This document shows, one piece after another, positions 1 to 64,000 of a stretch of DNA of 64,000 nucleotides (positions within the stretch are counted from its first letter, which is position 1; each line of letters starts with the position of its first letter). The position numbers were made by a program, and so were the translations under genes. Source of the DNA: Escherichia phage KEP4. The stretch lies in the sequence record PP047754. One strand, written 5' to 3'. The notes under the pieces were generated by a model, which was given only the letters and a program-made list of their open reading frames with translations, ran no database searches and was not told where the DNA came from.

Positions 1-269
1 ATGACGCGTTTACACGTGGTCTGTTCAGCAATGCGGTTCGTCCATATATTCGCCAGCTGGCGAATATGGGCGCGATTTACGATGGTAAAGTCAAGTGTGA
101 TGAAGATAACAACACTGCTGATGTCATTGCGGCAAACCAAATGGTTGCTGGTATCTGGTTGAAACCGGAATACAGCATAAATTGGGTGTATCTTGACTTT
201 GCTGCAGTTCGACCAGATATGGAGTTCAGCGAAATCGAATCCGGTGGCGGCATCGTTGCTGCTTCATAA
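1..269 (+). CDS. tail sheath protein (gp18-like), C-terminal fragment; 5' end upstream of window
   Basis: Open frame runs from the window edge to TAA 267-269; sits immediately upstream of gp19/gp20/gp21/gp22/gp23 in T4 order; followed by a terminator hairpin. Confidence 0.5.
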   Translation, partial: DAFTRGLFSNAVRPYIRQLANMGAIYDGKVKCDEDNNTADVIAANQMVAGIWLKPEYSINWVYLDFAAVRPDMEFSEIESGGGIVAAS

Positions 270-277
270 AATGACCA

Positions 278-298
278 ACCCCGCTTCGGCGGGGTTTT
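278..298 (+). terminator. rho-independent terminator after sheath gene
   Basis: Hairpin accccgc-ttcg-gcggggt followed by TTTT; same core hairpin recurs after gp23 at 6634-6655. Confidence 0.6.
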
Positions 299-326
299 CC
301 TTTGTCTTATTGATTTGAGTTATTGA

Positions 327-785
327 ATGATATACGCATACAAAATTGAAACGATAACTAATGGAAAGGTCTACATCGGTGTGACCAATCACCCACAACG
401 AAGATATGATCAGCATTTTGCGAATGCTTTTCATCATGGAGTCCAAAGTGAATTGTATGATGCCATGCGTAAGTATGGAACATCTGGATTTACTTTCGTT
501 GTAATTGCTCAGACCGATGAAGTCCATAAATGGGAATTAGAGAAGCAACTCATCGCTCAATATAATTCTTATGAGATGGGTTACAACATGAATAAAGGCG
601 GTAATGATGGAAGTCATATGCTGGGTAAAACTGCAGCAAAATTGACATCTACAGGTGAACACATTGGTCTTGTTTCTCTCATAGATCCCCGTTGGGAATT
701 GTGTGAAATCGAACCCGTTTTAAGCAATGTTGACCACGGATTTGATTTTTCTTCCATGAAGATTAAAAGATTGACGACTAATTAG
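327..785 (+). CDS. GIY-YIG family endonuclease (Seg-like homing endonuclease candidate), 152 aa
   Basis: N-terminus IYAYKIETITNGKVYIGVTNHPQRRYDQHF matches the GIY...YIG...R...H motif; inserted between gp18 and gp19, which are adjacent in T4. Confidence 0.6.
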   Translation: MIYAYKIETITNGKVYIGVTNHPQRRYDQHFANAFHHGVQSELYDAMRKYGTSGFTFVVIAQTDEVHKWELEKQLIAQYNSYEMGYNMNKGGNDGSHMLGKTAAKLTSTGEHIGLVSLIDPRWELCEIEPVLSNVDHGFDFSSMKIKRLTTN

Positions 786-815
786 AATTGTGTACTCTTA
801 TTTGGAGATATAAAA

Positions 816-1349
816 ATGGCGACAGTCAATGAGTTTCGCGCAGCCATGTCACGAGGGGGCGGCGTACAACGCCAACACCGCTGGCGTGTGACTGTAAACT
901 TTCCTTCTTTTGTTGCTGGTTCCGACACAATTCGTGACGTGTCCTTGCTGGCTGTAACCACCAACACCCCAACAGGTCAGCTGGGCGAAATTCTGGTGCC
1001 CTGGGGTGGTCGTGAACTTCCGTTCCCAGGGGATCGTCGTTTCGAAGCGCTTCCTGTGACGTTCATTAACGTGGTGAACAACGCTCCATACAATGCTTTT
1101 GAAGTGTGGCAGCAATTCATCAACGGTAGTGAAAACAACCGCGCCAGCGCGAATCCAGATGATTATTTCCGTGATATCATCATGGAACTTCTGGACGCGA
1201 ATGACAACGTGACTAAGACATGGACTTTGCAGGGTGGCTGGCCTCAAAACCTCGGCCAATTGGAACTCGATATGTCGGCAATGGACTCTTACACACAGTT
1301 CACTGTCGACTTGCGTTATTTCCAAGCCGTTTCTGACAAGTCATTGTAA
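816..1349 (+). CDS. tail tube protein gp19
   Basis: 177 aa; C-terminal TWTLQGGWPQNLGQLELDMS pattern resembles T4 gp19; position between sheath and portal. Confidence 0.75.
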   Translation: MATVNEFRAAMSRGGGVQRQHRWRVTVNFPSFVAGSDTIRDVSLLAVTTNTPTGQLGEILVPWGGRELPFPGDRRFEALPVTFINVVNNAPYNAFEVWQQFINGSENNRASANPDDYFRDIIMELLDANDNVTKTWTLQGGWPQNLGQLELDMSAMDSYTQFTVDLRYFQAVSDKSL

Positions 1350-1416
1350 TGTCCTCGGTGCTGGGGGAATGTTATTCCCCCTCACTAATTACAAGAAAAT
1401 GTTGAGGACTTAGATC

Positions 1417-3099
1417 ATGGCTGGATACGGCAGAGGGTTCTTCGGTTTGTTTGGCGGCGGCGGTTTAGTCAATGCCAAAGTCGACACCGATAAGTTAGCC
1501 CAAAAACAAGATGAATTGTTGCTCACCAAGGCGACAGTTGTTGCTCTGGACGATGCTCAAGACGGTTCTATAATCCTTCAGGGCGGTGCAAACACCTACA
1601 ACTATGTTGGCGTTGAGAGTGAACTTCTCAGCGTTAAAACAGTTGTGGAAGAATATCAGTCCATGGCTCAACAGCCTGAAATTCGCAAAGCGGTGGACAT
1701 TATTGTCAATGATGTTGTCACCTGTGAGGAAGATGAAACTCCAGTGACAGTAAACCTTGACAAAGTTGAAGGGATATCTGATACTGTTAAAGAATCTATC
1801 ACCGAATGCTTCAAAGAAGTTATGCACTTGATGGACTTTGACAATACAGCATATCAGAAGATCCGGAAATGGTATGTTGACGGTCGACAAGCATATCATG
1901 TCATCGTTGATCCCACGAATAAAAAAGGCGGGATCAAGAAATTGGTTATGCTTGATTCTCGTTGCATTCGTCCTGTCTATATCGTTGAGAAGGCGATGCG
2001 TGAAGGCGGTATTGAAGCAATAGAATCTGTAACATTGAAGTATTATTACAACCCGAATTATAATCGAAACCAATTCACTGGCCAATCTGGTACTTCCCAG
2101 AACTTCCAGCCTTCACAGCAAGAACTCGTATTCGATGACGAAAGCATTGTTTACATCGATAGTGGTGAAGAGCCATTGGCCAATGGTATTGTCCCAGGCC
2201 TTTTAAATCCTGCTATCCGTCCGTTGAACAACCTGGTTACGACTGAAGATGCGACTGTAATTTATGCCATCACTCGCGCCCCTGAGAAACGCGCATTCTA
2301 TCTTGACGTCGGTACTCTCGGTAAGAAATCTGCTGAAGAATACATGACCATGATGATGGGTAAATTCAAAAACCGCAACGCATATGACCGCACCACTGGT
2401 AAGATAACAGGTAATGCCCATCTTATGGGTATTGCAGAGGATTATTGGTTGCCGCGCCGCGAAGGTCAGAATGCTACAGAGATTGCGACTGTTGGGGGTG
2501 GGAATCAATTGGGCGAAATGGATCACGTGAACTATTTCCGTGAAAAACTCTATGATGCTCTAATGATCCCTAAGAGCCGCCTCCAAGAGGAAGGATCTAT
2601 TAACATTGGGGGTTCTAACCTTGCGGAGATTACACAGGAAGAGCTGCGCTTCAGCAAGTTCTGTGCTGGGTTACGACGCCGTTACTCCCATTTCTTCATG
2701 GAATTCTTGCGCCGCCAGTTAATTTTGAAAGGCGTTACGGATGAAAAGGATTGGAATGAGAAGATCAAACCGTTTATAAAGTTTGAATTCACATCCGATA
2801 GTTACATTCGTGAACAACAAGAAAACGCTATCTTGAATGATCGTCTGGCTTCATTGAACACTGTTGAGCCATTTGTTGGTTCCATTTTCTCCATAGACTA
2901 CGTCATGAGAAATGTATTGCGTATGTCTGATGAAGAAGTTAAAGAACAACAAACGAAGATCGCGGAAGAGAAAAAGAAAGGTCTCTATCCGAAGGTTCAA
3001 GCAGATGAAACTGGCAATTATAGCGGTTCAGATGTTAGTCCGTTGAAGTTTAAACCTGAGACTATCCCATTCTCCGGTTCAACAGACGATAGTATTTAA
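1417..3099 (+). CDS. portal vertex protein gp20
   Basis: 560 aa ORF with RBS; size and position (after gp19, before prohead core/protease/scaffold/capsid genes) match T4 gene 20. Confidence 0.7.
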   Translation: MAGYGRGFFGLFGGGGLVNAKVDTDKLAQKQDELLLTKATVVALDDAQDGSIILQGGANTYNYVGVESELLSVKTVVEEYQSMAQQPEIRKAVDIIVNDVVTCEEDETPVTVNLDKVEGISDTVKESITECFKEVMHLMDFDNTAYQKIRKWYVDGRQAYHVIVDPTNKKGGIKKLVMLDSRCIRPVYIVEKAMREGGIEAIESVTLKYYYNPNYNRNQFTGQSGTSQNFQPSQQELVFDDESIVYIDSGEEPLANGIVPGLLNPAIRPLNNLVTTEDATVIYAITRAPEKRAFYLDVGTLGKKSAEEYMTMMMGKFKNRNAYDRTTGKITGNAHLMGIAEDYWLPRREGQNATEIATVGGGNQLGEMDHVNYFREKLYDALMIPKSRLQEEGSINIGGSNLAEITQEELRFSKFCAGLRRRYSHFFMEFLRRQLILKGVTDEKDWNEKIKPFIKFEFTSDSYIREQQENAILNDRLASLNTVEPFVGSIFSIDYVMRNVLRMSDEEVKEQQTKIAEEKKKGLYPKVQADETGNYSGSDVSPLKFKPETIPFSGSTDDSI

Positions 3100-3140
3100 A
3101 GTTCAACTAAATATAGAAAATTAATTCGGAGATCAAAATC

Positions 3141-3311
3141 ATGAGCGCAATTGATATCGTTCGTGCAGTAATTGACGGTGACACTGAAACTGCTGTTGCA
3201 GAATGCAACATGGAACTTGATGCACGTAGTCAAGAACTATTAAACCAAGGCACCGCATATGTTCTGGATTCTATCGCAGCTGATATGAATTCAAACAACA
3301 ACGGCCAGTAA
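3141..3311 (+). CDS. small prohead core protein candidate (gp67 position), 56 aa
   Basis: Short ORF (below the ORF-track cutoff) with ATG at 3141; sits where T4 gene 67 lies between portal and gp68/gp21. Confidence 0.3.
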   Translation: MSAIDIVRAVIDGDTETAVAECNMELDARSQELLNQGTAYVLDSIAADMNSNNNGQ

Positions 3312-3319
3312 GGAGATGC

Positions 3320-3637
3320 ATGATGGAAATCACAGAGATCGCCACGTTCGCTGATTTCCTGGCCTCTCGTATGGACGAGCAGCGAGTCATCGATAAAGTG
3401 AACGCTCGTGGTAAACGCCGCCGCCGCTTGAAATGTGCCCCTGGGTTCAAATTGTCGGCTGATGGTTCACGTTGTGAAGTTATGGACGCCAGCGAACGTC
3501 GTGTTCGCAAGATCGGCAACCGCAAAGCCCTCCGCTCTAAAAAGCGTATGGGAATGGGCTATCAACGTAAAATCGAGCGCCGCAAGAAAAAGGCTATGAA
3601 GTTCCGCAAAATGATGGGACTGAGTAAGAACAAGTAA
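3320..3637 (+). CDS. prohead core protein candidate (gp68 position), very basic 105 aa
   Basis: AAGGAG RBS at 3311-3316; Arg/Lys-rich; position between portal and prohead protease as for T4 gene 68. Confidence 0.4.
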   Translation: MMEITEIATFADFLASRMDEQRVIDKVNARGKRRRRLKCAPGFKLSADGSRCEVMDASERRVRKIGNRKALRSKKRMGMGYQRKIERRKKKAMKFRKMMGLSKNK

Positions 3638-3644
3638 GGAGTTT

Positions 3645-4313
3645 ATGATGAAACTGTTGCGTGAGATCACAGCGATAGGGAAGGATCTTCAAATCGGTGA
3701 GGCCACAACCTCAACTGGTGGGAAGGCCATGTTCATCGAAGGTCCGTTTGTGATGTGTAACCAAGTCAACCGTAACGGGCGTAACTATGATCTGCAGAAA
3801 GTGGGTATTCCTGCTGTCGAAGCATACGACAAAGAGTATATCCAAGATCGTCGCGCAATCGGTGAAGTCACACATCCTGACTATCCTTTCCCTAATCTGG
3901 TGGAAGCTGCGCTCAAAACCGAATCCCTTCGCTGGGAAGGCACTAATGCCATCGGTCGGGCGCGAATTTTAAATACACCAAAAGGCCAAATCATACGTGC
4001 ATTGGCCGAAGCAGACTTCAATCTGGCCGTGTCTACACGTGGCCTGGGTGAGACCAAGTCAGTAAACGGTTATGATGACGTTCAGCCTGGCTTTATGCTC
4101 ACCGCTGTTGATGCAGTCGACCGTCCTTCTGGACAAGTTTGTTATGTTAAGGCTGTGAGTGAATCTGTTGAATGGCAGCTTGATGAGGCTTCGGGTATTT
4201 GGATGCCTCGTGATGTTAAAGGGAAAGTTGTAGACCAGTTGGTGAAAACCAATATCCAGGTTGAAGACGATTTCCTGCGCCGCCTTGATGCAGCATTGAA
4301 TCATCTGGGCTGA
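3645..4313 (+). CDS. prohead core scaffold/protease gp21
   Basis: 222 aa; T4 gp21-like size and position immediately upstream of scaffold gp22 and capsid gp23. Confidence 0.75.
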   Translation: MMKLLREITAIGKDLQIGEATTSTGGKAMFIEGPFVMCNQVNRNGRNYDLQKVGIPAVEAYDKEYIQDRRAIGEVTHPDYPFPNLVEAALKTESLRWEGTNAIGRARILNTPKGQIIRALAEADFNLAVSTRGLGETKSVNGYDDVQPGFMLTAVDAVDRPSGQVCYVKAVSESVEWQLDEASGIWMPRDVKGKVVDQLVKTNIQVEDDFLRRLDAALNHLG

Positions 4314-4359
4314 ATTTCAGCTCACTAAATACTGAAAAATCGTTCAGAAGGAAACTATC

Positions 4360-5199
4360 ATGAAACCTGAATTGCAAAATCTGTTTGAAGGCGTTAACGG
4401 CATCAGCCCAGATTTCCTGGATAAAGTATCCAATTTGCTGGAATCGAAAGTTGAAGCGGCTCGTCTGAAAGCTATCCAAGAAACCGAAGCAGCTGGCAAC
4501 GTCGAGCGCCTGAATTTGGTAGAATCTCACCAGAAAGAAATCGCCGACCTGAAAGAAAATTTCATTCTGCAATTGGCTGGGAAAGTTGACTCATTCCTCA
4601 ACGCGGTGGTTGAAGAATGGGCTAACAAAAATGCCCCAGCTATTGACGCTCAGATCAAAACTGAAGCTGCTGAACGCTTCCTCACTGGTTTCTCCAACGT
4701 GCTGAAAGAAGCAGGTGTGAGTTTCGCTACTGACCCAGACGGTCAGATTGCTGCCCTCACCAGTCGCCTTGCTGAAGCAGAACAACGCGCCAGCATTGCC
4801 AATACTGAATTGGCTCAGCTCAAAGAAAGTGAAACCAAACGCCAGCGCAATGATGTCATTGATCGTATTTGTGAAGGTATGGTTGACACCAAGAAAGACA
4901 CTGTTGTCAACCTGCTGGAAGGTATTGAATTCCAGACCGAGTCTGAATTTGAATCCCGTGTGCGCACCTTCCGTAACCTGGTAGAAGGCAAAGATGACTT
5001 CTCTGATAAAGTCGGCAAAGACAATGAAAAAGGCAAGCCGGATGGCGACAATTCTGAAAAAGACATCAAAGAAGGTAAAAAACCGAAGAAAGAAGGTGAA
5101 GCCGACGATGATGACGATGACGATGATGACAAAGACGAAGTTGGCAAAGAAGTCAACGAAGCCGTCCGTCGCCAGATCAGTGCTTTGATGAACGGCTAA
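4360..5199 (+). CDS. prohead scaffold protein gp22
   Basis: 279 aa, coiled-coil-like, poly-Asp/Lys-rich C-terminal tail (EADDDDDDDDDKDE); directly upstream of the capsid gene. Confidence 0.7.
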   Translation: MKPELQNLFEGVNGISPDFLDKVSNLLESKVEAARLKAIQETEAAGNVERLNLVESHQKEIADLKENFILQLAGKVDSFLNAVVEEWANKNAPAIDAQIKTEAAERFLTGFSNVLKEAGVSFATDPDGQIAALTSRLAEAEQRASIANTELAQLKESETKRQRNDVIDRICEGMVDTKKDTVVNLLEGIEFQTESEFESRVRTFRNLVEGKDDFSDKVGKDNEKGKPDGDNSEKDIKEGKKPKKEGEADDDDDDDDDKDEVGKEVNEAVRRQISALMNG

Positions 5200-5213
5200 T
5201 TTTAGCAGCCACA

Positions 5214-5237
5214 GCCCTCGAAAGGGGGCTTGATTTT
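5214..5237 (+). terminator. stem-loop / weak terminator after gp22
   Basis: gccctc-gaaa-gggggc hairpin followed by T-rich run. Confidence 0.35.
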
Positions 5238-5290
5238 GAACTACTAAGTAATTTCAACTTAACTGAATATCAATGTAAGGAACGAGCATC

Positions 5291-6613
5291 ATGACTAAGA
5301 AACTTGTAACCGAAGAAATGCGCAAACAGTGGCTGCCAGTTCTCCAAAAAGAATCTGAAGCTATTCAACCTCTGTCTGCCGAAAACGTAACCATCCGTCT
5401 GATGCAGAACCAGGCTGAATGGAACGCAAAAAACCTGGGCGAATCTGACGCACCTGGTTCTGTGAACAGCACTGTCGGTAAATGGCAGCCAGTTCTGATC
5501 GACATGGCAAAACGTCTGGCGCCGATCAACATCGCGATGGACTTCTTCGGTGTTCAGCCGCTGTCTGGTCCTGACGGTCAGATCTTTGCACTGCGCGCTC
5601 GCCAGGGTGTTGGTGACAGTTCCAACACCGCACAGTCTCGTAAAGAACTGTTCATGCAGGAAGCCGATTCCGGCTATTCCGGTGATGGTACTGTACAGGC
5701 TGGCGACCCGTCAGGCTTTAGTCAGGCTGAAATCGAAGGTTCTGGCTCTGGCGTGACCACTATCGGTAAAGGTATGCCGTCAACCGACGCGGAACTGCTG
5801 GGTACTACCACCAATCCGTGGGCGCGTGTTGGTATCACCGTTCAGAAAGCGACCGTTACTGCCAAGTCTCGCGGCCTGTATGCTGATTACAGCCATGAAC
5901 TGCGTCAGGATATGATGGCAATTCACGGCGAAGACGTGGATAATATCCTGTCTGACGTGATGGTAACTGAAATTCAGGCGGAAATGAACCGTGAATTCAT
6001 CCGTACCATGAACTTCAGTGCTGTTCGCTTCAAAAAATTCGGAACCAACGGTGTTGTTGATATCGCGCAGGACATCTCTGGTCGTTGGGCGCTGGAAAAA
6101 TGGAAGTTCCTGACTTTCATGCTGGAAGTTGAAGCGAACGGTATCGGTGTTGACACCCGTCGTGGTAAAGGCAACCGTGTTCTGTGTTCTCCGAACGTGG
6201 CATCCGCTCTGGCGATGTCTGGCATGCTGGACTATGCTCCAGTTCTGCAGGAAAACACTAAACTGGCTGTTGACCCGACTGGCCAGACCTTCGCTGGTGT
6301 TCTGTCCAACGGTATGCGCGTCTATGTTGACCCGTATGCTGTAGCAGAATATATCACTCTGGCATACAAAGGCGCAACTGCGCTGGATGCTGGTATCTTC
6401 TTCGCGCCGTATGTGCCGCTGGAAATGTACCGCACCCAGGGTGAAACCACCTTCGCTCCGCGTATGGCGTTCAAAACCCGTTACGGCATCTGTGCTAACC
6501 CGTTCGTACAGATTCCGGCTAACCAAGACCCGCAGGTTTACGTGACTGCTGACGGTATCGCTCAAGACAGCAACCCGTATTTCCGCAAAGGTCTGATCAA
6601 ATCTCTGTTCTAA
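5291..6613 (+). CDS. major capsid protein gp23
   Basis: 440 aa; motifs GVQPLSGPDGQIFALRA, FAPYVPL and KTRYGICANPF match T4 gp23; strongly biased, highly-expressed-type codon usage. Confidence 0.9.
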   Translation: MTKKLVTEEMRKQWLPVLQKESEAIQPLSAENVTIRLMQNQAEWNAKNLGESDAPGSVNSTVGKWQPVLIDMAKRLAPINIAMDFFGVQPLSGPDGQIFALRARQGVGDSSNTAQSRKELFMQEADSGYSGDGTVQAGDPSGFSQAEIEGSGSGVTTIGKGMPSTDAELLGTTTNPWARVGITVQKATVTAKSRGLYADYSHELRQDMMAIHGEDVDNILSDVMVTEIQAEMNREFIRTMNFSAVRFKKFGTNGVVDIAQDISGRWALEKWKFLTFMLEVEANGIGVDTRRGKGNRVLCSPNVASALAMSGMLDYAPVLQENTKLAVDPTGQTFAGVLSNGMRVYVDPYAVAEYITLAYKGATALDAGIFFAPYVPLEMYRTQGETTFAPRMAFKTRYGICANPFVQIPANQDPQVYVTADGIAQDSNPYFRKGLIKSLF

Positions 6614-6633
6614 TCGACAGGTTTTGATAACAA

Positions 6634-6655
6634 ACCCCGCTTCGGCGGGGTTTTT
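6634..6655 (+). terminator. rho-independent terminator after gp23
   Basis: ccccgc-ttcg-gcgggg hairpin followed by TTTTT; same hairpin core as at 278-298. Confidence 0.65.
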
Positions 6656-6747
6656 CTTTATAGGGATTCACTATAAGACCGCTAATAGTTTTCAATAAAT
6701 GGGCAATGAACGATCATTACCCAACTTTCACAATAGGAATACAACTC

Positions 6748-6942
6748 ATGGCAAAAGAAACTCTTAACAATGAAAACTCCAACTTTGCAGAATGGCATAC
6801 CGAATTAGAGCGCGTTGCCCGTTCTCAACATGGTTCTGCCGCTGATGCAGATGCTTGGCGTGAAGATTATGAATCTGGAAAAACTCCACGTCAGGCTTGG
6901 GAAGACGAATGGGGGTGGGATGATGCCGACTCTAATCCGTAA
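6748..6942 (+). CDS. hypothetical protein, 64 aa, acidic/Trp-rich
   Basis: ATG preceded by an AGGAA leader resembling the conserved cassette leader; start chosen inside ORF-track frame 6706. Confidence 0.35.
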   Translation: MAKETLNNENSNFAEWHTELERVARSQHGSAADADAWREDYESGKTPRQAWEDEWGWDDADSNP

Positions 6943-7153
6943 GATATATCTGGATAAGAACTATTTGGAATCTAAAATCGAAGTTTTCACGGCTCAAAAA
7001 ATATTTGAAGACGGTGAAACGAGATATTATCTGAATCCAGACCTTTATCTCCCAGGAAGTAATTTGAATCGCGACATATCCCAAATAGATGGCACAATCA
7101 TTCGTTGGGAAATAGCGACGCAAGAAGACAACTGTCACAACATAACACTTTGA
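6920..7153 (+). CDS. hypothetical protein, ~77 aa
   Basis: Tandem ATG at 6920/6923 overlapping the stop of the previous ORF; ORF-track frame 6815. Confidence 0.35.
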   Translation: MMPTLIRKIYLDKNYLESKIEVFTAQKIFEDGETRYYLNPDLYLPGSNLNRDISQIDGTIIRWEIATQEDNCHNITL

Positions 7154-7168
7154 AGAGAGAACTACATC

Positions 7169-7615
7169 ATGTCTAAACAAAATTATATCTTTATTAGTCC
7201 AGGACGTTCCCAGTTTTTTCGTAGCGACATCGATACACCTATCGAAGGTTTTCGCATTTTCAAATGCTATAAATTGGCCAGCGGTGACATTGATTATCAA
7301 AGTCACGACAATGACCGCCAAGACTTGGTTGATAACGGTTGGGAAGAAATAGATTCTCCTCAATATCTGACCGTCAACCTTTATTATATGAAGGAAAGCG
7401 GTAAATATTATTCGACTGGGGAGTTGAAAATCCGAGTTTCAGAAGCCCAATCCAATCCAGCAAAAAGTTGGTATGACACGCAAGAGTTAGTGCGTGATCT
7501 CCTGAAGAAAGGCGAACTGCCTGGCTTGGTTAAAGGTTCCCGTTTTGATACCTTCATGTCCTGTGAACAACACCCGTGCTATGTTCCGACTTTATTTAAA
7601 ATCAGCAACATATGA
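7169..7615 (+). CDS. hypothetical protein, 148 aa
   Basis: ATG preceded by gagaactacatc leader (same leader family as the cassette genes). Confidence 0.45.
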   Translation: MSKQNYIFISPGRSQFFRSDIDTPIEGFRIFKCYKLASGDIDYQSHDNDRQDLVDNGWEEIDSPQYLTVNLYYMKESGKYYSTGELKIRVSEAQSNPAKSWYDTQELVRDLLKKGELPGLVKGSRFDTFMSCEQHPCYVPTLFKISNI

Positions 7616-7626
7616 GAGATTAATAT

Positions 7627-8001
7627 ATGAGCAATTTACCACTGCTTCAAGTCGGCGATGTGTTCGTTCTCACAGAAGAAATGACCATTGAAACTCAGGT
7701 GCCTAAACATTTCTTGTATTCTAATTGCAAGGGAGATTGGCAAACGGACTCTGGTTATATCACCCCTGAGGGATTCTTCGGTTACATGCAAGGGCATTAT
7801 GTCGTTACCAAAACAGCTCTACAAGGAGGTAGCGCTGGTCACGACCCATACCCAGACGGTCATCATGTTTGGGCACAGCATACCGAAAATGAACGCATCA
7901 GGATCTGTTTTTATCAGACAGGCAGCTTCAGAAACATGCACCGTAACGTTCCAGTAGTCGGAAAAGCCAAGGCGCAAACATGGACTTGGGAGAAATTATG
8001 A
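7627..8001 (+). CDS. hypothetical protein, 124 aa
   Basis: ORF with ATG start, tightly packed after the previous gene. Confidence 0.45.
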   Translation: MSNLPLLQVGDVFVLTEEMTIETQVPKHFLYSNCKGDWQTDSGYITPEGFFGYMQGHYVVTKTALQGGSAGHDPYPDGHHVWAQHTENERIRICFYQTGSFRNMHRNVPVVGKAKAQTWTWEKL

Positions 8002-8234
8002 GAATCAAAAAGATTGGAGCAAGCCCGTTGACGGGCACTATCTTCCAAGGTACATTGAATACCAAAACCAGTATGTGGGTAGGTGAGAAGACCGACGTGA
8101 CTAACGACTGTGTAGCGGCTACGGCTGAACACATGCGCCACATCAAGAAAGACTACTGCTTCCCTACTAAAGACGGCAAGTTTCTGGTGCTGAGCGCTGA
8201 GGTTCACGACACTCTTCCTGATCGCTTCAAATAA
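7998..8234 (+). CDS. hypothetical protein, ~78 aa
   Basis: ATG at 7998 after GGGAGA; overlaps previous stop by 4 nt. Confidence 0.4.
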   Translation: MRIKKIGASPLTGTIFQGTLNTKTSMWVGEKTDVTNDCVAATAEHMRHIKKDYCFPTKDGKFLVLSAEVHDTLPDRFK

Positions 8235-8245
8235 ATTTAAAATTT

Positions 8246-8337
8246 ATTCAATAAACGGGGTTTACTTCTTCAATAAACCCCGTATACTTCATTCCATAAG
8301 CAGCACAACACTGACTCTGAAATGAAGGAACTACATC
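8246..8337 (+). promoter_or_regulatory. early promoter + stem-loop cassette (PeSL-like), copy 1
   Basis: ttattcaataaa - hairpin cgggg/ccccg - TTTACT (8261-8266) - 17 bp - TATACT (8284-8289) - conserved leader aggaactacatc - ATG. Confidence 0.55.
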
Positions 8338-8802
8338 ATGACAACCGTAAAAATCTCCGTCTGGGCATTCAACAATTTCACCAAATTTGACGCGTTTGTT
8401 AAAAACGCTCTGGGCATCACCAACATAGAATCTTTCACTTCTTATGACCGCGAAGATCAGGTCAAAATGCTTCGTCCTGAAATCGACCTTGATGCAATGC
8501 TGAACGCCATCAAGAATCACGATGACAATCTGGCTGAATTCGAAAACCTCCGCACCTCTATCTTCAAAAAGAATGGTGGCATCCGTAAGCTGAGCAACAA
8601 AACCATCAAATATGTCACCGAAGGGTTCTTTGTGGTGTTCGACTTCATAGAAACCAAGCCGAACGAACTTCGTAAAGATTTAGACGGCAACGTTATCACC
8701 CTGAAAATGTTTGGCGAAGCCAAGGCCGATATGATGCGTGACGGCCTGTGTGATGAGACATTCACATACGACGAATATTGCGATCAGTGCCAAGATCTGT
8801 AA
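8338..8802 (+). CDS. hypothetical protein, 154 aa (cassette-driven)
   Basis: ATG directly after the conserved aggaactacatc leader. Confidence 0.5.
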   Translation: MTTVKISVWAFNNFTKFDAFVKNALGITNIESFTSYDREDQVKMLRPEIDLDAMLNAIKNHDDNLAEFENLRTSIFKKNGGIRKLSNKTIKYVTEGFFVVFDFIETKPNELRKDLDGNVITLKMFGEAKADMMRDGLCDETFTYDEYCDQCQDL

Positions 8803-8870
8803 TTTGTTCTAAACCATTTGAACGGGTATGTTAAAATCATACCCAACCCCTACAAATAGAGGACTATAAC

Positions 8871-9188
8871 ATGGCTTGTAAAACACCAGAAATGAAATTA
8901 GTTGTTTCGTCAAAGGGGCGTCGCAGCCGCAGTCGAAATCTCATCACCCGTTTAGATATTCTACGTCAAAAATATCAAGGTCACAGCGTGTTCACACGCA
9001 TCCGTAACGCATTAAAGGAAGGGCGAATCGAGTTGGAGCTATATCGTCCAAACGGTTCGACTCGTGCGTATCAGACCACCGACGGTTTGCTGGAACTGAT
9101 CCGCCTCTCGGGAATGAGCATAGAACCTCGTTCATCAGGGACTCCCTTGTGCAGCCTGTATGTAATCGGCAATCTTGGGGCGCTGTGA
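8871..9188 (+). CDS. hypothetical protein, 105 aa
   Basis: ORF with GAGGA RBS. Confidence 0.45.
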   Translation: MACKTPEMKLVVSSKGRRSRSRNLITRLDILRQKYQGHSVFTRIRNALKEGRIELELYRPNGSTRAYQTTDGLLELIRLSGMSIEPRSSGTPLCSLYVIGNLGAL

Positions 9189-9193
9189 GTTCT

Positions 9194-9616
9194 ATGAAGA
9201 AGTATATCGTTCTTATAACGGGTTCCCGTTCTATAACTGAGCGGGATAAAATCTTCGCCAAACTGGATGAACTGTTAGATCCCCACGAGATCGAAACTTT
9301 TATAGAAGGTGAAGCGGTTGGTGTGGACTTGATATCTCGTGATTGGTGTGAAATCAATTATGTTCATGTTACACCAATGGAGATCCCTAAGAATTATCAC
9401 ACGATATATGGGAAAGGCGCAGGAAACCAACGTAACAAAGATATGTTAGACAAAGCTACAACCCTGGCCAAACAAAAAGGTCTTGAGGTCTTTGGAATTG
9501 CATTATGGGATGGTTCGTCTACTGGGACGCAAGACATGATTACCCGCATGAAAAAAGCAGGTGTCAATGTCAATATCACTCTCATGGGCAAACCCAAAAC
9601 CAAACGATTGTTATAA
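9194..9616 (+). CDS. SLOG/DUF2493-like Rossmann-fold protein, 140 aa
   Basis: N-terminal KKYIVLITGSRS motif typical of the LOG/DprA/YspA-type SLOG fold; assignment by motif only. Confidence 0.35.
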   Translation: MKKYIVLITGSRSITERDKIFAKLDELLDPHEIETFIEGEAVGVDLISRDWCEINYVHVTPMEIPKNYHTIYGKGAGNQRNKDMLDKATTLAKQKGLEVFGIALWDGSSTGTQDMITRMKKAGVNVNITLMGKPKTKRLL

Positions 9617-9619
9617 ATA
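9612..9619 (+). promoter_or_regulatory. T4-type late promoter TATAAATA
   Basis: Exact TATAAATA about 30 bp upstream of the 9651 ORF. Confidence 0.4.
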
Positions 9620-9650
9620 TGTTTGCCTTCACACCCATATGGAGTTAGCT

Positions 9651-9821
9651 ATGCTGCAATTAATTTTGATTCTTTGTGTCGCTTTTACCATGTACTTTCT
9701 GGCGCGAATCAGTTATATCACACTAAATGATCTGAAAGATACACCACGCGAACCTAAATTTATATTTCTAAAGAAATACACCAAAAAGTTCTGCGAGAAT
9801 TTTATCTATCATCTTCCGTGA
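9651..9821 (+). CDS. small hydrophobic membrane protein, 56 aa
   Basis: GGAG RBS; N-terminal hydrophobic helix LQLILILCVAFTMYFLA. Confidence 0.35.
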   Translation: MLQLILILCVAFTMYFLARISYITLNDLKDTPREPKFIFLKKYTKKFCENFIYHLP

Positions 9822-9822
9822 T

Positions 9823-9830
9823 TATAAATA
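9823..9830 (+). promoter_or_regulatory. T4-type late promoter TATAAATA
   Basis: Exact TATAAATA 22 bp upstream of ATG 9853, overlapping hairpin taccccc-aaaatt-gggggta. Confidence 0.45.
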
Positions 9831-9852
9831 CCCCCAAAATTGGGGGTATTTT

Positions 9853-10581
9853 ATGAACGCACAAATCTACGATGTCCTTTCCTCTGGTAATGCATTTAGC
9901 AACCCGCTTCCGTCCCTCTCCGGTCCCTCACAGGATTTAATCACCAGTGGTAGTACCAATATACCATTGATAACTGCCAACGCGACTCCGGAGATGCAGG
10001 CGGCTATGGTTGCTGGTGGACTAACACCAGAAAAACTCACAGCAGCCACCACCATGTATAGCGCCGCCAACACGGGGATAACGACACTGAACACATATGG
10101 AGACCAAAGTATCAATGACGCGTATTCTCGCATCGGTACTTCCGTGTCATACAAATCAGGTCTGAAGGGTATATCACGAGAGCCAAACAATTGTGATTTG
10201 ATCAACAAGGCTTTTGGTGTTGTTCAGGATTTAGGACGCCAATGGCTGAATGCTATGGAAGGTGCTCTACAGACCGTAACAAACAAGATATCGGAATTGT
10301 ATGACATGATTATGGAAGGTGCCTCAGAAGGGATGGCAAAACTACAGCAATTGGCTGCTGAAGTAACAGGACATATCAATGAGGCAATAACCGCCGTCAA
10401 TGGAGTTATAAACGATATCACCGATGGGATAGCTGCAGAACTTGCTCATATTGAAAGTATGATCAAAGAATGTCTAAACTTCTCTTTTGCGAATGTTCTT
10501 GGAGAATGGGCTAAAGATCTCTGTGCTGGAGGCGTTATTGATAAAATAGGGACTCCAGAATTAAAAGAGTCCCTGAAATAA
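9853..10581 (+). CDS. hypothetical late protein, 242 aa
   Basis: ORF immediately downstream of a consensus late promoter. Confidence 0.5.
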   Translation: MNAQIYDVLSSGNAFSNPLPSLSGPSQDLITSGSTNIPLITANATPEMQAAMVAGGLTPEKLTAATTMYSAANTGITTLNTYGDQSINDAYSRIGTSVSYKSGLKGISREPNNCDLINKAFGVVQDLGRQWLNAMEGALQTVTNKISELYDMIMEGASEGMAKLQQLAAEVTGHINEAITAVNGVINDITDGIAAELAHIESMIKECLNFSFANVLGEWAKDLCAGGVIDKIGTPELKESLK

Positions 10582-11202
10582 TCAATGTCTAGCGGGGAGA
10601 ACTCCCACTGGTTCGATACCTTCCATCACCAGGGAGTTCACCCCAACATCACTCATTCGAATCCATACTTTACCGCCTGGTCTTATTTCATAGATGTTCA
10701 TTTCATTACCCACAGCAGATCCATTAACGAAAACACCCTGAGTGGCAATTCGGATCGGAGATTTGGTGTTATTAACTATCTGAAATGATATTGCAACGTC
10801 TCTGGTGATTTCTACGTCCCTTGCTTGAGTATTCCTTCTGAGTTTGTCAAAGAAAGAAGGGTTGAAAGTCGCTATGATGCTATTATTCTGAGAGTAATAA
10901 ATACTTGCGGATAGATATGGGATCTTTCCTTCGTCACCTTTCCTCAATAGGGGAATCGTGGTTTTCCAGTATGGTCTCAGTGACTGGTTGTTATCATCAA
11001 AACAACCAACAGCTTGAAGAGTCTGGAAGTTCTGAAAATCAGATACTACTTGATTCAGAATATTTTTATTGCATTTATCAATGTCGGCTGAGATGTTAAC
11101 AGGTATGGTTCTGATTTCAGGATCCCAGAGGTCGGTTACAGAAATGACGGACGTGACAAAGATACGGCAACTTGTGAGTGCAAGCACCATTATCATCGTC
11201 AT
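10582..11202 (-). CDS. membrane-anchored or lipoprotein-like protein (start uncertain)
   Basis: 232-codon reverse ORF with no competing forward ORF; hydrophobic N-terminus MTMIMVLALTSC with lipobox-like LTSC; ORF-track start 11280 is a TTG, ATG at 11202 chosen. Confidence 0.4.
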   Translation of the reverse strand: MTMIMVLALTSCRIFVTSVISVTDLWDPEIRTIPVNISADIDKCNKNILNQVVSDFQNFQTLQAVGCFDDNNQSLRPYWKTTIPLLRKGDEGKIPYLSASIYYSQNNSIIATFNPSFFDKLRRNTQARDVEITRDVAISFQIVNNTKSPIRIATQGVFVNGSAVGNEMNIYEIRPGGKVWIRMSDVGVNSLVMEGIEPVGVLPARH

Positions 11203-11265
11203 GATCCATTTTCTGAATCCGCGTATCAGGAACACTAAAACGTTCTCCACAGCAAAGGTGCTAAC

Positions 11266-11760
11266 ATGACAGGTGTACAATTCAAAAACGAAAATCCTAA
11301 TTTCGCGGCTTCCGATAAATGGCGCTTAACTATCGGAGACCTAATATTGCTTACTCGTTCAATACATGACTTCAGTATTCCTGGAGTGTATTCTGAAGGT
11401 ATCGAGGGACCATCCCCTGGCGATGTGCTCAACTCCATACCTTCAGAACGTCTCACGTATGACCCCATCGTATTTACGTTCGTTATCGATGAGAGTTGGT
11501 ACAACTGGGAACAGATTTACAATTGGATTGCGTCCAATGCTGGATCTGATTTAGCTGTTAGCCGTGACATCACCATCGACCTTCTTGATAACATGAATCG
11601 ACCTGTTGGTCTACAATTGTTGTTGGAAGAAGCCCGTCCCACAGCTTTGGACAACGTATTGGTGGATGTGGATGCTGCGGTTCCCCAACTGGTCACGACT
11701 GTCACGTTCAAATATTTGAAACTGACTCCGACTCGCGTCACCCGCGAAATTGATAAATAA
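11266..11760 (+). CDS. hypothetical protein, 164 aa
   Basis: ORF with AAAGGTG RBS. Confidence 0.5.
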   Translation: MTGVQFKNENPNFAASDKWRLTIGDLILLTRSIHDFSIPGVYSEGIEGPSPGDVLNSIPSERLTYDPIVFTFVIDESWYNWEQIYNWIASNAGSDLAVSRDITIDLLDNMNRPVGLQLLLEEARPTALDNVLVDVDAAVPQLVTTVTFKYLKLTPTRVTREIDK

Positions 11761-11801
11761 TAAGTTATAATACAGAGAGTTGAAACAGCAGGGAATAAAT
11801 C

Positions 11802-12257
11802 ATGAGCGAAACAAAACTTGAAACGATGAAAACCGAAGATATAATGGCAGAATTGGAGCCTCTTATTTCGGTAAATCCTGAAGACATGAACTTAGACCAA
11901 ATGTCATTGAAAATTGGTCGTTCGTGGATGACTGTGCAACGCCATTATATTCGTGAAGGAAGATATCTGGAGTATCTAACTGGCAAATTCCGCCAAATAG
12001 ATCTCTATTTACGCCGATTTTATGCAGGGGAATTGCCGCCCAACGTTTATGTTGAACGCCCATTAAAAGTTCGACCCCTGAAATCTGATATAGATGTTTG
12101 GGTAAAAGCAGATGATGATTATATCGAATTGTCTAGCATGCTTCAAGAGCAGAAAGCCAAAGTCAAGTTTATCGAAAGTTGCTTAGATCGTTTGAACAAA
12201 CTCGGATATGAAGTGAAGAATGCTATTGATTGGCGAAAATATTTGGATGGGATGTAA
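11802..12257 (+). CDS. hypothetical protein, 151 aa
   Basis: ORF with ATG start. Confidence 0.5.
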   Translation: MSETKLETMKTEDIMAELEPLISVNPEDMNLDQMSLKIGRSWMTVQRHYIREGRYLEYLTGKFRQIDLYLRRFYAGELPPNVYVERPLKVRPLKSDIDVWVKADDDYIELSSMLQEQKAKVKFIESCLDRLNKLGYEVKNAIDWRKYLDGM

Positions 12258-13003
12258 TGGTTTCTCTACAGGCTTTGCGCAAACTTAATGACTTTGAAAA
12301 TCGTCATCATACATTTCAGCAATATTCCTTGCCGTTTAAGGAACTGACTTGCGTAACTACCGAAAATGGTCGTCACTATGTTTCCCCCACTGGAGTCAAA
12401 CTAACTTCAGTGACGACCATGTTAGGGCGTACTGGTGACCACACATGGTTAGAAGCCTGGCGGGACAAGTTGGGGCATGAAGCTGCTGATATAGAAACAC
12501 ATCGTTGCGCAGACCGTGGGGAAAAACTTCATTTGGCTTGTGAGTTGTATCTCAAAAACAGACCAATGAAGGAAGTTCTGGAAGCTGCAGGGGAATACGT
12601 GTTTATGTTCAAACAGGTTTTCCCCTACCTTAACAAAATGAGCAAGATATATGCACAAGAGATTCCATTATATAGCGAAGTCCTGGGTCTTGCTGGTCGT
12701 GTTGACCTCATCGGGGTTTACGAAGGAATTCCAAGCATAATCGATTTCAAAACATCTAACACCCTAAAAACTCGAAGCATGATAGAAGATTATAGTATTC
12801 AATTGTGTCTATACTCAGTCATGTTTCAACAAATGTTTAATGTCAAGATAGAGCGTTTAATCAATATTATATCCAACGAAAATGCCCTTGTTCCCACCAT
12901 AATCGAATTCGATCGCAAAGACGTTATTTCTAAAATGTTTGACCGTGTCCGTCTGTATCACAAAATGGACAAAGAACAGAAAGGAATCTGGGCGGATCGC
13001 TAA
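12257..13003 (+). CDS. PD-(D/E)XK family nuclease candidate (RecB/Cas4-like), 248 aa
   Basis: GRVDLIGVY ... IIDFKTS (D...E/D.K) and QLCLY motifs; start ATG overlaps previous stop (TAATG). Confidence 0.45.
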   Translation: MVSLQALRKLNDFENRHHTFQQYSLPFKELTCVTTENGRHYVSPTGVKLTSVTTMLGRTGDHTWLEAWRDKLGHEAADIETHRCADRGEKLHLACELYLKNRPMKEVLEAAGEYVFMFKQVFPYLNKMSKIYAQEIPLYSEVLGLAGRVDLIGVYEGIPSIIDFKTSNTLKTRSMIEDYSIQLCLYSVMFQQMFNVKIERLINIISNENALVPTIIEFDRKDVISKMFDRVRLYHKMDKEQKGIWADR

Positions 13004-13032
13004 ATACTCCATAATATTGGGGGAAATTAGTG

Positions 13033-14532
13033 ATGTCTGAGATCCAAATAGTCAAAGTGAACGAAGTTAGAATGCGGATCCTCGCCGAGGATTATATCCG
13101 TGAAGAACTCAACGATTACTTCAAATTTGAAGATCCTAATTTCCAACCGAATCCGTTCAGTAAATGGGACGGCGTAGTGCGGCTGTTCACAAAGAGTTCT
13201 GGGCTTATCGACATCGGCCTGTTATTTGAGGTGTTCAAATTCTGTAAGATGAACGGTTACACCATCAAATTAGATCCGACCTTAAAATATATTCAAGATA
13301 TTCCGGATGAAGAAATTCATGCGTTCATCGATACATTGAATGCGGTGTACCGAGACGAAAACAAACAATATCAAAAAGCGATTGTCCGTGATTATCAATT
13401 TGATTCTGTTGCCACAGCAATACGCCAAAGCAGATGTGTCCTCGAAGCTGCCACGAGTGCTGGCAAATCCTTTATTTTGTACATCATGGCGCGTTACTAC
13501 AGGCAACGCAGAGATGCCCTCGAAAGTAATCTGAGGACGTTAATTGTTGTACCATCCATTCATTTGGTGACTCAGTTGTATGACAACTTCGAAGAATATA
13601 GCCACGGGACAGAATGGAAGCCATTGATGAACGTCCAGACAATATACGAAGGGGCAACGAAAGAGATTTTCAAACCCATAGTTATTTCAACTTGGCAAGG
13701 TATCCAGAACCAACCCAAAGAGTGGTTCCATCAATTTGGAGATATCGTCGTTGACGAAGTACATACATCAAAATCAGATAAATTGTCTTACATCTTGAAC
13801 AACTGTATTAACGCTGATCAACGTTTGGGAGTAACCGGAACCCTGGCGAATACAAAGGTCGCAGGGTTACAAGTCGTTGCTCACTTTGGCGCATATCATA
13901 AAATTATTACAGCGCGCGATTTAATCGATCTAGGATATGCGGCAGACATCAATGTTAATATGATTGAAGTCATACATCCTATGGCAGACTGTATTGAAAT
14001 GCACGGTGCTGAGTATCAAAAGGAAATAGAATTCCTCATTGCTAACGAACGCCGAAATGAATTGATAGCTCGAATGGCTCTATCTTTGAAAGGGAACGTG
14101 GCAGTCATGTTCGAACGTATCGATGCACACATGATGTTGGTTTATGAAATGCTATCGGCAGTCAAGAAAAACGTATTCGTCATCAACGGGGAAGTCAAGA
14201 CAGAAGTTCGTAAACAGATTCAGGCTGCTATGGAAGAAGGGGAAGATATAACACTGTTGGCATCATATGGTACTATGCAACAGGGCGTATCTATCAAAAA
14301 ACTCCATCATCTGATATTGGCCCATCCCAGCAAATCTTATATCCGTGTTATACAGACATTGGGGCGTTTGATGCGTCAGCATTCCTCTAAGGATGTTGCG
14401 CGAATCTGGGACCTGGTAGACAACCTGCGTTACAACGGTTCCTACAACCATGCTCTCAGGCATTCTCATGAGAGATATAAATTTTATCTTATGGAGCGCC
14501 ACCCTGTTAAAATGAAAAAAGTGGCGCTCTAA
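13033..14532 (+). CDS. uvsW: UvsW-like SF2 DNA/RNA helicase
   Basis: 499 aa; Walker A LEAATSAGKS, DEVH box (VVDEVHT); T4 UvsW size; lies after the capsid region as in T4. Confidence 0.75.
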   Translation: MSEIQIVKVNEVRMRILAEDYIREELNDYFKFEDPNFQPNPFSKWDGVVRLFTKSSGLIDIGLLFEVFKFCKMNGYTIKLDPTLKYIQDIPDEEIHAFIDTLNAVYRDENKQYQKAIVRDYQFDSVATAIRQSRCVLEAATSAGKSFILYIMARYYRQRRDALESNLRTLIVVPSIHLVTQLYDNFEEYSHGTEWKPLMNVQTIYEGATKEIFKPIVISTWQGIQNQPKEWFHQFGDIVVDEVHTSKSDKLSYILNNCINADQRLGVTGTLANTKVAGLQVVAHFGAYHKIITARDLIDLGYAADINVNMIEVIHPMADCIEMHGAEYQKEIEFLIANERRNELIARMALSLKGNVAVMFERIDAHMMLVYEMLSAVKKNVFVINGEVKTEVRKQIQAAMEEGEDITLLASYGTMQQGVSIKKLHHLILAHPSKSYIRVIQTLGRLMRQHSSKDVARIWDLVDNLRYNGSYNHALRHSHERYKFYLMERHPVKMKKVAL

Positions 14533-14537
14533 CCATT

Positions 14538-14903
14538 TCAAATATCTTGATTCACATAGGCGGGGGTTGCCTCGCCTTCTTTGTTGGAACCAAATAAACA
14601 GTCGATCGTGCCAATACATTGTTGTAGCACTTTCGGCTCAAGAATCTGAGAAAACAATTCTTCATTAGATGCCAGCAGTGGAACAACTTTCACTTCCCGC
14701 GCCTGGCCTTGTTGAATAATGCCAACATACAGACCTTTGTTATTTGGGAGTAATGGTATCACCAACATCGGTGACACAATAAACCCCGATGTACAGAAAA
14801 GGCTTTGTAAATAAACGCCTTTTAATGACGAACGTTGTTCTGATATGGAAAGAATTGCTTCTTGGTCTTCCCCTACTGCGTATAAACCAACAAATTGCTT
14901 CAT
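14538..14903 (-). CDS. hypothetical protein, 121 aa, reverse strand
   Basis: ATG-initiated reverse ORF convergent on uvsW; no competing forward ORF. Confidence 0.4.
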   Translation of the reverse strand: MKQFVGLYAVGEDQEAILSISEQRSSLKGVYLQSLFCTSGFIVSPMLVIPLLPNNKGLYVGIIQQGQAREVKVVPLLASNEELFSQILEPKVLQQCIGTIDCLFGSNKEGEATPAYVNQDI

Positions 14904-15242
14904 ATATTATTTCTCACGTGTTAGCAAACTTGGCTACATAATAATGTCATGCTCTGTTTAGACCAAATAAAATATTTTACTTGTTGAATAAAAATCGCTT
15001 TCTTGTTGAACAATCCGTGCGTAATATACGAGTTGTGAGCTTTGCGAGCAACGAGTATTATCACGAGCGAAGCGAGTAGACTGATAAAGAAAGGTTTTAT
15101 TAAAACAGAATATTATAAATGCCGTCAGGCATTTATTTATCGCGCGTAGGGCAATTTATCACTTGTTCTATAACTACAAACACGCGATACTAATTTGCGT
15201 CAAATATGACTTGAACCCCACTATATTTTGAGGATACAACTA
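14904..15242. promoter_or_regulatory. 340-bp AT-rich intergenic control region upstream of gp45
   Basis: Largest non-coding gap in the replisome region; contains TATAAATg (15114-15121), clustered GCGAG/CGAGC repeats (about 15038-15078), duplicated cttgttgaa. Confidence 0.4.
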
Positions 15243-15911
15243 ATGCAAGAGATCACTCTCTCCGAACGCACTTTACAACTGCTGGCTAACTTTGAAACCA
15301 TCTGCCCCTCTATCGTTCTGGCACCTGGTAAAAAGTTGCGCACTGTTAACGATTCCAGTACAGTTATCGCTATTGCCGACATTGACGAAGACTTCCCGTT
15401 CGAATTCCCGATTCTGGATCTGACCAAATTGCTGGCAATCCAGCGTCTGCCGAGTTTTAAAGGCGGTAAAATTGAAATGTCGGAAGACCACATTTTGCTG
15501 AAAGGTGAAAACTCCCAACTGCAATTCTGGCGTTCCGCTAAAGAACTGACTGTCGTTCCGGCAGACAGCATCGATCTCCCGTCTGTAGAATTTGAAGCAA
15601 CAGTCACTCCTGAAAAAATGAAAGAGCTGACCCGCGCATGTTCTACTCTGGGCCACAAAACTGTACGCCTGGTTGCCAGCGGCGGTAAAACTCGTCTGGT
15701 GGGCACGACCACTACTATCGACAATTCCAACGATTACACTGTTGAGTTGGGTGAAACAACTCTGGGTGATTTTGCTATGCCTGTTGATGTGGTCAACCTG
15801 AAAATGATCGAAGGCAACTACGTGATCCGCGCCTGTGCCGAAATGCAACTGGTTAACTTCCAATCCGCAGACGGCACCATCAACTATTACGTCGGCATGC
15901 AGCTGGATTAA
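15243..15911 (+). CDS. sliding clamp gp45
   Basis: 222 aa; N-terminus LSERTLQLLANFETICPSIVL resembles T4 gp45 (DTTALLKNFATINSGIML); upstream of clamp loader genes. Confidence 0.8.
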   Translation: MQEITLSERTLQLLANFETICPSIVLAPGKKLRTVNDSSTVIAIADIDEDFPFEFPILDLTKLLAIQRLPSFKGGKIEMSEDHILLKGENSQLQFWRSAKELTVVPADSIDLPSVEFEATVTPEKMKELTRACSTLGHKTVRLVASGGKTRLVGTTTTIDNSNDYTVELGETTLGDFAMPVDVVNLKMIEGNYVIRACAEMQLVNFQSADGTINYYVGMQLD

Positions 15912-15941
15912 TCAATAACGATTCGGCGCTTTATTATCGGT

Positions 15942-15964
15942 GGCGGGGGTTTCCCCGCCCTTTG
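15942..15964 (+). terminator. terminator after gp45
   Basis: ggcggggg-ttt-ccccgcc hairpin followed by T-rich tract. Confidence 0.5.
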
Positions 15965-15989
15965 AAACGTTTTATCTAAAGAGGCTGCA

Positions 15990-16979
15990 ATGTCTAACAT
16001 CACTATCGTCACAGATCAATACGCGTGGGAAAACAAATATCGTCCTGACAATCTGGATGAGATCGTCCTCCCTTCAGACGTCCGTGCAAAAATCCATGGC
16101 TATGTTACATCAGGTAATGGAAACATCCCCTCAATGCTGTTCTATTCCCCTCAGCCTGGTACGGGCAAGACTACTTCTGCTCTGGCTGTGTGCAACGAAA
16201 TCGGTTGTATCAAACCGTTGACGATCAATGCGTCACTGGATAACAGCATTGATGTCATCCGTGACCGTGTTATTCAATACGCAACTGGCGTCAGTGTTTT
16301 CGGTGGCCGCAAAGTCGTTATCCTCGATGAAGTTGAGCGACTTTCCATGGCGGCGCAGGAATCCCTGAAAGGCATCGTAGAGAAAGTCTCAAAAAACTGC
16401 TCCTTCATCCTGACGACTAATGCGAAACAGCGCGTTAACGAACCTCTGCGTTCCCGCTGTCGTGAAATTGATTTTATCTGGTCTGAAAAGGAAGCAGATG
16501 AAGTTAAACTTCAATTCATGCGTCGTTGCGCAACTATCCTGACAGAGGAAGGCATTCCGTATGAAGCTGGTGTAATTGCTTCCATTGTGAAATCATATTT
16601 CCCAGATAATCGCAAAATTATGGGAACTCTTCAGGATAATGCCACCACGTTTGGTAAAATCGATGAACGCGCTCTGGCACAGGTTAAAGCAGGGGAATTC
16701 CAAGCGTTGGTGGATTTCCTAAAAACCAATGATTGGGCTGGGATGAAGCAGTGGGTGACCGACAACCAAAACTACATCACTGAAGATTTTTATTCCCGTT
16801 TCTTCCATTTCTGCGTTCCCCAGAACAAGGAAAAGACTCCTTTGATTCAAAACGAGTCAATCCCTGATCTGGTATGTGTCTGTGGTCAGTCTCAGATTGA
16901 ACATCGTTCCGTCGGCGACGTCTGGTTACACGGCGTTTACTTCTTGACTAACGTCATGCTCAACATCAAATGGAAGTAA
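15990..16979 (+). CDS. clamp loader large subunit gp44 (AAA+)
   Basis: Walker A PQPGTGKTT, Walker B VILDEVERL, SRC motif PLRSRCREI. Confidence 0.9.
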   Translation: MSNITIVTDQYAWENKYRPDNLDEIVLPSDVRAKIHGYVTSGNGNIPSMLFYSPQPGTGKTTSALAVCNEIGCIKPLTINASLDNSIDVIRDRVIQYATGVSVFGGRKVVILDEVERLSMAAQESLKGIVEKVSKNCSFILTTNAKQRVNEPLRSRCREIDFIWSEKEADEVKLQFMRRCATILTEEGIPYEAGVIASIVKSYFPDNRKIMGTLQDNATTFGKIDERALAQVKAGEFQALVDFLKTNDWAGMKQWVTDNQNYITEDFYSRFFHFCVPQNKEKTPLIQNESIPDLVCVCGQSQIEHRSVGDVWLHGVYFLTNVMLNIKWK

Positions 16980-16983
16980 TATT

Positions 16984-17406
16984 ATGGCCGCTCCGTCACT
17001 GTTCGATTACCTCGGTGCGTTGAATAGCACCAAAGAGAATCTGTTGATGACCGAAGACCCCGAAATCAGAAAGGCTTTTGATCCTTTCATGACTCGGCGC
17101 GGCCTTGCTCAGAGTAAAGACACGCTTGTGGTTGCTGAACAAATGAACCGCTTCCATGCCATTACTCCTTGGATGCAATGGAACCTGGCGTTTCATAGCA
17201 TTCCGGCAAAACGTCGCTATGGCAAGTGGTCTAAGAAGGGAGCTATGGATCCTGATGTGAAATTGATTTCTGAGTATTATTACATCAGTCCTGAAAAGGC
17301 TTCAGAATATGTTCGATTCCTGCCGAAAGAAGTCCTGGCTGAAATCAAGGCGAAGGTCGAACGTTCCAACAGCAACGAAAAAGCCAAACCGCGCAAGGCT
17401 AAGTAA
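16984..17406 (+). CDS. clamp loader small subunit gp62
   Basis: 140 aa between gp44 and regA as in T4; KRRYGKWSK motif. Confidence 0.6.
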   Translation: MAAPSLFDYLGALNSTKENLLMTEDPEIRKAFDPFMTRRGLAQSKDTLVVAEQMNRFHAITPWMQWNLAFHSIPAKRRYGKWSKKGAMDPDVKLISEYYYISPEKASEYVRFLPKEVLAEIKAKVERSNSNEKAKPRKAK

Positions 17407-17435
17407 TTCAAATAATTGTTAAAGGGGTATGAGTC

Positions 17436-17900
17436 ATGGCGCGTAATACGCTGGACATCTTAAAACTTTCAGCTGTCAACGATGAGGCCAGCATTGTTGA
17501 CTGTATGGTTGAAGTTCAATTGAACCAAGACAAACCAGGGATTTTCCTGGGTATCAAGGAAACGCTGAGTCGGATAGGGGTTAACACTCGTCAAGAGCCT
17601 AACACCTTGTATCAAACGTGCCATATCCTGCATAAATTTGGCAGATATCACATCGTGCATTTCAAGCATTTGTTCATGCTAGATGGGCACTACAACGGCT
17701 TTACGCGTGAAGATGTCCTGCGTATGAATCGGATTATACGGCTTCTGGAGCAATGGAATATGGTTAAGATCTTGCATCCGGAACAAATAACCGAAGTGGC
17801 TGACATGTCTCGGATCAAAGTTGTAAAACATGACCAAGTTTCTGAGTGGAAATTGGTTCCAAAATACACTATTCGCCCAAGTCGGGCAAAAAGCGAATAA
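17436..17900 (+). CDS. regA: translational repressor RegA
   Basis: Matches T4 RegA in KETLSRIGV ... LYQTCHILHKFGRYHIVHFKHLF ... SEWKLVPKYTI. Confidence 0.85.
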   Translation: MARNTLDILKLSAVNDEASIVDCMVEVQLNQDKPGIFLGIKETLSRIGVNTRQEPNTLYQTCHILHKFGRYHIVHFKHLFMLDGHYNGFTREDVLRMNRIIRLLEQWNMVKILHPEQITEVADMSRIKVVKHDQVSEWKLVPKYTIRPSRAKSE

Positions 17901-17916
17901 CTGGAGTCGCTATATT

Positions 17917-18780
17917 ATGACAACTACATTTAATAAAAACGTGAGATTGAATTTGGCTTTTGGTAATGCGGCTGGAGATATTACAGCCCCTGACTTCGGT
18001 AAAATTCGCAATCAGGCCAAACTGGTTCTGGAAGAGACCCGCGAATTACTGGAAGCGGCTTATTTCGATCATGACATCAAACTTGAGCTGGTGGCAACTC
18101 CAAAAGAAGACACCGATGATGTTGATATGGATAAAATCCTGAAAGCCATCATGGACGCTCAGGGTGATATCACAACTGTTAATGACGGCGTGGCCCATAT
18201 CGCTGGTTTTAATGGTGATGAATGTTTACAACGTGTGTTTGCCTCTAACATGAGCAAATTTATTCGCTCAGAAGATGAAGTCGGTCCGGCACTGGAATAT
18301 TATTATTCACGCGGTTTCCCAGATGGCCAGTTACGCGTTGAAGGTGAATTCCCTCAGGCATGCATCAAAGTGAATGAGACTGTGATGTGGAATGGAAAAG
18401 AATATCCGAAAGGAAAATTCCTGAAAAACATGGCTGTGTTCAAAGAGCCTGATTTCTCTGATATGCTGACGAATACCCCTTCCCGTCAGATCAATGACAT
18501 CGTTGCCAGCATGGCAATTGAAGAAGGTCAGGTATTTGTTGATGATCTGAACGGCGTGGCGTTGGTATCTCCAAAAACGTTGGAAGTAATTCTTTCTATG
18601 GCAGTTGAAAAATCTTCTCGACCCGTAGATGTTAACGGCCAAATTGAAAGTTATGTGCCAGCGTATATCATTAACGATACCAATATGCCTAAGCTGTGTG
18701 GGGTGTGGGGTGCTAATGTTCGTGTATACGCGTGCGCACCTGTTCAAAACACTGTGACACACCTCTCTCGCTTCGATTAA
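17917..18780 (+). CDS. hypothetical protein, 287 aa; N-terminal MazG/all-alpha NTP-pyrophosphatase-like motif (tentative)
   Basis: AKLVLEETRELLEA ... VDMDKILKAIMD resembles the EExxE ... ExxD signature; not verified by search. Confidence 0.3.
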   Translation: MTTTFNKNVRLNLAFGNAAGDITAPDFGKIRNQAKLVLEETRELLEAAYFDHDIKLELVATPKEDTDDVDMDKILKAIMDAQGDITTVNDGVAHIAGFNGDECLQRVFASNMSKFIRSEDEVGPALEYYYSRGFPDGQLRVEGEFPQACIKVNETVMWNGKEYPKGKFLKNMAVFKEPDFSDMLTNTPSRQINDIVASMAIEEGQVFVDDLNGVALVSPKTLEVILSMAVEKSSRPVDVNGQIESYVPAYIINDTNMPKLCGVWGANVRVYACAPVQNTVTHLSRFD

Positions 18781-18804
18781 TATAATCCGTTATTCACTAA
18801 ACAA

Positions 18805-18830
18805 CAGAGGCTATAATGGCCTCTGTTTTT
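18805..18830 (+). terminator. rho-independent terminator
   Basis: cagaggc-tataatg-gcctctg hairpin followed by TTTTT. Confidence 0.6.
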
Positions 18831-18849
18831 GTATTCTAGAGAGGATACC

Positions 18850-20076
18850 ATGAAAGATAAACCGTGTGACATTCCTTATTGCGGTGTTCGGGAAGCTAAA
18901 ATTAAATCTGCACATCCCATGTTAAGCCCATTCCATAAACAACTCGCATACGAATGGATGAGCGAGCGCTATAAGATCCACGTGAGAAAGGACGTCCAGC
19001 GTCTTCCTGCTCCTTGGACGGATAATCCCATACTACGGCAGGTCAAGTTCTGTAACGTCCGGAGAGAGCACGACAGGCAGTCTCTTAACCTGATCAATAA
19101 TATCGTCAAGAACGACGCTCTGAGCATGGCCGACAAAATGTTCAACTGTGTTCTGTTCCGCATGTTCAATCTCTGGGATCCGATCAAGGTGGCGCTCGAG
19201 GGCGCTATGACGATTTCAGACTTTGCTAAAATCAACCTGGACGAGACCCGCGCCCGTCTTCAGAAGTTTGAATCTGAAGGTGGTAAGATCTTCACCAACG
19301 CATTCAACACAGGCGGTCTAAAACAATGTCTGGCGTTCCCCGAACTTGTTGTCAACCACAAGGAGCAGCGCTTCGGTGGCATGATGGTTAAGGTACACCG
19401 TGTTGGCCAGGGTGTCGTGGATGAATTGGATTACAAGGTCGCCAAGAAGCTGGTTGAAGAGAATCCTGGGGAGTACACCATTGAGGGTTGGGAGCCGTAC
19501 ATGCCAATGCGTGTCATCCGCTCTTTGAAGGCATTCGTCAACAAGTACCCCGATTACTTCAATGATCTTTTACGTCTTGACTCTCCGCTGAAAGTTTACC
19601 AGCGCATGTATGATGACATTGAAGGGCTTGGGCCATTCCTGGCATATCAGATCTGGGTGGACTTCACATACATCCCTGAGTATCCATTCAGTGAGAATCA
19701 TTTCACTATTGCTGGTCCAGGTTGCCGTGCGGGTATTGACCTGATGTTCCTGGATAAGGACGGCATGACTCATGAAGAATGCATATTCTGGGTTCGTGAT
19801 CATCAGTATCAATTGTTTGCTCAGTATGGTTATGTCCAAGAGCAGTTCTGGTCAGCCGAAGCGCCGGAAGATCAGTGCATGAACGTCATGCAGCTGGAGA
19901 ACATGTTCTGTGAATTGAGCAAGTACACCCGCTGTGTTGAGGCTATCGAGAGAGGGGAAAAGCCACGCGGCAAGGTCGGTTATGATGGAGGCGGGAGATA
20001 CAAAAATCGATGCGATGAAATTGTCCTCAATCGCGGATCGGTCAATTTATTAGATCGTTTGAAGAAACCTGAATAA
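18850..20076 (+). CDS. hypothetical protein, 408 aa, with helix-hairpin-helix-like motif; candidate DNA base-modification enzyme
   Basis: GAGAGGA RBS; DIEGLGPFLAYQIWVDF fits an hxGhGxxxA HhH signature as in DNA-glycosylase-like folds; no P-loop. Confidence 0.3.
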   Translation: MKDKPCDIPYCGVREAKIKSAHPMLSPFHKQLAYEWMSERYKIHVRKDVQRLPAPWTDNPILRQVKFCNVRREHDRQSLNLINNIVKNDALSMADKMFNCVLFRMFNLWDPIKVALEGAMTISDFAKINLDETRARLQKFESEGGKIFTNAFNTGGLKQCLAFPELVVNHKEQRFGGMMVKVHRVGQGVVDELDYKVAKKLVEENPGEYTIEGWEPYMPMRVIRSLKAFVNKYPDYFNDLLRLDSPLKVYQRMYDDIEGLGPFLAYQIWVDFTYIPEYPFSENHFTIAGPGCRAGIDLMFLDKDGMTHEECIFWVRDHQYQLFAQYGYVQEQFWSAEAPEDQCMNVMQLENMFCELSKYTRCVEAIERGEKPRGKVGYDGGGRYKNRCDEIVLNRGSVNLLDRLKKPE

Positions 20077-20189
20077 AGAATCGCGTTACTTCGTTCTTCA
20101 ATAACTTTTTCAACGTATATATTGACCTCACTTTAACGACGCGCCCCGATAAGGGCGCTCACTTTGAACTGAAACAGGAAGACTATACC

Positions 20190-22205
20190 ATGGCAGAATT
20201 CAAACCCTTCGCAACGGCAGTTAATAACAACGTGCTGGCGATGTCCGCAACTGGTCTGTTCATGACCAATATCGATAAAGATGCTCTTTGGGATCTGTAT
20301 CTGGCATCTTTCCCTGCTGGTACCAACCCGCTCTACCGTGAGCGTACTGAGCACGACTGCACCTGCTGTAAACAATTCATCCGTAACATCGGCGGTGTGG
20401 TCACCATCGACTCCGACCTGAACGTAATTTCTATCTGGGACAACATTGATCTGGGTAATGAATATGACGTGGTGGCTGCGGCTCTTTCCGCGTATGTCAA
20501 ACAACACGCAATCGTCGATGTTTATTTTAACGATTCTGCCAAAGTCGGCCTGTCTCACAATCACGAAATGAAAGACGGCAATGTCCGCACCTACAACCAC
20601 TTCCACACCGACCTGCTGGGTAGCTATGTTCTGCGTCCGGACGCAATCGCTTCGAAAAAAGGTGAAATCCGCCAGGCTATTGAATTGTTTGAACGCGGTC
20701 TGCGTGAAATTACTCTGGAATCAGCTGAAATCGTTCTGGAACTGATTGACCAGAATTCTCTGTATCGCGGCGCAGAACACAAAGCAGCAGTGAAGGGATT
20801 TGTTGAAACCAAAAAGGCATATGAACAAATCCCCGAATCAGCCCGTTCTCTGTGGGCATGGCATACTGGATACCGTTCAAACAATCATGTTCCACACGGC
20901 ATCCGTAACACAGTTATCGGCACTCTGCTGACAGATATCAGCGAAGGCGTGGAACTGGAAAAGGCTGTTAAATCGTTTGAATCCAAAGTTGCTCCGGCGA
21001 ACTACAAACGTCCGACAGCGCTGGTTTCAAAATCCATGATCGAAAACGCTCAGAAAGAAGTTATTGCTCTGGGTTTGGAAGACTCACTGGCGCGTCGTTA
21101 TGCGGTTTATGATGATCTGACAATCAACAACGTTCTGTTCGCAGATCTGGCTGCTCAGAAAGCGATGGATCCGTTTGCTCAGCTGGCTGCCGAAGTGAAA
21201 ACTCCGACCAAGTCCCTGGAAAAAGTTGAAGAGATCAGCGTTGATGATTTCCTGAGCAATGTTCTGCCAAAAGCGCATTCAATGGAAGTGCTTGTAGAGA
21301 ATTCTCATACTAGCAACCTGATGTCCCTGGTTGCTCCGGCGAACCCAGATGCGCCTAACCTGTTCAAGTGGAACAACGGTTTCTCCTGGTCTTACAACGG
21401 TGAAGTGACCGATTCCATTAAAGAACGTGTAAAGGCTGCTGGCGGTAAAGTTGACGGGTATCTGCGCGTTTCCTTGGCGTGGCACAATAACGACGACCTC
21501 GATCTGCATATGTTCAACAACATGGAGCACGTTTACTTCCGCGATCGCCGCTCTATGACAGGTGCCCATCTGGATATCGATATGAACGGTATGGATGGTA
21601 TTGATCCAAACCGCGCTCCGGTGGAAAATATCATCTTTACAGATGAAAGCAAGCTGCGCGATGGTGAATACCGTTTCGAAATCCACAACTACAATCAACG
21701 TGAAAAAATCGACGAAGGGTTTGAAGTCGAAGTAGAATACAAAGGCGCAACGCATCGTTTCAGCCATCCTGGCCTGAAAGATCAGGGACGTATCACCGCA
21801 GTCATCTTGACTGTTAAAGACAAACAAGTTGTTGGCATTAAGTCCGAACTGGCTAATGTTGATAAGTCTAAAGAAGTTTGGGGTATCAAGACAGCGACCT
21901 TCCAGAAAGTACAGCTGGTCCTGAACTCACCAAACCATTGGGATGGCGAGCAGACAGGCAACAAGCACGTGTTCTTCATCCTGGAAGGTTGTGCTAATCC
22001 TGAAGGTACTCGTGGTTTCTACAACGAATATCTGAAGCCAGAACTGGATAAACATCGTAAGGTTTTTGAAATGTTGGGTAGTAAAATGAAAGTCCAGCCG
22101 AATGAAAACCAACTGTCCGGTCTGGGATTCTCGACGACGCAACGCAACCATGTGTTCGTCAAAGTGTCCGGCGCGTTTAACCGTACTGTAAAAGTCATTT
22201 TCTAA
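20190..22205 (+). CDS. hypothetical protein, 671 aa, highly-expressed-type codon usage
   Basis: Strong AGGAAG RBS and cassette-like upstream region; N-terminal Cys cluster HDCTCCKQF; no recognised catalytic motif. Confidence 0.5.
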   Translation: MAEFKPFATAVNNNVLAMSATGLFMTNIDKDALWDLYLASFPAGTNPLYRERTEHDCTCCKQFIRNIGGVVTIDSDLNVISIWDNIDLGNEYDVVAAALSAYVKQHAIVDVYFNDSAKVGLSHNHEMKDGNVRTYNHFHTDLLGSYVLRPDAIASKKGEIRQAIELFERGLREITLESAEIVLELIDQNSLYRGAEHKAAVKGFVETKKAYEQIPESARSLWAWHTGYRSNNHVPHGIRNTVIGTLLTDISEGVELEKAVKSFESKVAPANYKRPTALVSKSMIENAQKEVIALGLEDSLARRYAVYDDLTINNVLFADLAAQKAMDPFAQLAAEVKTPTKSLEKVEEISVDDFLSNVLPKAHSMEVLVENSHTSNLMSLVAPANPDAPNLFKWNNGFSWSYNGEVTDSIKERVKAAGGKVDGYLRVSLAWHNNDDLDLHMFNNMEHVYFRDRRSMTGAHLDIDMNGMDGIDPNRAPVENIIFTDESKLRDGEYRFEIHNYNQREKIDEGFEVEVEYKGATHRFSHPGLKDQGRITAVILTVKDKQVVGIKSELANVDKSKEVWGIKTATFQKVQLVLNSPNHWDGEQTGNKHVFFILEGCANPEGTRGFYNEYLKPELDKHRKVFEMLGSKMKVQPNENQLSGLGFSTTQRNHVFVKVSGAFNRTVKVIF

Positions 22206-22243
22206 TTGATTTTGACCACAAATTCGTAATAAGGAACAATGAA

Positions 22244-22615
22244 ATGTTTGATCAAGCAACCCGTTTAAAACTGCGTTTCAACTCTAACAAAGGTCTGCTA
22301 TCTGTTGAGCAGGTTTGGGATCTGAATCTGAACGCACTGAACGAGCTGGCGAAAGATCTGAGCCGTCAGGTGAAAGAAGCAGCCAGCGATGAAGAAGACT
22401 TCATCGGTGTGAAAAGCGCGGTCGATTCTCAGTTACAACTGCGGTTCGATATCGTGAAAGCGATCATCGGTGTTAAACTGAAAGAACGCGATGAAAGCGC
22501 GACCGCAGCAGAGCGTAAAGCGAACAACCAGGCGATCATGGAACTGATCCAGCGTAAGAAACAACAGGAACTGGAAGGTCTGTCTGTTGAAGAACTGGAA
22601 AAACTCCTGAAATAA
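22244..22615 (+). CDS. hypothetical charged/helical protein, 123 aa
   Basis: AAGGAAC RBS; followed by a strong terminator. Confidence 0.5.
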   Translation: MFDQATRLKLRFNSNKGLLSVEQVWDLNLNALNELAKDLSRQVKEAASDEEDFIGVKSAVDSQLQLRFDIVKAIIGVKLKERDESATAAERKANNQAIMELIQRKKQQELEGLSVEELEKLLK

Positions 22616-22636
22616 TCTGACGGCTCCGGCCTGAGA

Positions 22637-22663
22637 AACCCCGCCGTGTGCGGGGTTTCTTTT
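22637..22663 (+). terminator. rho-independent terminator
   Basis: aaccccgc-cgtgt-gcggggtt hairpin followed by TCTTTT. Confidence 0.6.
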
Positions 22664-22674
22664 GGACAAAAATC

Positions 22675-23085
22675 ATGAAATCTATTACGTGTGATTACTG
22701 CGGTCAACCTGCCCAATACGTCGGGTGTGATGTTGTATACCCCCACCGCCCCGACCTCCGCAATCTGAAGTTCTGGGTATGCTCGCCATGCGACGCTCGT
22801 GTGGGTTGCCATACCCATGGGGATGGTAGACAACCTCTGGGAAGGATGGCGAATGCCGCTCTCCGTGCTGCTAAGCAGGAAGCTCATAGATCGTTTGACC
22901 CTATCTGGAAAGGTGGGCAGAGGAGCAGGAGTGATGCTTACAGCTGGCTGGCTCATAATCTGGGGATCAAGAAGCGCGATTGCCATATCGGCTTGTTCGA
23001 TATCGATATGTGCCGTAAAGTAGTCGCTGTGTGTAATCAACTAAAGGCACAAGATAATGTCAAAGGAAATACAAGAAGCATTTGA
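22675..23085 (+). CDS. zinc-finger protein (phage DUF3268-like), 136 aa
   Basis: CDYCGQPA ... VYPHRPDL ... FWVCSPCDARVGCH Cys-rich pattern. Confidence 0.45.
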   Translation: MKSITCDYCGQPAQYVGCDVVYPHRPDLRNLKFWVCSPCDARVGCHTHGDGRQPLGRMANAALRAAKQEAHRSFDPIWKGGQRSRSDAYSWLAHNLGIKKRDCHIGLFDIDMCRKVVAVCNQLKAQDNVKGNTRSI

Positions 23086-23308
23086 AAATTTATCTCAGGT
23101 AATGACCGACTGTAACCGCCGGAATTATTGTGATGAAGCGTATACCAAATTGAAAACTACTGTTGAAACCGAGCTGGCAGGTCTTTCCGTTTTCAAAGAT
23201 ATTCAGACCGAAGCGCTATATCTGTCGGATGAAGATTTAAGGCGTTGCCCCCGCAAGATTTACCAATTACTGGATCGTTTGGTGAAAGTGGGGGTGAATA
23301 ATGGGTAA
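23057..23308 (+). CDS. hypothetical protein, 83 aa
   Basis: ORF overlapping its neighbours at both ends. Confidence 0.3.
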   Translation: MSKEIQEAFENLSQVMTDCNRRNYCDEAYTKLKTTVETELAGLSVFKDIQTEALYLSDEDLRRCPRKIYQLLDRLVKVGVNNG

Positions 23309-24026
23309 TCGTGAAGGGATTAAACTCACACCAGAACTTCTGAAGTCACATATTGCTGAAGTGATTTATGAAGACCGTGAAGTTGGTGGTCACCGCGTCA
23401 TTACATGCCATTTCAAGATGGACAATGGGTTCGTTGTGTGGGGTAAGAATAGTTCCACATCGGTAGACCCTGCCAACTTCGATGAAGAAATGGGCAAGCA
23501 GCTGGCCTATGAAAAGACCTTTTCTCAACTGTGGGAACTGGAAGCATATCGCGCGATGGTAGAAAAGCAGATCATCGATGTGTCTGCCGAAGATGCTAAG
23601 ATCAACATTGATGAATATGTGTCAGAAAGGGAAGCGATACATGAGATGGGTGGTTCTGAATTTCTTAAGGGTAAAGGACAATCCATCGTGTTTCGTCATC
23701 CCAAAGATCCAAGTCGGGGATTTCGCGTTGAATTTGTTCGCACCGATAATGAACGTTATAACGAACGACGCAATGGTGAGGCACGATCTTTGGTGGAAGC
23801 GTATCTTCGCTCGTTCATGACTTCTGAAGAACTAAATTCTGAACTTGTCTTGCGTTTGGCGAAAACGTGTAATGCTGCTTCAGGGGATTATCCGTGGTGT
23901 GACCTGTCAGAAGACAAACGCCAAGCAGCCTGTGATCGTGTTAAGAAATTCTTGTTAGATCCGAAAGCCCAACCTGGTGATTCCGTAGGGGCACTGTATA
24001 GAGCCATTGTGGTGTCCTACTTGTAA
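23301..24026 (+). CDS. hypothetical protein, 241 aa
   Basis: ORF with ATG start and GGTG RBS. Confidence 0.5.
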   Translation: MGNREGIKLTPELLKSHIAEVIYEDREVGGHRVITCHFKMDNGFVVWGKNSSTSVDPANFDEEMGKQLAYEKTFSQLWELEAYRAMVEKQIIDVSAEDAKINIDEYVSEREAIHEMGGSEFLKGKGQSIVFRHPKDPSRGFRVEFVRTDNERYNERRNGEARSLVEAYLRSFMTSEELNSELVLRLAKTCNAASGDYPWCDLSEDKRQAACDRVKKFLLDPKAQPGDSVGALYRAIVVSYL

Positions 24027-24293
24027 TTCTTCAAAAGTCTTTCAAAATCAATAACGTCCGGCAAAATGCTGGGCGTTTCAATTAATAAGCCAAGGTATAA
24101 TGGCCCAACTGAAAACGCGGGGGAATTTCTTTGTCCAAGCCATTCATTCGTTCCGGAGTTGATTCTCTAGACTCCCAATTTAAGCCGAGCGAAGTTTTAA
24201 TCCAACAAATTGAAACCAATCGTGAATTCATAGAACACATGTTGGCAAAGCCGGAAGGTGAAGCCGCTCAAACCACCAAAGAAGGTAATAACG

Positions 24294-26510
24294 ATGATTG
24301 AATCATTAACATTTAAAAATGCGGTAGCAACCGTCGCGCCGTCTAACCATGTAATCGTTGTGGATATCTCCGGTTCCATGTACCGTTCACTTCCTGAAGT
24401 TCGCAAGCATCTGAAGGAAAATCTCCCGTCTCTGGTTAAACCAGAAGATACCGTCAGCATTCTTTACTTTTCATCCCGTGGTGATTTCGGTACGGTATTC
24501 GCTGGCCGTCAGATCAATAGCGCGACCGATCTCAGTGAAATCAATAAACTGATTGACCGCTTCCTGCAACCGTCCGGTTGTACGGGATTTGTAGAACCTC
24601 TGAAGTTGGCTGCTGAAACCGCGTTGAGCCTGAACAAACCTGGTTATGTCAATAACCTGGCGTTCATGACCGACGGCTATGACAACTGCTGGCGCTCTAA
24701 TGAAATTCTGGCAGCAGCTGAAGTACTGCCCAAGGCGTTCGATAATATTACATTCATCGAATATGGCTGGTATTGTAACCGCGAACTTCTGGCTCTGATG
24801 TCCGAGCGTTCTGGCGCGACTCACGTGTTTGCCGAAGGTCAGACTGAATATCAGACCGAACTGGAAAACGTACTGAAATCATCTACGCCGAAAGTGGTTG
24901 TTGATGTTCCCCTGGTTTACACTCATGCCATCTACGTTGAAAACGGCGTGGCAACTGTGCTAGCCGTACAACCCGATGAAGAACACCCGATTGGCCACGT
25001 CAGCATCCCTGAAAGCGTTTCTCAGCTGTGGGTTGTAAACCCTAACATGATCGACCAGCTGGATAATCTGGCAGACACCCAGGCGGCATACGTGCTGGCA
25101 TTCTATGGCGTGTACACCATGGACGCCGATCTGGTCTGGGCCGCGCTGAAGAAGACGGGTGACGTCCGCTTCATCAAACAATACAGCAACTGTTTCACCA
25201 AGCAGGACTATTCCAACATCAAAGTCGATCTGACCCAGGCTATCGTGGATGAAACTCTACGCGGCGTAGATGGCATCGATTACAATATGGTTCCAGCTGA
25301 AGATGCAACGACCATTGTTGATGTCTTGACCTACCTGGCCGAAGCCGATGTCTCTGTTGTCACTAAGCATCCATTGTTCTCTTACAACAGCATCGGTCGC
25401 GGCACTGTGCAGAAAGTTGATGACACTGAAGACAAGCTGGCTGAACAAATCGCCGAAGCCAAAACCAAAGCAGAGCGTAAAGCGCTGGCTCTCAAACTGG
25501 CTGAGCACGAAGATTGGACACCGGAATTTACTCCGGTTGATGACAAAGGGATTGTCCCAATTAGCAATCTGGTCTACAATTCAGAGCGCCCTAACATCAG
25601 CATTCAGACCGTTCAGCATGGGACGGTTGTTGTGCCGGAGTTCGTACAGAAGAAATATGAACTCCCTGAAGAACTGGGAACCTGGCGTTATCGTAATTAC
25701 ACCATCGTCAAAGATGGAATCATCAACCTGAAGACGATGCCGATTACTGCCGAATCTCCGATTGTCCGAGCTAAGGTTGTCCAAGATTTGATCGCCATGG
25801 GCGTTAATGTATTTGGTGGACCGGAAATCTTCATCGTTAATTTAGAAAGCGTTCCGATGGTCAACCGCGCCATGACCAAGAACATCAGTGCTGCCGAATT
25901 CTTCGCTGACAACGTTCGTCGCGAAGCGCTGAAGGCAAAACAGAAAGTTCTGAAATTCTATCGTGATGAACTGGTTGGCAAAGGCAATGCAACTGGTCTG
26001 GCTTCTAAATATGGTAAAGAAGCCGCCGATTTCTTGTCGGCAAATGGCATTCGCGACTACGGGTTCTCGCCGAAAACTACTTCTGTGGAATCAACCGATG
26101 TCTACATGAGCCGTGAGCTGAATGTGAAAATCAAAGGTGCTTCGTCGCTGCCGAGCATTGCGTCAGTTATCAAAAAGCAAGCAGATGGTAAAAAACTGAA
26201 TGTCGCTGATCAGTTGATTGCCAATGCTTTGGCCGAATACGACGCTTTTGTTAAATCGCCAATGATCACCAGCGTACCTGAAGAGACTCAGAAAAAGCTG
26301 ATTGAAAGCTGGATCGGGGACGCAGCAAAAGCGGCCATTAACGAAGTCCGCGCCCTGAACAAAACTCTGTCTAAAGTAGTTTACGGCATCGTCGCTGGTC
26401 ATGGTTGGTTCACTGATTTGGATCTGGAAGAGTCTACGATGGATGTAGAAGTTGATGGGGTGAAATACACCGTCACTGCCGAACTGGCCGAAAAAGAAAT
26501 CAAAATCTAA
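24294..26510 (+). CDS. von Willebrand factor A (vWA) domain protein, 738 aa
   Basis: MIDAS motif VVDISGSM (DxSxS) near the N-terminus, then MTDGYDN; ORF-track start 24258 is a GTG, ATG 24294 chosen. Confidence 0.6.
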   Translation: MIESLTFKNAVATVAPSNHVIVVDISGSMYRSLPEVRKHLKENLPSLVKPEDTVSILYFSSRGDFGTVFAGRQINSATDLSEINKLIDRFLQPSGCTGFVEPLKLAAETALSLNKPGYVNNLAFMTDGYDNCWRSNEILAAAEVLPKAFDNITFIEYGWYCNRELLALMSERSGATHVFAEGQTEYQTELENVLKSSTPKVVVDVPLVYTHAIYVENGVATVLAVQPDEEHPIGHVSIPESVSQLWVVNPNMIDQLDNLADTQAAYVLAFYGVYTMDADLVWAALKKTGDVRFIKQYSNCFTKQDYSNIKVDLTQAIVDETLRGVDGIDYNMVPAEDATTIVDVLTYLAEADVSVVTKHPLFSYNSIGRGTVQKVDDTEDKLAEQIAEAKTKAERKALALKLAEHEDWTPEFTPVDDKGIVPISNLVYNSERPNISIQTVQHGTVVVPEFVQKKYELPEELGTWRYRNYTIVKDGIINLKTMPITAESPIVRAKVVQDLIAMGVNVFGGPEIFIVNLESVPMVNRAMTKNISAAEFFADNVRREALKAKQKVLKFYRDELVGKGNATGLASKYGKEAADFLSANGIRDYGFSPKTTSVESTDVYMSRELNVKIKGASSLPSIASVIKKQADGKKLNVADQLIANALAEYDAFVKSPMITSVPEETQKKLIESWIGDAAKAAINEVRALNKTLSKVVYGIVAGHGWFTDLDLEESTMDVEVDGVKYTVTAELAEKEIKI

Positions 26511-26518
26511 ATCTAATT

Positions 26519-26540
26519 GGCGGGGAAACCCGCCTTTACT
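26519..26540 (+). terminator. stem-loop after vWA gene
   Basis: ggcggg-gaaa-cccgcc hairpin followed by TTTACTTT. Confidence 0.45.
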
Positions 26541-26548
26541 TTCAGGAA

Positions 26549-26866
26549 ATGAATATGAGCAACAAACCGACTTATGTTGATGTCATGCGCGATTTGGCCC
26601 AATACGCATGTGACAACCTGAACATGGAAACTTGGCGCGACGGCGATCATAAAGAAAAGTTCGATAATATCGACGACAACATCGATGCGTTGGCTCCTCT
26701 TCGGGCCAAGAGCGATCTCGGCGGTGATGATCTTGACATGATTGAACTCATCATGGAAGTTGAAGAACAATATGATGTTGAAATCAGTGATGACTGGGTA
26801 GGCAAACATGGTGATGATCCCACGCTCGGCGAATTAGCTGAATTGGTAGTTGCCCTCAGCAAGTAA
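26549..26866 (+). CDS. acyl carrier protein-like protein with Ser-to-Asp at the attachment site, 105 aa
   Basis: DLGGDDLDMIELIMEVEEQYDVEISDD aligns with E. coli ACP [27 protein letters not shown]; the phosphopantetheinylated Ser is Asp; AGGA RBS. Confidence 0.55.
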   Translation: MNMSNKPTYVDVMRDLAQYACDNLNMETWRDGDHKEKFDNIDDNIDALAPLRAKSDLGGDDLDMIELIMEVEEQYDVEISDDWVGKHGDDPTLGELAELVVALSK

Positions 26867-26874
26867 ACCAAAAG

Positions 26875-26986
26875 AATCCCCAATATTTATTGGGGATTTT
26901 TACTTTTAGGGGTTTACTTCTTCTAAAGAATATCCTATTATTCAATAACTGGCTAACGTGGGGTTGGCTAGAAAAGGAGATACAAA
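26875..26986 (+). promoter_or_regulatory. early promoter + stem-loop cassette (PeSL-like), copy 2
   Basis: Hairpin aatcccc/ggggatt + TTTTT, TTTACT (26913-26918) - 17 bp - TATTAT (26936-26941), ttattcaataa box, AAAAGGAGA RBS. Confidence 0.5.
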
Positions 26987-27226
26987 ATGAAACTACCAGG
27001 TCATATTGAAGTTTATATGCGGTTATACAAAGAAGGTAACGCCGCTGCTAAAGAACTACACGAACTGATTTTGTCATACGGCGTTAAGTCTGTTACAGAA
27101 GTAAAGAACAACAAAATAGACGGCGAATATGTGTCAATCAATGGGCGTGGTCTGAAAACCAACCCAACATATTTTGTGGGTGTCCATTTAGACACAGGGA
27201 AAGAAGTCGTGGAGATCGTGGCATAA
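26987..27226 (+). CDS. hypothetical protein, 79 aa
   Basis: ORF after AAAAGGAGA RBS. Confidence 0.45.
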   Translation: MKLPGHIEVYMRLYKEGNAAAKELHELILSYGVKSVTEVKNNKIDGEYVSINGRGLKTNPTYFVGVHLDTGKEVVEIVA

Positions 27227-27465
27227 TGTCTAATAAGAAAGTTGAAACGACGGTAGAAATTGATCGTAATTGGGGATTACTCCGCGCTAAAGGTTTTCGT
27301 CGTGTTTATATGACCAAGGAAGTTTATGTTCAGCGTCGCGACGTTATTATCAGCAAGAAAGGTAAAGAGTGGGTTGCTGAAGAAGTTGACATTGAAACAG
27401 GTGTCGTGGGCAAAGTAAAAGCGAAGGCGGCTATTTTGTTTTCTCTTCTGAAGCATATCAATTAA
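27226..27465 (+). CDS. hypothetical protein, 79 aa
   Basis: ATG overlaps previous stop (TAATG). Confidence 0.45.
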   Translation: MSNKKVETTVEIDRNWGLLRAKGFRRVYMTKEVYVQRRDVIISKKGKEWVAEEVDIETGVVGKVKAKAAILFSLLKHIN

Positions 27466-27478
27466 TTCTATAAACTCC

Positions 27479-27506
27479 GGCGGGGTATGATTACCCCGCC
27501 TATTTG
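27479..27506 (+). terminator. rho-independent terminator
   Basis: ggcggggta-tgat-taccccgcc hairpin followed by T-rich run. Confidence 0.55.
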
Positions 27507-27549
27507 AAATTGCAGGAACTTATATCATGATCTCTGTCGAGGGTATAAT

Positions 27550-27837
27550 ATGACAAAGGAACAAGAACTCGCTTTGTTCTCTATGGTTCGCAGTAATGTT
27601 AAATTGAGTTTTAGACAAGTGGACTCCATTATTGATCTTATGAAAATTAAGAATTCCATAGATAACGATCATTTGCGCACCGCTCTTTTGGGATTGTTGG
27701 AATTCGTTTTGCGCGGATCTGATCTTGGACCAGTGAATGATATTGACGACCTGACCAAATTGTTAAACACTGGCGGTGATGGTTTCGATACCGCTCGTAT
27801 TCTGATTAACTGTGGTCCTAACAAAGAAGAGGTATGA
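27550..27837 (+). CDS. hypothetical protein, 95 aa
   Basis: ORF with ATG start. Confidence 0.4.
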   Translation: MTKEQELALFSMVRSNVKLSFRQVDSIIDLMKIKNSIDNDHLRTALLGLLEFVLRGSDLGPVNDIDDLTKLLNTGGDGFDTARILINCGPNKEEV

Positions 27838-28029
27838 TGTGGACAAAGATTTGGTTTGGGAAATCGTGAAAGGTATCCTGGTAATAATTGCTGTGGTCTT
27901 TATCCTAGGAGGAAACTTCTTCTATTGGTTATTGCGGTATGAAGAGAAGCGTCGAGAGCGGAAAGAACAGAAGAGAAAAGATCGATGGATGAACTAACTA
28001 AGGGATAACCCTATATCCCGAGGTGTGTC

Positions 28030-28479
28030 ATGTTTCTTACATCCTTTATTGACTGGATGAATATCATAAATGGCCTGAGGATTCCTGTTGGGAATCTTGG
28101 GCTTTCTCGTTCTTCTATGCCGCAAATCGATACCGACAAACAAGAAGATTTTCACAAATATCTTGAAGACAACGGCGTGTCCATAGATGCTGCGCAAGTG
28201 CCCATCAAAATGCTTCGTCTTACCCAGAACGAAATCAATAAAATGAAGGTCTGGAAGATCATGAAGCAAATCAGAAATAAGAAACCTATGGGTAGAGTTT
28301 GGGTGTCTTCTGACAATTACGTTGTTGACGGTTCTCACCGATTTGTCGCTGCGTTGAACATGGATGGTAAACAGCGCATGAAGGTCTACAAAGTTGATTT
28401 GCCTGCGATGGAATTCGTAAAACTCGCCAAACAATTTCATGGTGTGCGGTACAGAACGGTCAGCGATACCCGTTTCTGA
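28030..28479 (+). CDS. ParB-like nuclease domain protein, 149 aa
   Basis: VVDGSHRFVAA resembles the ParB/Srx DGxHR box; GAGGTG RBS. Confidence 0.45.
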   Translation: MFLTSFIDWMNIINGLRIPVGNLGLSRSSMPQIDTDKQEDFHKYLEDNGVSIDAAQVPIKMLRLTQNEINKMKVWKIMKQIRNKKPMGRVWVSSDNYVVDGSHRFVAALNMDGKQRMKVYKVDLPAMEFVKLAKQFHGVRYRTVSDTRF

Positions 28480-28558
28480 ATACGATAGTTTATTGAAACC
28501 CTTTACTCAACATGGTGAGTCGACTATCATTTTATCCAATGAAATAAGGAGAATCACC

Positions 28559-29248
28559 ATGAAACGTTTAATCCTCGGGGTTGTGCTGGCAGGTCTGGCA
28601 TTACCCGCCGCCGCCAAGCTGAACTCCACAGGTGACAAACTGTGGTCTGATCTTTCCTACTGTGCTGGGTTCTCCCAGGCGGTCGCTATCGACAAGTCCG
28701 GTTCCATAGAGAATTTCGCTGAACTTTGGAACACGGGTAACGTCTCCACTGCTGTTGTTAATGCTGGGATTGAGTTCAACCGTTACAAACAGGGAGCCTA
28801 CAACTTGAAAGGCTACCTGAATGACGATGAATTTAACCGAGGAGGCATGGAGGCTGGCGATCTCATCATGACTGGCCGTATGGGCACACAAGGCCGTATG
28901 ACTGTAAGGCAATGCCGTTCTCTCCCCTCTCCGGCATTACAGAAGGGTGTGCAAATCGGGCGTCGACATTTGGATCTGATCAATGATGGCAACCAATGCA
29001 TCAAGGTGTTTGAATATAGTGCCGACCAAGAATCAGATCGACGTTTGAAAAAGGAATGGCGGACACGTGCCCTTGGATTGAGAGCATGGCTCGTAGAAAA
29101 CGATTATTACTACGAGGATCGTGTTCAGAACGGATTGAAAGATCTTTCTACTAATTTGTCTGTCAATCTAGACGACCCAAGGCTTTCGCGTGAACTCAAG
29201 CAAACACGGATTGACTGCGACAATATGATGAAGGAGAACGAAAGATGA
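28559..29248 (+). CDS. secreted/periplasmic protein with signal peptide, 229 aa
   Basis: AAGGAGA RBS; N-terminus MKRLILGVVLAGLALPAAAK is a classic Sec signal peptide. Confidence 0.55.
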   Translation: MKRLILGVVLAGLALPAAAKLNSTGDKLWSDLSYCAGFSQAVAIDKSGSIENFAELWNTGNVSTAVVNAGIEFNRYKQGAYNLKGYLNDDEFNRGGMEAGDLIMTGRMGTQGRMTVRQCRSLPSPALQKGVQIGRRHLDLINDGNQCIKVFEYSADQESDRRLKKEWRTRALGLRAWLVENDYYYEDRVQNGLKDLSTNLSVNLDDPRLSRELKQTRIDCDNMMKENER

Positions 29249-29565
29249 GAAACATAATATTCTTGTTATTCTTTTCTATGTTGGCATCATTCCAAGTTGT
29301 GGCAACTCCGGCTAGCAAATTGAATATCTGTGCGGCCTGGTTGTCTACTTATCAACAATTTCACCCTGATGATAAAGATACATCCATCCTTTTATCAGAT
29401 TATGAAGGTGAGTTGAAACGCCTTGATCTCTACAGCGTGGATCAAATAGAGAATGCTTTGGATTTGCCAATGATGGAGTCCGCTGCCGACAATAGCAAAC
29501 AGACGATCAAAGATCTGACTATGTGTCGGGAAATAGCGACTAATTTCGTTGGAAATCAAAGATAA
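29245..29565 (+). CDS. small secreted/periplasmic protein with signal peptide, 106 aa
   Basis: Overlaps previous gene by ATGA; N-terminus MRNIIFLLFFSMLASFQVVA. Confidence 0.5.
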   Translation: MRNIIFLLFFSMLASFQVVATPASKLNICAAWLSTYQQFHPDDKDTSILLSDYEGELKRLDLYSVDQIENALDLPMMESAADNSKQTIKDLTMCREIATNFVGNQR

Positions 29566-29615
29566 TTTTCAGGTTAAAATTTAACTTCCATTGAACTGAA
29601 AGGAAATACTTCGTG

Positions 29616-30578
29616 ATGATTATTACTAAAAAGATCGCCGAATCGATCGTTGAAAAGAATAAGATGTTCGCGCCCAACAAAGCAAAGGTCATTCTGATTC
29701 ACGAAGACGGGCGCGTCATCTTCGCTGAGAAGTTTGAGCAGGGTTGTGCTTTCTGGTTCGCAGATACTATGCGCGAAAGCAAGCTGCAGGGCATCATCTA
29801 TAAATTGACTCTGGTTGCCAAGCGCAATGATCAGGGTGATTGGGTTACGGTCTGCGATTTCAGCTCTAAAGTTGAAACTAAACCCAAAACCCGCCAAGAA
29901 AGGATTTTAGAGGCTCAGGAAAAACTTCGAGTCGCTCGCACATCATCCGCGGAGAAGCCGGAAATCAAACCAGCCGTTATGCCTGTCACCAAACTGCCTC
30001 CAGTGAGTGAAAAATCTGTTGAGCAGTACGCCGAGAAGCGCAAGGGTGACGGCATGTCTGTTTCTAAGATGTGTAAGATTGTTGAGCCTTTTAAGGGCGA
30101 TTCTCCACATGAGCCGAATCCAGTATCTGAATCCCAGCGTTTGGTGAAACTGGAAGACGGCCATGTTGTGGAGAAGTCTGTTTTGACAGTAGAACCGTTC
30201 TTTCCAGATACAGCAAAAGTCAAATCGCTGGCTGAAAAAGTTCACGGTTCAGAATTCATCTCCCTGCGCGAACTCGAACCACCTACCCGCCGCCGGATCG
30301 CAAATGAGTTATTTGTGTCTTTCAGACCTGACGGGAAGATCATCCTGTGTAAAGCCCTGCGGGATTCTCTACCTTGGACAACCTTGAACATGGTAGTGAC
30401 ACGCGACTTCAATAGATTCGGTATCATGCAAGGCAAGGATTACAACGTTAACCAGAGCGGCACTTACGTCAATCGTGCCATGTGTTCCAAGTTGGTCTTC
30501 CCTGAAGATACCGGAACCATACGTGTTCGTTTAGAATGGGATGAAACCCTGAACATGTATGTTGGTGATATAAAATAA
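29616..30578 (+). CDS. hypothetical protein, 320 aa
   Basis: AAAGGAAA RBS; ATG 29616 (GTG 29613 also possible). Confidence 0.5.
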   Translation: MIITKKIAESIVEKNKMFAPNKAKVILIHEDGRVIFAEKFEQGCAFWFADTMRESKLQGIIYKLTLVAKRNDQGDWVTVCDFSSKVETKPKTRQERILEAQEKLRVARTSSAEKPEIKPAVMPVTKLPPVSEKSVEQYAEKRKGDGMSVSKMCKIVEPFKGDSPHEPNPVSESQRLVKLEDGHVVEKSVLTVEPFFPDTAKVKSLAEKVHGSEFISLRELEPPTRRRIANELFVSFRPDGKIILCKALRDSLPWTTLNMVVTRDFNRFGIMQGKDYNVNQSGTYVNRAMCSKLVFPEDTGTIRVRLEWDETLNMYVGDIK

Positions 30579-30590
30579 TTCAATAACATT

Positions 30591-30620
30591 AAGGCGGTTA
30601 TTATTAAACCGCCTTTTATT
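30591..30620 (+). terminator. rho-independent terminator
   Basis: ggcggtt-attatta-aaccgcc hairpin followed by TTTTATTT. Confidence 0.6.
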
Positions 30621-30635
30621 TGAGAGATCTATATT

Positions 30636-31304
30636 ATGAATAAGAAGAGTCGTATCATCATCGGCGCGGATCAGGGAAATCTGTATTTTGATACAACTGG
30701 TGCTATCGCCCACGCCATCCTTCCAACAGGTATTTCTGTTTATTGCGTCGAACATCCAGATCCAGCGATCAAACGACTTTGTTACATCCATCGTGAAAAG
30801 GGATTGATCGTATTACCAGAAGGCGCAATTATGCGCGCTCGTTTTTGGCCGATTGATTTTAATTCCATGAGCAATAGGGAGATCGACGCCCGTTTCTTCG
30901 CATATAATATGAACCGGACTCTAAAAAATGAAACTCAGAGAGTTGTTCATTTCGACAATGAAACTCATGGAGTGACGTTAGAATTCAGAATTCGTGGTGA
31001 AGCTATTCAGGTGAAGAAATCAAGCTGGAAAACTGAAGGGACGTTCACATATGATTATGCGTTAATCGACAAATTGTGCAATCAGTTTCGCATTAGTCTG
31101 ACTGCCAACGACGATTTAGGTCAGTATGTTGTATGGACAGCCCGTTCACCACATATGAACGGTATCATGATGGAGAGTGAAACTCGTAATCGCGCTGTGC
31201 TCCAACTGCTGCTGTTAGACGCGTATTCTCGCAACCCGTTGGAATATCTGTCTCGGGAACAGATTGATAACGCGCTTTCTCATTGTAACCGTCTGGAGGT
31301 GTAA
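30636..31304 (+). CDS. hypothetical protein, 222 aa
   Basis: ORF with ATG start. Confidence 0.5.
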   Translation: MNKKSRIIIGADQGNLYFDTTGAIAHAILPTGISVYCVEHPDPAIKRLCYIHREKGLIVLPEGAIMRARFWPIDFNSMSNREIDARFFAYNMNRTLKNETQRVVHFDNETHGVTLEFRIRGEAIQVKKSSWKTEGTFTYDYALIDKLCNQFRISLTANDDLGQYVVWTARSPHMNGIMMESETRNRAVLQLLLLDAYSRNPLEYLSREQIDNALSHCNRLEV

Positions 31305-31305
31305 T

Positions 31306-31593
31306 ATGTCCGGCGTATGGTGTGATGTATTATTAGTGAGATTTTCAAATGGGATGGATAACCAGATTATTTCATTCTTTTATCCTGTTCCCTTTTCTTC
31401 TATGGGTCTGACTGTCAAGCGCGTTCTTGACATAGAAGAAAACCTCAACGCTATGCCGTATATGGCGCGACCACACGTGCTGGGTTGTGAACTGTTAAAC
31501 GAAATGATGATTGATGAGAATCTTGTTGAAACAATTATCACGCGTGAACAGATGAAAACCATACTGGCTCAGGGAGAACCCCATGTCGAATAA
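31306..31593 (+). CDS. hypothetical protein, 95 aa
   Basis: ATG after GGAGGTG; ORF-track start 31264 is an alternative codon. Confidence 0.4.
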   Translation: MSGVWCDVLLVRFSNGMDNQIISFFYPVPFSSMGLTVKRVLDIEENLNAMPYMARPHVLGCELLNEMMIDENLVETIITREQMKTILAQGEPHVE

Positions 31594-31903
31594 ACCGTTT
31601 GAACTTAAATTTCGCGTTTGGCATATTCCCCAGGTTCCTGGGATCGCTTTTCATGTTGAGGTTCCAACATTTGAAGAAGCGCAGCGCCTGAAGAATGCTC
31701 TGGGTGATTATGATTTGTTCCAGTTCAACAACAATATCAAGCCGGATTATTGCAATGCTTCGGGCATTCAGATTTATCAACATGATCTGACCGATGATGA
31801 TCTTAATGATATGGGTCTGGATGATCGTTGGGTTGATATGGAAGATGTTGACGAACTCAACGATTATTTCGAGCATCTGCGCAGTACAGGGTGGGAAATA
31901 TGA
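31583..31903 (+). CDS. small acidic protein, 106 aa (DNA-mimic-like composition)
   Basis: AGGGAGAA RBS; C-terminal half very Asp/Glu-rich (DLTDDDLNDMGLDDRWVDMEDVDELNDYFEHL). Confidence 0.45.
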   Translation: MSNKPFELKFRVWHIPQVPGIAFHVEVPTFEEAQRLKNALGDYDLFQFNNNIKPDYCNASGIQIYQHDLTDDDLNDMGLDDRWVDMEDVDELNDYFEHLRSTGWEI

Positions 31904-32208
31904 TTTCAAAATATATTGTAAAGCCTGGGGATACTCTGTCCAGGATCGCTCTAAAATTATATGGTGATGCCCAACAGTATATCAAATTAGCCAGATTCAA
32001 CAATATCCAAAACCCAGGCCATATCACGGTTGGTCAGATTATTTGTTTACCCACACCTGTCGAAGACAAAGAACACATTATGATTCCGGTTCAACCGACT
32101 CAGAAGTGTTTGGATGCGATAGCTGGTTTATTTCGGCCAGGTTTTTGTGATGGAACTATTGAACGTCACATTTATCAAGCGATTGTGGAAAACGCAGGTG
32201 TAAAATGA
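31900..32208 (+). CDS. LysM domain protein, 102 aa
   Basis: YIVKPGDTLSRIALKLYGDAQQYIKLARFNNIQNPGHITVGQIICLP matches the LysM peptidoglycan-binding motif. Confidence 0.6.
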   Translation: MISKYIVKPGDTLSRIALKLYGDAQQYIKLARFNNIQNPGHITVGQIICLPTPVEDKEHIMIPVQPTQKCLDAIAGLFRPGFCDGTIERHIYQAIVENAGVK

Positions 32209-32414
32209 TCGGATTAATTCGTTACCTGTTCATATTCGTAATTTCAACATTCATTTTATTTTTCTTTTTCAAATACTTGAAAGAGACTAAAATCTACCGA
32301 AGTAAACGTTGGCGCAAACGGGTGAGGGTAACTTTCCTGCTGCTGATTTCTTCGGTTACAATAACCGCACTCACATTGGGTGCATATATCTACATTTTTG
32401 AAGGGGTACATTGA
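32205..32414 (+). CDS. small membrane protein with two predicted TM helices, 69 aa
   Basis: Hydrophobic segments LFIFVISTFILFFFF and VTFLLLISSVTITALTLGAYIYIF separated by a basic loop; start and stop overlap both neighbours. Confidence 0.45.
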   Translation: MIGLIRYLFIFVISTFILFFFFKYLKETKIYRSKRWRKRVRVTFLLLISSVTITALTLGAYIYIFEGVH

Positions 32415-33205
32415 TGTTCAAGAAATTGGTGTTCGGTGCAATTATGGTTCTGGCTGCAAGTCTACTTTCTGGTTGTGGCGGCGTTATCGATGAAGGTAAT
32501 GTCGGCGTTCGCACCCAATGGGGTGAAGTAGACATGAACCCTGTAACAGCGGGGATCTACACCAGCTTTGTTTCAAGCGTGGATGTTTACACGACCAAAG
32601 AAGCCGTTGTGAGTCTGACTAAAATGACGCCAAAGGCCAAAGACAACCTGACTCTGGAAGACTTGGATGTGGATGTTTATTACACACCCAATGTCGCAAA
32701 GGTTCCGTGGTTCCATACCAAATTTGCTGGCCAGAGCGCCGAACTCGATGATGGCACGATAGCGGTGGGTTTCAATCTAGTTAAAACTGCTGCAGCATCT
32801 TCTTCGATGGACGCCGTTTCTTCTCTTGATTCTATGACAATTCACACCCAACGTGCTGAATTAGAGAAGATGATTAAAGACCGCACTCAGCAACAATTAG
32901 AGACTGCTGCGCCTGGCATGTTCACAATCACACGCGTGTTGGTCAAAAAGGCGCTGACGGATCCTTCTATTGAGCAGTCTATCCGTGATAATGTTATGGC
33001 GGACAAACGATTGGATACGGCAAGAAAGAACGTTGAAATTCGCGAGCAAGAAGCCCAAGCGAACCAGAAACTGACCACTTCGCTGACGCCTGAATATCTT
33101 CAACATGAATATAACATGGTATTACAATCATGTGCCAATAGTGGAAAATGTACTCTGATCGTTGACGGATCCGGCTCAGGTAAAATGCTGAACGTCGGCA
33201 AATAA
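32414..33205 (+). CDS. SPFH/band-7 (HflK/C-, stomatin-like) lipoprotein, 263 aa
   Basis: Lipoprotein signal MFKKLVFGAIMVLAASLLSGC (lipobox LSGC), then GNVGVRTQWGEV SPFH-type N-terminal motif and coiled-coil region. Confidence 0.5.
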   Translation: MFKKLVFGAIMVLAASLLSGCGGVIDEGNVGVRTQWGEVDMNPVTAGIYTSFVSSVDVYTTKEAVVSLTKMTPKAKDNLTLEDLDVDVYYTPNVAKVPWFHTKFAGQSAELDDGTIAVGFNLVKTAAASSSMDAVSSLDSMTIHTQRAELEKMIKDRTQQQLETAAPGMFTITRVLVKKALTDPSIEQSIRDNVMADKRLDTARKNVEIREQEAQANQKLTTSLTPEYLQHEYNMVLQSCANSGKCTLIVDGSGSGKMLNVGK

Positions 33206-33288
33206 ACGCTTTATTCAATAATATTTGTTAGGTAAGCTGTAGTCCTCTTGTAGTGAAACATTGTAAACAACTAACTGGAGTAATCCGA

Positions 33289-33567
33289 ATGAACCGTACT
33301 GATTTTATCGCTCACATCGCCCAGACTCAGGGTATGACCAAAGGCGAAGCAGAGAAGATCGTGGCATCCTTTATCAACGGCGTAAAAACTGCAGTCGCAG
33401 CTGGCCAATCTGTCCAATTCGTCGGCTTTGGCGCGTTTGAAGTTAAACATCAGGAAGCGCGCACTGGCCGCAACCCGCTGAACGGGCAAGCGATTCAGAT
33501 CGAAGCGAAAAATGTTGTTAAATTCAAAGTCGGTGAAGGTCTGAAAGCTGCTGCCAACGGCCAGTAA
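33289..33567 (+). CDS. HU/IHF-family histone-like DNA-binding protein
   Basis: 92 aa; VQFVGFGAFEVKHQEARTGRNPLNGQAIQIEAKNVVKFKVG matches the HU signature GFGxF...R.GRNP.TG. Confidence 0.85.
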   Translation: MNRTDFIAHIAQTQGMTKGEAEKIVASFINGVKTAVAAGQSVQFVGFGAFEVKHQEARTGRNPLNGQAIQIEAKNVVKFKVGEGLKAAANGQ

Positions 33568-33615
33568 TCACATCCAGAGCGGTCGTGCCTAGCACAGCGT
33601 GTTAGGCTAAAAGAG

Positions 33616-33645
33616 AAAGCCGAGGTTAATGCCTCGGCTTTTTCG
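33616..33645 (+). terminator. rho-independent terminator after HU gene
   Basis: aagccgagg-ttaat-gcctcggctt hairpin followed by TTTT. Confidence 0.65.
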
Positions 33646-33692
33646 TTGTTGGAATTCGGGTAAACTATAACAGAACCCAAAGGAGGAACAAC

Positions 33693-35414
33693 GTGACAGC
33701 ATTTAATCAATACCGAAAGGCGATTGACGCCATAGGCCGTAAGGTTCCTATAGAAGAAATACAAAGCCTTGCCAAAAACGAATTTCCATATGACAAGGCG
33801 AACCAAGGCCAGATGGAATGTATCGTCGAAGCCGTTGATGCCTTGGTCAACAAAAAGGTCAAACACGTGATCATTGAAGCCCCAACTGGCGTGGGGAAAT
33901 CTTTGATTGGGACAACAATTCATAAAGTGATTCGCCATTTGGTTTTACAGGCCGATCCTTATGGGCAATTCCGCACGTCTATCAGTACGCCTACCAAAGG
34001 TCTACAAGATCAGTATGCTGCTGAAAAGGCGGTAGCGATAGACATCCTGAAAGGCAAGAAGAACTATCGTTGCCACGTACACCCAGATGTGTATTACAAC
34101 GCTGTGCAATGCCGTATAGCATGCCGCGACGGGCATTGTAGCAAACGCCGTTGTCCTTATGTACAGGCGCGTAATTTGTGGACGGATATTTCATCATTGC
34201 GTTGTACTAATGCTGCCATGATGATCGAAATGTGTACAACCATCTGCATGAAGCCCGAAAACCGTTCCGATATGCTGATCCTTGACGAGTGCCATAAAAT
34301 GCCCTCTACGCTCCTAGAGCACACGATCATGGAATACAATACAAAGGCCGTGGAGGGGCTGCGTTCTATCCCTGAGGGCAAGGAGATCGTCTCTACCATT
34401 GGTGATATCGTAGAACGTACCAAGGACTATGTCCTGGGCAAGTTATATTCTTTGTCTGGTGAACTACATTCAATGTTTGAAGACCTCCATCTCAAAGTAG
34501 AAAATTTGTTGGAAGTTCTTGAAGAATTGGTCGAAGATGATCGCTTGAGTGAAAGCCAAGTGATGAAACTCGCCGACATTATAGATGTCTTGCATAACTT
34601 GAGTGATTATTGTGGTATTATGTCACAAACCCAAGCAAGTACATTTATTGTGCAAGATAAGGGGGAAGATTTTATCCGGTTTAAACCTGTTATGCCTTCT
34701 GATGTAAGCGAATTCGGGTTATTCCGAAAAGCCGATTATCACGTTCATATGTCAGCAACGATCTGTGGTATAGATTCGTATGCTCGTTCATTGGGTATTC
34801 GACAGGGGGATTATCATTCCATTCAGATCGGCAATCCTATCCCAATTGAAAACAGAAAAGTCAACTATATGCCCATAGTGAAGATGACTAACAATATGGG
34901 CGACTATGAAATGAAAAGGTTGACGGAATATATTGATGAAATAATCGCGTTCCACCCAGGTCAGTCCGGCATTATCCATACAGTGAGTTATGATCGCGCC
35001 TTGGCAATACAAAAATTCAGCAAATATCAGAATTTTATCCATGTTCCGCGTACCCGAAAGGCGTTGATGGATATTATGGAAAATGCTTTTAGAACAAAGT
35101 CCCCATGCGTCATTGCCAGTCCGGCTATGGAAGAAGGTTATGATTTCAAAGGGGATTACAGCCGTTTCCAAATACTGATCAAAGTCCCTTATGATTATCT
35201 GGGCGATCCACTGATAGCACATATCAATTCAGTGGATCCGTCGGCATATTTCCGCAATGCAGTACTGCGCATTGTTCAAATGTGTGGACGTTCGGTCAGG
35301 GGTGTTGATGACTGGGCTGCGACATACATCATTGATTCATCCTTTGAATCTCTTATGATGCGCAACCCAGAATTCTTCCCAACCTGGTTCACCGATGCAG
35401 TGTTTGAGGTTTAA
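33693..35414 (+). CDS. DinG/Rad3(XPD)-family Fe-S helicase, 573 aa
   Basis: Walker A APTGVGKS, DECH box LILDECHKM, four-Cys cluster CHVHPDVYYNAVQCRIACRDGHCSKRRCPY; GTG start 7 nt after AGGAGG. Confidence 0.65.
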   Translation: MTAFNQYRKAIDAIGRKVPIEEIQSLAKNEFPYDKANQGQMECIVEAVDALVNKKVKHVIIEAPTGVGKSLIGTTIHKVIRHLVLQADPYGQFRTSISTPTKGLQDQYAAEKAVAIDILKGKKNYRCHVHPDVYYNAVQCRIACRDGHCSKRRCPYVQARNLWTDISSLRCTNAAMMIEMCTTICMKPENRSDMLILDECHKMPSTLLEHTIMEYNTKAVEGLRSIPEGKEIVSTIGDIVERTKDYVLGKLYSLSGELHSMFEDLHLKVENLLEVLEELVEDDRLSESQVMKLADIIDVLHNLSDYCGIMSQTQASTFIVQDKGEDFIRFKPVMPSDVSEFGLFRKADYHVHMSATICGIDSYARSLGIRQGDYHSIQIGNPIPIENRKVNYMPIVKMTNNMGDYEMKRLTEYIDEIIAFHPGQSGIIHTVSYDRALAIQKFSKYQNFIHVPRTRKALMDIMENAFRTKSPCVIASPAMEEGYDFKGDYSRFQILIKVPYDYLGDPLIAHINSVDPSAYFRNAVLRIVQMCGRSVRGVDDWAATYIIDSSFESLMMRNPEFFPTWFTDAVFEV

Positions 35415-36178
35415 TAACCCGCAATAAACGATAAATGGCACTTGATATTTGGTTCAAGTGTCGTTATCGTGATAATCATATTGTCCACATCTTGGCTGAA
35501 AGATATATTTGCGATCGGTTTGGTTTGAACATGATTATACAGGCTATAAATCAGATCTTCACCACGATAACCGATTTTGCCATCAGTGTCCTGCCAATGA
35601 CCGAGGGTAGACTCTCGAGCGTGTACTCGGAATTCGACCATATGAAACAATGCTTTTGGGATTGTCTTCAGTATGCTGGTCCCAACAACCGGAATATCAA
35701 TAGAAGAGTCGTTGGAGTTTCCTTCATAAACAGATTCCCAACCAAATGTTGGATCCCCACCAGCTACAGGAGTTCTTTTCCAGTATTGGAATTCTGGGTT
35801 TCCGGCGGAGTTCTTTTGTAGGAGTATTACTTCACCGCCTTCAAAATTGGAAGTGTCTATATCGTCCCTTGCTAATAAATCTGCCGGAGAACCAATAAAT
35901 TTCCAAGTTTCGCGATCTAAAATAGACTTATAATGATCGGTGAATACGTTACTGTCGTCAGCTGAATTAATTGCGTCTTTAAGACCTTGACCTGTGACCA
36001 TCTCATTGAGTTTGATCCACATGTTCTTAACAGCTGACGCAGCTGCGACCTGACCTTCAGTCCCACCCGCCGTGTAGTCATATACGATGTCCAGCTTTTG
36101 GATGGAGTCGTTTATGGACAAGAGCAAACGCTCAATTTCTGGGGCGGTCAGACTGAAACGATATGCGCGTTCTGACAT
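35411..36178 (-). CDS. hypothetical protein, 255 aa, reverse strand
   Basis: ATG start with GAGGAAC RBS on the - strand; convergent with the helicase gene, 4-nt overlap. Confidence 0.5.
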   Translation of the reverse strand: MSERAYRFSLTAPEIERLLLSINDSIQKLDIVYDYTAGGTEGQVAAASAVKNMWIKLNEMVTGQGLKDAINSADDSNVFTDHYKSILDRETWKFIGSPADLLARDDIDTSNFEGGEVILLQKNSAGNPEFQYWKRTPVAGGDPTFGWESVYEGNSNDSSIDIPVVGTSILKTIPKALFHMVEFRVHARESTLGHWQDTDGKIGYRGEDLIYSLYNHVQTKPIANISFSQDVDNMIITITTLEPNIKCHLSFIAGY

Positions 36179-36220
36179 GATTCGTTCCTCATCGATAAAA
36201 CCAGTTTGGGATACTTATAC

Positions 36221-36748
36221 ATGATTGAAATATACACTGACGGGGCATCATCCCCTCAGAAGACACAAGCCGCAGGTTGGGCATTTGCTATCAGTCCAAT
36301 CACTGGAGAGCAATGGAAAGTGTTTTATGGGTATTTACCCCCACCGTCAACGAATAATATCGCTGAGTTGCTTGGGGTTATAAACGCCTTGAAGATTCTA
36401 TGGAAATTCTCTAATTGCGGGGAACGCTGTATTCCCCCAGCCCGTATTATATCCGACAGCCAATATGTTATCAATAGTGTTTTGGAGTGGCGTAGAAAAT
36501 GGGAATATGAAGGGATGCCGCCTAAGAACACAGAACTCCTACTCGAATTGTTCAATTATTATGACAAAGTTTGTTCAATTTGTGAACTTGAATTAAAATG
36601 GGTGAAAGGTCATGCGGGGAATATCGGCAACGAAATCGCGGATCAGTGGAGCGTCAGAGCCAAAGAAAATAGCTCGATGGTTCTTGAAAATAATCGTTTC
36701 CTGGTCAGAAAGGTTGTTGGTTCTTTCAATGAATTCATTGGTATTTGA
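36221..36748 (+). CDS. ribonuclease HI (type 1 RNase H)
   Basis: IYTDGAS, NNIAELLGVINAL, KWVKGHAGNIGNEIADQ match the RNase HI DEDD catalytic motifs. Confidence 0.8.
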   Translation: MIEIYTDGASSPQKTQAAGWAFAISPITGEQWKVFYGYLPPPSTNNIAELLGVINALKILWKFSNCGERCIPPARIISDSQYVINSVLEWRRKWEYEGMPPKNTELLLELFNYYDKVCSICELELKWVKGHAGNIGNEIADQWSVRAKENSSMVLENNRFLVRKVVGSFNEFIGI

Positions 36749-36759
36749 GGATTATCACG

Positions 36760-37530
36760 ATGGGTATGAATTTTGTAGACAGGGGTGATAACGTCACCAA
36801 ATATTTCACTGACGAAGATAACGATCGAGTTGTGGGGATATTGCGTGATTGGATCCCTGCTCGTAAAAAGGCATTAGCCGAAGGAACACCCCTACCAAGA
36901 ATCCCCAATTATGTGGCCATGAATGTTCAGATGATAATCAAGAATATGAGTATGCGCTACAACTACCGTGATTATCCATATCGTGAAGACATGGTGAGTG
37001 AAGCGGTTGTGAACATCCTTCGTTACCTTCACACCTTTGATGTTAGCCATATCGGCAAGAAAGGAAAGATCAACTTCTTCTCTTGGGTGACTATGTGTGC
37101 CGATCGCTCATTCGCCAAGAAACTCACGAGTGAAGAAGAACACAACTACATTAAATTGCGTTCCTTTGAAGAAGCAGGTGGGTTCGCAGCTTTATCGGAT
37201 GACCCAGACTTCCAACAACAAACCTTCGTTGATAGCACTGGGATAACGATGGACTTTCGTGAACGCATCGGTAATTTCGAAAATAAGAAAGAAGCCCAGC
37301 GTGAAAAGGAACGCCAAAAGCAAACGGCTATCAAAGAAGAGGAAAAGAATAAGAAAATCCCTCGCGGTATACTTCAATGTCTTACGAAGAGTGAAAATAC
37401 CATTACTGCTGACGCCGAAGATAATTCAGATAATGACTTCGGCTCTACTCAATTTAGTCTTGAAGATATAATGGACAGTCCCACATTGTTAGCCGAATCA
37501 GTTGGAGAAAAGAATAATGGCGATTGCTAA
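36760..37530 (+). CDS. late-transcription sigma factor gp55
   Basis: NYVAMNVQMIIKNMSMRYNYRDYPYREDMVSEAVVNILRYLHTFD parallels the T4 gp55 N-terminal region; adjacent to gp47/gp46 as in T4. Confidence 0.6.
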   Translation: MGMNFVDRGDNVTKYFTDEDNDRVVGILRDWIPARKKALAEGTPLPRIPNYVAMNVQMIIKNMSMRYNYRDYPYREDMVSEAVVNILRYLHTFDVSHIGKKGKINFFSWVTMCADRSFAKKLTSEEEHNYIKLRSFEEAGGFAALSDDPDFQQQTFVDSTGITMDFRERIGNFENKKEAQREKERQKQTAIKEEEKNKKIPRGILQCLTKSENTITADAEDNSDNDFGSTQFSLEDIMDSPTLLAESVGEKNNGDC

Positions 37531-38632
37531 AATTGGCGATTTACACATCGGGAGCCGCAATGGTTCCCGTTACGTTCGTGAATTCATAAAGAATTATCTC
37601 ATCAACTATTTTATTCCCGAATTGGTAGATGCAGACATTAAAGAAGTTTGGCAATTCGGCGACACATTTGATGTTCGTAAATTTATGTACGGGCGCGACA
37701 AAGATTGGTTGAAAGATGAACTGACTCCAGCCCTGAGAAAGGCGGGTATCAAATGGAATGGCATCGTTGGAAACCATGATATCACCTTAGAAGAATCTAA
37801 CCGTATCAACTGGCCATCCTATCTGAATGAATTAGCGCCAGACGTCTATCATTATTACAGTGAACCCACTGAAGTTTCGATTGAAGGCGAAAAGGTATTG
37901 CTTCTCCCATGGATCAATAAAGAGAATTATGATGCATCTGTTAAAGCGATACAAGATACAGACGCCAAGTACTGTTTTGCGCATCTGGAGTTGGCAGGGT
38001 TCAAAATGTACCAGTCCTCTGTTTGTGATAAAGGTCAGATCGACGTGGCGCTCCTTTCCAAGTTCGAACGCGTGGATACCGGACATTTCCATACCCGTTC
38101 GATGGAAGGTAACATTCAGTATATTGGGACTCCTTATCACCTTACCTGGGAAGACCATAAAGACGGGACGAACCGAGGATTCTATGTAGACGACATGAAA
38201 GGCGGGGAATTGTTTATTCCCAACAACGAGCAACAAACGTTGTTCCGATTCATCGAATACGACTACACCCAAATGTCTTCCGACACCGAAGGAAACTGGA
38301 TTGACCCAGATTGGCTAAACAATGGTTTGGGTATTGAAGGGCAAATCGTTAAAGTGATTGTACAGAACCGCGATAATGCCAAGCATTATGAAAAGTTCTG
38401 CGACGCGCTGAAGCGCTGTAAATGCATCGATTACAACTTTATAGATCGGACTATCACAGTCTCGTCTGAGAAGGTAGAAGTCACTGAAGAGATGGTGGCG
38501 ACTGATGCTGTGGAAGTCCTGAAGAAAGATATCCGCGCCGCCAATAATATCCAGCGCCCTGAAAATGTTTGCAAATTAGCAGAACAATTCTATAATGCTG
38601 CCCAACAACGCCTGAACACATTGGATGCATAA
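37517..38632 (+). CDS. recombination endonuclease subunit gp47 (Mre11/SbcD-like)
   Basis: N-terminal IGDLHIG phosphoesterase motif, GNHD; start overlaps the gp55 3' end. Confidence 0.8.
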   Translation: MAIAKIGDLHIGSRNGSRYVREFIKNYLINYFIPELVDADIKEVWQFGDTFDVRKFMYGRDKDWLKDELTPALRKAGIKWNGIVGNHDITLEESNRINWPSYLNELAPDVYHYYSEPTEVSIEGEKVLLLPWINKENYDASVKAIQDTDAKYCFAHLELAGFKMYQSSVCDKGQIDVALLSKFERVDTGHFHTRSMEGNIQYIGTPYHLTWEDHKDGTNRGFYVDDMKGGELFIPNNEQQTLFRFIEYDYTQMSSDTEGNWIDPDWLNNGLGIEGQIVKVIVQNRDNAKHYEKFCDALKRCKCIDYNFIDRTITVSSEKVEVTEEMVATDAVEVLKKDIRAANNIQRPENVCKLAEQFYNAAQQRLNTLDA

Positions 38633-38634
38633 TA

Positions 38635-40968
38635 ATGAGAAACGTAGATCTATTATCAAAATTTGGTTCGCTGTTGAAAGAAGCGGACGCTCCTGTTATT
38701 GTTGAAGCACCATTTGAAATCCGTGGGGATATTACTCACAAACTGACTTTCCATCGTGGTCGCGCTAAGAACTTTCGTTCTATCGGTAATGAATTCATGG
38801 AAATTGATTACCAACGCAATTCGGCAACCTTGGTTACATCCGATGACAATGGCGCTGGTAAATCCACCATGCTTGTCTGGCTGCTGTTCTTCGTTCTGTA
38901 CAACGACACGTACAGCAAGAAAGAGAAGAAAGCCGGATTGGTTAACTCTCAAAACAAAAAAGAATGCGTGGGTGAAGTTGAGTTCTCAACTCGCGGTAGT
39001 GAATGGAAAGTCCGTCGCGGTATCAAACCAGATTTTGTAGAAGTTTATCAGATGGTGGAAGGAGAGTGGAAGCAAGTCGTGAACGATGCGGCCAAAGCTG
39101 ATATGAACAAGTACATCGTGAATCTCATCGGTGTGGACCAGAAGATGTTCGAGAACTCTTTGGTTCTGGGTAAGGAGAAGTTTATTCCTTTCACAGAGAT
39201 GTATACTGCTGACCGCCGCGCCATGGTTGAAACAATTTGGGACTTGGGTTTCTTCAGCCTGATGAATGAGGATGTTAAAGCATCTATCAAGGCGGTAACG
39301 AACGAACTCACGACGGTCACCAATGATTACGCCTTTCATGATGTGAATCTAAAAGGCCAGCAAGCGCAGTTGGAACAGATCAATAATTCCAATGCGATGA
39401 TTCAGCAACAATCTGCGGATATCCTTGTCCAAGAGAAGGAACGTCTGAATAGCCTGAATTCAGATATCGGCGCAGTGCAGGAACAACTGACAGAGTCCCG
39501 TGCTCAAGACTCTAAATTGGAATCAGAATTATCAGAAGTCCGTAATCGTCTGAACGCTGAAATGAAGGTGGATATCGATGCCATCAATGACGAGTATTTT
39601 GCCAAAATTCAAGCGGTTCAGGATGAGGCTGATACCAAGGCTGAAGACTATGAACGTATCGAGGTGTCTGATGGCGAACGTTCATTACAAGAAATTCGGG
39701 AGAGAATGGCGGTAGTCGCGGAACGTAAAAATGATCTGGTCAGCCAACGGAATGCTAACCTGGATGAACTGAACAAAGCATTAGCGCGGCGTCAGCAGGG
39801 TGAGAACTTCCGTATCAAATTCGTAACAGAAATGGAAGGACATGAATCTGCCATCAAACGTTTCCACGATATGGGCACTTGCCCTACGTGTACGCAATTA
39901 GTGTCGGACGATACCAAATCACGCATTGAAAGTCAATATTATCCACAAATCAGTGAACTGACTGACAAGATTCTTCAGGTTGACACAGCCCTAGAAGAAG
40001 TTAATTCCCTGATTGAGAATTACAATGTCAGAGATTCAGAATTATCTTCTCAGATTTCGGTTATTGACAAAGAACTGGATGCTTTGCGCAATGAAATCCG
40101 AGAAGCGGAATCAGCGATCGCAGCTTTAAAACGCGACATCCAAGGATTCTATGATGTCGCTGCTGTTGAGAAAACATCTTTACAGCGGGAACAACAGTCC
40201 AAAATTAACGATATCCTCAAGGCCGTAGACACCCGTTATGAAGATATCACAACTTCTATTCGCCAAGCCCGTGAGCAGCTCTCTAAGAGTATCAACGACA
40301 CGGCTGATAAACTCACCAGCCTGAAATCACGCCGTGCCCCTCTGGAGGCATCCATTGCCGATTTAGAGCGTAAATTGGCGGTTAAGCCGACACCAACTGA
40401 CGCCCTGGAAGAAGAGATCGCTCGCATCACGGCGTTAATGGAAGATCTGAATGCGCGGCGCGTAGAGTTGGATGAGAAATTGCAAGACCTGAACCATCTT
40501 CTGTTCTTCCTAAAAGATGATCAGACCAAGGCTCGAATTATCAGCCTGTATTTGCCTTTCCTCAATAGTAAAATAAACGAGTATCTTGAAGCACTCAATA
40601 TGTTCTTGGATATTGCTGTTGATGATACATTTGAAATCACCATGAGCGCTGCAGGTCGTAAAGGGCAAAGCATCTTCTCATTATCTACTGGTCAGCGTAG
40701 TCGCCTGAACCTGGCTGTGACATTAGCTTTACGCGATGTTGCAAACCTCAAGGCGTCGGTGCAATGTAACCTGTTTGTGTTAGATGAAATCCTTGAGAAC
40801 ATGAGCGAGCGCGGCGTACAAGAATCGGTTGAGATGCTGAAGCATAAATTTGGCGGGAACAATCTGTTCGTTATCAGTCAACGCGAGCAGGAATTCCAAG
40901 AGTATTTCCAACACAACATCCGTTATGGTCTGCGTAATGGCATGACTGAAGTGATTAAGAAGGATTGA
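38635..40968 (+). CDS. recombination endonuclease subunit gp46 (Rad50/SbcC-like ATPase)
   Basis: Walker A NGAGKSTM, long coiled-coil, ABC signature LSTGQRSRL, Walker B LFVLDE. Confidence 0.85.
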   Translation: MRNVDLLSKFGSLLKEADAPVIVEAPFEIRGDITHKLTFHRGRAKNFRSIGNEFMEIDYQRNSATLVTSDDNGAGKSTMLVWLLFFVLYNDTYSKKEKKAGLVNSQNKKECVGEVEFSTRGSEWKVRRGIKPDFVEVYQMVEGEWKQVVNDAAKADMNKYIVNLIGVDQKMFENSLVLGKEKFIPFTEMYTADRRAMVETIWDLGFFSLMNEDVKASIKAVTNELTTVTNDYAFHDVNLKGQQAQLEQINNSNAMIQQQSADILVQEKERLNSLNSDIGAVQEQLTESRAQDSKLESELSEVRNRLNAEMKVDIDAINDEYFAKIQAVQDEADTKAEDYERIEVSDGERSLQEIRERMAVVAERKNDLVSQRNANLDELNKALARRQQGENFRIKFVTEMEGHESAIKRFHDMGTCPTCTQLVSDDTKSRIESQYYPQISELTDKILQVDTALEEVNSLIENYNVRDSELSSQISVIDKELDALRNEIREAESAIAALKRDIQGFYDVAAVEKTSLQREQQSKINDILKAVDTRYEDITTSIRQAREQLSKSINDTADKLTSLKSRRAPLEASIADLERKLAVKPTPTDALEEEIARITALMEDLNARRVELDEKLQDLNHLLFFLKDDQTKARIISLYLPFLNSKINEYLEALNMFLDIAVDDTFEITMSAAGRKGQSIFSLSTGQRSRLNLAVTLALRDVANLKASVQCNLFVLDEILENMSERGVQESVEMLKHKFGGNNLFVISQREQEFQEYFQHNIRYGLRNGMTEVIKKD

Positions 40969-40970
40969 TC

Positions 40971-41279
40971 ATGGGAAGTCTGATTCGTGTTTCTAAGATA
41001 TCCAAGGGCGCTGAAAAGCGCCTGTACAAAGCCGTTCGCCTGATGATCCTCTACAAGTACACTGCTGAGAATCGGTGCTGGCGAAAGAAAACACGTGCCC
41101 GATATCAGTTAGCTCAGTACAATATGAGGCGTCATGTCGTCCGGTTGGCGTTGAAGATCGCGGGGAATTACAAGTATTGGACTTGTGAGGCTGTTGGTAG
41201 CCGCAAGGCTATTGACCTCATAAATGACCGGAATCTGTCTTTCCTGATCAATCTATCGGATTATGAGGACATGTCGTGA
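40971..41279 (+). CDS. hypothetical protein, 102 aa
   Basis: AAGAAGGA RBS; overlaps gp46 stop. Confidence 0.4.
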   Translation: MGSLIRVSKISKGAEKRLYKAVRLMILYKYTAENRCWRKKTRARYQLAQYNMRRHVVRLALKIAGNYKYWTCEAVGSRKAIDLINDRNLSFLINLSDYEDMS

Positions 41280-41605
41280 AAGTCGTCCACTTCAAGAAGG
41301 AGCCATATGACGTCTACATTGGGCGGCCTGGCAAATGGGGTAATGACTTCGAAGTCAAAGACCATGGGCGCGGCGTTTGTATCGAGTTATTCGAAGACGA
41401 TTTGTATGTGCGTCTGATTGAAGGGGAAATCACTGAGGATGAACTCCTTGAACTGGACGGAAAGATTCTAGGGTGCTGGTGTAAACCACGCCCCTGCCAC
41501 GGGGATGTTTACGTCAAAGTGATCGGTCGTATTAAACTATTCCGTAAGTTGGGTAAATCTTTTACTGAATATTTGAGACAAACATATGTCAGAAGAGAAA
41601 GATGA
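41276..41605 (+). CDS. hypothetical Cys/His-containing protein, 109 aa
   Basis: GTG start after GAGGA; CWCKPRPCHGD motif. Confidence 0.35.
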   Translation: MKVVHFKKEPYDVYIGRPGKWGNDFEVKDHGRGVCIELFEDDLYVRLIEGEITEDELLELDGKILGCWCKPRPCHGDVYVKVIGRIKLFRKLGKSFTEYLRQTYVRRER

Positions 41606-41870
41606 AATACAGATTGCTTGTGATATCGCTGTGGAATTATGGAATCAGCGAAATAAACATCATCAGGTAGCATTGACACCAAAACGTTACCTAGAGCAAG
41701 GTGGGTTGATCGTTGTTGACGCCGTCTTGGGTTTCAACAAGTACACAGATATGCAAATCCTCCAAGGGGATTTCATAGTGGCATCAAAATCAGCATGGGA
41801 CGATCCTATGGAATTTGTCTACGGTTGGTTGGAATGCATCGAGGAATCATACCATCTGATCTACGAATAA
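41586..41870 (+). CDS. hypothetical protein, 94 aa
   Basis: ORF with ATG start. Confidence 0.4.
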   Translation: MSEEKDEIQIACDIAVELWNQRNKHHQVALTPKRYLEQGGLIVVDAVLGFNKYTDMQILQGDFIVASKSAWDDPMEFVYGWLECIEESYHLIYE

Positions 41871-41875
41871 GGTGA

Positions 41876-41907
41876 AGGGCACTAAATATCAAGTGCCCTT
41901 TATCTTT
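41876..41907 (+). terminator. rho-independent terminator
   Basis: gggcac-loop-gtgccc hairpin followed by TTTATCTTTT. Confidence 0.5.
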
Positions 41908-41966
41908 TAACCCTGTCAGGAGGCTCAATCGAGCTGCAAGTCGACAAACACATAAGGAACGCCATC

Positions 41967-42584
41967 ATGACGATGACAACGTTGAAGGCCATGGCCTTGT
42001 CCGTGACCTTTACCATTGCCAGCGGGAGTGTGCACGCTTCCCAAAGTACCACCCAATGTGATTACGAATTTTCTGATCAACAACTTTCAACCATGGCCAC
42101 AGCCTATCACATAGGCAAACAACAAGACCTTGGTTTCACCCTCGCCGCGATATCATGGAGGGAAAGCCGCGCCGGAGAAGATGTTGTATCCATGCGGAAT
42201 AACCTGAAATCGGCTAACATGGGGGCATTTCAAAATCGCGTCCAAACCGTCGGGAAACGGGAGGGATGCAAAACACAGAAGTGTTACGCCAACGTGGCGA
42301 TTAAATTGCTGGTCAATCAAGAGTACGCAGCCAATGCTGCCCTTGATGAAATGAATTTCTGGCTAGAATATCATAACCAAAACATCCGCAAATCCCTTTC
42401 CTCTTACAATGCCGGTTTCAGTCGTAACCAAAAATCCAATTCATACGCTGCTGATGTCGTGAAGAAGGCTAAATATCTTCAACGATGTGTGTCTTTCAAA
42501 GGCATGGCAATAAACCCAAAGGTCGACCCAGGAGTGATCGCCATGAATAAGCGCACGATTGAGAAACTCAAGAGGACCCGATAA
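41967..42584 (+). CDS. secreted lytic transglycosylase (SLT domain), 205 aa
   Basis: Signal-peptide-like N-terminus; AISWRESRAG (catalytic ES), GAFQ, SYNAGFS motifs of family-1 lytic transglycosylases; AAGGAAC RBS. Confidence 0.55.
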   Translation: MTMTTLKAMALSVTFTIASGSVHASQSTTQCDYEFSDQQLSTMATAYHIGKQQDLGFTLAAISWRESRAGEDVVSMRNNLKSANMGAFQNRVQTVGKREGCKTQKCYANVAIKLLVNQEYAANAALDEMNFWLEYHNQNIRKSLSSYNAGFSRNQKSNSYAADVVKKAKYLQRCVSFKGMAINPKVDPGVIAMNKRTIEKLKRTR

Positions 42585-43222
42585 TGAATATCACTCCATC
42601 TCAGACCGGATACGAGCACTTAATGGTGTTTATTGCGATTCAGGGGGCAAAAGAAGGCATCATCAGTTCTGAATATTCTGGAACGATGCGCCTGGCTGAT
42701 TATGTTGCTCCCGAAGCGTTTATCAAGAAATGTATCGACGCATGGTGCCTTTATGCTATCGGCACGTATCCTACTCCTCCGGCAGGTGAGCTACTGTTTA
42801 CCGTTCCGACCCCAGCCGCTGGCGACACAGACGCGATCTTTGCTGATATGTTGGCCAAAGGTTATCTGGCATATGATAGTGCTCACAATGTCTATGACTT
42901 CTCGGCATTGAATCGTATCTTCGGATACACCATAACATCCGAAGCCAATATTCCGGACTATGGAATTCTGGCATGGGGTATTGACGGTCTCGGCGCAACA
43001 TATGCGTCTTCTGATGTTGGTCCTGTATTGATTGACACAGGTGTGACAATGGAGCAATACATGTCACAATTCCCTCAGCATAATGTTACCGGAAGCGACA
43101 TCATTATTGTCTATCCTGGTTCTAATGCGTTGTCCCGCCTGGTGGACGGCTGGAAGCCTCAGCTGAAAGACATCGTTGCTGGAATCAGATTTCACATCCC
43201 TGTCGTCAATCCCACACCTTAA
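42584..43222 (+). CDS. hypothetical protein, 212 aa
   Basis: ATG overlaps previous stop (TAATG). Confidence 0.5.
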   Translation: MNITPSQTGYEHLMVFIAIQGAKEGIISSEYSGTMRLADYVAPEAFIKKCIDAWCLYAIGTYPTPPAGELLFTVPTPAAGDTDAIFADMLAKGYLAYDSAHNVYDFSALNRIFGYTITSEANIPDYGILAWGIDGLGATYASSDVGPVLIDTGVTMEQYMSQFPQHNVTGSDIIIVYPGSNALSRLVDGWKPQLKDIVAGIRFHIPVVNPTP

Positions 43223-43326
43223 ATTATTCAATAAAAGGGGCGTTTGCCCCTTTACTTCTTCAATAACCCACGTATAATTCTAAACATAAGCAGTACGACA
43301 CCAACTTGAAAAGCAGGAACTATATC
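43223..43326 (+). promoter_or_regulatory. early promoter + stem-loop cassette (PeSL-like), copy 3
   Basis: ttattcaataaa - hairpin ggggc-gttt-gcccc - TTTACT (43251-43256) - 16 bp - TATAAT (43273-43278) - leader aggaactatatc - ATG. Confidence 0.6.
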
Positions 43327-43695
43327 ATGACCAAAACTGAATTGAACAACATTCTGAACGTTGCTGGGTACAAGAATATTCTTCGTGGGAACAACAAAAT
43401 CGCGCGTGACCGTAGCAACAAAATCATCAAGGGGTTCCCCCTGTGTAAAACTGGTCCGCTCGATATCAGCAACCCGTCCAAGCGCTTGTTTAAAGACTTA
43501 TTGCGTGAACTCGGCACTAAAGGCCTGGTGCTAGATAAAAAGGATGACCTGGTTGACTTTGGCATCGCGGTTATGAAGATTGCCAAATTCAAAATAACTC
43601 TGTGCGTACAGACAATTCAGACATATGACTACTCTGAAGGCCGTGACCCGAATTACGAAACAAAATATGTCAACGTAAGGATTGAAGGGTTATAA
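43327..43695 (+). CDS. hypothetical protein, 122 aa (cassette-driven)
   Basis: ATG directly after the conserved leader. Confidence 0.5.
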   Translation: MTKTELNNILNVAGYKNILRGNNKIARDRSNKIIKGFPLCKTGPLDISNPSKRLFKDLLRELGTKGLVLDKKDDLVDFGIAVMKIAKFKITLCVQTIQTYDYSEGRDPNYETKYVNVRIEGL

Positions 43696-43704
43696 TACGA
43701 ATAT

Positions 43705-43730
43705 GCGGGGGCTTGATGCCCCTTTCTTTT
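43705..43730 (+). terminator. rho-independent terminator
   Basis: gggggc-ttgat-gcccc hairpin followed by TTTCTTTT. Confidence 0.55.
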
Positions 43731-43776
43731 CGCTAATTAAGGAAAACCGCACCGATTTATTATCAGGAGAATTACA

Positions 43777-46164
43777 ATGGCCATCCAATCTTTCTTAAAT
43801 TTCCTTGACGAGTCCAAACAATTGGACGAAGCGTTTAACTCCGCTCCATACGAATTGACTTTCGGCAAGAAAAATGCTGGTGACATTTTCTTCACGTTCG
43901 TAGACGAAGATGAAAAAGAATTCCGCATTCAATTTTATACCCCGCAGGGGCTGGGCAAGAACGTTCGTCAGGTCTTCATAGGCCAGAAACGTGGTTCAAC
44001 CTATCCAGACGCAATCGGTCGTTTCAAAAACCCAATGCGTGTCATCGCATCCATGATCGAAGCGACTAAACAATTCATGGCGACACCGCTGGGTAAAACC
44101 ATTGATGGGTTTGCGATTAACTTCTCCAAGAAAGCTCTAGAACGCGGAACGACGTTACTCCCAAAAATTATTCGTCAATCTGGTCTGAAGCAGAAACTCA
44201 ACGTCATGGATCTGACTTATACCCCAATCCCTGACCGTGCCTTCGTATGGGTTGTACGCAAAGGCAAGGATCCTGCTCAGGTATTCGATGGTCCGAAAAT
44301 GAAAGGCGTGACTTGGGACGACCCAGACAAAGTCGGTGACGTTCCTGACCAGGCTGCTCGTGACGCCGCACTACAAGGTGACATGGATGATTTGAGCCAA
44401 TCCATAAATGCCGATTCTCGCTGGATTCTGACCAAAGCTGATCATACTCAGCCTATGCTGGTCTGGTCTGGTAAAGAACGTGGGCGGACTATTACCGCCA
44501 ATATCGCACCTCACGCGAATGAACCTGGTGTGTATGCTGGTAGTATCATGAACGAGAAACGGATCCGCGCTCAATCCCCAGACGCTATTGTACGCCAACT
44601 GGGATTACCGCAGATCCCTGTGAATATTCTGAATGATTTCACCAAGCAGTCGTCCATCTTCTGGAAAGAGATGACGGGGGATTCTGGAAAAATAGACATG
44701 CAGACTTTGCCAAAAACAGGATCTGTGGATGACTTACGAAATCAGGGTTATATTGCTCGCCTTCTGGGGATTGTAGACACATATGCTCCACAACAGGTCG
44801 GTATGTATGCAGGTGAGAAACTAACACGAATCGGCGCGGGCAAATATCGTACTTCGGGTGGTCTGGACATTCAGGTTTATTTCTGGGGAATTGTCAACGG
44901 AAAACTTTCTGTAGAAGTAGTATCAGATTTGTCTGGTCATGACCAACTTATGCTGGAAGGAGACGTGAAAAACTCCGCTTATGAAATAGTGGGCGCAATC
45001 TCCCGTGCAGCCGATTCTCAATTTGCTGGAGAAGTAGAATGCCGTGTGGTTCCTATCAATAACGCCCCATATCCGATTCAAAAAATTTCCCGTTCCCAGG
45101 GATATTCTTACGTTGATTGTGGTTCTTTCACATTGAAGATCGCTGACGCTCTGCTGAATCGGTTTACCTTGGGCAAGGCGGTCAAACTTGATCTGATGAA
45201 AGAGTTTCCTCGTACAACATTCAAAGTCCGCTATGATTGGCGTGGAAAAGATACTCTGTTGGTTCAATCTTCCGACGAGCGTACTATCTTTGGTGAAATC
45301 AACACCAATTCCAGTGAAAATGCAGTGATCACTGCAAACATCAAAGTACCAAGCAACGCTAAATTTTTTGGTGAAACCGTTCATGGCTTCTCTGTGGCTT
45401 GGGACTTCCAGTTCCCTGCGGGTAGCCAGCTGCAAGCCGCACGGTTCGTTACGAACGTGACTTACGACTTCGATCGTAATAAGGCCAACATCACGACCAT
45501 GCTGACAGAAAATGGCCGAAATGTAGTCAATAGCAGCGGATATGACATTCAGTTATCTGTCAAGTCTGTGCAAGATGCATTGAATGAGACTTCACAACGC
45601 CTGAAAGACGCTGCGGCTCAATTGAGCCACCTCAGTTCATCAAACTATAACCCGAACAAGCTGTTCCTGAATGATATCACCGTCAGTAAGTTTGGTGCAA
45701 TTATGTTCCAAGACAAAGATCTGGCACAGTCCAAAAACCGCACGGCAGTCATTGATGCTTTGGCTCGGGCGAAAGATCAGGTCGCTGGTGGTAAGAATGC
45801 AGGCGATCTGGCCACCTATGCCGGATCCATTCGTGATAGCGCTCCTAATGGACGAGATCTGGATTGGCAGGTATACACAGCCAGTAATGGTACAGTTCTG
45901 AATGTTGCCTGGGATATCACTTTCCGTCGCAATACGACCGAAGGAGCATATCGTGAATTCAAGGATCAGATCAACCGTGCCAACCAATACCTGCAAACGG
46001 TATACAACGACGCGAAATCTAAAGGCTATAATCCTACCGAGCCAAATCTCATGACTCTTGAACGCGCTCGCCAATCCGACGAATGGGCTATGAGTAATGG
46101 TGATAGTGCATACAGTGAATATGAACAATCGCTGGGTGGTAATCTTCAGATTAGTCTGAAATAA
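43777..46164 (+). CDS. large hypothetical protein, 795 aa; candidate capsid-packaged internal protein
   Basis: AGGAGA RBS; N-terminus MAIQSFLNFLDE resembles a T4 capsid-targeting sequence with an LxE cleavage site; shares LGLPxIPxNxLxxF motif with the next gene. Confidence 0.45.
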   Translation: MAIQSFLNFLDESKQLDEAFNSAPYELTFGKKNAGDIFFTFVDEDEKEFRIQFYTPQGLGKNVRQVFIGQKRGSTYPDAIGRFKNPMRVIASMIEATKQFMATPLGKTIDGFAINFSKKALERGTTLLPKIIRQSGLKQKLNVMDLTYTPIPDRAFVWVVRKGKDPAQVFDGPKMKGVTWDDPDKVGDVPDQAARDAALQGDMDDLSQSINADSRWILTKADHTQPMLVWSGKERGRTITANIAPHANEPGVYAGSIMNEKRIRAQSPDAIVRQLGLPQIPVNILNDFTKQSSIFWKEMTGDSGKIDMQTLPKTGSVDDLRNQGYIARLLGIVDTYAPQQVGMYAGEKLTRIGAGKYRTSGGLDIQVYFWGIVNGKLSVEVVSDLSGHDQLMLEGDVKNSAYEIVGAISRAADSQFAGEVECRVVPINNAPYPIQKISRSQGYSYVDCGSFTLKIADALLNRFTLGKAVKLDLMKEFPRTTFKVRYDWRGKDTLLVQSSDERTIFGEINTNSSENAVITANIKVPSNAKFFGETVHGFSVAWDFQFPAGSQLQAARFVTNVTYDFDRNKANITTMLTENGRNVVNSSGYDIQLSVKSVQDALNETSQRLKDAAAQLSHLSSSNYNPNKLFLNDITVSKFGAIMFQDKDLAQSKNRTAVIDALARAKDQVAGGKNAGDLATYAGSIRDSAPNGRDLDWQVYTASNGTVLNVAWDITFRRNTTEGAYREFKDQINRANQYLQTVYNDAKSKGYNPTEPNLMTLERARQSDEWAMSNGDSAYSEYEQSLGGNLQISLK

Positions 46165-46215
46165 GTCATAGCCCCTTCGGGGGCTAAATACATCAAAATC
46201 CTTAGGAGATCCACG

Positions 46216-46761
46216 ATGAAACCGTTTATCGAATATTTTAAAGAACAAGCTCAACAACCGCAAACTCATGGCGGCATACAAGGCAAAAGTGTAACCATCA
46301 CCAAACAGGCCGACGGAACCCAATGGTGTACTGGTGCCACCGTGACCCAGATCACTCCAGATAATCAGGCCGACATCTATAATCTGGAATTGACTAATGG
46401 CAACACCATCAAAGTGAAGCTAACTCCAGACCAGACCCACGGCATTACCCAAGGCCAAGAAGTCGTTGCCGTCCATGATGGTTTTGAATTTTTCTTCGGC
46501 AAGTCAGCTGACAAAGGTCAGGTTACTGAAGCGGAAGGCTGGCGTTTCGTCGGTGACCGTGGCGCTCATATTCTGATGTATGACGCAAAAGTTGGCGGTG
46601 CCTCCACTATCCTTCGCAGTCCAACAGATCGAACCAAATTTGTTGGTGGTCTCATCAACGGTAGAAAAATTTTGGGTAATTCCCCAGAAGAACTGGCGGC
46701 AAAATTAGGTCTTCCAAAAATTCCTGATAATTTATTAAAATCGTTTTTTGGTAAAAAGTGA
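46216..46761 (+). CDS. hypothetical protein, 181 aa; candidate internal head protein
   Basis: N-terminus MKPFIEYFKE closely resembles the T4 internal-protein CTS MKTYQEFIAE; C-terminal LGLPKIPDNLLKSF motif shared with the 795-aa protein. Confidence 0.45.
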   Translation: MKPFIEYFKEQAQQPQTHGGIQGKSVTITKQADGTQWCTGATVTQITPDNQADIYNLELTNGNTIKVKLTPDQTHGITQGQEVVAVHDGFEFFFGKSADKGQVTEAEGWRFVGDRGAHILMYDAKVGGASTILRSPTDRTKFVGGLINGRKILGNSPEELAAKLGLPKIPDNLLKSFFGKK

Positions 46762-46773
46762 TTATAAAATACA

Positions 46774-46805
46774 ATCCCCCTAAATACAGGGGGATTTTCT
46801 TTTTA
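46774..46805 (+). terminator. rho-independent terminator
   Basis: atccccct-aaatac-agggggat hairpin followed by TTTCTTTTT. Confidence 0.55.
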
Positions 46806-46817
46806 GGGGTAAATATC

Positions 46818-47171
46818 ATGGTCAATGCGAGTATATTCATCAACCGTGGACTGCTTGCTATAGCCCACTCTCATGCCCTCCACTTCGTTACAACGTCCTA
46901 TGCCAAGCACAAGGCACTCGGGGAGTTCTACGGGGAACTGGAGGACTTGCTGGATACCTTTACGGAAGCGTATATTGGTGCGGGAGGTATATACATTCCA
47001 GGATTCGAGAACATCAAATTGTACAATCCTGAACCGATATCGTATATCAACAGCGTGGTCATCGACGTTAATGGGATCTACAATCAGTGTGATAGCCATT
47101 TACAAAACACGCTTGATGAAATCAAAACTTTGTGCTATCAAACGATTTACAAACTGAAGCAATTGTCCTAA
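46818..47171 (+). CDS. hypothetical protein, 117 aa
   Basis: ATG within ORF-track frame 46758. Confidence 0.4.
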   Translation: MVNASIFINRGLLAIAHSHALHFVTTSYAKHKALGEFYGELEDLLDTFTEAYIGAGGIYIPGFENIKLYNPEPISYINSVVIDVNGIYNQCDSHLQNTLDEIKTLCYQTIYKLKQLS

Positions 47172-47234
47172 CTCAATAGGATCATCGTCAGGTTATAATT
47201 TTGCCCATTCGTCATCAATAGGATACAGATAACA

Positions 47235-47852
47235 ATGGGCAAAATCTTTATACCTTCTCACTCAGAAGGTTGTCAAATCGCTGCAAAATTTCTACACAAA
47301 CAAATGAATTGTGGTGCTGTGTTCGTAGAACCAAATTCATTCGATAATCGTGAATCCCCTGACGCCATCGGGTTCAGACCTGGGGGTTGTTCTATATTAA
47401 TGGAAGTTAAAGTCTCCCGCGCCGACTTCCTGACAGACAAAAAGAAACCTCATCGCATGAATCCTTCCATAGGCATGGGAGCATATCGTTTCTATGTTTG
47501 CCCAGCAGATGTTATTAAAATTGAAGACCTCCCTCCCAAGTGGGGTTTGTTTTACTTCACCCCCAGAAAATCTTTGAAGCCCGTTCACGTTCCGAATATG
47601 CAATATTCCTCTTTGTCTTCACCGGAACATTATGCATCATATTTGTCTAAATCTTTGGGCAAAAGAAGACCTACAGATATCCCTCCTTATCTATTAGGGT
47701 ACAAACAGATGCTGGAAGAATTCGCCCACTTTGAACGCAATCAGGTTGCGGAACAAAATATTCTGTATGGGGCTTGGCGACAGCTTTGCATAGCTCAAAG
47801 TCGCGGGGTGGATTATAATGTGACAGAAGTGTTCCAGAGGCCAAATATCTAA
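47235..47852 (+). CDS. hypothetical protein, 205 aa (possible PD-(D/E)XK-like core)
   Basis: PDAIGF ... SILMEVKVS arrangement reminiscent of a D...E.K nuclease core; weak. Confidence 0.4.
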   Translation: MGKIFIPSHSEGCQIAAKFLHKQMNCGAVFVEPNSFDNRESPDAIGFRPGGCSILMEVKVSRADFLTDKKKPHRMNPSIGMGAYRFYVCPADVIKIEDLPPKWGLFYFTPRKSLKPVHVPNMQYSSLSSPEHYASYLSKSLGKRRPTDIPPYLLGYKQMLEEFAHFERNQVAEQNILYGAWRQLCIAQSRGVDYNVTEVFQRPNI

Positions 47853-48916
47853 TGAAATTCTTGGACGAACAATACATCAATTTTCTCGCCCCCCGACTTG
47901 ATAAATTCAGTTGGGAACGTGTTGGCGCTGTCGCCAAATTTCGTTGCCCATTATGTGGGGATTCTAAGAAGAGTGCCAACAAGCGTCGTGGTCACTTCTT
48001 TTATGATCGTGATGACGATGTGTTTCGTTTCAAGTGCCACAACTGTAATGAAATGAGCGGTTGGGCGTTTGAATTCTGGTTGAAGAAGTTTGACGAGCGT
48101 CTGTATAATGAATACAACCTTGAAAAATTCAGGATCATGGGGGATACCAGTTCCCGCCCGTTACAAAAACTCAAACCACTACAGCGCCTGACCCAGACAG
48201 CACGTATCGGTTCTCAGGTCGCCAAACGGGATGAAGAGCACCTTGGGAATATGATACGCCTTGATCTTCTTGACCGTGATCATATCGCCCGTCGTTATGT
48301 TGAAGGCAGGGGAATGCCGGAGAGCACGTTATCTTTGTTATATTACAGCAGGAATTTTCGTCAAGATCTTCTGAGTTTTGAAACGGATGTTGAGAAGCAA
48401 AAGAAGATACCCGAAGATGAGCGGCTGGTAATCCCATTCTGGACCCAAGACGGGCGCATGAAGATAGTTCAGGGGCGCGCATTCGGCGATAACCTTCCTG
48501 ATGGGGTATTACGGTATGCCACTGTCAAGCCTAAGAACGAAGACACTAAAATCTACGGGGAAGAGCGCATCATTTGGAACAAAACAAAGTTGGTAGTAGA
48601 AGGTCCAATTGATAGCTTGTTTCTACCCAATTGTCTTGCGACTGCCGATGCCGACTTATTAAGTGCTAAGGGGGATATCTATATCCCCGATAACCAATAC
48701 AGGAACAAACAAGTTTGTGACGGTATACAGAAGATGATAGACAGCGGAGTCAAAGTCGTTCTGTTTCCACCGGAAATACCGTGGAAGGATATCAATGATA
48801 TGGTTCGCCCCGACAAGGGAAATATCCCGATACGGGATCTGCTTCAGATCATAGCCAAGAACGTATATCAGGGACTGTCGGCGTCCTTACGATTTTCTGA
48901 CTTGAGGAAGATATGA
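47852..48916 (+). CDS. DNA primase gp61
   Basis: N-terminal zinc ribbon FRCPLCGDSKK ... FKCHNC and Toprim-like VVEGPIDSLFL. Confidence 0.65.
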   Translation: MKFLDEQYINFLAPRLDKFSWERVGAVAKFRCPLCGDSKKSANKRRGHFFYDRDDDVFRFKCHNCNEMSGWAFEFWLKKFDERLYNEYNLEKFRIMGDTSSRPLQKLKPLQRLTQTARIGSQVAKRDEEHLGNMIRLDLLDRDHIARRYVEGRGMPESTLSLLYYSRNFRQDLLSFETDVEKQKKIPEDERLVIPFWTQDGRMKIVQGRAFGDNLPDGVLRYATVKPKNEDTKIYGEERIIWNKTKLVVEGPIDSLFLPNCLATADADLLSAKGDIYIPDNQYRNKQVCDGIQKMIDSGVKVVLFPPEIPWKDINDMVRPDKGNIPIRDLLQIIAKNVYQGLSASLRFSDLRKI

Positions 48917-49122
48917 TGGATTTGAAAGAACTGAATAGTATGGACGATGAAGAGATTCTTCGCGGGTATATGCAAGCCCGTGAAGGATATGTCCTATCTG
49001 GTTTAGAATCTAAGAGTTTCATCCATGGTTGGAGGAACGGAATGGTGGACTTCGGCGGTTGTCCTATCACTGAAGAACAAATGAATTTGGCTCGCCAGTA
49101 TTTGAAAAAGAAGCCGACCTAA
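48913..49122 (+). CDS. hypothetical protein, 69 aa
   Basis: ATG overlapping primase stop (ATGATG). Confidence 0.4.
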   Translation: MMDLKELNSMDDEEILRGYMQAREGYVLSGLESKSFIHGWRNGMVDFGGCPITEEQMNLARQYLKKKPT

Positions 49123-49150
49123 AACTTTTTAACTCAAAAACCTTCTCTCT

Positions 49151-49321
49151 AGGCCTCATTCTACGAGGCCTTTTAAAATACTTCAAAAATAATTTAAAAA
49201 TTTATTGAAAAAGACTTTACTCTTCAATAATCATGCACTATTATAGTTCACATAGGGCGGTACACAACACCCCGCCGAATGAAAAGTGAAACGACCCAAC
49301 TACATTATGAGGAATTACATC
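49151..49321 (+). promoter_or_regulatory. terminator + early promoter cassette (PeSL-like), copy 4
   Basis: Hairpin aggcctc-attctac-gaggcct + TTTT, TTTACT (49216-49221) - 17 bp - TATTAT (49239-49244), leader aggaattacatc - ATG. Confidence 0.55.
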
Positions 49322-49810
49322 ATGGCTACTACCAAAACTCTGATCACCAACGGCACCATCTCTTTTGAACTGAACACCGAAGTTGCAAAAGTTGAAATGT
49401 TCCGCATCGCTCAGGCAGCTGGTTTCACTGGTGGCAAAACTTCCTTCATGAATCTGCTGAACGGCAAAGTGAAAGCGACCAACGGCTTCACCCTGGTAGA
49501 GCAGGTTGTCGTAGACAAAGCCGTGGTTGCCAAAACTGCTGACAAGGTTGGCATGCTGAAAGACCTGGGCCATGACATCCACGTTGTCGAAGCGAATACC
49601 GAAACTTACGGCACCATCGTAGTCGGTAAAGGTCGCATTCAGCTGAACCCGCTGAACAACGGAACCTTCTCCGTGATGGTATTCCCGAAAAAGGGTTATG
49701 ACAACAGTGATATCGTGAAAGCCGCTGGCGGTGAAGCGAAATCCCAGTATGTCAAAATGGGTAAACTGAGCGCCGACGCAGTAGAAACTCTGGTGAACAA
49801 ACTGGCTTAA
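49322..49810 (+). CDS. hypothetical protein, 162 aa, highly-expressed-type codon usage
   Basis: Cassette-driven; codon usage similar to gp23; followed by a strong terminator. Confidence 0.55.
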   Translation: MATTKTLITNGTISFELNTEVAKVEMFRIAQAAGFTGGKTSFMNLLNGKVKATNGFTLVEQVVVDKAVVAKTADKVGMLKDLGHDIHVVEANTETYGTIVVGKGRIQLNPLNNGTFSVMVFPKKGYDNSDIVKAAGGEAKSQYVKMGKLSADAVETLVNKLA

Positions 49811-49815
49811 CCGCA

Positions 49816-49836
49816 AGGGGGAAACCTCCCCCTTTC
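49816..49836 (+). terminator. rho-independent terminator
   Basis: aggggga-aacc-tccccct hairpin followed by TTC. Confidence 0.55.
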
Positions 49837-49860
49837 AAAGTTTTGGTAGGAGAATGAGAC

Positions 49861-50049
49861 ATGAGTAGAGCAATTATCCAAGCCTCTCCTGGCGCTCTAT
49901 GGGTTGCCGACCGAATTCCCAACGCGCACTTTCCTCAGTTCCAAGAGGAACTGGAACAAACGATGTTGAAAATATTTGAAAAATATGGGTATGATTCCGA
50001 AGTTAGGACTTCCTTCAAAGAAATCATGCCTGTCGTCGTAGTCAGATAA
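49861..50049 (+). CDS. hypothetical protein, 62 aa
   Basis: Short ORF with GGAGAATGAG upstream. Confidence 0.3.
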   Translation: MSRAIIQASPGALWVADRIPNAHFPQFQEELEQTMLKIFEKYGYDSEVRTSFKEIMPVVVVR

Positions 50050-50118
50050 TCGACACTAAATCCTCAAGTTCGACTTTCACTTTAAATACCTTCGCATACA
50101 TTGCGGAGGTATTTTCTT

Positions 50119-50913
50119 ATGGCCATTCTAAAACTTGGCAACCGAGGTTCTGAAGTCAAAGCACTTCAACAAAGCCTCAACAAAATCGGTTTCTCCCTTA
50201 CAGCCGATGGCATATTTGGTAAAGCAACAGAGAATGCAGTCAAATCCGTTCAGGCAGGTGCTGGATTGGTTATTGATGGTATTGCTGGGCCAAAGACCTT
50301 CTATGCTATCCGCAACGCTGGAGACGCTCACCAGGAACATCTGACCGAAGCGGACTTGGTTGACGCAGCACGTGAACTTGGTGTTGAGCTGGCCAGTATG
50401 AAAGCTGTGAATCAGGTAGAATCCCGTGGCACGGGTTTTACCAAAACTGGCAAGATCAAAACTCTGTTTGAGCGCCACATCATGTACAAAAAGGTGACGG
50501 CCAAATTCGGGCAAGCAAGAGCCAATGCTCTGTACCAACTCTACCCAACATTGGTTAACCCCAATTCTGGCGGGTATATCGGCGGAGACGCGGAGTTGGA
50601 ACGCCTTCAGGGTGCAATCGCCCTTGACGAGGACTGCGCTTACGAGAGTGCTTCCTACGGCCTATTCCAGATCATGGGGTTCAACTGCCAAATCTGTGGA
50701 TATCCAAATGCCAAAGAGATGTTCACTGATTTCCTGACTGGTGAACGCGCTCATCTTCTGGCATTTGTCAAGTTCATCAAGGCTGATGCCAATATGTGGA
50801 AAGCCCTGAAGAACAAGAATTGGGCCGAGTTTGCTCGTCGGTACAATGGTCCGGCATATGCGAAAAACCAGTATGATACTAAACTGGCGGCAGCATACAA
50901 GAGTTTCTGCTAA
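50119..50913 (+). CDS. endolysin: N-terminal peptidoglycan-binding domain + C-terminal muramidase-like domain
   Basis: GGAGG RBS; LKLGNRGSEVKALQQSLNKIGF ... DGIFGKATENAVKSVQ (PG_binding_1-like); C-terminal YGLFQIMGFN ... WAEFARRYNGP. Confidence 0.7.
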   Translation: MAILKLGNRGSEVKALQQSLNKIGFSLTADGIFGKATENAVKSVQAGAGLVIDGIAGPKTFYAIRNAGDAHQEHLTEADLVDAARELGVELASMKAVNQVESRGTGFTKTGKIKTLFERHIMYKKVTAKFGQARANALYQLYPTLVNPNSGGYIGGDAELERLQGAIALDEDCAYESASYGLFQIMGFNCQICGYPNAKEMFTDFLTGERAHLLAFVKFIKADANMWKALKNKNWAEFARRYNGPAYAKNQYDTKLAAAYKSFC

Positions 50914-50918
50914 TTCTC

Positions 50919-50944
50919 AAGGCCGGAAACGGCCTTTTTCTTTA
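50919..50944 (+). terminator. rho-independent terminator after endolysin
   Basis: ggccg-gaaa-cggcc hairpin followed by TTTTTCTTT. Confidence 0.6.
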
Positions 50945-51020
50945 TCTGATATACAGGTATGCTGGGCGTGTCGCTTAATTAAAGGTGTCGACAACCCCTG
51001 TAGATATAGGAAGGTTCAAC

Positions 51021-51860
51021 ATGCAATCTGCGTCTAAAGTTGTATCCATGAAGCCAGCGAAGACAAAATCTGCTCGTAAGAAAGACACCATCCAGAAGGA
51101 AGAAGACTGGATGAAGTTTTCCAAAGGCGATTTCAAAATTGCTCCGTTCAATGGCCTCTCAGAAAATCAGAACCTCGCATATCAATCCGCACTCAATGAA
51201 CATCTCACTATCGCTATCGGTCCGGCAGGTACAGGCAAATCCTATTGTGGTGCGTCCGCTGCTGCCAAGCATCTGATTGACAAAACAATCAACAAGATCA
51301 TCATCACACGTTCTCCCCTTCCAACTGGCACCACAGCGGGGTTCCGGCCTGGTGACACATATGAAAAACTGATGCCTTATTTGATGCCGCTCATACAGAC
51401 ATTCAAAAAGGTTCTCAAAACAGATACGGGTTCCGACGGTTTCTTCAACTATCTGTGGGAGAAACGCATCATAGAAATTCAAGACCTTGAAACTGTAAAA
51501 GGGATGACTTTCGATGATTGTTTCCTGATTATCGAAGAGGCGCAGGAATGCGATATGGAGCAGCTGAAAAACTTGTTGACTCGTGCTTCAGATTCTTCGT
51601 ACATCTTCGTAAATGGAGATATCAAACAGTCTAACAAGCGACTGCGTGATAGTGCGTTACAGACGTATGTGGATTCCTTTAAAGACTTCAACAACAAGCT
51701 GGAAACAGGTTCCTTGCAAATTGACGGTGTAGAAATCGGGGATGAATATCCAGAGTGGGTTCAACCATTCAGCATCATCGAATTCGATAAGTCTGATCGT
51801 AATGGTCGCGGCAACTTCACCCGCCTGATGTTAGAAATTAACGACCTGTACAACATTTAA
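51021..51860 (+). CDS. phoH: PhoH-like ATPase
   Basis: Walker A GPAGTGKS, Walker B-like FLIIEEAQ, overall PhoH architecture. Confidence 0.8.
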   Translation: MQSASKVVSMKPAKTKSARKKDTIQKEEDWMKFSKGDFKIAPFNGLSENQNLAYQSALNEHLTIAIGPAGTGKSYCGASAAAKHLIDKTINKIIITRSPLPTGTTAGFRPGDTYEKLMPYLMPLIQTFKKVLKTDTGSDGFFNYLWEKRIIEIQDLETVKGMTFDDCFLIIEEAQECDMEQLKNLLTRASDSSYIFVNGDIKQSNKRLRDSALQTYVDSFKDFNNKLETGSLQIDGVEIGDEYPEWVQPFSIIEFDKSDRNGRGNFTRLMLEINDLYNI

Positions 51861-51944
51861 ATACCACACGAACTTCCCCGCCGCCTTCAATCCATGGAGG
51901 CGGTGTATAATAACAGCCTGCATAAACACAAACCGAGGATCGCT

Positions 51945-54221
51945 ATGATTAACATCATAAAGCGGGACGGATCTTCTGTCCCCTTTGACATTGAAAAACT
52001 CCATACCGTTATTGAACGAGCATGTGACGGCCTTGAAGGAGTATCAGTGTCTGAGGTGGAAGCTGCATCGAAGATTCAATTCACCGATAACATGAAAACC
52101 GAACGCATTCAGGATATCATTATCCAAGCTGCGGCCACCTTAATTTCTGTTGATAAACCCAATTATCAATATGTTGCTGCCCGCCTGAAGTCGTATGACC
52201 TGCGCAAGGTTGTCTATGGTCAGTACAAACCACCTCATTTGCTGGATATCTTTGCAAAGAACACCAAGCTGGGTGTTTATGACCGCGAATTCCTCGAACT
52301 TTACTCTAAAGAAGAATTCGAAGAACTTAACACAGTCATCAACCACAAACGCGACAAGAATTTCACTTGGGCAGCAATGGGCCAGCTGACTCAAAAATAT
52401 CTTTTGCGTGATCGTTCTTCTGACAGCAAAGTGTATTATGAAACCCCTCAAGTCATGTACATGGCAATCGCTATGGCATTATTCTCAGCGTGGGATAAAG
52501 AAAGCAGACTGACAATGGTGAAGAAGTTCTATGAATACGCCAGTACAGGCAAATTCAGTCTTCCAACACCTATTATGTCCGGCGTCCGCACCCCGACCCG
52601 ACAGTTCAGCTCTTGTGTATTGATCAAAACTGGTGATACATTGGACTCAATTAATGCCACTGCGAAAAGCATCGTGGATTATGTTTCCAAACGTGCTGGC
52701 ATCGGATTCGATGTTGGAGCAATTCGTGGCATCGGTAGCCCTATCCGTAAAGGGGAAATGGTCCATACAGGTCTGGTTCCATTCATCAAGTATTTGACTG
52801 GTGCCCTGAAGTCTTGCTCTCAAGGCGGTATCCGTGGTGGATCGGCAACATGCTATGTTCCCATCTGGCATTATCAATTTGATGATGTCGTTGTTCTCAA
52901 AAACAACCGTGGATTGGAAGAGAACCGTGAACGCCGTATCGACTATGGGATTCAGATTAACCGCGTCATGTTCGAGCGCCTGGTGAACAAACAGCCTCTA
53001 TACCTGTTTGATCCAAAAGACAACCGCGAAATGTATGAAGCATTTTTCGCAGACGTCAATAAATTCCGCGAAATGTACGACAATATGATCAAGGCCGCCG
53101 ACGCCGGATTATGTCGTTCCAAAAAGCTGCAAGCTGAAGAAGTGTTCCAAATGCTACTAGACCAGCGTTCTGACACTGGCCGGATCTACATCGCATTCGT
53201 TGATCACATGAACGAGTATAGTCCGTTCAATTTGGACACGATTTATAGCTCTAATCTATGTTTAGAAATCGCGCTCCCGACTCGTGAGTTCCAACAGTAT
53301 GATGATGAAGATGGTCGCATTGCCCTGTGTACACTCGCATCATTTAACCTGACGGCATTTGAAGATCCAACAGAAATGGAAGATGTTGCTTTCGTTCTGG
53401 TTTCAGCTTTGGATATGTTGTTGGAATATCAGGACTACCCAGCTCGCCAAGCCCGTTTGGCCGTAGAAGAATATCGTCCTCTGGGTATCGGTATCGTCAA
53501 CGTCGCACATTTCCTGGCCAAGAATTTCACGGGTTATGGATCGCCTATCGGATTAGAACTTCTAGACAAGTGGATGGCGCATCTTCATTTCTACTTGGTC
53601 AAAGCGTCCAACCGTCTGGCCATGCGTTTCGGATCTTGTAAGAAGTCAACTATCCATGATTCCGGATTTGTAACAGCCGACCTTCAGCCTCTCCCGCTGG
53701 ACATCCTACCCAATGGCAAAAAGCCTGTTGGGCAAGCCTATGGTCTTGACTGGGAAGGTCTTAAGCAGAACCTATCCGAGTATGGGATCCGTAACGCCAC
53801 GTTGTTAGCCGTAGCACCAACTGAAAGCTCCTCTCAGGTGCTGAACGCAACGAACGGTATAGAGCCACCAAAAGGTCTCATCAGCATCAAAGGCAGCAAG
53901 GATGGCGTCTACAAGCAGATCGTTCCGGACGTTGAAACCCTTGGTCCTCTATATGACCTGAAATGGAATCTGGATTGTATTGAATACCTGAAGACGGCTG
54001 CGGTCATACAACGTTGGGTAGATCAATCTATCAGTACCAACACATGGTATGACCCAGAGAAATATCCAGAAGGCAAGATCCCGCGCTCTCTTATGATGCA
54101 GGATATTCTGTCTTTCTACATGTGGGGTGGTAAAACTCTGTATTACAACACCAACAAAGACTCCAAGGAAGATGAAGAGTTGAAACAAGTTGAAGAAATT
54201 TGTGATACCTGTGTTGTTTGA
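51945..54221 (+). CDS. nrdA: ribonucleotide reductase class Ia large subunit NrdA
   Basis: N-terminal ATP-cone MINIIKRDGSSVPFDIEKL; about 758 aa; GAGGA RBS before 51945 (in-frame ATG at 51894 has no RBS). Confidence 0.9.
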   Translation: MINIIKRDGSSVPFDIEKLHTVIERACDGLEGVSVSEVEAASKIQFTDNMKTERIQDIIIQAAATLISVDKPNYQYVAARLKSYDLRKVVYGQYKPPHLLDIFAKNTKLGVYDREFLELYSKEEFEELNTVINHKRDKNFTWAAMGQLTQKYLLRDRSSDSKVYYETPQVMYMAIAMALFSAWDKESRLTMVKKFYEYASTGKFSLPTPIMSGVRTPTRQFSSCVLIKTGDTLDSINATAKSIVDYVSKRAGIGFDVGAIRGIGSPIRKGEMVHTGLVPFIKYLTGALKSCSQGGIRGGSATCYVPIWHYQFDDVVVLKNNRGLEENRERRIDYGIQINRVMFERLVNKQPLYLFDPKDNREMYEAFFADVNKFREMYDNMIKAADAGLCRSKKLQAEEVFQMLLDQRSDTGRIYIAFVDHMNEYSPFNLDTIYSSNLCLEIALPTREFQQYDDEDGRIALCTLASFNLTAFEDPTEMEDVAFVLVSALDMLLEYQDYPARQARLAVEEYRPLGIGIVNVAHFLAKNFTGYGSPIGLELLDKWMAHLHFYLVKASNRLAMRFGSCKKSTIHDSGFVTADLQPLPLDILPNGKKPVGQAYGLDWEGLKQNLSEYGIRNATLLAVAPTESSSQVLNATNGIEPPKGLISIKGSKDGVYKQIVPDVETLGPLYDLKWNLDCIEYLKTAAVIQRWVDQSISTNTWYDPEKYPEGKIPRSLMMQDILSFYMWGGKTLYYNTNKDSKEDEELKQVEEICDTCVV

Positions 54222-54291
54222 TTAGGTCTATACAACACAAACGTTTAATATCAGGGGTGATTCGTCACCCCTTATTCATCAGGAAAGAAAC

Positions 54292-55395
54292 ATGAACGAA
54301 CAAAAGCAATTTTCAGTATTTGACCCATCTTCAGATAATACAGGACTGCCGTTCTTTGGCGACCCTGTGAGCATTCAGCGCTATGACATCGTGGCATGGC
54401 CTTTTGTACAGAAGTGGTATGAGAAAGGTCTCAGCCAGTTCTGGCGTCCGGAAGAAGTGGATGTCACCAAAGACAAAGCAGACTTTGCCACTCTATCCGC
54501 TGCGGAACAACACATCTACTTCAGCAACCTGAAACGCCAAACCATGCTGGACTCTATTCAGGGCGCTGCTCCGTTCGAAGCGTTTGGCCCATGGGCATCA
54601 ACTCCGGAAATCCAATTTGCTATTCTGGAGTGGACGCGCCAAGAAGCCATCCACTCACTATCTTACACGCATATCCTTCGTAACACAGTGAATGATCCTG
54701 GTATCGTTTTTGACCATGTTCTGGACGTTCAGGAGATCGTCGATTGCGCCGGACAGATCAGCGTGTACTACGACGACATGGTGCGTTACAGCGGGATGCG
54801 TATGGCTGGACGCGCGTTCACCCGTGAAGACATCATGAACGCCAAGCGTGCATTCTGGCGTGCTCTGTTTGCTGCTAACTCCCTCGAAGGCGTTCGTTTC
54901 TATGTTTCATTTGCGTGTTCTTGGGCATTCATGCAATTCCTCAACAAAATGGAAGGCAACGCTAAAATCATCCGTCAGATTGCTCGTGATGAGCAAGATC
55001 ACCTCATCCTGACCCAGACTTTCCTGAACCGTCTGCCGCTGTTGGACCCTGATTTTGCCATTATTAGAGAAGAACTGCGCGGCGAAATGACCCAGATGTA
55101 TGTCGACGTTGTCAACCAAGAAAAAGAATGGGCGAATTATCTGTTCAAAGACGGCTCAATGCTGGGACTGAATGCCAATATCCTTCATCAAATGGTGGAC
55201 TGGTTGGCAACACATCGTATGGGGGCTATTGGCCACCCATACCCAGGACAAGCCCGTAAAGACAATCCGGTGCCATGGATAAATGAGTGGCTAGATAATA
55301 AAACAATGCAATATGCATTACAGGAAGCGGAAGCTCCTGATTATCTGACTGGTGTCCTTACTGGATCAGTCTCCGACGGTCTGAAATTTGCCTAA
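54292..55395 (+). CDS. nrdB: ribonucleotide reductase small subunit NrdB
   Basis: 367 aa; di-iron ligand motif EAIHSLSYTHI; directly downstream of nrdA. Confidence 0.9.
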   Translation: MNEQKQFSVFDPSSDNTGLPFFGDPVSIQRYDIVAWPFVQKWYEKGLSQFWRPEEVDVTKDKADFATLSAAEQHIYFSNLKRQTMLDSIQGAAPFEAFGPWASTPEIQFAILEWTRQEAIHSLSYTHILRNTVNDPGIVFDHVLDVQEIVDCAGQISVYYDDMVRYSGMRMAGRAFTREDIMNAKRAFWRALFAANSLEGVRFYVSFACSWAFMQFLNKMEGNAKIIRQIARDEQDHLILTQTFLNRLPLLDPDFAIIREELRGEMTQMYVDVVNQEKEWANYLFKDGSMLGLNANILHQMVDWLATHRMGAIGHPYPGQARKDNPVPWINEWLDNKTMQYALQEAEAPDYLTGVLTGSVSDGLKFA

Positions 55396-55404
55396 AGGTG
55401 AGAA

Positions 55405-55629
55405 ATGATTACGATTTATTCCAAACAAGGTTGTGCGCAATGTTTACAAGCTGAAAACATCTGTCGCATTCGCGGTATTGAACACCAAATTCTGAAGCTA
55501 GACAAAGACTACAAGCTGGAAGAATTACAGAAAATCACTGGTAAGCAACGCATGTCTATGCCCGTGATTGTTCTGGCTGACCAAACCGTGACCGACGTTA
55601 CTGGACTCGCCGCAAGTTTGAAACGCTGA
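55405..55629 (+). CDS. glutaredoxin/NrdH-like redoxin, 74 aa
   Basis: MITIYSKQGCAQC CxxC active site; adjacent to nrdAB. Confidence 0.6.
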   Translation: MITIYSKQGCAQCLQAENICRIRGIEHQILKLDKDYKLEELQKITGKQRMSMPVIVLADQTVTDVTGLAASLKR

Positions 55630-55637
55630 TCTTTCAA

Positions 55638-55735
55638 AGCCCCTCAATGAGGGGCTTTACTTTTGAAACCTTTCCGCCTATACTTCCCAGTAATTCATTG
55701 GCAAACGCCACAAATTGAATAGCAGGAACTATATC
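55638..55735 (+). promoter_or_regulatory. early promoter + stem-loop cassette (PeSL-like), copy 5
   Basis: Hairpin agcccctc-aat-gaggggct, TTTACT (55656-55661) - 17 bp - TATACT (55679-55684), leader aggaactatatc - ATG. Confidence 0.6.
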
Positions 55736-55969
55736 ATGACCAACTCTGAAATATATCATGCTTCTATGCATTATCACGACCTACGCGCCCGTCCAGGACA
55801 CGCCAAACAAAAAGCATTCTGGGTGGCAGAACTCAGATTACGCCGTGCTGTCGTTAACCACCAAATAATCATGAATCGGAAAAACGACAAATCACCGTTG
55901 TTGGCAGATTCTTATCTTGAACTCCGCACAGCCTATGAACAAGCCAAACAGCACGTAATAGGAGCATAA
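55736..55969 (+). CDS. hypothetical protein, 77 aa (cassette-driven)
   Basis: ATG directly after the conserved leader. Confidence 0.45.
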   Translation: MTNSEIYHASMHYHDLRARPGHAKQKAFWVAELRLRRAVVNHQIIMNRKNDKSPLLADSYLELRTAYEQAKQHVIGA

Positions 55970-55970
55970 T

Positions 55971-56432
55971 ATGTCCAACAAATTACTCACCAACCCCCGC
56001 CACAACTTTGGTTATATCCAATTACCAGAAGTGATAGACACGTTGTTTGCTGAAGACAAGGAAGAAGTTTGTTGGGCACCAGCGACCCTTATTGAACGCG
56101 AAATTTTCAAATCTGAAGTAGACGTGATGTTCCGCATCGGTTCATCCGGAGACCTCCATTATTTGGGGAAAGTGACCGAGTTAAAGACCTGCCATGCTCA
56201 AAGATTTTTGCGCATTGACACCACTCAATGTGAAGACTTTTCATTCAGCATTCTGCGTGAATATGTTCAGGTCAACCGTCCTGTGTATCAACACCGTCCT
56301 TATTTGACGTCGATGCATATAGACAATTATATTTCTGACATTCATTTACGTGCATCAACTATCCATGAAGAAGATTCTGGTGTCGCGGTTGATACGGTAC
56401 TCAACATGATTGTGATTACGTTGGTGCCATGA
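55971..56432 (+). CDS. hypothetical protein, 153 aa
   Basis: ATG overlapping previous stop (TAATATG). Confidence 0.45.
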   Translation: MSNKLLTNPRHNFGYIQLPEVIDTLFAEDKEEVCWAPATLIEREIFKSEVDVMFRIGSSGDLHYLGKVTELKTCHAQRFLRIDTTQCEDFSFSILREYVQVNRPVYQHRPYLTSMHIDNYISDIHLRASTIHEEDSGVAVDTVLNMIVITLVP

Positions 56433-56433
56433 T

Positions 56434-56772
56434 ATGTATAAATTCCCGATATTAGAGACGGTGTATTCCGTCAATAACAAAGAAGAACCTTTATTTGAAA
56501 ATTTAGATATCCTGTTAAAGGAAAGCGCACATGTTCCTCTTGTCCTCAAAGGGAAAGAAATAGGGTACAGCCATGACTGTCAAATAATGCGTTCTGAAGG
56601 CAGTGATGTCCTGCGCATTCGTTTAACATTTGTGTTGACGGGGAGACTAGATGGTATGGTGGTTAACCTAAAGCCAACCACCATAGTCCATAGAATAGGT
56701 GGGAAATTACTGTACCGTTTACTGACGCATTTTGAAATAATTACCAACCGCTCCAATACCAACGCACCTTAA
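56434..56772 (+). CDS. hypothetical protein, 112 aa
   Basis: ATG overlapping previous stop. Confidence 0.45.
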   Translation: MYKFPILETVYSVNNKEEPLFENLDILLKESAHVPLVLKGKEIGYSHDCQIMRSEGSDVLRIRLTFVLTGRLDGMVVNLKPTTIVHRIGGKLLYRLLTHFEIITNRSNTNAP

Positions 56773-57153
56773 TCAGTTTGTGCGTTTTAACCATATGGTG
56801 TCTGTTATCGGCTCTGGGTTGTTGACCACATAGAACGTGATGGTTACGCCCAGAGAATGATAATCGTCCGACAATGATACATCAACAGATTGCAATTCAG
56901 CTCTTGGCTCAAAAAGAGCAATGGCATCTTCAACTTTGTTCTTCACGTCGACCTGTATCGTGGGATTTGTGTTTTCCCCCAACATGGTATACAACCCTGC
57001 CCCAATACTCGGATACGTCGGCCAATCACCTACCGTCGACATCACTATATTACGCACAGATTGTAGTACAGCATAAATGCCTGTTTTCTTAGTGACATCT
57101 TTGGTGACCGGATGCATGCCAAACTTCAGGTCAATGTCCTTGTACTCTTTCAT
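56773..57153 (-). CDS. baseplate wedge protein gp25 (GpW/lysozyme-like fold)
   Basis: 126 aa; PSIGAGLYTMLGEN ... VEDAIALFEPRAEL pattern parallels T4 gp25 (FGCDLSDQLFEN ... YEPRIDKL). Confidence 0.65.
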   Translation of the reverse strand: MKEYKDIDLKFGMHPVTKDVTKKTGIYAVLQSVRNIVMSTVGDWPTYPSIGAGLYTMLGENTNPTIQVDVKNKVEDAIALFEPRAELQSVDVSLSDDYHSLGVTITFYVVNNPEPITDTIWLKRTN

Positions 57154-57217
57154 GTTAAACCCCTTTGGATATTGCCTCTCCAGCACGAGAGGGCATTATC
57201 TGCCCTCACCAGTGTAA

Positions 57218-58843
57218 TCATGCGCCTTTACCACCAAAATTGCCGCCGTTATCCTCTAACTCCGGTTTTATATCAATTGGACCTGGGCCTGTAGTTGTTA
57301 CAGGAGTTGCCCCCGCACGTGAGGCGGCGCGACCAGCGCCTTCAGCATATTTGATGTTGCCTTCAATAGTCTGCGCCACCGACAACTTATCACAAACTAT
57401 TTCACTAGCCAGTATTTTAGGCACTTTCAAAGTATTGGAAACTTCCAACATTTCACAGATGAGACGCAACACGTTCTGTGCCTGTATCTCTGCCAATTGG
57501 GAAAATTTCATCAACGCCGTGCCAGCGACCACATTGGAGTAGTTAGAAGAGTGCAAGTGGTAAACTTCTCCTGTCTTACGCTGTACTTCAGTCCCGCCGA
57601 TAGTCAGGTTGTGATCACGACCAACATAGTAACGTTTGTCAAACATCGTCAGATCATAATGATCTTTGACTGATTTATTGACCACGTCCCCGTCAGGAAG
57701 CATCTGCTTATAAGACCCCGAGGAGTGCATCCAATGGAGACGTTCCCCGCCTGGTGTGTCATCAACCTCCATAATATGCCCCGACCGAGATGCCATGACA
57801 TTGTTGTAAGGATAACGAGACCCGCCAGCAGAAGGAACCGACACCTCTCCTGTGTTATCAATATCTTGAACACGCCCAGAAGGAGGCGGAGTTTCCTGAA
57901 CTTTTGGTGTACGATCAGGGATTGGCTCAGACCATTTACCATTTTGTTGTGTAGGAGCCGCCGATGCTGTCGTAGCAGGACCAGGCCAACGATAACCCAA
58001 CACAGATGAGCGGCTGAAGCGACTCACCTTCACAGAATCTGATTGGTTGCCTCCAATACACCAAACATAATTGGCATCGAATTTCTGCACGAACGCAACG
58101 TGTCCGAATGTTGGGTTGTTGCCACGCCGGAATACAACAACAGCGCCGTAGCGGGGTTCCGACAAAGGGGAACCCCATTGCAAATATGAACGAGCCAAAG
58201 CCGAGCGCGTTGAAGTGTATCCTGCTTGGATCAACACCCATCCCACAAATGAAGCGCACCAGCTGACTTCATCTTCCGAAGCGCCCAAAGATGTTGTCTT
58301 GTGATATTCCAAAATCCTTGGGTTATTATTGAATTTGCCAGAATATTCTTTGACACCTAATTCACCACGAGCCACTGTCATCCATTTCTCAGGATCATAA
58401 CCGTCTACAGGCGGTTGAGGTTCTGGTTGTGGGTCGTCTTCAATCTTGACAGGAACATTTTCAACGGCGTTATATTTCTGTCTTTCTATAGATTGAACAA
58501 CCTGGCCCAGCGCCAACGGGTTTGTGTCTGAACCATCCGTTGGTGTCGCCGCTGGCCAAACCCAGGCGATACGAATATTTTGGTATGCTTCATCCAAAGC
58601 AAATCCCATAACATCCGACCCGACTGTAATACCCGTTGGAGACCAGCCTAAACCTGCCGAGGAGGCGTTGGATGCTGGCATGAGCATTTTACCCCAAGGC
58701 AATAATTCGGTAGGTAAGAGAGTGGTATCTTCCGTGTGTACACCATAGATGCGCACAGCGACGCGCCCGTTCTGGTCGGGATCATTCACGTCTTCAACGC
58801 GCCCGTAAAACCAACGCAAGTTGTCTAACATATTGAAACCCAT
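57218..58843 (-). CDS. baseplate central spike/hub protein gp5 with CHAP/NlpC-P60-like peptidase domain
   Basis: N-terminus LRWFYGRVEDVNDPDQNGRVAVRIYGVHTEDTTLLPTELLPW matches the gp5 OB domain; middle VSWCASFVGWVLIQAGY ... GHVAFV resembles a Cys/His CHAP core, not a T4-lysozyme domain. Confidence 0.65.
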   Translation of the reverse strand: MGFNMLDNLRWFYGRVEDVNDPDQNGRVAVRIYGVHTEDTTLLPTELLPWGKMLMPASNASSAGLGWSPTGITVGSDVMGFALDEAYQNIRIAWVWPAATPTDGSDTNPLALGQVVQSIERQKYNAVENVPVKIEDDPQPEPQPPVDGYDPEKWMTVARGELGVKEYSGKFNNNPRILEYHKTTSLGASEDEVSWCASFVGWVLIQAGYTSTRSALARSYLQWGSPLSEPRYGAVVVFRRGNNPTFGHVAFVQKFDANYVWCIGGNQSDSVKVSRFSRSSVLGYRWPGPATTASAAPTQQNGKWSEPIPDRTPKVQETPPPSGRVQDIDNTGEVSVPSAGGSRYPYNNVMASRSGHIMEVDDTPGGERLHWMHSSGSYKQMLPDGDVVNKSVKDHYDLTMFDKRYYVGRDHNLTIGGTEVQRKTGEVYHLHSSNYSNVVAGTALMKFSQLAEIQAQNVLRLICEMLEVSNTLKVPKILASEIVCDKLSVAQTIEGNIKYAEGAGRAASRAGATPVTTTGPGPIDIKPELEDNGGNFGGKGA

Positions 58844-59350
58844 TAGTCAATTAGAATCATGGGTTATTTATGGCGGGGATTTGAAATCTGTCGAATAGTA
58901 ATATTATAGGAAGCTCTGCTTCCGTTCAATTTTATTCTTTTCGTTTCTACTCGCTGAAGCTCGTAACACCGCCTTGACAGGCAGTCCCATTCCAATGCCA
59001 TGGAGGCATAAAGGCGAGGAAAATACTGTACACCTCAGAACATGCGTAGAAAAGGATTATTTTTGCTTCAAAACAAATTCAAACCCCAATTTACACAACA
59101 CTTACTTCAGCAACAACGGTGTTATAGCAATTTAAGGTTAAACGTTCCTGTCTTAACCTATAAAACAGGTAAGCAAAGAAAACCCCACATTACGTGGGGT
59201 TGGAAGATTTCTTGGACAAACGTATCTTTAGTGTCTCTGTTAGCAAATCAAGATGCCAAGGCATCGACTCGCTTATTTCAAATATGCTATAGCCATGTGC
59301 CTTTAATTCGTCACACATCACAAAGTAGGAGAGTAAATCAATTTCAAAAA

Positions 59351-60154
59351 TTAAATGAAAATTTCAGTGACACTGTTAAATTTGACTTCATGTTCTTTCC
59401 CACACGAAGGACATTTAATTTTCGTCGCGTAACGGATACGAGGAATCTTTTTAAAGAAATCGTCGGATATATCTTGAACAATCTCAGATTCAATATTTTC
59501 CCCCACCCATTTAACAAATTCATCTTTGACGCGTTGACGTTCTTTAGCAACATCAGGTGCTATGCCAGGCTCTGCCGGATTCTCTACTTTCCAAACCTGA
59601 CCATCATCGTCATACAAACAATCAATAAATGTCGCGATCATTTGCTCCACAGATGATGCTTCGTTGAGCACTGAGGCGTCCGAGAAGGACGGTTGACGCA
59701 TCTTGATGTGATAGCCACCAGGGAGGTCAAATGTTTCCCTGAAGCCTTCTGGGGACACGCATTTCACTTGGTTGAGGGGGATCGGTAAAACAAGTTCTTG
59801 ACCACATTCTTTAAGGCCAGAAACTGGTTCTTCACCTTCATTTGTGTCGGATGGAACTTTGTTGTTACATTTGTATCGTATCTTCATGACCTCGCCGATA
59901 GATATACAGCGCATCTTTAAAAATACTTCTTCAGTAACACCGATTGGCAGTTTACTAAAGGGAACCCCAGCGTCAACACAACTATCAAACAGTTGCTCCA
60001 GCGTCGCCACACGTTCACTCATAGGAGTGTTCGGATCAGCAACCTGAAGTAACATGGTCTGTTGCCCTGCTGTGAAAGCGCGGTATTTAATCACCGTCGG
60101 CCAGAAATCACTTTTGTGTGTTCTCTCAGTTTTGGGCAATGATGGTAAATTCAT
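59351..60154 (-). CDS. late structural protein, probable baseplate component (identity uncertain), 267 aa
   Basis: GGAGA RBS and TATAAATA late promoter upstream on the - strand; co-oriented with gp5 and gp25; C-terminal CPSCGKEHE zinc-ribbon-like motif; ORF-track start 60247 not used. Confidence 0.4.
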   Translation of the reverse strand: MNLPSLPKTERTHKSDFWPTVIKYRAFTAGQQTMLLQVADPNTPMSERVATLEQLFDSCVDAGVPFSKLPIGVTEEVFLKMRCISIGEVMKIRYKCNNKVPSDTNEGEEPVSGLKECGQELVLPIPLNQVKCVSPEGFRETFDLPGGYHIKMRQPSFSDASVLNEASSVEQMIATFIDCLYDDDGQVWKVENPAEPGIAPDVAKERQRVKDEFVKWVGENIESEIVQDISDDFFKKIPRIRYATKIKCPSCGKEHEVKFNSVTEIFI

Positions 60155-60182
60155 AATGTATCTCCACGGTATATTGTAACCA

Positions 60183-60190
60183 TATTTATA
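60183..60190 (-). promoter_or_regulatory. T4-type late promoter TATAAATA (reverse strand)
   Basis: Forward tatttata = TATAAATA on the - strand, about 29 bp upstream of reverse ATG 60154. Confidence 0.45.
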
Positions 60191-60203
60191 ATGAGGACCG
60201 AAA

Positions 60204-60728
60204 ATGCACGCGTTCTGTTTCAGTAAAGTTGGAGAACAACTTACCATTAATTATCCGGATACAAATACGGATTTCTTTGTATTGCTAACGGATTTCGCAA
60301 ATAAATTGGGGATCAAGAATATCGCCATGACTGTGGACGATATGAAATTTGGTCGTCTGGGTGTAAAAGATTTATTGAATTACGGATTCAACGTAATCAT
60401 CGTCGATCAGACATACAGCCCAATTGACGAGGAAGATGTTATTCCAGTTTGGGTTCAACGAGACATAAACACTCTGGATAAACATTATCCCGATTGTGTC
60501 ATCATTGGCGAATTAATACTATATTTTCATAAACGTCGTCGGCTTGAATCAATTAAAAGTTATTTTCAAGATAGCGATGACGGATATAAAATGGATGTCC
60601 TTACGAGCGGTTGGGTTGTGAAGAATACCACAGGCAATGCCGACCGAATTACTTCCCGTCTTTATGAATATGTTAAAGAACGGGATTATGAACTGGAGAA
60701 CAATAATGCCAAACGTAGAACGCGCTGA
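60204..60728 (+). CDS. hypothetical protein, 174 aa
   Basis: ATG after GAGGA RBS; divergent from the baseplate gene. Confidence 0.45.
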   Translation: MHAFCFSKVGEQLTINYPDTNTDFFVLLTDFANKLGIKNIAMTVDDMKFGRLGVKDLLNYGFNVIIVDQTYSPIDEEDVIPVWVQRDINTLDKHYPDCVIIGELILYFHKRRRLESIKSYFQDSDDGYKMDVLTSGWVVKNTTGNADRITSRLYEYVKERDYELENNNAKRRTR

Positions 60729-61191
60729 TATTCAGCAGGTACAAGACGTCATCCTTCAACGCCTCCGCGCTGTGATCACAAATGAAAAGGGAGAAATTGC
60801 GCCAGGGTTTGAAGGCGCATTCGACAGTTTCGTTGCCGATGACCAGGGGAACCCCGTTGTACAAACGATCGCTGGCATGATTATGCTGAATAGCGAATTT
60901 ATGGCTGATGGTAAAATCCATTATTCTCCCAATCTCAGTGTTGACGGAGAATCTTTGGCTTCCGAAGTGGTTGATTTAACGGTTGCCGTTGGTGAGTTGG
61001 GTTATGTTTTGATGGTTTGCACCGCGCATTATGTGGACGCCAACGGCCATGTGTCATATGGTGATGAAGCGCGGGGAATCAAACGTCATGTAGATACTGC
61101 GGCGGTTCTGCAGCAGATCCGTCAGATGCAAGACAATATGGATTCCAAACCCCGCCTGATTTTGCCAGATAGTAAAATCGTGACAAGATAA
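60706..61191 (+). CDS. hypothetical protein, 161 aa
   Basis: ATG after GGAGAA; overlaps previous gene by 23 nt. Confidence 0.4.
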   Translation: MPNVERADIQQVQDVILQRLRAVITNEKGEIAPGFEGAFDSFVADDQGNPVVQTIAGMIMLNSEFMADGKIHYSPNLSVDGESLASEVVDLTVAVGELGYVLMVCTAHYVDANGHVSYGDEARGIKRHVDTAAVLQQIRQMQDNMDSKPRLILPDSKIVTR

Positions 61192-61240
61192 TCCGGTCTA
61201 AATACCCATAACACAATGAAACTTCGTTATGGGTATTTTT

Positions 61241-61840
61241 ATGAAATTTTGCGGAATCGACTATTCTTATGGCTGTCCTGCCATGTGCTTCTGGGATGAT
61301 AAAGATCCTTTGGATTTTGACCATCTTCATTTCTATGCGCATCATACTGTAGAAAAACATTGTCGTCAGGTACGGCATAACATCCTCATTTTACGCCAGC
61401 CGAAATATGAATCCCCAGAAGAACGCTTCTACAATATCTCCAAATGGGCCGAAGCTGTTCTTCTAACCGAGAAGCCTGATTTCATCACCCTTGAGGGGTA
61501 CGCAATGGGCAACTCGAAGAATTCCAATAACATATGCCAGACTGCTGAAAATACATCTTTATTGAAGCAAGCAATGCGCCGGAATAATATGGAATTCCAG
61601 ATCGTCACTCCTTCTTTCGTTAAAAAGCATTTCTGTGGTAAAGGAAACGCCGATAAATTGGTAATGATCGATCATTTCGAGAAGCTGTTCAACGTTAAGA
61701 TGCGTGGTATAATGGACATGTTGGACGTGAAGGATCCAAAGCCTATCGATGATCTTGTAGACTCATTCGCAAACATGGTGTCTGGACCTTACTTCATAGA
61801 AAATTATCCCGATTTCAATAGAGGTGTAAGAAATGATTAA
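61241..61840 (+). CDS. RuvC-like Holliday junction resolvase candidate, 199 aa
   Basis: N-terminal FCGIDYS (cf. RuvC ILGIDPG catalytic Asp) and downstream FITLEGYAMG acidic motif; by eye only. Confidence 0.35.
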   Translation: MKFCGIDYSYGCPAMCFWDDKDPLDFDHLHFYAHHTVEKHCRQVRHNILILRQPKYESPEERFYNISKWAEAVLLTEKPDFITLEGYAMGNSKNSNNICQTAENTSLLKQAMRRNNMEFQIVTPSFVKKHFCGKGNADKLVMIDHFEKLFNVKMRGIMDMLDVKDPKPIDDLVDSFANMVSGPYFIENYPDFNRGVRND

Positions 61841-62129
61841 TTACTGGCTGTTGGCAGACATACTGCTTTTCGCCTTGCTGTTGATAACGGCATTTATTTG
61901 GGTTAAGGGATTTCTGACATTCCTACACTCGTTGAGTGCCATGATATCTTTCTATGCTGTGTCCCCCCATAGTGACGTCAATGTACGAGCAGCAAATCAA
62001 TCTGACATGTTGGCTGAATACGTCATGATGCGTGATAAAGCAACCAGGATCGTCCTGTTTTCTACACTGGCGGGGGCGGTTATTATATTCATACAACACG
62101 TCTTGGAGGCAACTCATGCCGTTTTATGA
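61833..62129 (+). CDS. small membrane protein, two predicted TM helices, 98 aa
   Basis: GAGGTG RBS; hydrophobic segments WLLADILLFALLLITAFIWV and IVLFSTLAGAVIIFI. Confidence 0.4.
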   Translation: MINYWLLADILLFALLLITAFIWVKGFLTFLHSLSAMISFYAVSPHSDVNVRAANQSDMLAEYVMMRDKATRIVLFSTLAGAVIIFIQHVLEATHAVL

Positions 62130-62361
62130 TTATGCCTGTACAGGTTGTGGTAATTCTTTCAGTACCAGAAGGTCTTGTGCTGAACGCCATACGCCTGAAT
62201 TAGATCCATGTTCTGAATGTGGCGGTGAAATCAAAATGGTCATTGGAGCACCAAAGATCGTATCTGGTGTCCGTGGCCCACAATCCGCACCTGATGGCTT
62301 CAAAGACGTATTGCGTCATATTAAGAAGCAGTCTGGGAAGGGGAATACAATCGATGTCTGA
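62116..62361 (+). CDS. FmdB-type zinc-ribbon protein, 81 aa
   Basis: GGAGG RBS; MPFYDYACTGCGNSF ... CSECGG has the CxxC...CxxC zinc-ribbon pattern. Confidence 0.45.
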   Translation: MPFYDYACTGCGNSFSTRRSCAERHTPELDPCSECGGEIKMVIGAPKIVSGVRGPQSAPDGFKDVLRHIKKQSGKGNTIDV

Positions 62362-62596
62362 TCAACAAATAGCACAAGTGCTCACACCAGATTCTTTTTC
62401 TGAATTGGTGTTGATGAGAGCAAGCCAACGCAAGGAATCAATCCTTGAAACGATGGCCAGTGTTTGTGAAGAGTATGACATCGAAGAAGCAAAGGTCAAA
62501 AAATTGATCACGCCTCCTCTTCTGTCAAGGCTAACAGCTGAATGTTCTGATGCTCGGTTGTTGAAGGGTGAATTGAAATCTAAAAAACTCATTTAA
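62354..62596 (+). CDS. hypothetical protein, 80 aa
   Basis: ATG after AAGGGGA; overlaps previous stop. Confidence 0.35.
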   Translation: MSDQQIAQVLTPDSFSELVLMRASQRKESILETMASVCEEYDIEEAKVKKLITPPLLSRLTAECSDARLLKGELKSKKLI

Positions 62597-62605
62597 GGTT
62601 GTAAC

Positions 62606-62845
62606 ATGAGCAAAGAGCAAATCTATAAAATGTTGAAGGCGCAAGAGTATCTGCCAGGTTCTATCCGCTGGCGTCATGGTAGCCTCAATGAACATGCTGA
62701 TGATATGGATCGTGTACGTTACACGACGCCGGAAGGTAAATCCTATGTCATCGAATACCATACATTCTTGGAAGGACACAAAACCTTCTCAGATGTGTAC
62801 GACATTATTGAAATAGACCCAGCAAAACAAATGATTGCGGGTTAA
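62606..62845 (+). CDS. hypothetical protein, 79 aa
   Basis: ORF with ATG start. Confidence 0.4.
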   Translation: MSKEQIYKMLKAQEYLPGSIRWRHGSLNEHADDMDRVRYTTPEGKSYVIEYHTFLEGHKTFSDVYDIIEIDPAKQMIAG

Positions 62846-62941
62846 CTCAATAGCAAAACGCAGTATAATTACACCGTCGGAATAATTGACAAATACATTT
62901 ACAGAATAGCCCGAAGGGGCGGATTATAGAGGAATATTAAA

Positions 62942-63973
62942 ATGGGTAATTTATTTGATCGTCTTAAACAATCTCGTGGCCAACAAGCCGAAGCTATGCA
63001 ACAGCGACTCGCTCAGCAAGGCCAGCGTGTTGGTGGCGGTCGTGACCCACGCATCTGGAAGTGGACCTGGAATGACAAGGGTACTTCTGAAAACATCATT
63101 CGTTTCCTGCCGATCCCTTTGGTGGACATGAAGGCTCAAGAAGAAGGCACTATCCCTGAAGATGCTGTGTTAACTCCGTGTGCCATGATCATGAAACACG
63201 CATTCCAGGGCGCTGGCGGCTGGTATATCGAAAACTCTCCGCAGACTTTCGGTAACGATGATCCTGTTCGTGACCACGATCGTCCTCTGTGGGCACAACA
63301 GAAAGAAACGAATGATGAAAAGCTGAAAACAGTTCTCAAAAAACGTCTGCCGGACACCAAATACTACGCCAACATCCTGGTGATCAAAGATGGCAACAAT
63401 CCGGAAAACAACGGCAAGGTCTTCTTGCTTGAGTTCGGTAATGCCGTCAAGAAAATCCTGGATTCGGCTCAGAATCCTAAGTTCTCAACTGACCCTAAAT
63501 TCGACCCGTTCGATATGTGGGAAGGCGCGAACCTGATTCTGAACCTCTTTGGCGAAGAGAAAGAGTTCGGCAACTGGAAAGGTCTGGTGGCCAACTTCAC
63601 CAATGTGAAGTGGGATACTCCGGCACCTTTGGGGACAGACGAATACATTGAAGAGATCTGGGAAAAAGAACACAGTCTGTTTGAGTTCTTTAATCCGGCC
63701 AACTTCAAATCGTACGAAGATCTGGAAAAACGTTTGCGCAAAGTTCTGGCCATCCCTGATAATCAGCCTCTGGTTGAAGGTGGTGCTTCTACTATGGCAC
63801 ATGCGCCTACCCAGTCTCAGGAACCCCAGCGCCCAACAGCGCAGGAAAGTCTGAACCAACAACAATCTCAGCCTTCTAATGCACAGCAATCTGTTCCAGC
63901 CAATAATGGTGGTGCCGATGCGAAACAGACGGCTTCCATTGATGAGTTCGAGCAGTTCCTGAAGCAAGACTAA
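62942..63973 (+). CDS. single-stranded DNA-binding protein gp32
   Basis: IIRFLP, GWYIEN, GKVFLLEFG, DMWEGANLILNL, FEFFNPANFKSYEDLEKRLRK and acidic C-terminal tail parallel T4 gp32. Confidence 0.85.
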   Translation: MGNLFDRLKQSRGQQAEAMQQRLAQQGQRVGGGRDPRIWKWTWNDKGTSENIIRFLPIPLVDMKAQEEGTIPEDAVLTPCAMIMKHAFQGAGGWYIENSPQTFGNDDPVRDHDRPLWAQQKETNDEKLKTVLKKRLPDTKYYANILVIKDGNNPENNGKVFLLEFGNAVKKILDSAQNPKFSTDPKFDPFDMWEGANLILNLFGEEKEFGNWKGLVANFTNVKWDTPAPLGTDEYIEEIWEKEHSLFEFFNPANFKSYEDLEKRLRKVLAIPDNQPLVEGGASTMAHAPTQSQEPQRPTAQESLNQQQSQPSNAQQSVPANNGGADAKQTASIDEFEQFLKQD

Positions 63974-63980
63974 TTTCGCT

Positions 63981-64000
63981 AAAGCCCCTTCGGGGGCTTT
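63981..64000 (+). terminator. stem-loop after gp32 (runs to window edge)
   Basis: aaagcccc-ttcg-ggggcttt hairpin; T-run not visible. Confidence 0.4.

What the first reader, a model, noticed from the sequence alone, without database searches (positions are those of the whole stretch)
61241..61840. RuvC-like resolvase candidate instead of T4-type endonuclease VII
The 199-aa ORF begins FCGIDYS and has a downstream FITLEGYAMG acidic motif, reminiscent of RuvC/YqgF-fold resolvases (ILGIDPG ... E). T4 resolves branched DNA with gp49 endo VII; a RuvC-like enzyme would be a different solution. The call is by eye and weak.
Basis: inference. Interest (0 to 1): 0.4.

Follow-up and report, generated by a model that had tools for sequence, protein, structure and literature searches.

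The report
Phage RuvC-like Holliday junction resolvase
The ORF is a real RuvC-type DNA junction-cutting enzyme of a Vi01-like Salmonella phage that fills the role T4 gives to endonuclease VII, but it is already annotated this way in many public phage genomes, so the finding is correct and ordinary.

Summary
Window 61241-61840 (+) encodes a 199-aa protein that starts MKFCGIDYS and contains FITLEGYAMG. The interpretation also holds. The protein matches PHROG_159 "RuvC-like Holliday junction resolvase" (E 7e-54) and just passes Pfam RuvC. Its AlphaFold model (pLDDT 88.5) finds only RuvC structures as its top 12 PDB matches. Across 146 diverse homologues the only invariant residues are D7, E85, D171 and D174 (the RuvC tetrad), plus K128, K139 and G135.

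The window is a Kuttervirus (Ackermannviridae) phage. Neither the window nor the complete genome of a 98%-identical relative holds a T4 gp49/endo VII homologue, so "RuvC instead of endo VII" is supported. None of this is new: about 170 public records carry the near-identical (>=99%) protein, and many label it a RuvC-like resolvase. A complementary RuvC/endo VII pattern in phages is also published.

One extra detail emerged. The gene has a conserved T4-type late-promoter core (TCTAAATA here, TATAAATA in Dickeya and Erwinia relatives). That core sits in the 5' arm of a conserved 13-bp hairpin whose 3' arm ends 2 nt before the ATG. T4 genes 49, e, soc and I-TevI are reported to use the same design.

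No biochemical work on this clade was found. Interest is low.

The parts
61241..61840 (+). Coding sequence of the 199-aa RuvC-superfamily Holliday junction resolvase, stop codon included. Catalytic codons: D7 61259-61261, E85 61493-61495, D171 61751-61753, D174 61760-61762. Conserved lysines: K128 and K139.
61197..61204 (+). TCTAAATA, a variant of the T4-type late promoter core. The orthologous site reads TATAAATA in Dickeya phage Kamild and Erwinia phage Bue1.
   Evidence: Conserved in 7 Ackermannviridae relatives. TAAATA is the hexamer most often found 10-45 nt upstream of ORF starts in the window (10/29 against a 3.3% background), and CTAAATAC does so in 5/5 cases. Genes with the motif include scaffold, baseplate hub, gp5-like hub/lysozyme and endolysin. 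That it acts as a promoter is inferred.
61200..61238 (+). Leader hairpin: 5' arm AAATACCCATAAC (61200-61212), 13-nt loop, 3' arm GTTATGGGTATTT (61226-61238). The 3' arm holds the G-rich SD-like run at 61231-61233 and the non-conserved ATG at 61229. It ends 2 nt before the ATG at 61241.
   Evidence: RNA fold -15.3 to -15.7 kcal/mol, z -3.5 to -4.1. The same hairpin is predicted in all 7 orthologous leaders (z -2.3 to -7.0), with base changes on both arms that keep pairing. This architecture is enriched at TAAATA sites: 3/29 against 10/4000 random positions.
61833..62129 (+). Downstream 98-aa ORF (PHROG_4696; annotated as a membrane protein in several records). Its ATG overlaps the resolvase stop (ATGATTAA), so the two are probably co-transcribed and translationally coupled. 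Context only, not part of the enzyme.
   Evidence: annotations

Best explanation
The ORF encodes a stand-alone RuvC-superfamily Holliday junction resolvase of a Vi01-like (Kuttervirus) phage. Shown: it has the RNase H-like RuvC fold and an invariant D7/E85/D171/D174 carboxylate tetrad, which in RuvC binds two divalent metal ions, plus two invariant lysines that align with E. coli K107 and K118. Inferred by analogy: it works as a homodimer that binds four-way and other branched DNA made by the phage's T4-like recombination-dependent replication (homologues of UvsX, UvsY, UvsW, gp46/47 and gp32 are present). It would make paired nicks to debranch the concatemer so the terminase can package it, which is the job endonuclease VII (gp49) does in T4. 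This phage lineage has no gp49. It also has no RuvA/RuvB, so a UvsW-like helicase would supply branch migration. Inferred for expression: it is gated to late infection. A gp55/gp33-type late promoter core lies inside the 5' arm of a leader hairpin that hides the ribosome-binding region in read-through transcripts and may also terminate them. Late transcripts starting about 6 nt after the core (near 61210) would lack that arm and be translatable.
For: Family and fold: PHROG_159 7e-54. Pfam RuvC above its gathering score, and 60 of 146 homologues hit Pfam RuvC with only one other family hit, by a single member. Family profile against PDB: RuvC at 5.3e-8. The AF2 model has pLDDT 88.5 and pTM 0.87. 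The top 12 Foldseek PDB hits are RuvC at E about 1e-7 and TM (target) 0.58-0.72, followed by other RuvC-type resolvases. The viral library returns many phage RuvC-like resolvases.

Active site: the only invariant columns in 146 sequences are D7, E85, K128, G135, K139, D171 and D174. Residue-level alignments place E85 on the catalytic Glu, VKKxFTGKGNAxK on the RuvC VK..G.G.A.K motif, and D171/D174 on D138/D141.

No alternative resolvase: the best gp49 phmmer E-value is 2.8 over 3,884 six-frame ORFs of the window plus the complete SS9 genome. The annotated HNH/GIY-YIG/other nucleases are homing-type or PD-(D/E)XK, not Endonuclease_7. The SS9 annotation lists no RusA, endo I or RuvAB. Salmonella is not among the top ten genera for gp49 matches, although 163 Salmonella records carry the RuvC-like gene.

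Context: the gene keeps a conserved position next to gp33-like and gp32-like genes across the Ackermannviridae genera examined.

Regulation. The same logic is documented for T4 genes 49, e, soc and I-TevI (PMC3014915). The role of endo VII in debranching before packaging is from PMC10956419.
Against: No biochemical or genetic data for this clade turned up in the searchable literature. Similarity to cellular RuvC is distant: 13-17% identity in structural alignments, and the NCBIfam RuvC equivalog scores 24.5 bits against a cut-off of 163. The Pfam pass is marginal for this particular sequence. Dimerisation and junction specificity were not tested. The model has an extra beta-hairpin (residues 43-52) and a disordered loop (89-100) that cellular RuvC lacks. 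A PD-(D/E)XK nuclease elsewhere in the genome could share debranching duties. The promoter and hairpin roles rest on sequence conservation and the T4 analogy. No transcript mapping exists, and the hairpin followed by a T-run could simply be a terminator for the upstream genes.
Confidence: 0.82

Rival explanations
1. It is a RuvC-fold nuclease with a job other than junction resolution. Candidates are host-DNA degradation, an anti-defence nuclease, or a remnant of a mobile element (a DEDD transposase of the IS110/IS621 type, or a TnpB/IsrB-type RuvC domain).
For: RuvC-like folds occur in IS621 recombinase and IsrB, and both appear in the Foldseek list (ranks 26-44). No biochemistry exists for this clade.
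Against: Those hits are far weaker (E 3e-3 to 3e-2, TM 0.2-0.38) than the hits to stand-alone resolvases. The protein is a single about 190-aa domain with no transposase or guide-RNA-binding module. It is a syntenic core gene beside gp32/gp33 in every Ackermannviridae genome examined, not a mobile insertion. The RuvC-specific lysines and the G-x-G-x-A-x-K motif are conserved.
Confidence: 0.08
2. It is a YqgF/RuvX-like or RNase H-like enzyme that acts on RNA or RNA-DNA hybrids, for example in primer removal, rather than on four-way junctions.
For: RuvX appears in the Foldseek list at rank 50. The fold class is shared.
Against: The RuvX match has E 0.05, against 1e-7 for RuvC. No Pfam or NCBIfam YqgF hit was found. 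The genome already has a separate RNase H (Pfam RNase_H 8e-14). The tetrad with a C-terminal DxxD on a helix is the RuvC arrangement.
Confidence: 0.03
3. The enzyme is a resolvase, but the upstream hairpin is only an intrinsic terminator for the preceding genes. The TAAATA motif would then be incidental, and expression would not be gated by RBS occlusion.
For: The stem is followed by a T-run (GGGTATTTTT) and preceded by an A-run, like a bidirectional terminator. The SD-like element is weak in this leader.
Against: The stem always starts exactly at the AAATA of the motif and ends 1-4 nt before an ATG, at three genes in the window. This is 40-fold more often than at random positions. The motif reads as canonical TATAAATA in two genera. 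At the endolysin gene a clear GGAGG lies inside the 3' arm, as in T4 gene e (PMC3014915). The two roles are also not mutually exclusive.
Confidence: 0.25

Closest known systems
Bacterial RuvC (E. coli 1HJR, T. thermophilus 4EP4/4LD0/6S16, P. aeruginosa 6LW3, D. radiodurans 7W8D/7XHJ; Pfam PF02075)
   Same: Same fold; these are the top 12 Foldseek hits. Same D-E-D-D tetrad and the same two lysines in the VK..G.G.A.K motif. Similar size, single domain.
   Different: Only 13-17% identity, and far below the NCBIfam equivalog cut-off. There is an extra beta-hairpin (residues 43-52), a disordered GNSKNSNN loop (89-100) after the catalytic Glu, and a C-terminal tail. No RuvA/RuvB partners are annotated in the phage. 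Sequence preference is unknown.
Lactococcus phage bIL67 RuvC (PDB 4KTW) and other phage RuvC-like resolvases (PHROG_159, PHROG_1770)
   Same: Stand-alone phage-encoded RuvC-type resolvases that work without RuvAB. It is a clear member of PHROG_159 (7e-54). bIL67 RuvC is a structural match (E 3.4e-4, TM 0.55/0.67).
   Different: bIL67 RuvC belongs to a different sequence cluster: PHROG_1770 scores only 2e-5. bIL67 is a small siphovirus. This enzyme sits in a 158-kb myovirus with T4-like recombination machinery.
T4 endonuclease VII (gp49; Pfam PF02945)
   Same: The predicted biological role is the same: debranching replication and recombination intermediates before packaging. The regulatory design also appears the same, with a late promoter inside a leader hairpin that hides the translation start (PMC3014915).
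   Different: Unrelated fold (a zinc-binding beta-beta-alpha-Me/HNH-type enzyme) with no sequence similarity. This is functional replacement, not homology.
Poxvirus A22 / fowlpox resolvase (6P7B), yeast Cce1/Ydc2 (1KCF), plant MOC1 (6KVO, 6JRG)
   Same: RuvC-fold resolvases that act without RuvAB. All are significant structural matches.
   Different: These are weaker matches than bacterial RuvC (E 6e-5 to 1e-3). They come from eukaryotic viral or organellar lineages and carry different insertions.

Membership tests
RuvC superfamily (Pfam PF02075) | RNase H-like alpha/beta fold with RuvC topology | tested here: met
   The AF2 model has pLDDT 88.5 and pTM 0.87. The top 12 Foldseek PDB hits are all RuvC, at E 1e-7 to 8e-6 and TM (target) 0.58-0.72.
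RuvC superfamily (Pfam PF02075) | Catalytic acidic tetrad (E. coli D7, E66, D138, D141) | tested here: met
   D7, E85, D171 and D174 are invariant in 146 homologues. E85, D171 and D174 align with the E. coli and P. aeruginosa catalytic residues. D7 sits in the GID motif at the end of strand 1.
RuvC superfamily (Pfam PF02075) | Conserved basic residues (E. coli K107, K118) in the VK..G.G.A.K motif | tested here: met
   K128 and K139 are invariant and align with K107 and K118.
RuvC superfamily (Pfam PF02075) | Score at or above Pfam's gathering threshold | tested here: met
   22.7 bits against a cut-off of 22.2, which is marginal. 60 of 146 family members match at E <= 1e-3, best 2.9e-10; the only other family hit is HeH, by one member.
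Cellular RuvC orthologue (NCBIfam NF000711 / TIGR00228 equivalogs; RuvABC resolvasome) | Equivalog-level sequence score and partnership with RuvA/RuvB | tested here: not met
   24.5 bits against a cut-off of 163, and 11.4 against 100.65. No RuvA or RuvB is annotated in the complete related genome. It is therefore a distant phage clade of the superfamily, not an orthologue.
RuvC-type resolvases in general | Homodimer that makes paired symmetric nicks in four-way junctions; metal dependence | not testable with these tools
   Needs biochemistry or multimer modelling. Only a monomer prediction was available.
PHROG_159 (phage RuvC-like Holliday junction resolvase) | Full-length profile match | tested here: met
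   E 7e-54, 184 bits, residues 1-197.
T4 endonuclease VII (PF02945) | Sequence similarity to gp49 / Endonuclease_7 profile | tested here: not met
   No Pfam hit for this ORF. A gp49 phmmer search against all ORFs of the window and the related genome gave a best E of 2.8.
YqgF/RuvX | Profile or structural match better than to RuvC | tested here: not met
   No Pfam or NCBIfam YqgF hit. Foldseek to RuvX (7ESS) gives E 0.05 at rank 50.

The most novel reading that the evidence does not exclude
This Ackermannviridae/PhiW-14-type clade of RuvC-like resolvases may have been tuned to phage biology in two ways that have not been described. (a) Its gene appears to have converged on the late-promoter-inside-an-RBS-occluding-hairpin gate that T4 uses for its non-homologous resolvase gene 49, and the endolysin gene mirrors T4 gene e in the same way. 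(b) The enzyme must cut DNA in which a large share of thymidines are hypermodified (5-NeOmdU in ViI, alpha-putrescinylthymidine in PhiW-14; PMC5889632, PMC6449724). Its cleavage preference may therefore differ from the T-rich (A/T)TT|(G/C) consensus of cellular RuvC. That could be what the clade-specific loop (89-100) and hairpin (43-52) are for.
Probability: 0.2. Interest if true: 0.45.

Novelty: already known. Interest (0 to 1): 0.15.

Why it matters
The result confirms that Vi01-like phages, which are widely used in Salmonella and E. coli O157 biocontrol, pair T4-like recombination-dependent replication with a RuvC-type debranching nuclease instead of endonuclease VII. This is one more example of non-orthologous replacement of a core phage function. 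It changes no current view: the annotation is already public, and the complementary RuvC/endo VII pattern is published for large phages (PMC7824862). Two modest additions come out of the work. The first is a corrected start codon, 61241 rather than the 61229 used in RefSeq. The second is that the resolvase and endolysin genes appear to use the same late-promoter-in-hairpin gate as their T4 functional counterparts, which cappable-seq and reporter fusions could test.

Tried and rejected
- A single-sequence phmmer search against PDB found only noise. The link to RuvC needed family profiles and structure.
It did align the K/GxGxAxK/DxxD motifs correctly. I use it only as corroboration of the PDB alignments.
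- An exact TATAAATA search gave 3 sites, which is not enriched. The motif used in this phage is a looser (C/T/A)TAAATA(C).
- The sigma-70 and terminator consensus scans were uninformative. They missed the leader hairpin because its loop is 13 nt.
- RNAalifold on the MAFFT alignment showed little covariation, because indels misaligned the arms. Folding each leader on its own showed the conserved hairpin.
- I asked whether the roughly 264-aa homologues are fusions with the downstream membrane ORF. They are not.
- I considered the HNH, GIY-YIG and T5orf172 nucleases of the related genome as cryptic endo VII candidates. They match homing-endonuclease families instead.
- Literature searches for experimental work on this clade, or for an explicit statement that RuvC replaces gp49 in Ackermannviridae, found only annotation tables.
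- The Bacteriophage T4 genome review (PMC150520) is not held.

Full report
**Observation.** The window has an open reading frame on the + strand that ends with TAA at 61838-61840. From the ATG at 61241 it encodes 199 aa beginning MKFCGIDYS. FITLEGYAMG is residues 81-90. An in-frame ATG at 61229 would add four residues, and RefSeq uses it for Kuttervirus SS9. That codon is missing in Erwinia phage Bue1 and out of frame in Dickeya phage Kamild, while the ATG at 61241 is conserved in all seven relatives aligned.

**Source of the window.** Window 60000-64000 is 98.5% identical to Salmonella phages of the genus Kuttervirus (Ackermannviridae, Vi01-like), and 271 phage records match. The gene lies between two conserved hypothetical ORFs and a small membrane ORF. 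After those come an FmdB-type zinc-ribbon gene, a gp33-like late-transcription co-activator and a gp32-like ssDNA-binding protein. This order is kept in Taipeivirus, Limestonevirus, Agtrevirus and the Erwinia phage Bue1 lineage.

**Identity of the protein.**
- It matches PHROG_159 "RuvC-like Holliday junction resolvase" over its full length (E 7e-54). It just passes Pfam RuvC (22.7 bits against a cut-off of 22.2).
- A single-sequence search of PDB sequences found nothing.
- A 22-sequence family profile hit RuvC of D. radiodurans and P. aeruginosa at E about 0.007.
- An exhaustive profile search of 1.84 billion representative proteins found 4,264 clusters at E <= 1e-3 and 251 at E <= 1e-30, so the family is large.
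- A 146-sequence profile built from those hits matched D. radiodurans RuvC at 5.3e-8. It also matched the T. thermophilus, E. coli and P. aeruginosa enzymes.
- Sixty of the 146 members hit Pfam RuvC on their own. The only other family hit was HeH, by a single member.
- The AlphaFold2 model is confident (pLDDT 88.5, pTM 0.87).
- Its 12 best Foldseek matches in the PDB are all bacterial RuvC (E 1e-7 to 8e-6, TM normalised to target 0.58-0.72). Next come Ydc2/Cce1, Lactococcus phage bIL67 RuvC, plant MOC1 and fowlpox resolvase. RuvX/YqgF appears only at rank 50 with E 0.05.
- The viral structure library returns dozens of phage proteins named RuvC-like resolvase.

**Active site.** Among the 146 homologues (24-68% identical to the query) the only invariant columns are D7, E85, K128, G135, K139, D171 and D174. 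Residue-level alignments to solved RuvC proteins give three correspondences:
- E85 falls on the catalytic glutamate.
- VKKxFTGKGNAxK falls on the RuvC VK..G.G.A.K motif, which holds E. coli K107 and K118.
- D171 and D174 fall on the DxxD pair, E. coli D138 and D141.

D7 sits in the GID motif at the end of strand 1, as in RuvC. The refutation criterion "catalytic residues not conserved" therefore fails, and the enzyme is predicted to be active. I could not measure distances in the model, so 3D clustering of the tetrad is inferred from the fold match.

**Limits of membership.** The protein belongs to the RuvC superfamily but is not an orthologue of cellular RuvC. NCBIfam's RuvC equivalog models score 24.5 and 11.4 bits against cut-offs of 163 and 100.65. 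Structural-alignment identity is 13-17%. The complete related genome annotates no RuvA or RuvB. Relative to RuvC, the model has an extra beta-hairpin (residues 43-52), a disordered GNSKNSNN loop (89-100) after the catalytic Glu, and a short C-terminal tail.

**"Instead of endo VII".**
- I recalled the T4 gp49 sequence from memory. It proved exact, with 100% identity to T4-like records.
- phmmer with all filters off, run against every six-frame ORF of at least 30 aa in the window and in the complete genome of Kuttervirus SS9 (3,884 ORFs), gave a best E of 2.8, which is noise. The same database returned the RuvC-like ORF at 6e-143 as a positive control.
- The annotated HNH, GIY-YIG, T5orf172 and "endonuclease" genes of SS9 match homing-endonuclease families. 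A further nuclease is PD-(D/E)XK. None matches Endonuclease_7.
- The SS9 annotation lists no RusA, T7-endo-I-type or other resolvase.
- At population level, 163 Salmonella phage records hold the RuvC-like gene. Salmonella is not among the ten best-represented genera for gp49 matches, the tenth having 78 records.
- The unseen part of this particular genome cannot be checked directly, but the inference is strong.

**Proposed mechanism (inferred).** The phage has T4-like recombination-dependent replication genes: UvsX-, UvsY- and UvsW-like proteins, gp46/47-like nuclease and gp32. These produce branched concatemers. In T4, endonuclease VII debranches them before packaging (PMC10956419). Here a dimeric, two-metal RuvC-type nuclease would do that job, probably with the UvsW-like helicase supplying branch migration in place of RuvAB.

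**Regulation (inferred, with sequence support).**
- A TCTAAATA motif lies at 61197-61204, 36 nt upstream of the ATG. The orthologous site is conserved in seven relatives. It reads TATAAATA, the canonical T4 late promoter, in the Dickeya and Erwinia phages.
- In the window, TAAATA is the hexamer most strongly tied to ORF starts (10 of 29 occurrences lie 10-45 nt upstream, against a 3.3% background). CTAAATAC does so in 5 of 5 cases.
- Genes carrying the motif include the scaffold, two baseplate hub proteins and the endolysin.
- The AAATA of the motif begins a perfect 13-bp stem: 61200-61212 pairs with 61226-61238. The 3' arm holds the G-rich SD-like run and ends 2 nt before the ATG (-15.3 kcal/mol, z about -4).
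- All seven orthologous leaders fold the same way (z -2.3 to -7.0). Changes on both arms preserve pairing: ATAAC/GTTAT becomes ATATC/GATAT, CCCA/TGGG becomes CCCG/CGGG, and the Shigella phage has an inserted G:C pair.
- The same design (stem starting at AAATA, ending 1-4 nt before an ATG) occurs at 9825 and at 50083, the endolysin gene, where GGAGG lies in the 3' arm. That is 3 of 29 TAAATA sites against 10 of 4,000 random positions.
- T4 genes e, soc, 49 and I-TevI are documented to use this logic. Read-through early transcripts hide the ribosome-binding site in a helix. Late transcripts that start inside the 5' strand are translated (PMC3014915).
- The non-homologous resolvase and the endolysin of this phage thus appear to be gated like their T4 functional counterparts. 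The hairpin followed by a T-run may also act as a terminator, and the two roles are compatible. No transcript data were available.

**Novelty.** About 170 records hold the near-identical (>=99%) protein. Many label it "RuvC-like Holliday junction resolvase", "crossover junction endodeoxyribonuclease RuvC" or similar. A Vi01-like phage paper lists it the same way (PMC10892097). Iyer and colleagues describe RuvC-like resolvases in large phages and their nearly complementary distribution with endo VII (PMC7824862). I found no biochemical study of this clade. The finding is correct but already known, and interest is low. The leader design and the start-codon correction are small additions. One speculation remains open: the enzyme may have adapted to the hypermodified thymidines of ViI-type DNA (PMC5889632, PMC6449724), given that a homologue is also present in PhiW-14.

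Noticed in passing
window 50083-50121 (+), upstream of the endolysin ORF 50119-50913: TTTAAATACC begins a 13-bp hairpin (AAATACCTTCGCA / TGCGGAGGTATTT, -18 kcal/mol, z -6.2). Its 3' arm contains the GGAGG Shine-Dalgarno and ends 4 nt before the endolysin ATG. This is the same late-promoter-in-hairpin design described for T4 lysozyme gene e.
   Followed up: partly
window 9823-9855 (+), upstream of ORF 9853-10581 (PHROG_2114/289): TATAAATACCCCCAAAATTGGGGGTATTTTATG: a canonical TATAAATA lies in the 5' arm of a hairpin (-16.6 to -17.8 kcal/mol) that ends 1 nt before the ATG. This is the third instance of the design.
   Followed up: partly
window 59351-60247 (-), baseplate hub gene: The longest ORF, and the RefSeq annotation of the orthologue, start at 60247. 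A canonical TATAAATA on the - strand at 60190-60183 lies inside that 5' end, 28 nt upstream of an internal ATG at 60154 (MNLPSLPK...). The real start is probably 60154 (267 aa).
   Followed up: partly
window 61229 versus 61241: RefSeq and GenBank Kuttervirus records start the resolvase at the upstream ATG (203 aa). That ATG lies inside the 3' arm of the leader hairpin and is not conserved in Dickeya or Erwinia relatives. The conserved start is 61241 (199 aa).
   Followed up: yes
window 61833-61840: The resolvase stop codon and the ATG of the next ORF (98 aa, PHROG_4696, a putative membrane protein) overlap as ATGATTAA, which suggests translational coupling. The role of this small membrane protein next to a DNA enzyme is unknown.
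   Followed up: no
L007 880-1449 (Dickeya phage Kamild): A putative homing endonuclease gene is inserted directly upstream of the resolvase gene in Limestonevirus. The late-promoter motif and hairpin next to the resolvase are still retained.
   Followed up: no
P0016, P0017, P0019, P0020 (homologues of 260-264 aa; e.g. Serratia phage 2050H1): Some close homologues (about 70% identity) carry an extra C-terminal segment of about 70 aa. It is unrelated to the downstream membrane ORF of this window and begins with Met. It may be a fused small ORF or an added domain.
   Followed up: partly
window 13001-13008 (+), upstream of the UvsW-like helicase ORF 13033-14532: CTAAATAC lies 26 nt upstream of a 499-aa DNA helicase gene (PHROG_16/9690). 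T4 uvsW is a late gene (my own knowledge), so the likely branch-migration partner of the resolvase may also be expressed late.
   Followed up: no
L004 25397-26143 (SS9 gp167; the orthologue should lie in the window near 11-12 kb): A PD-(D/E)XK nuclease (Pfam PDDEXK_1, PHROG_298 'exonuclease') sits beside the UvsY-like gene. Nucleases of this fold have been proposed as alternative junction resolvases in some large phages (PMC7824862).
   Followed up: no
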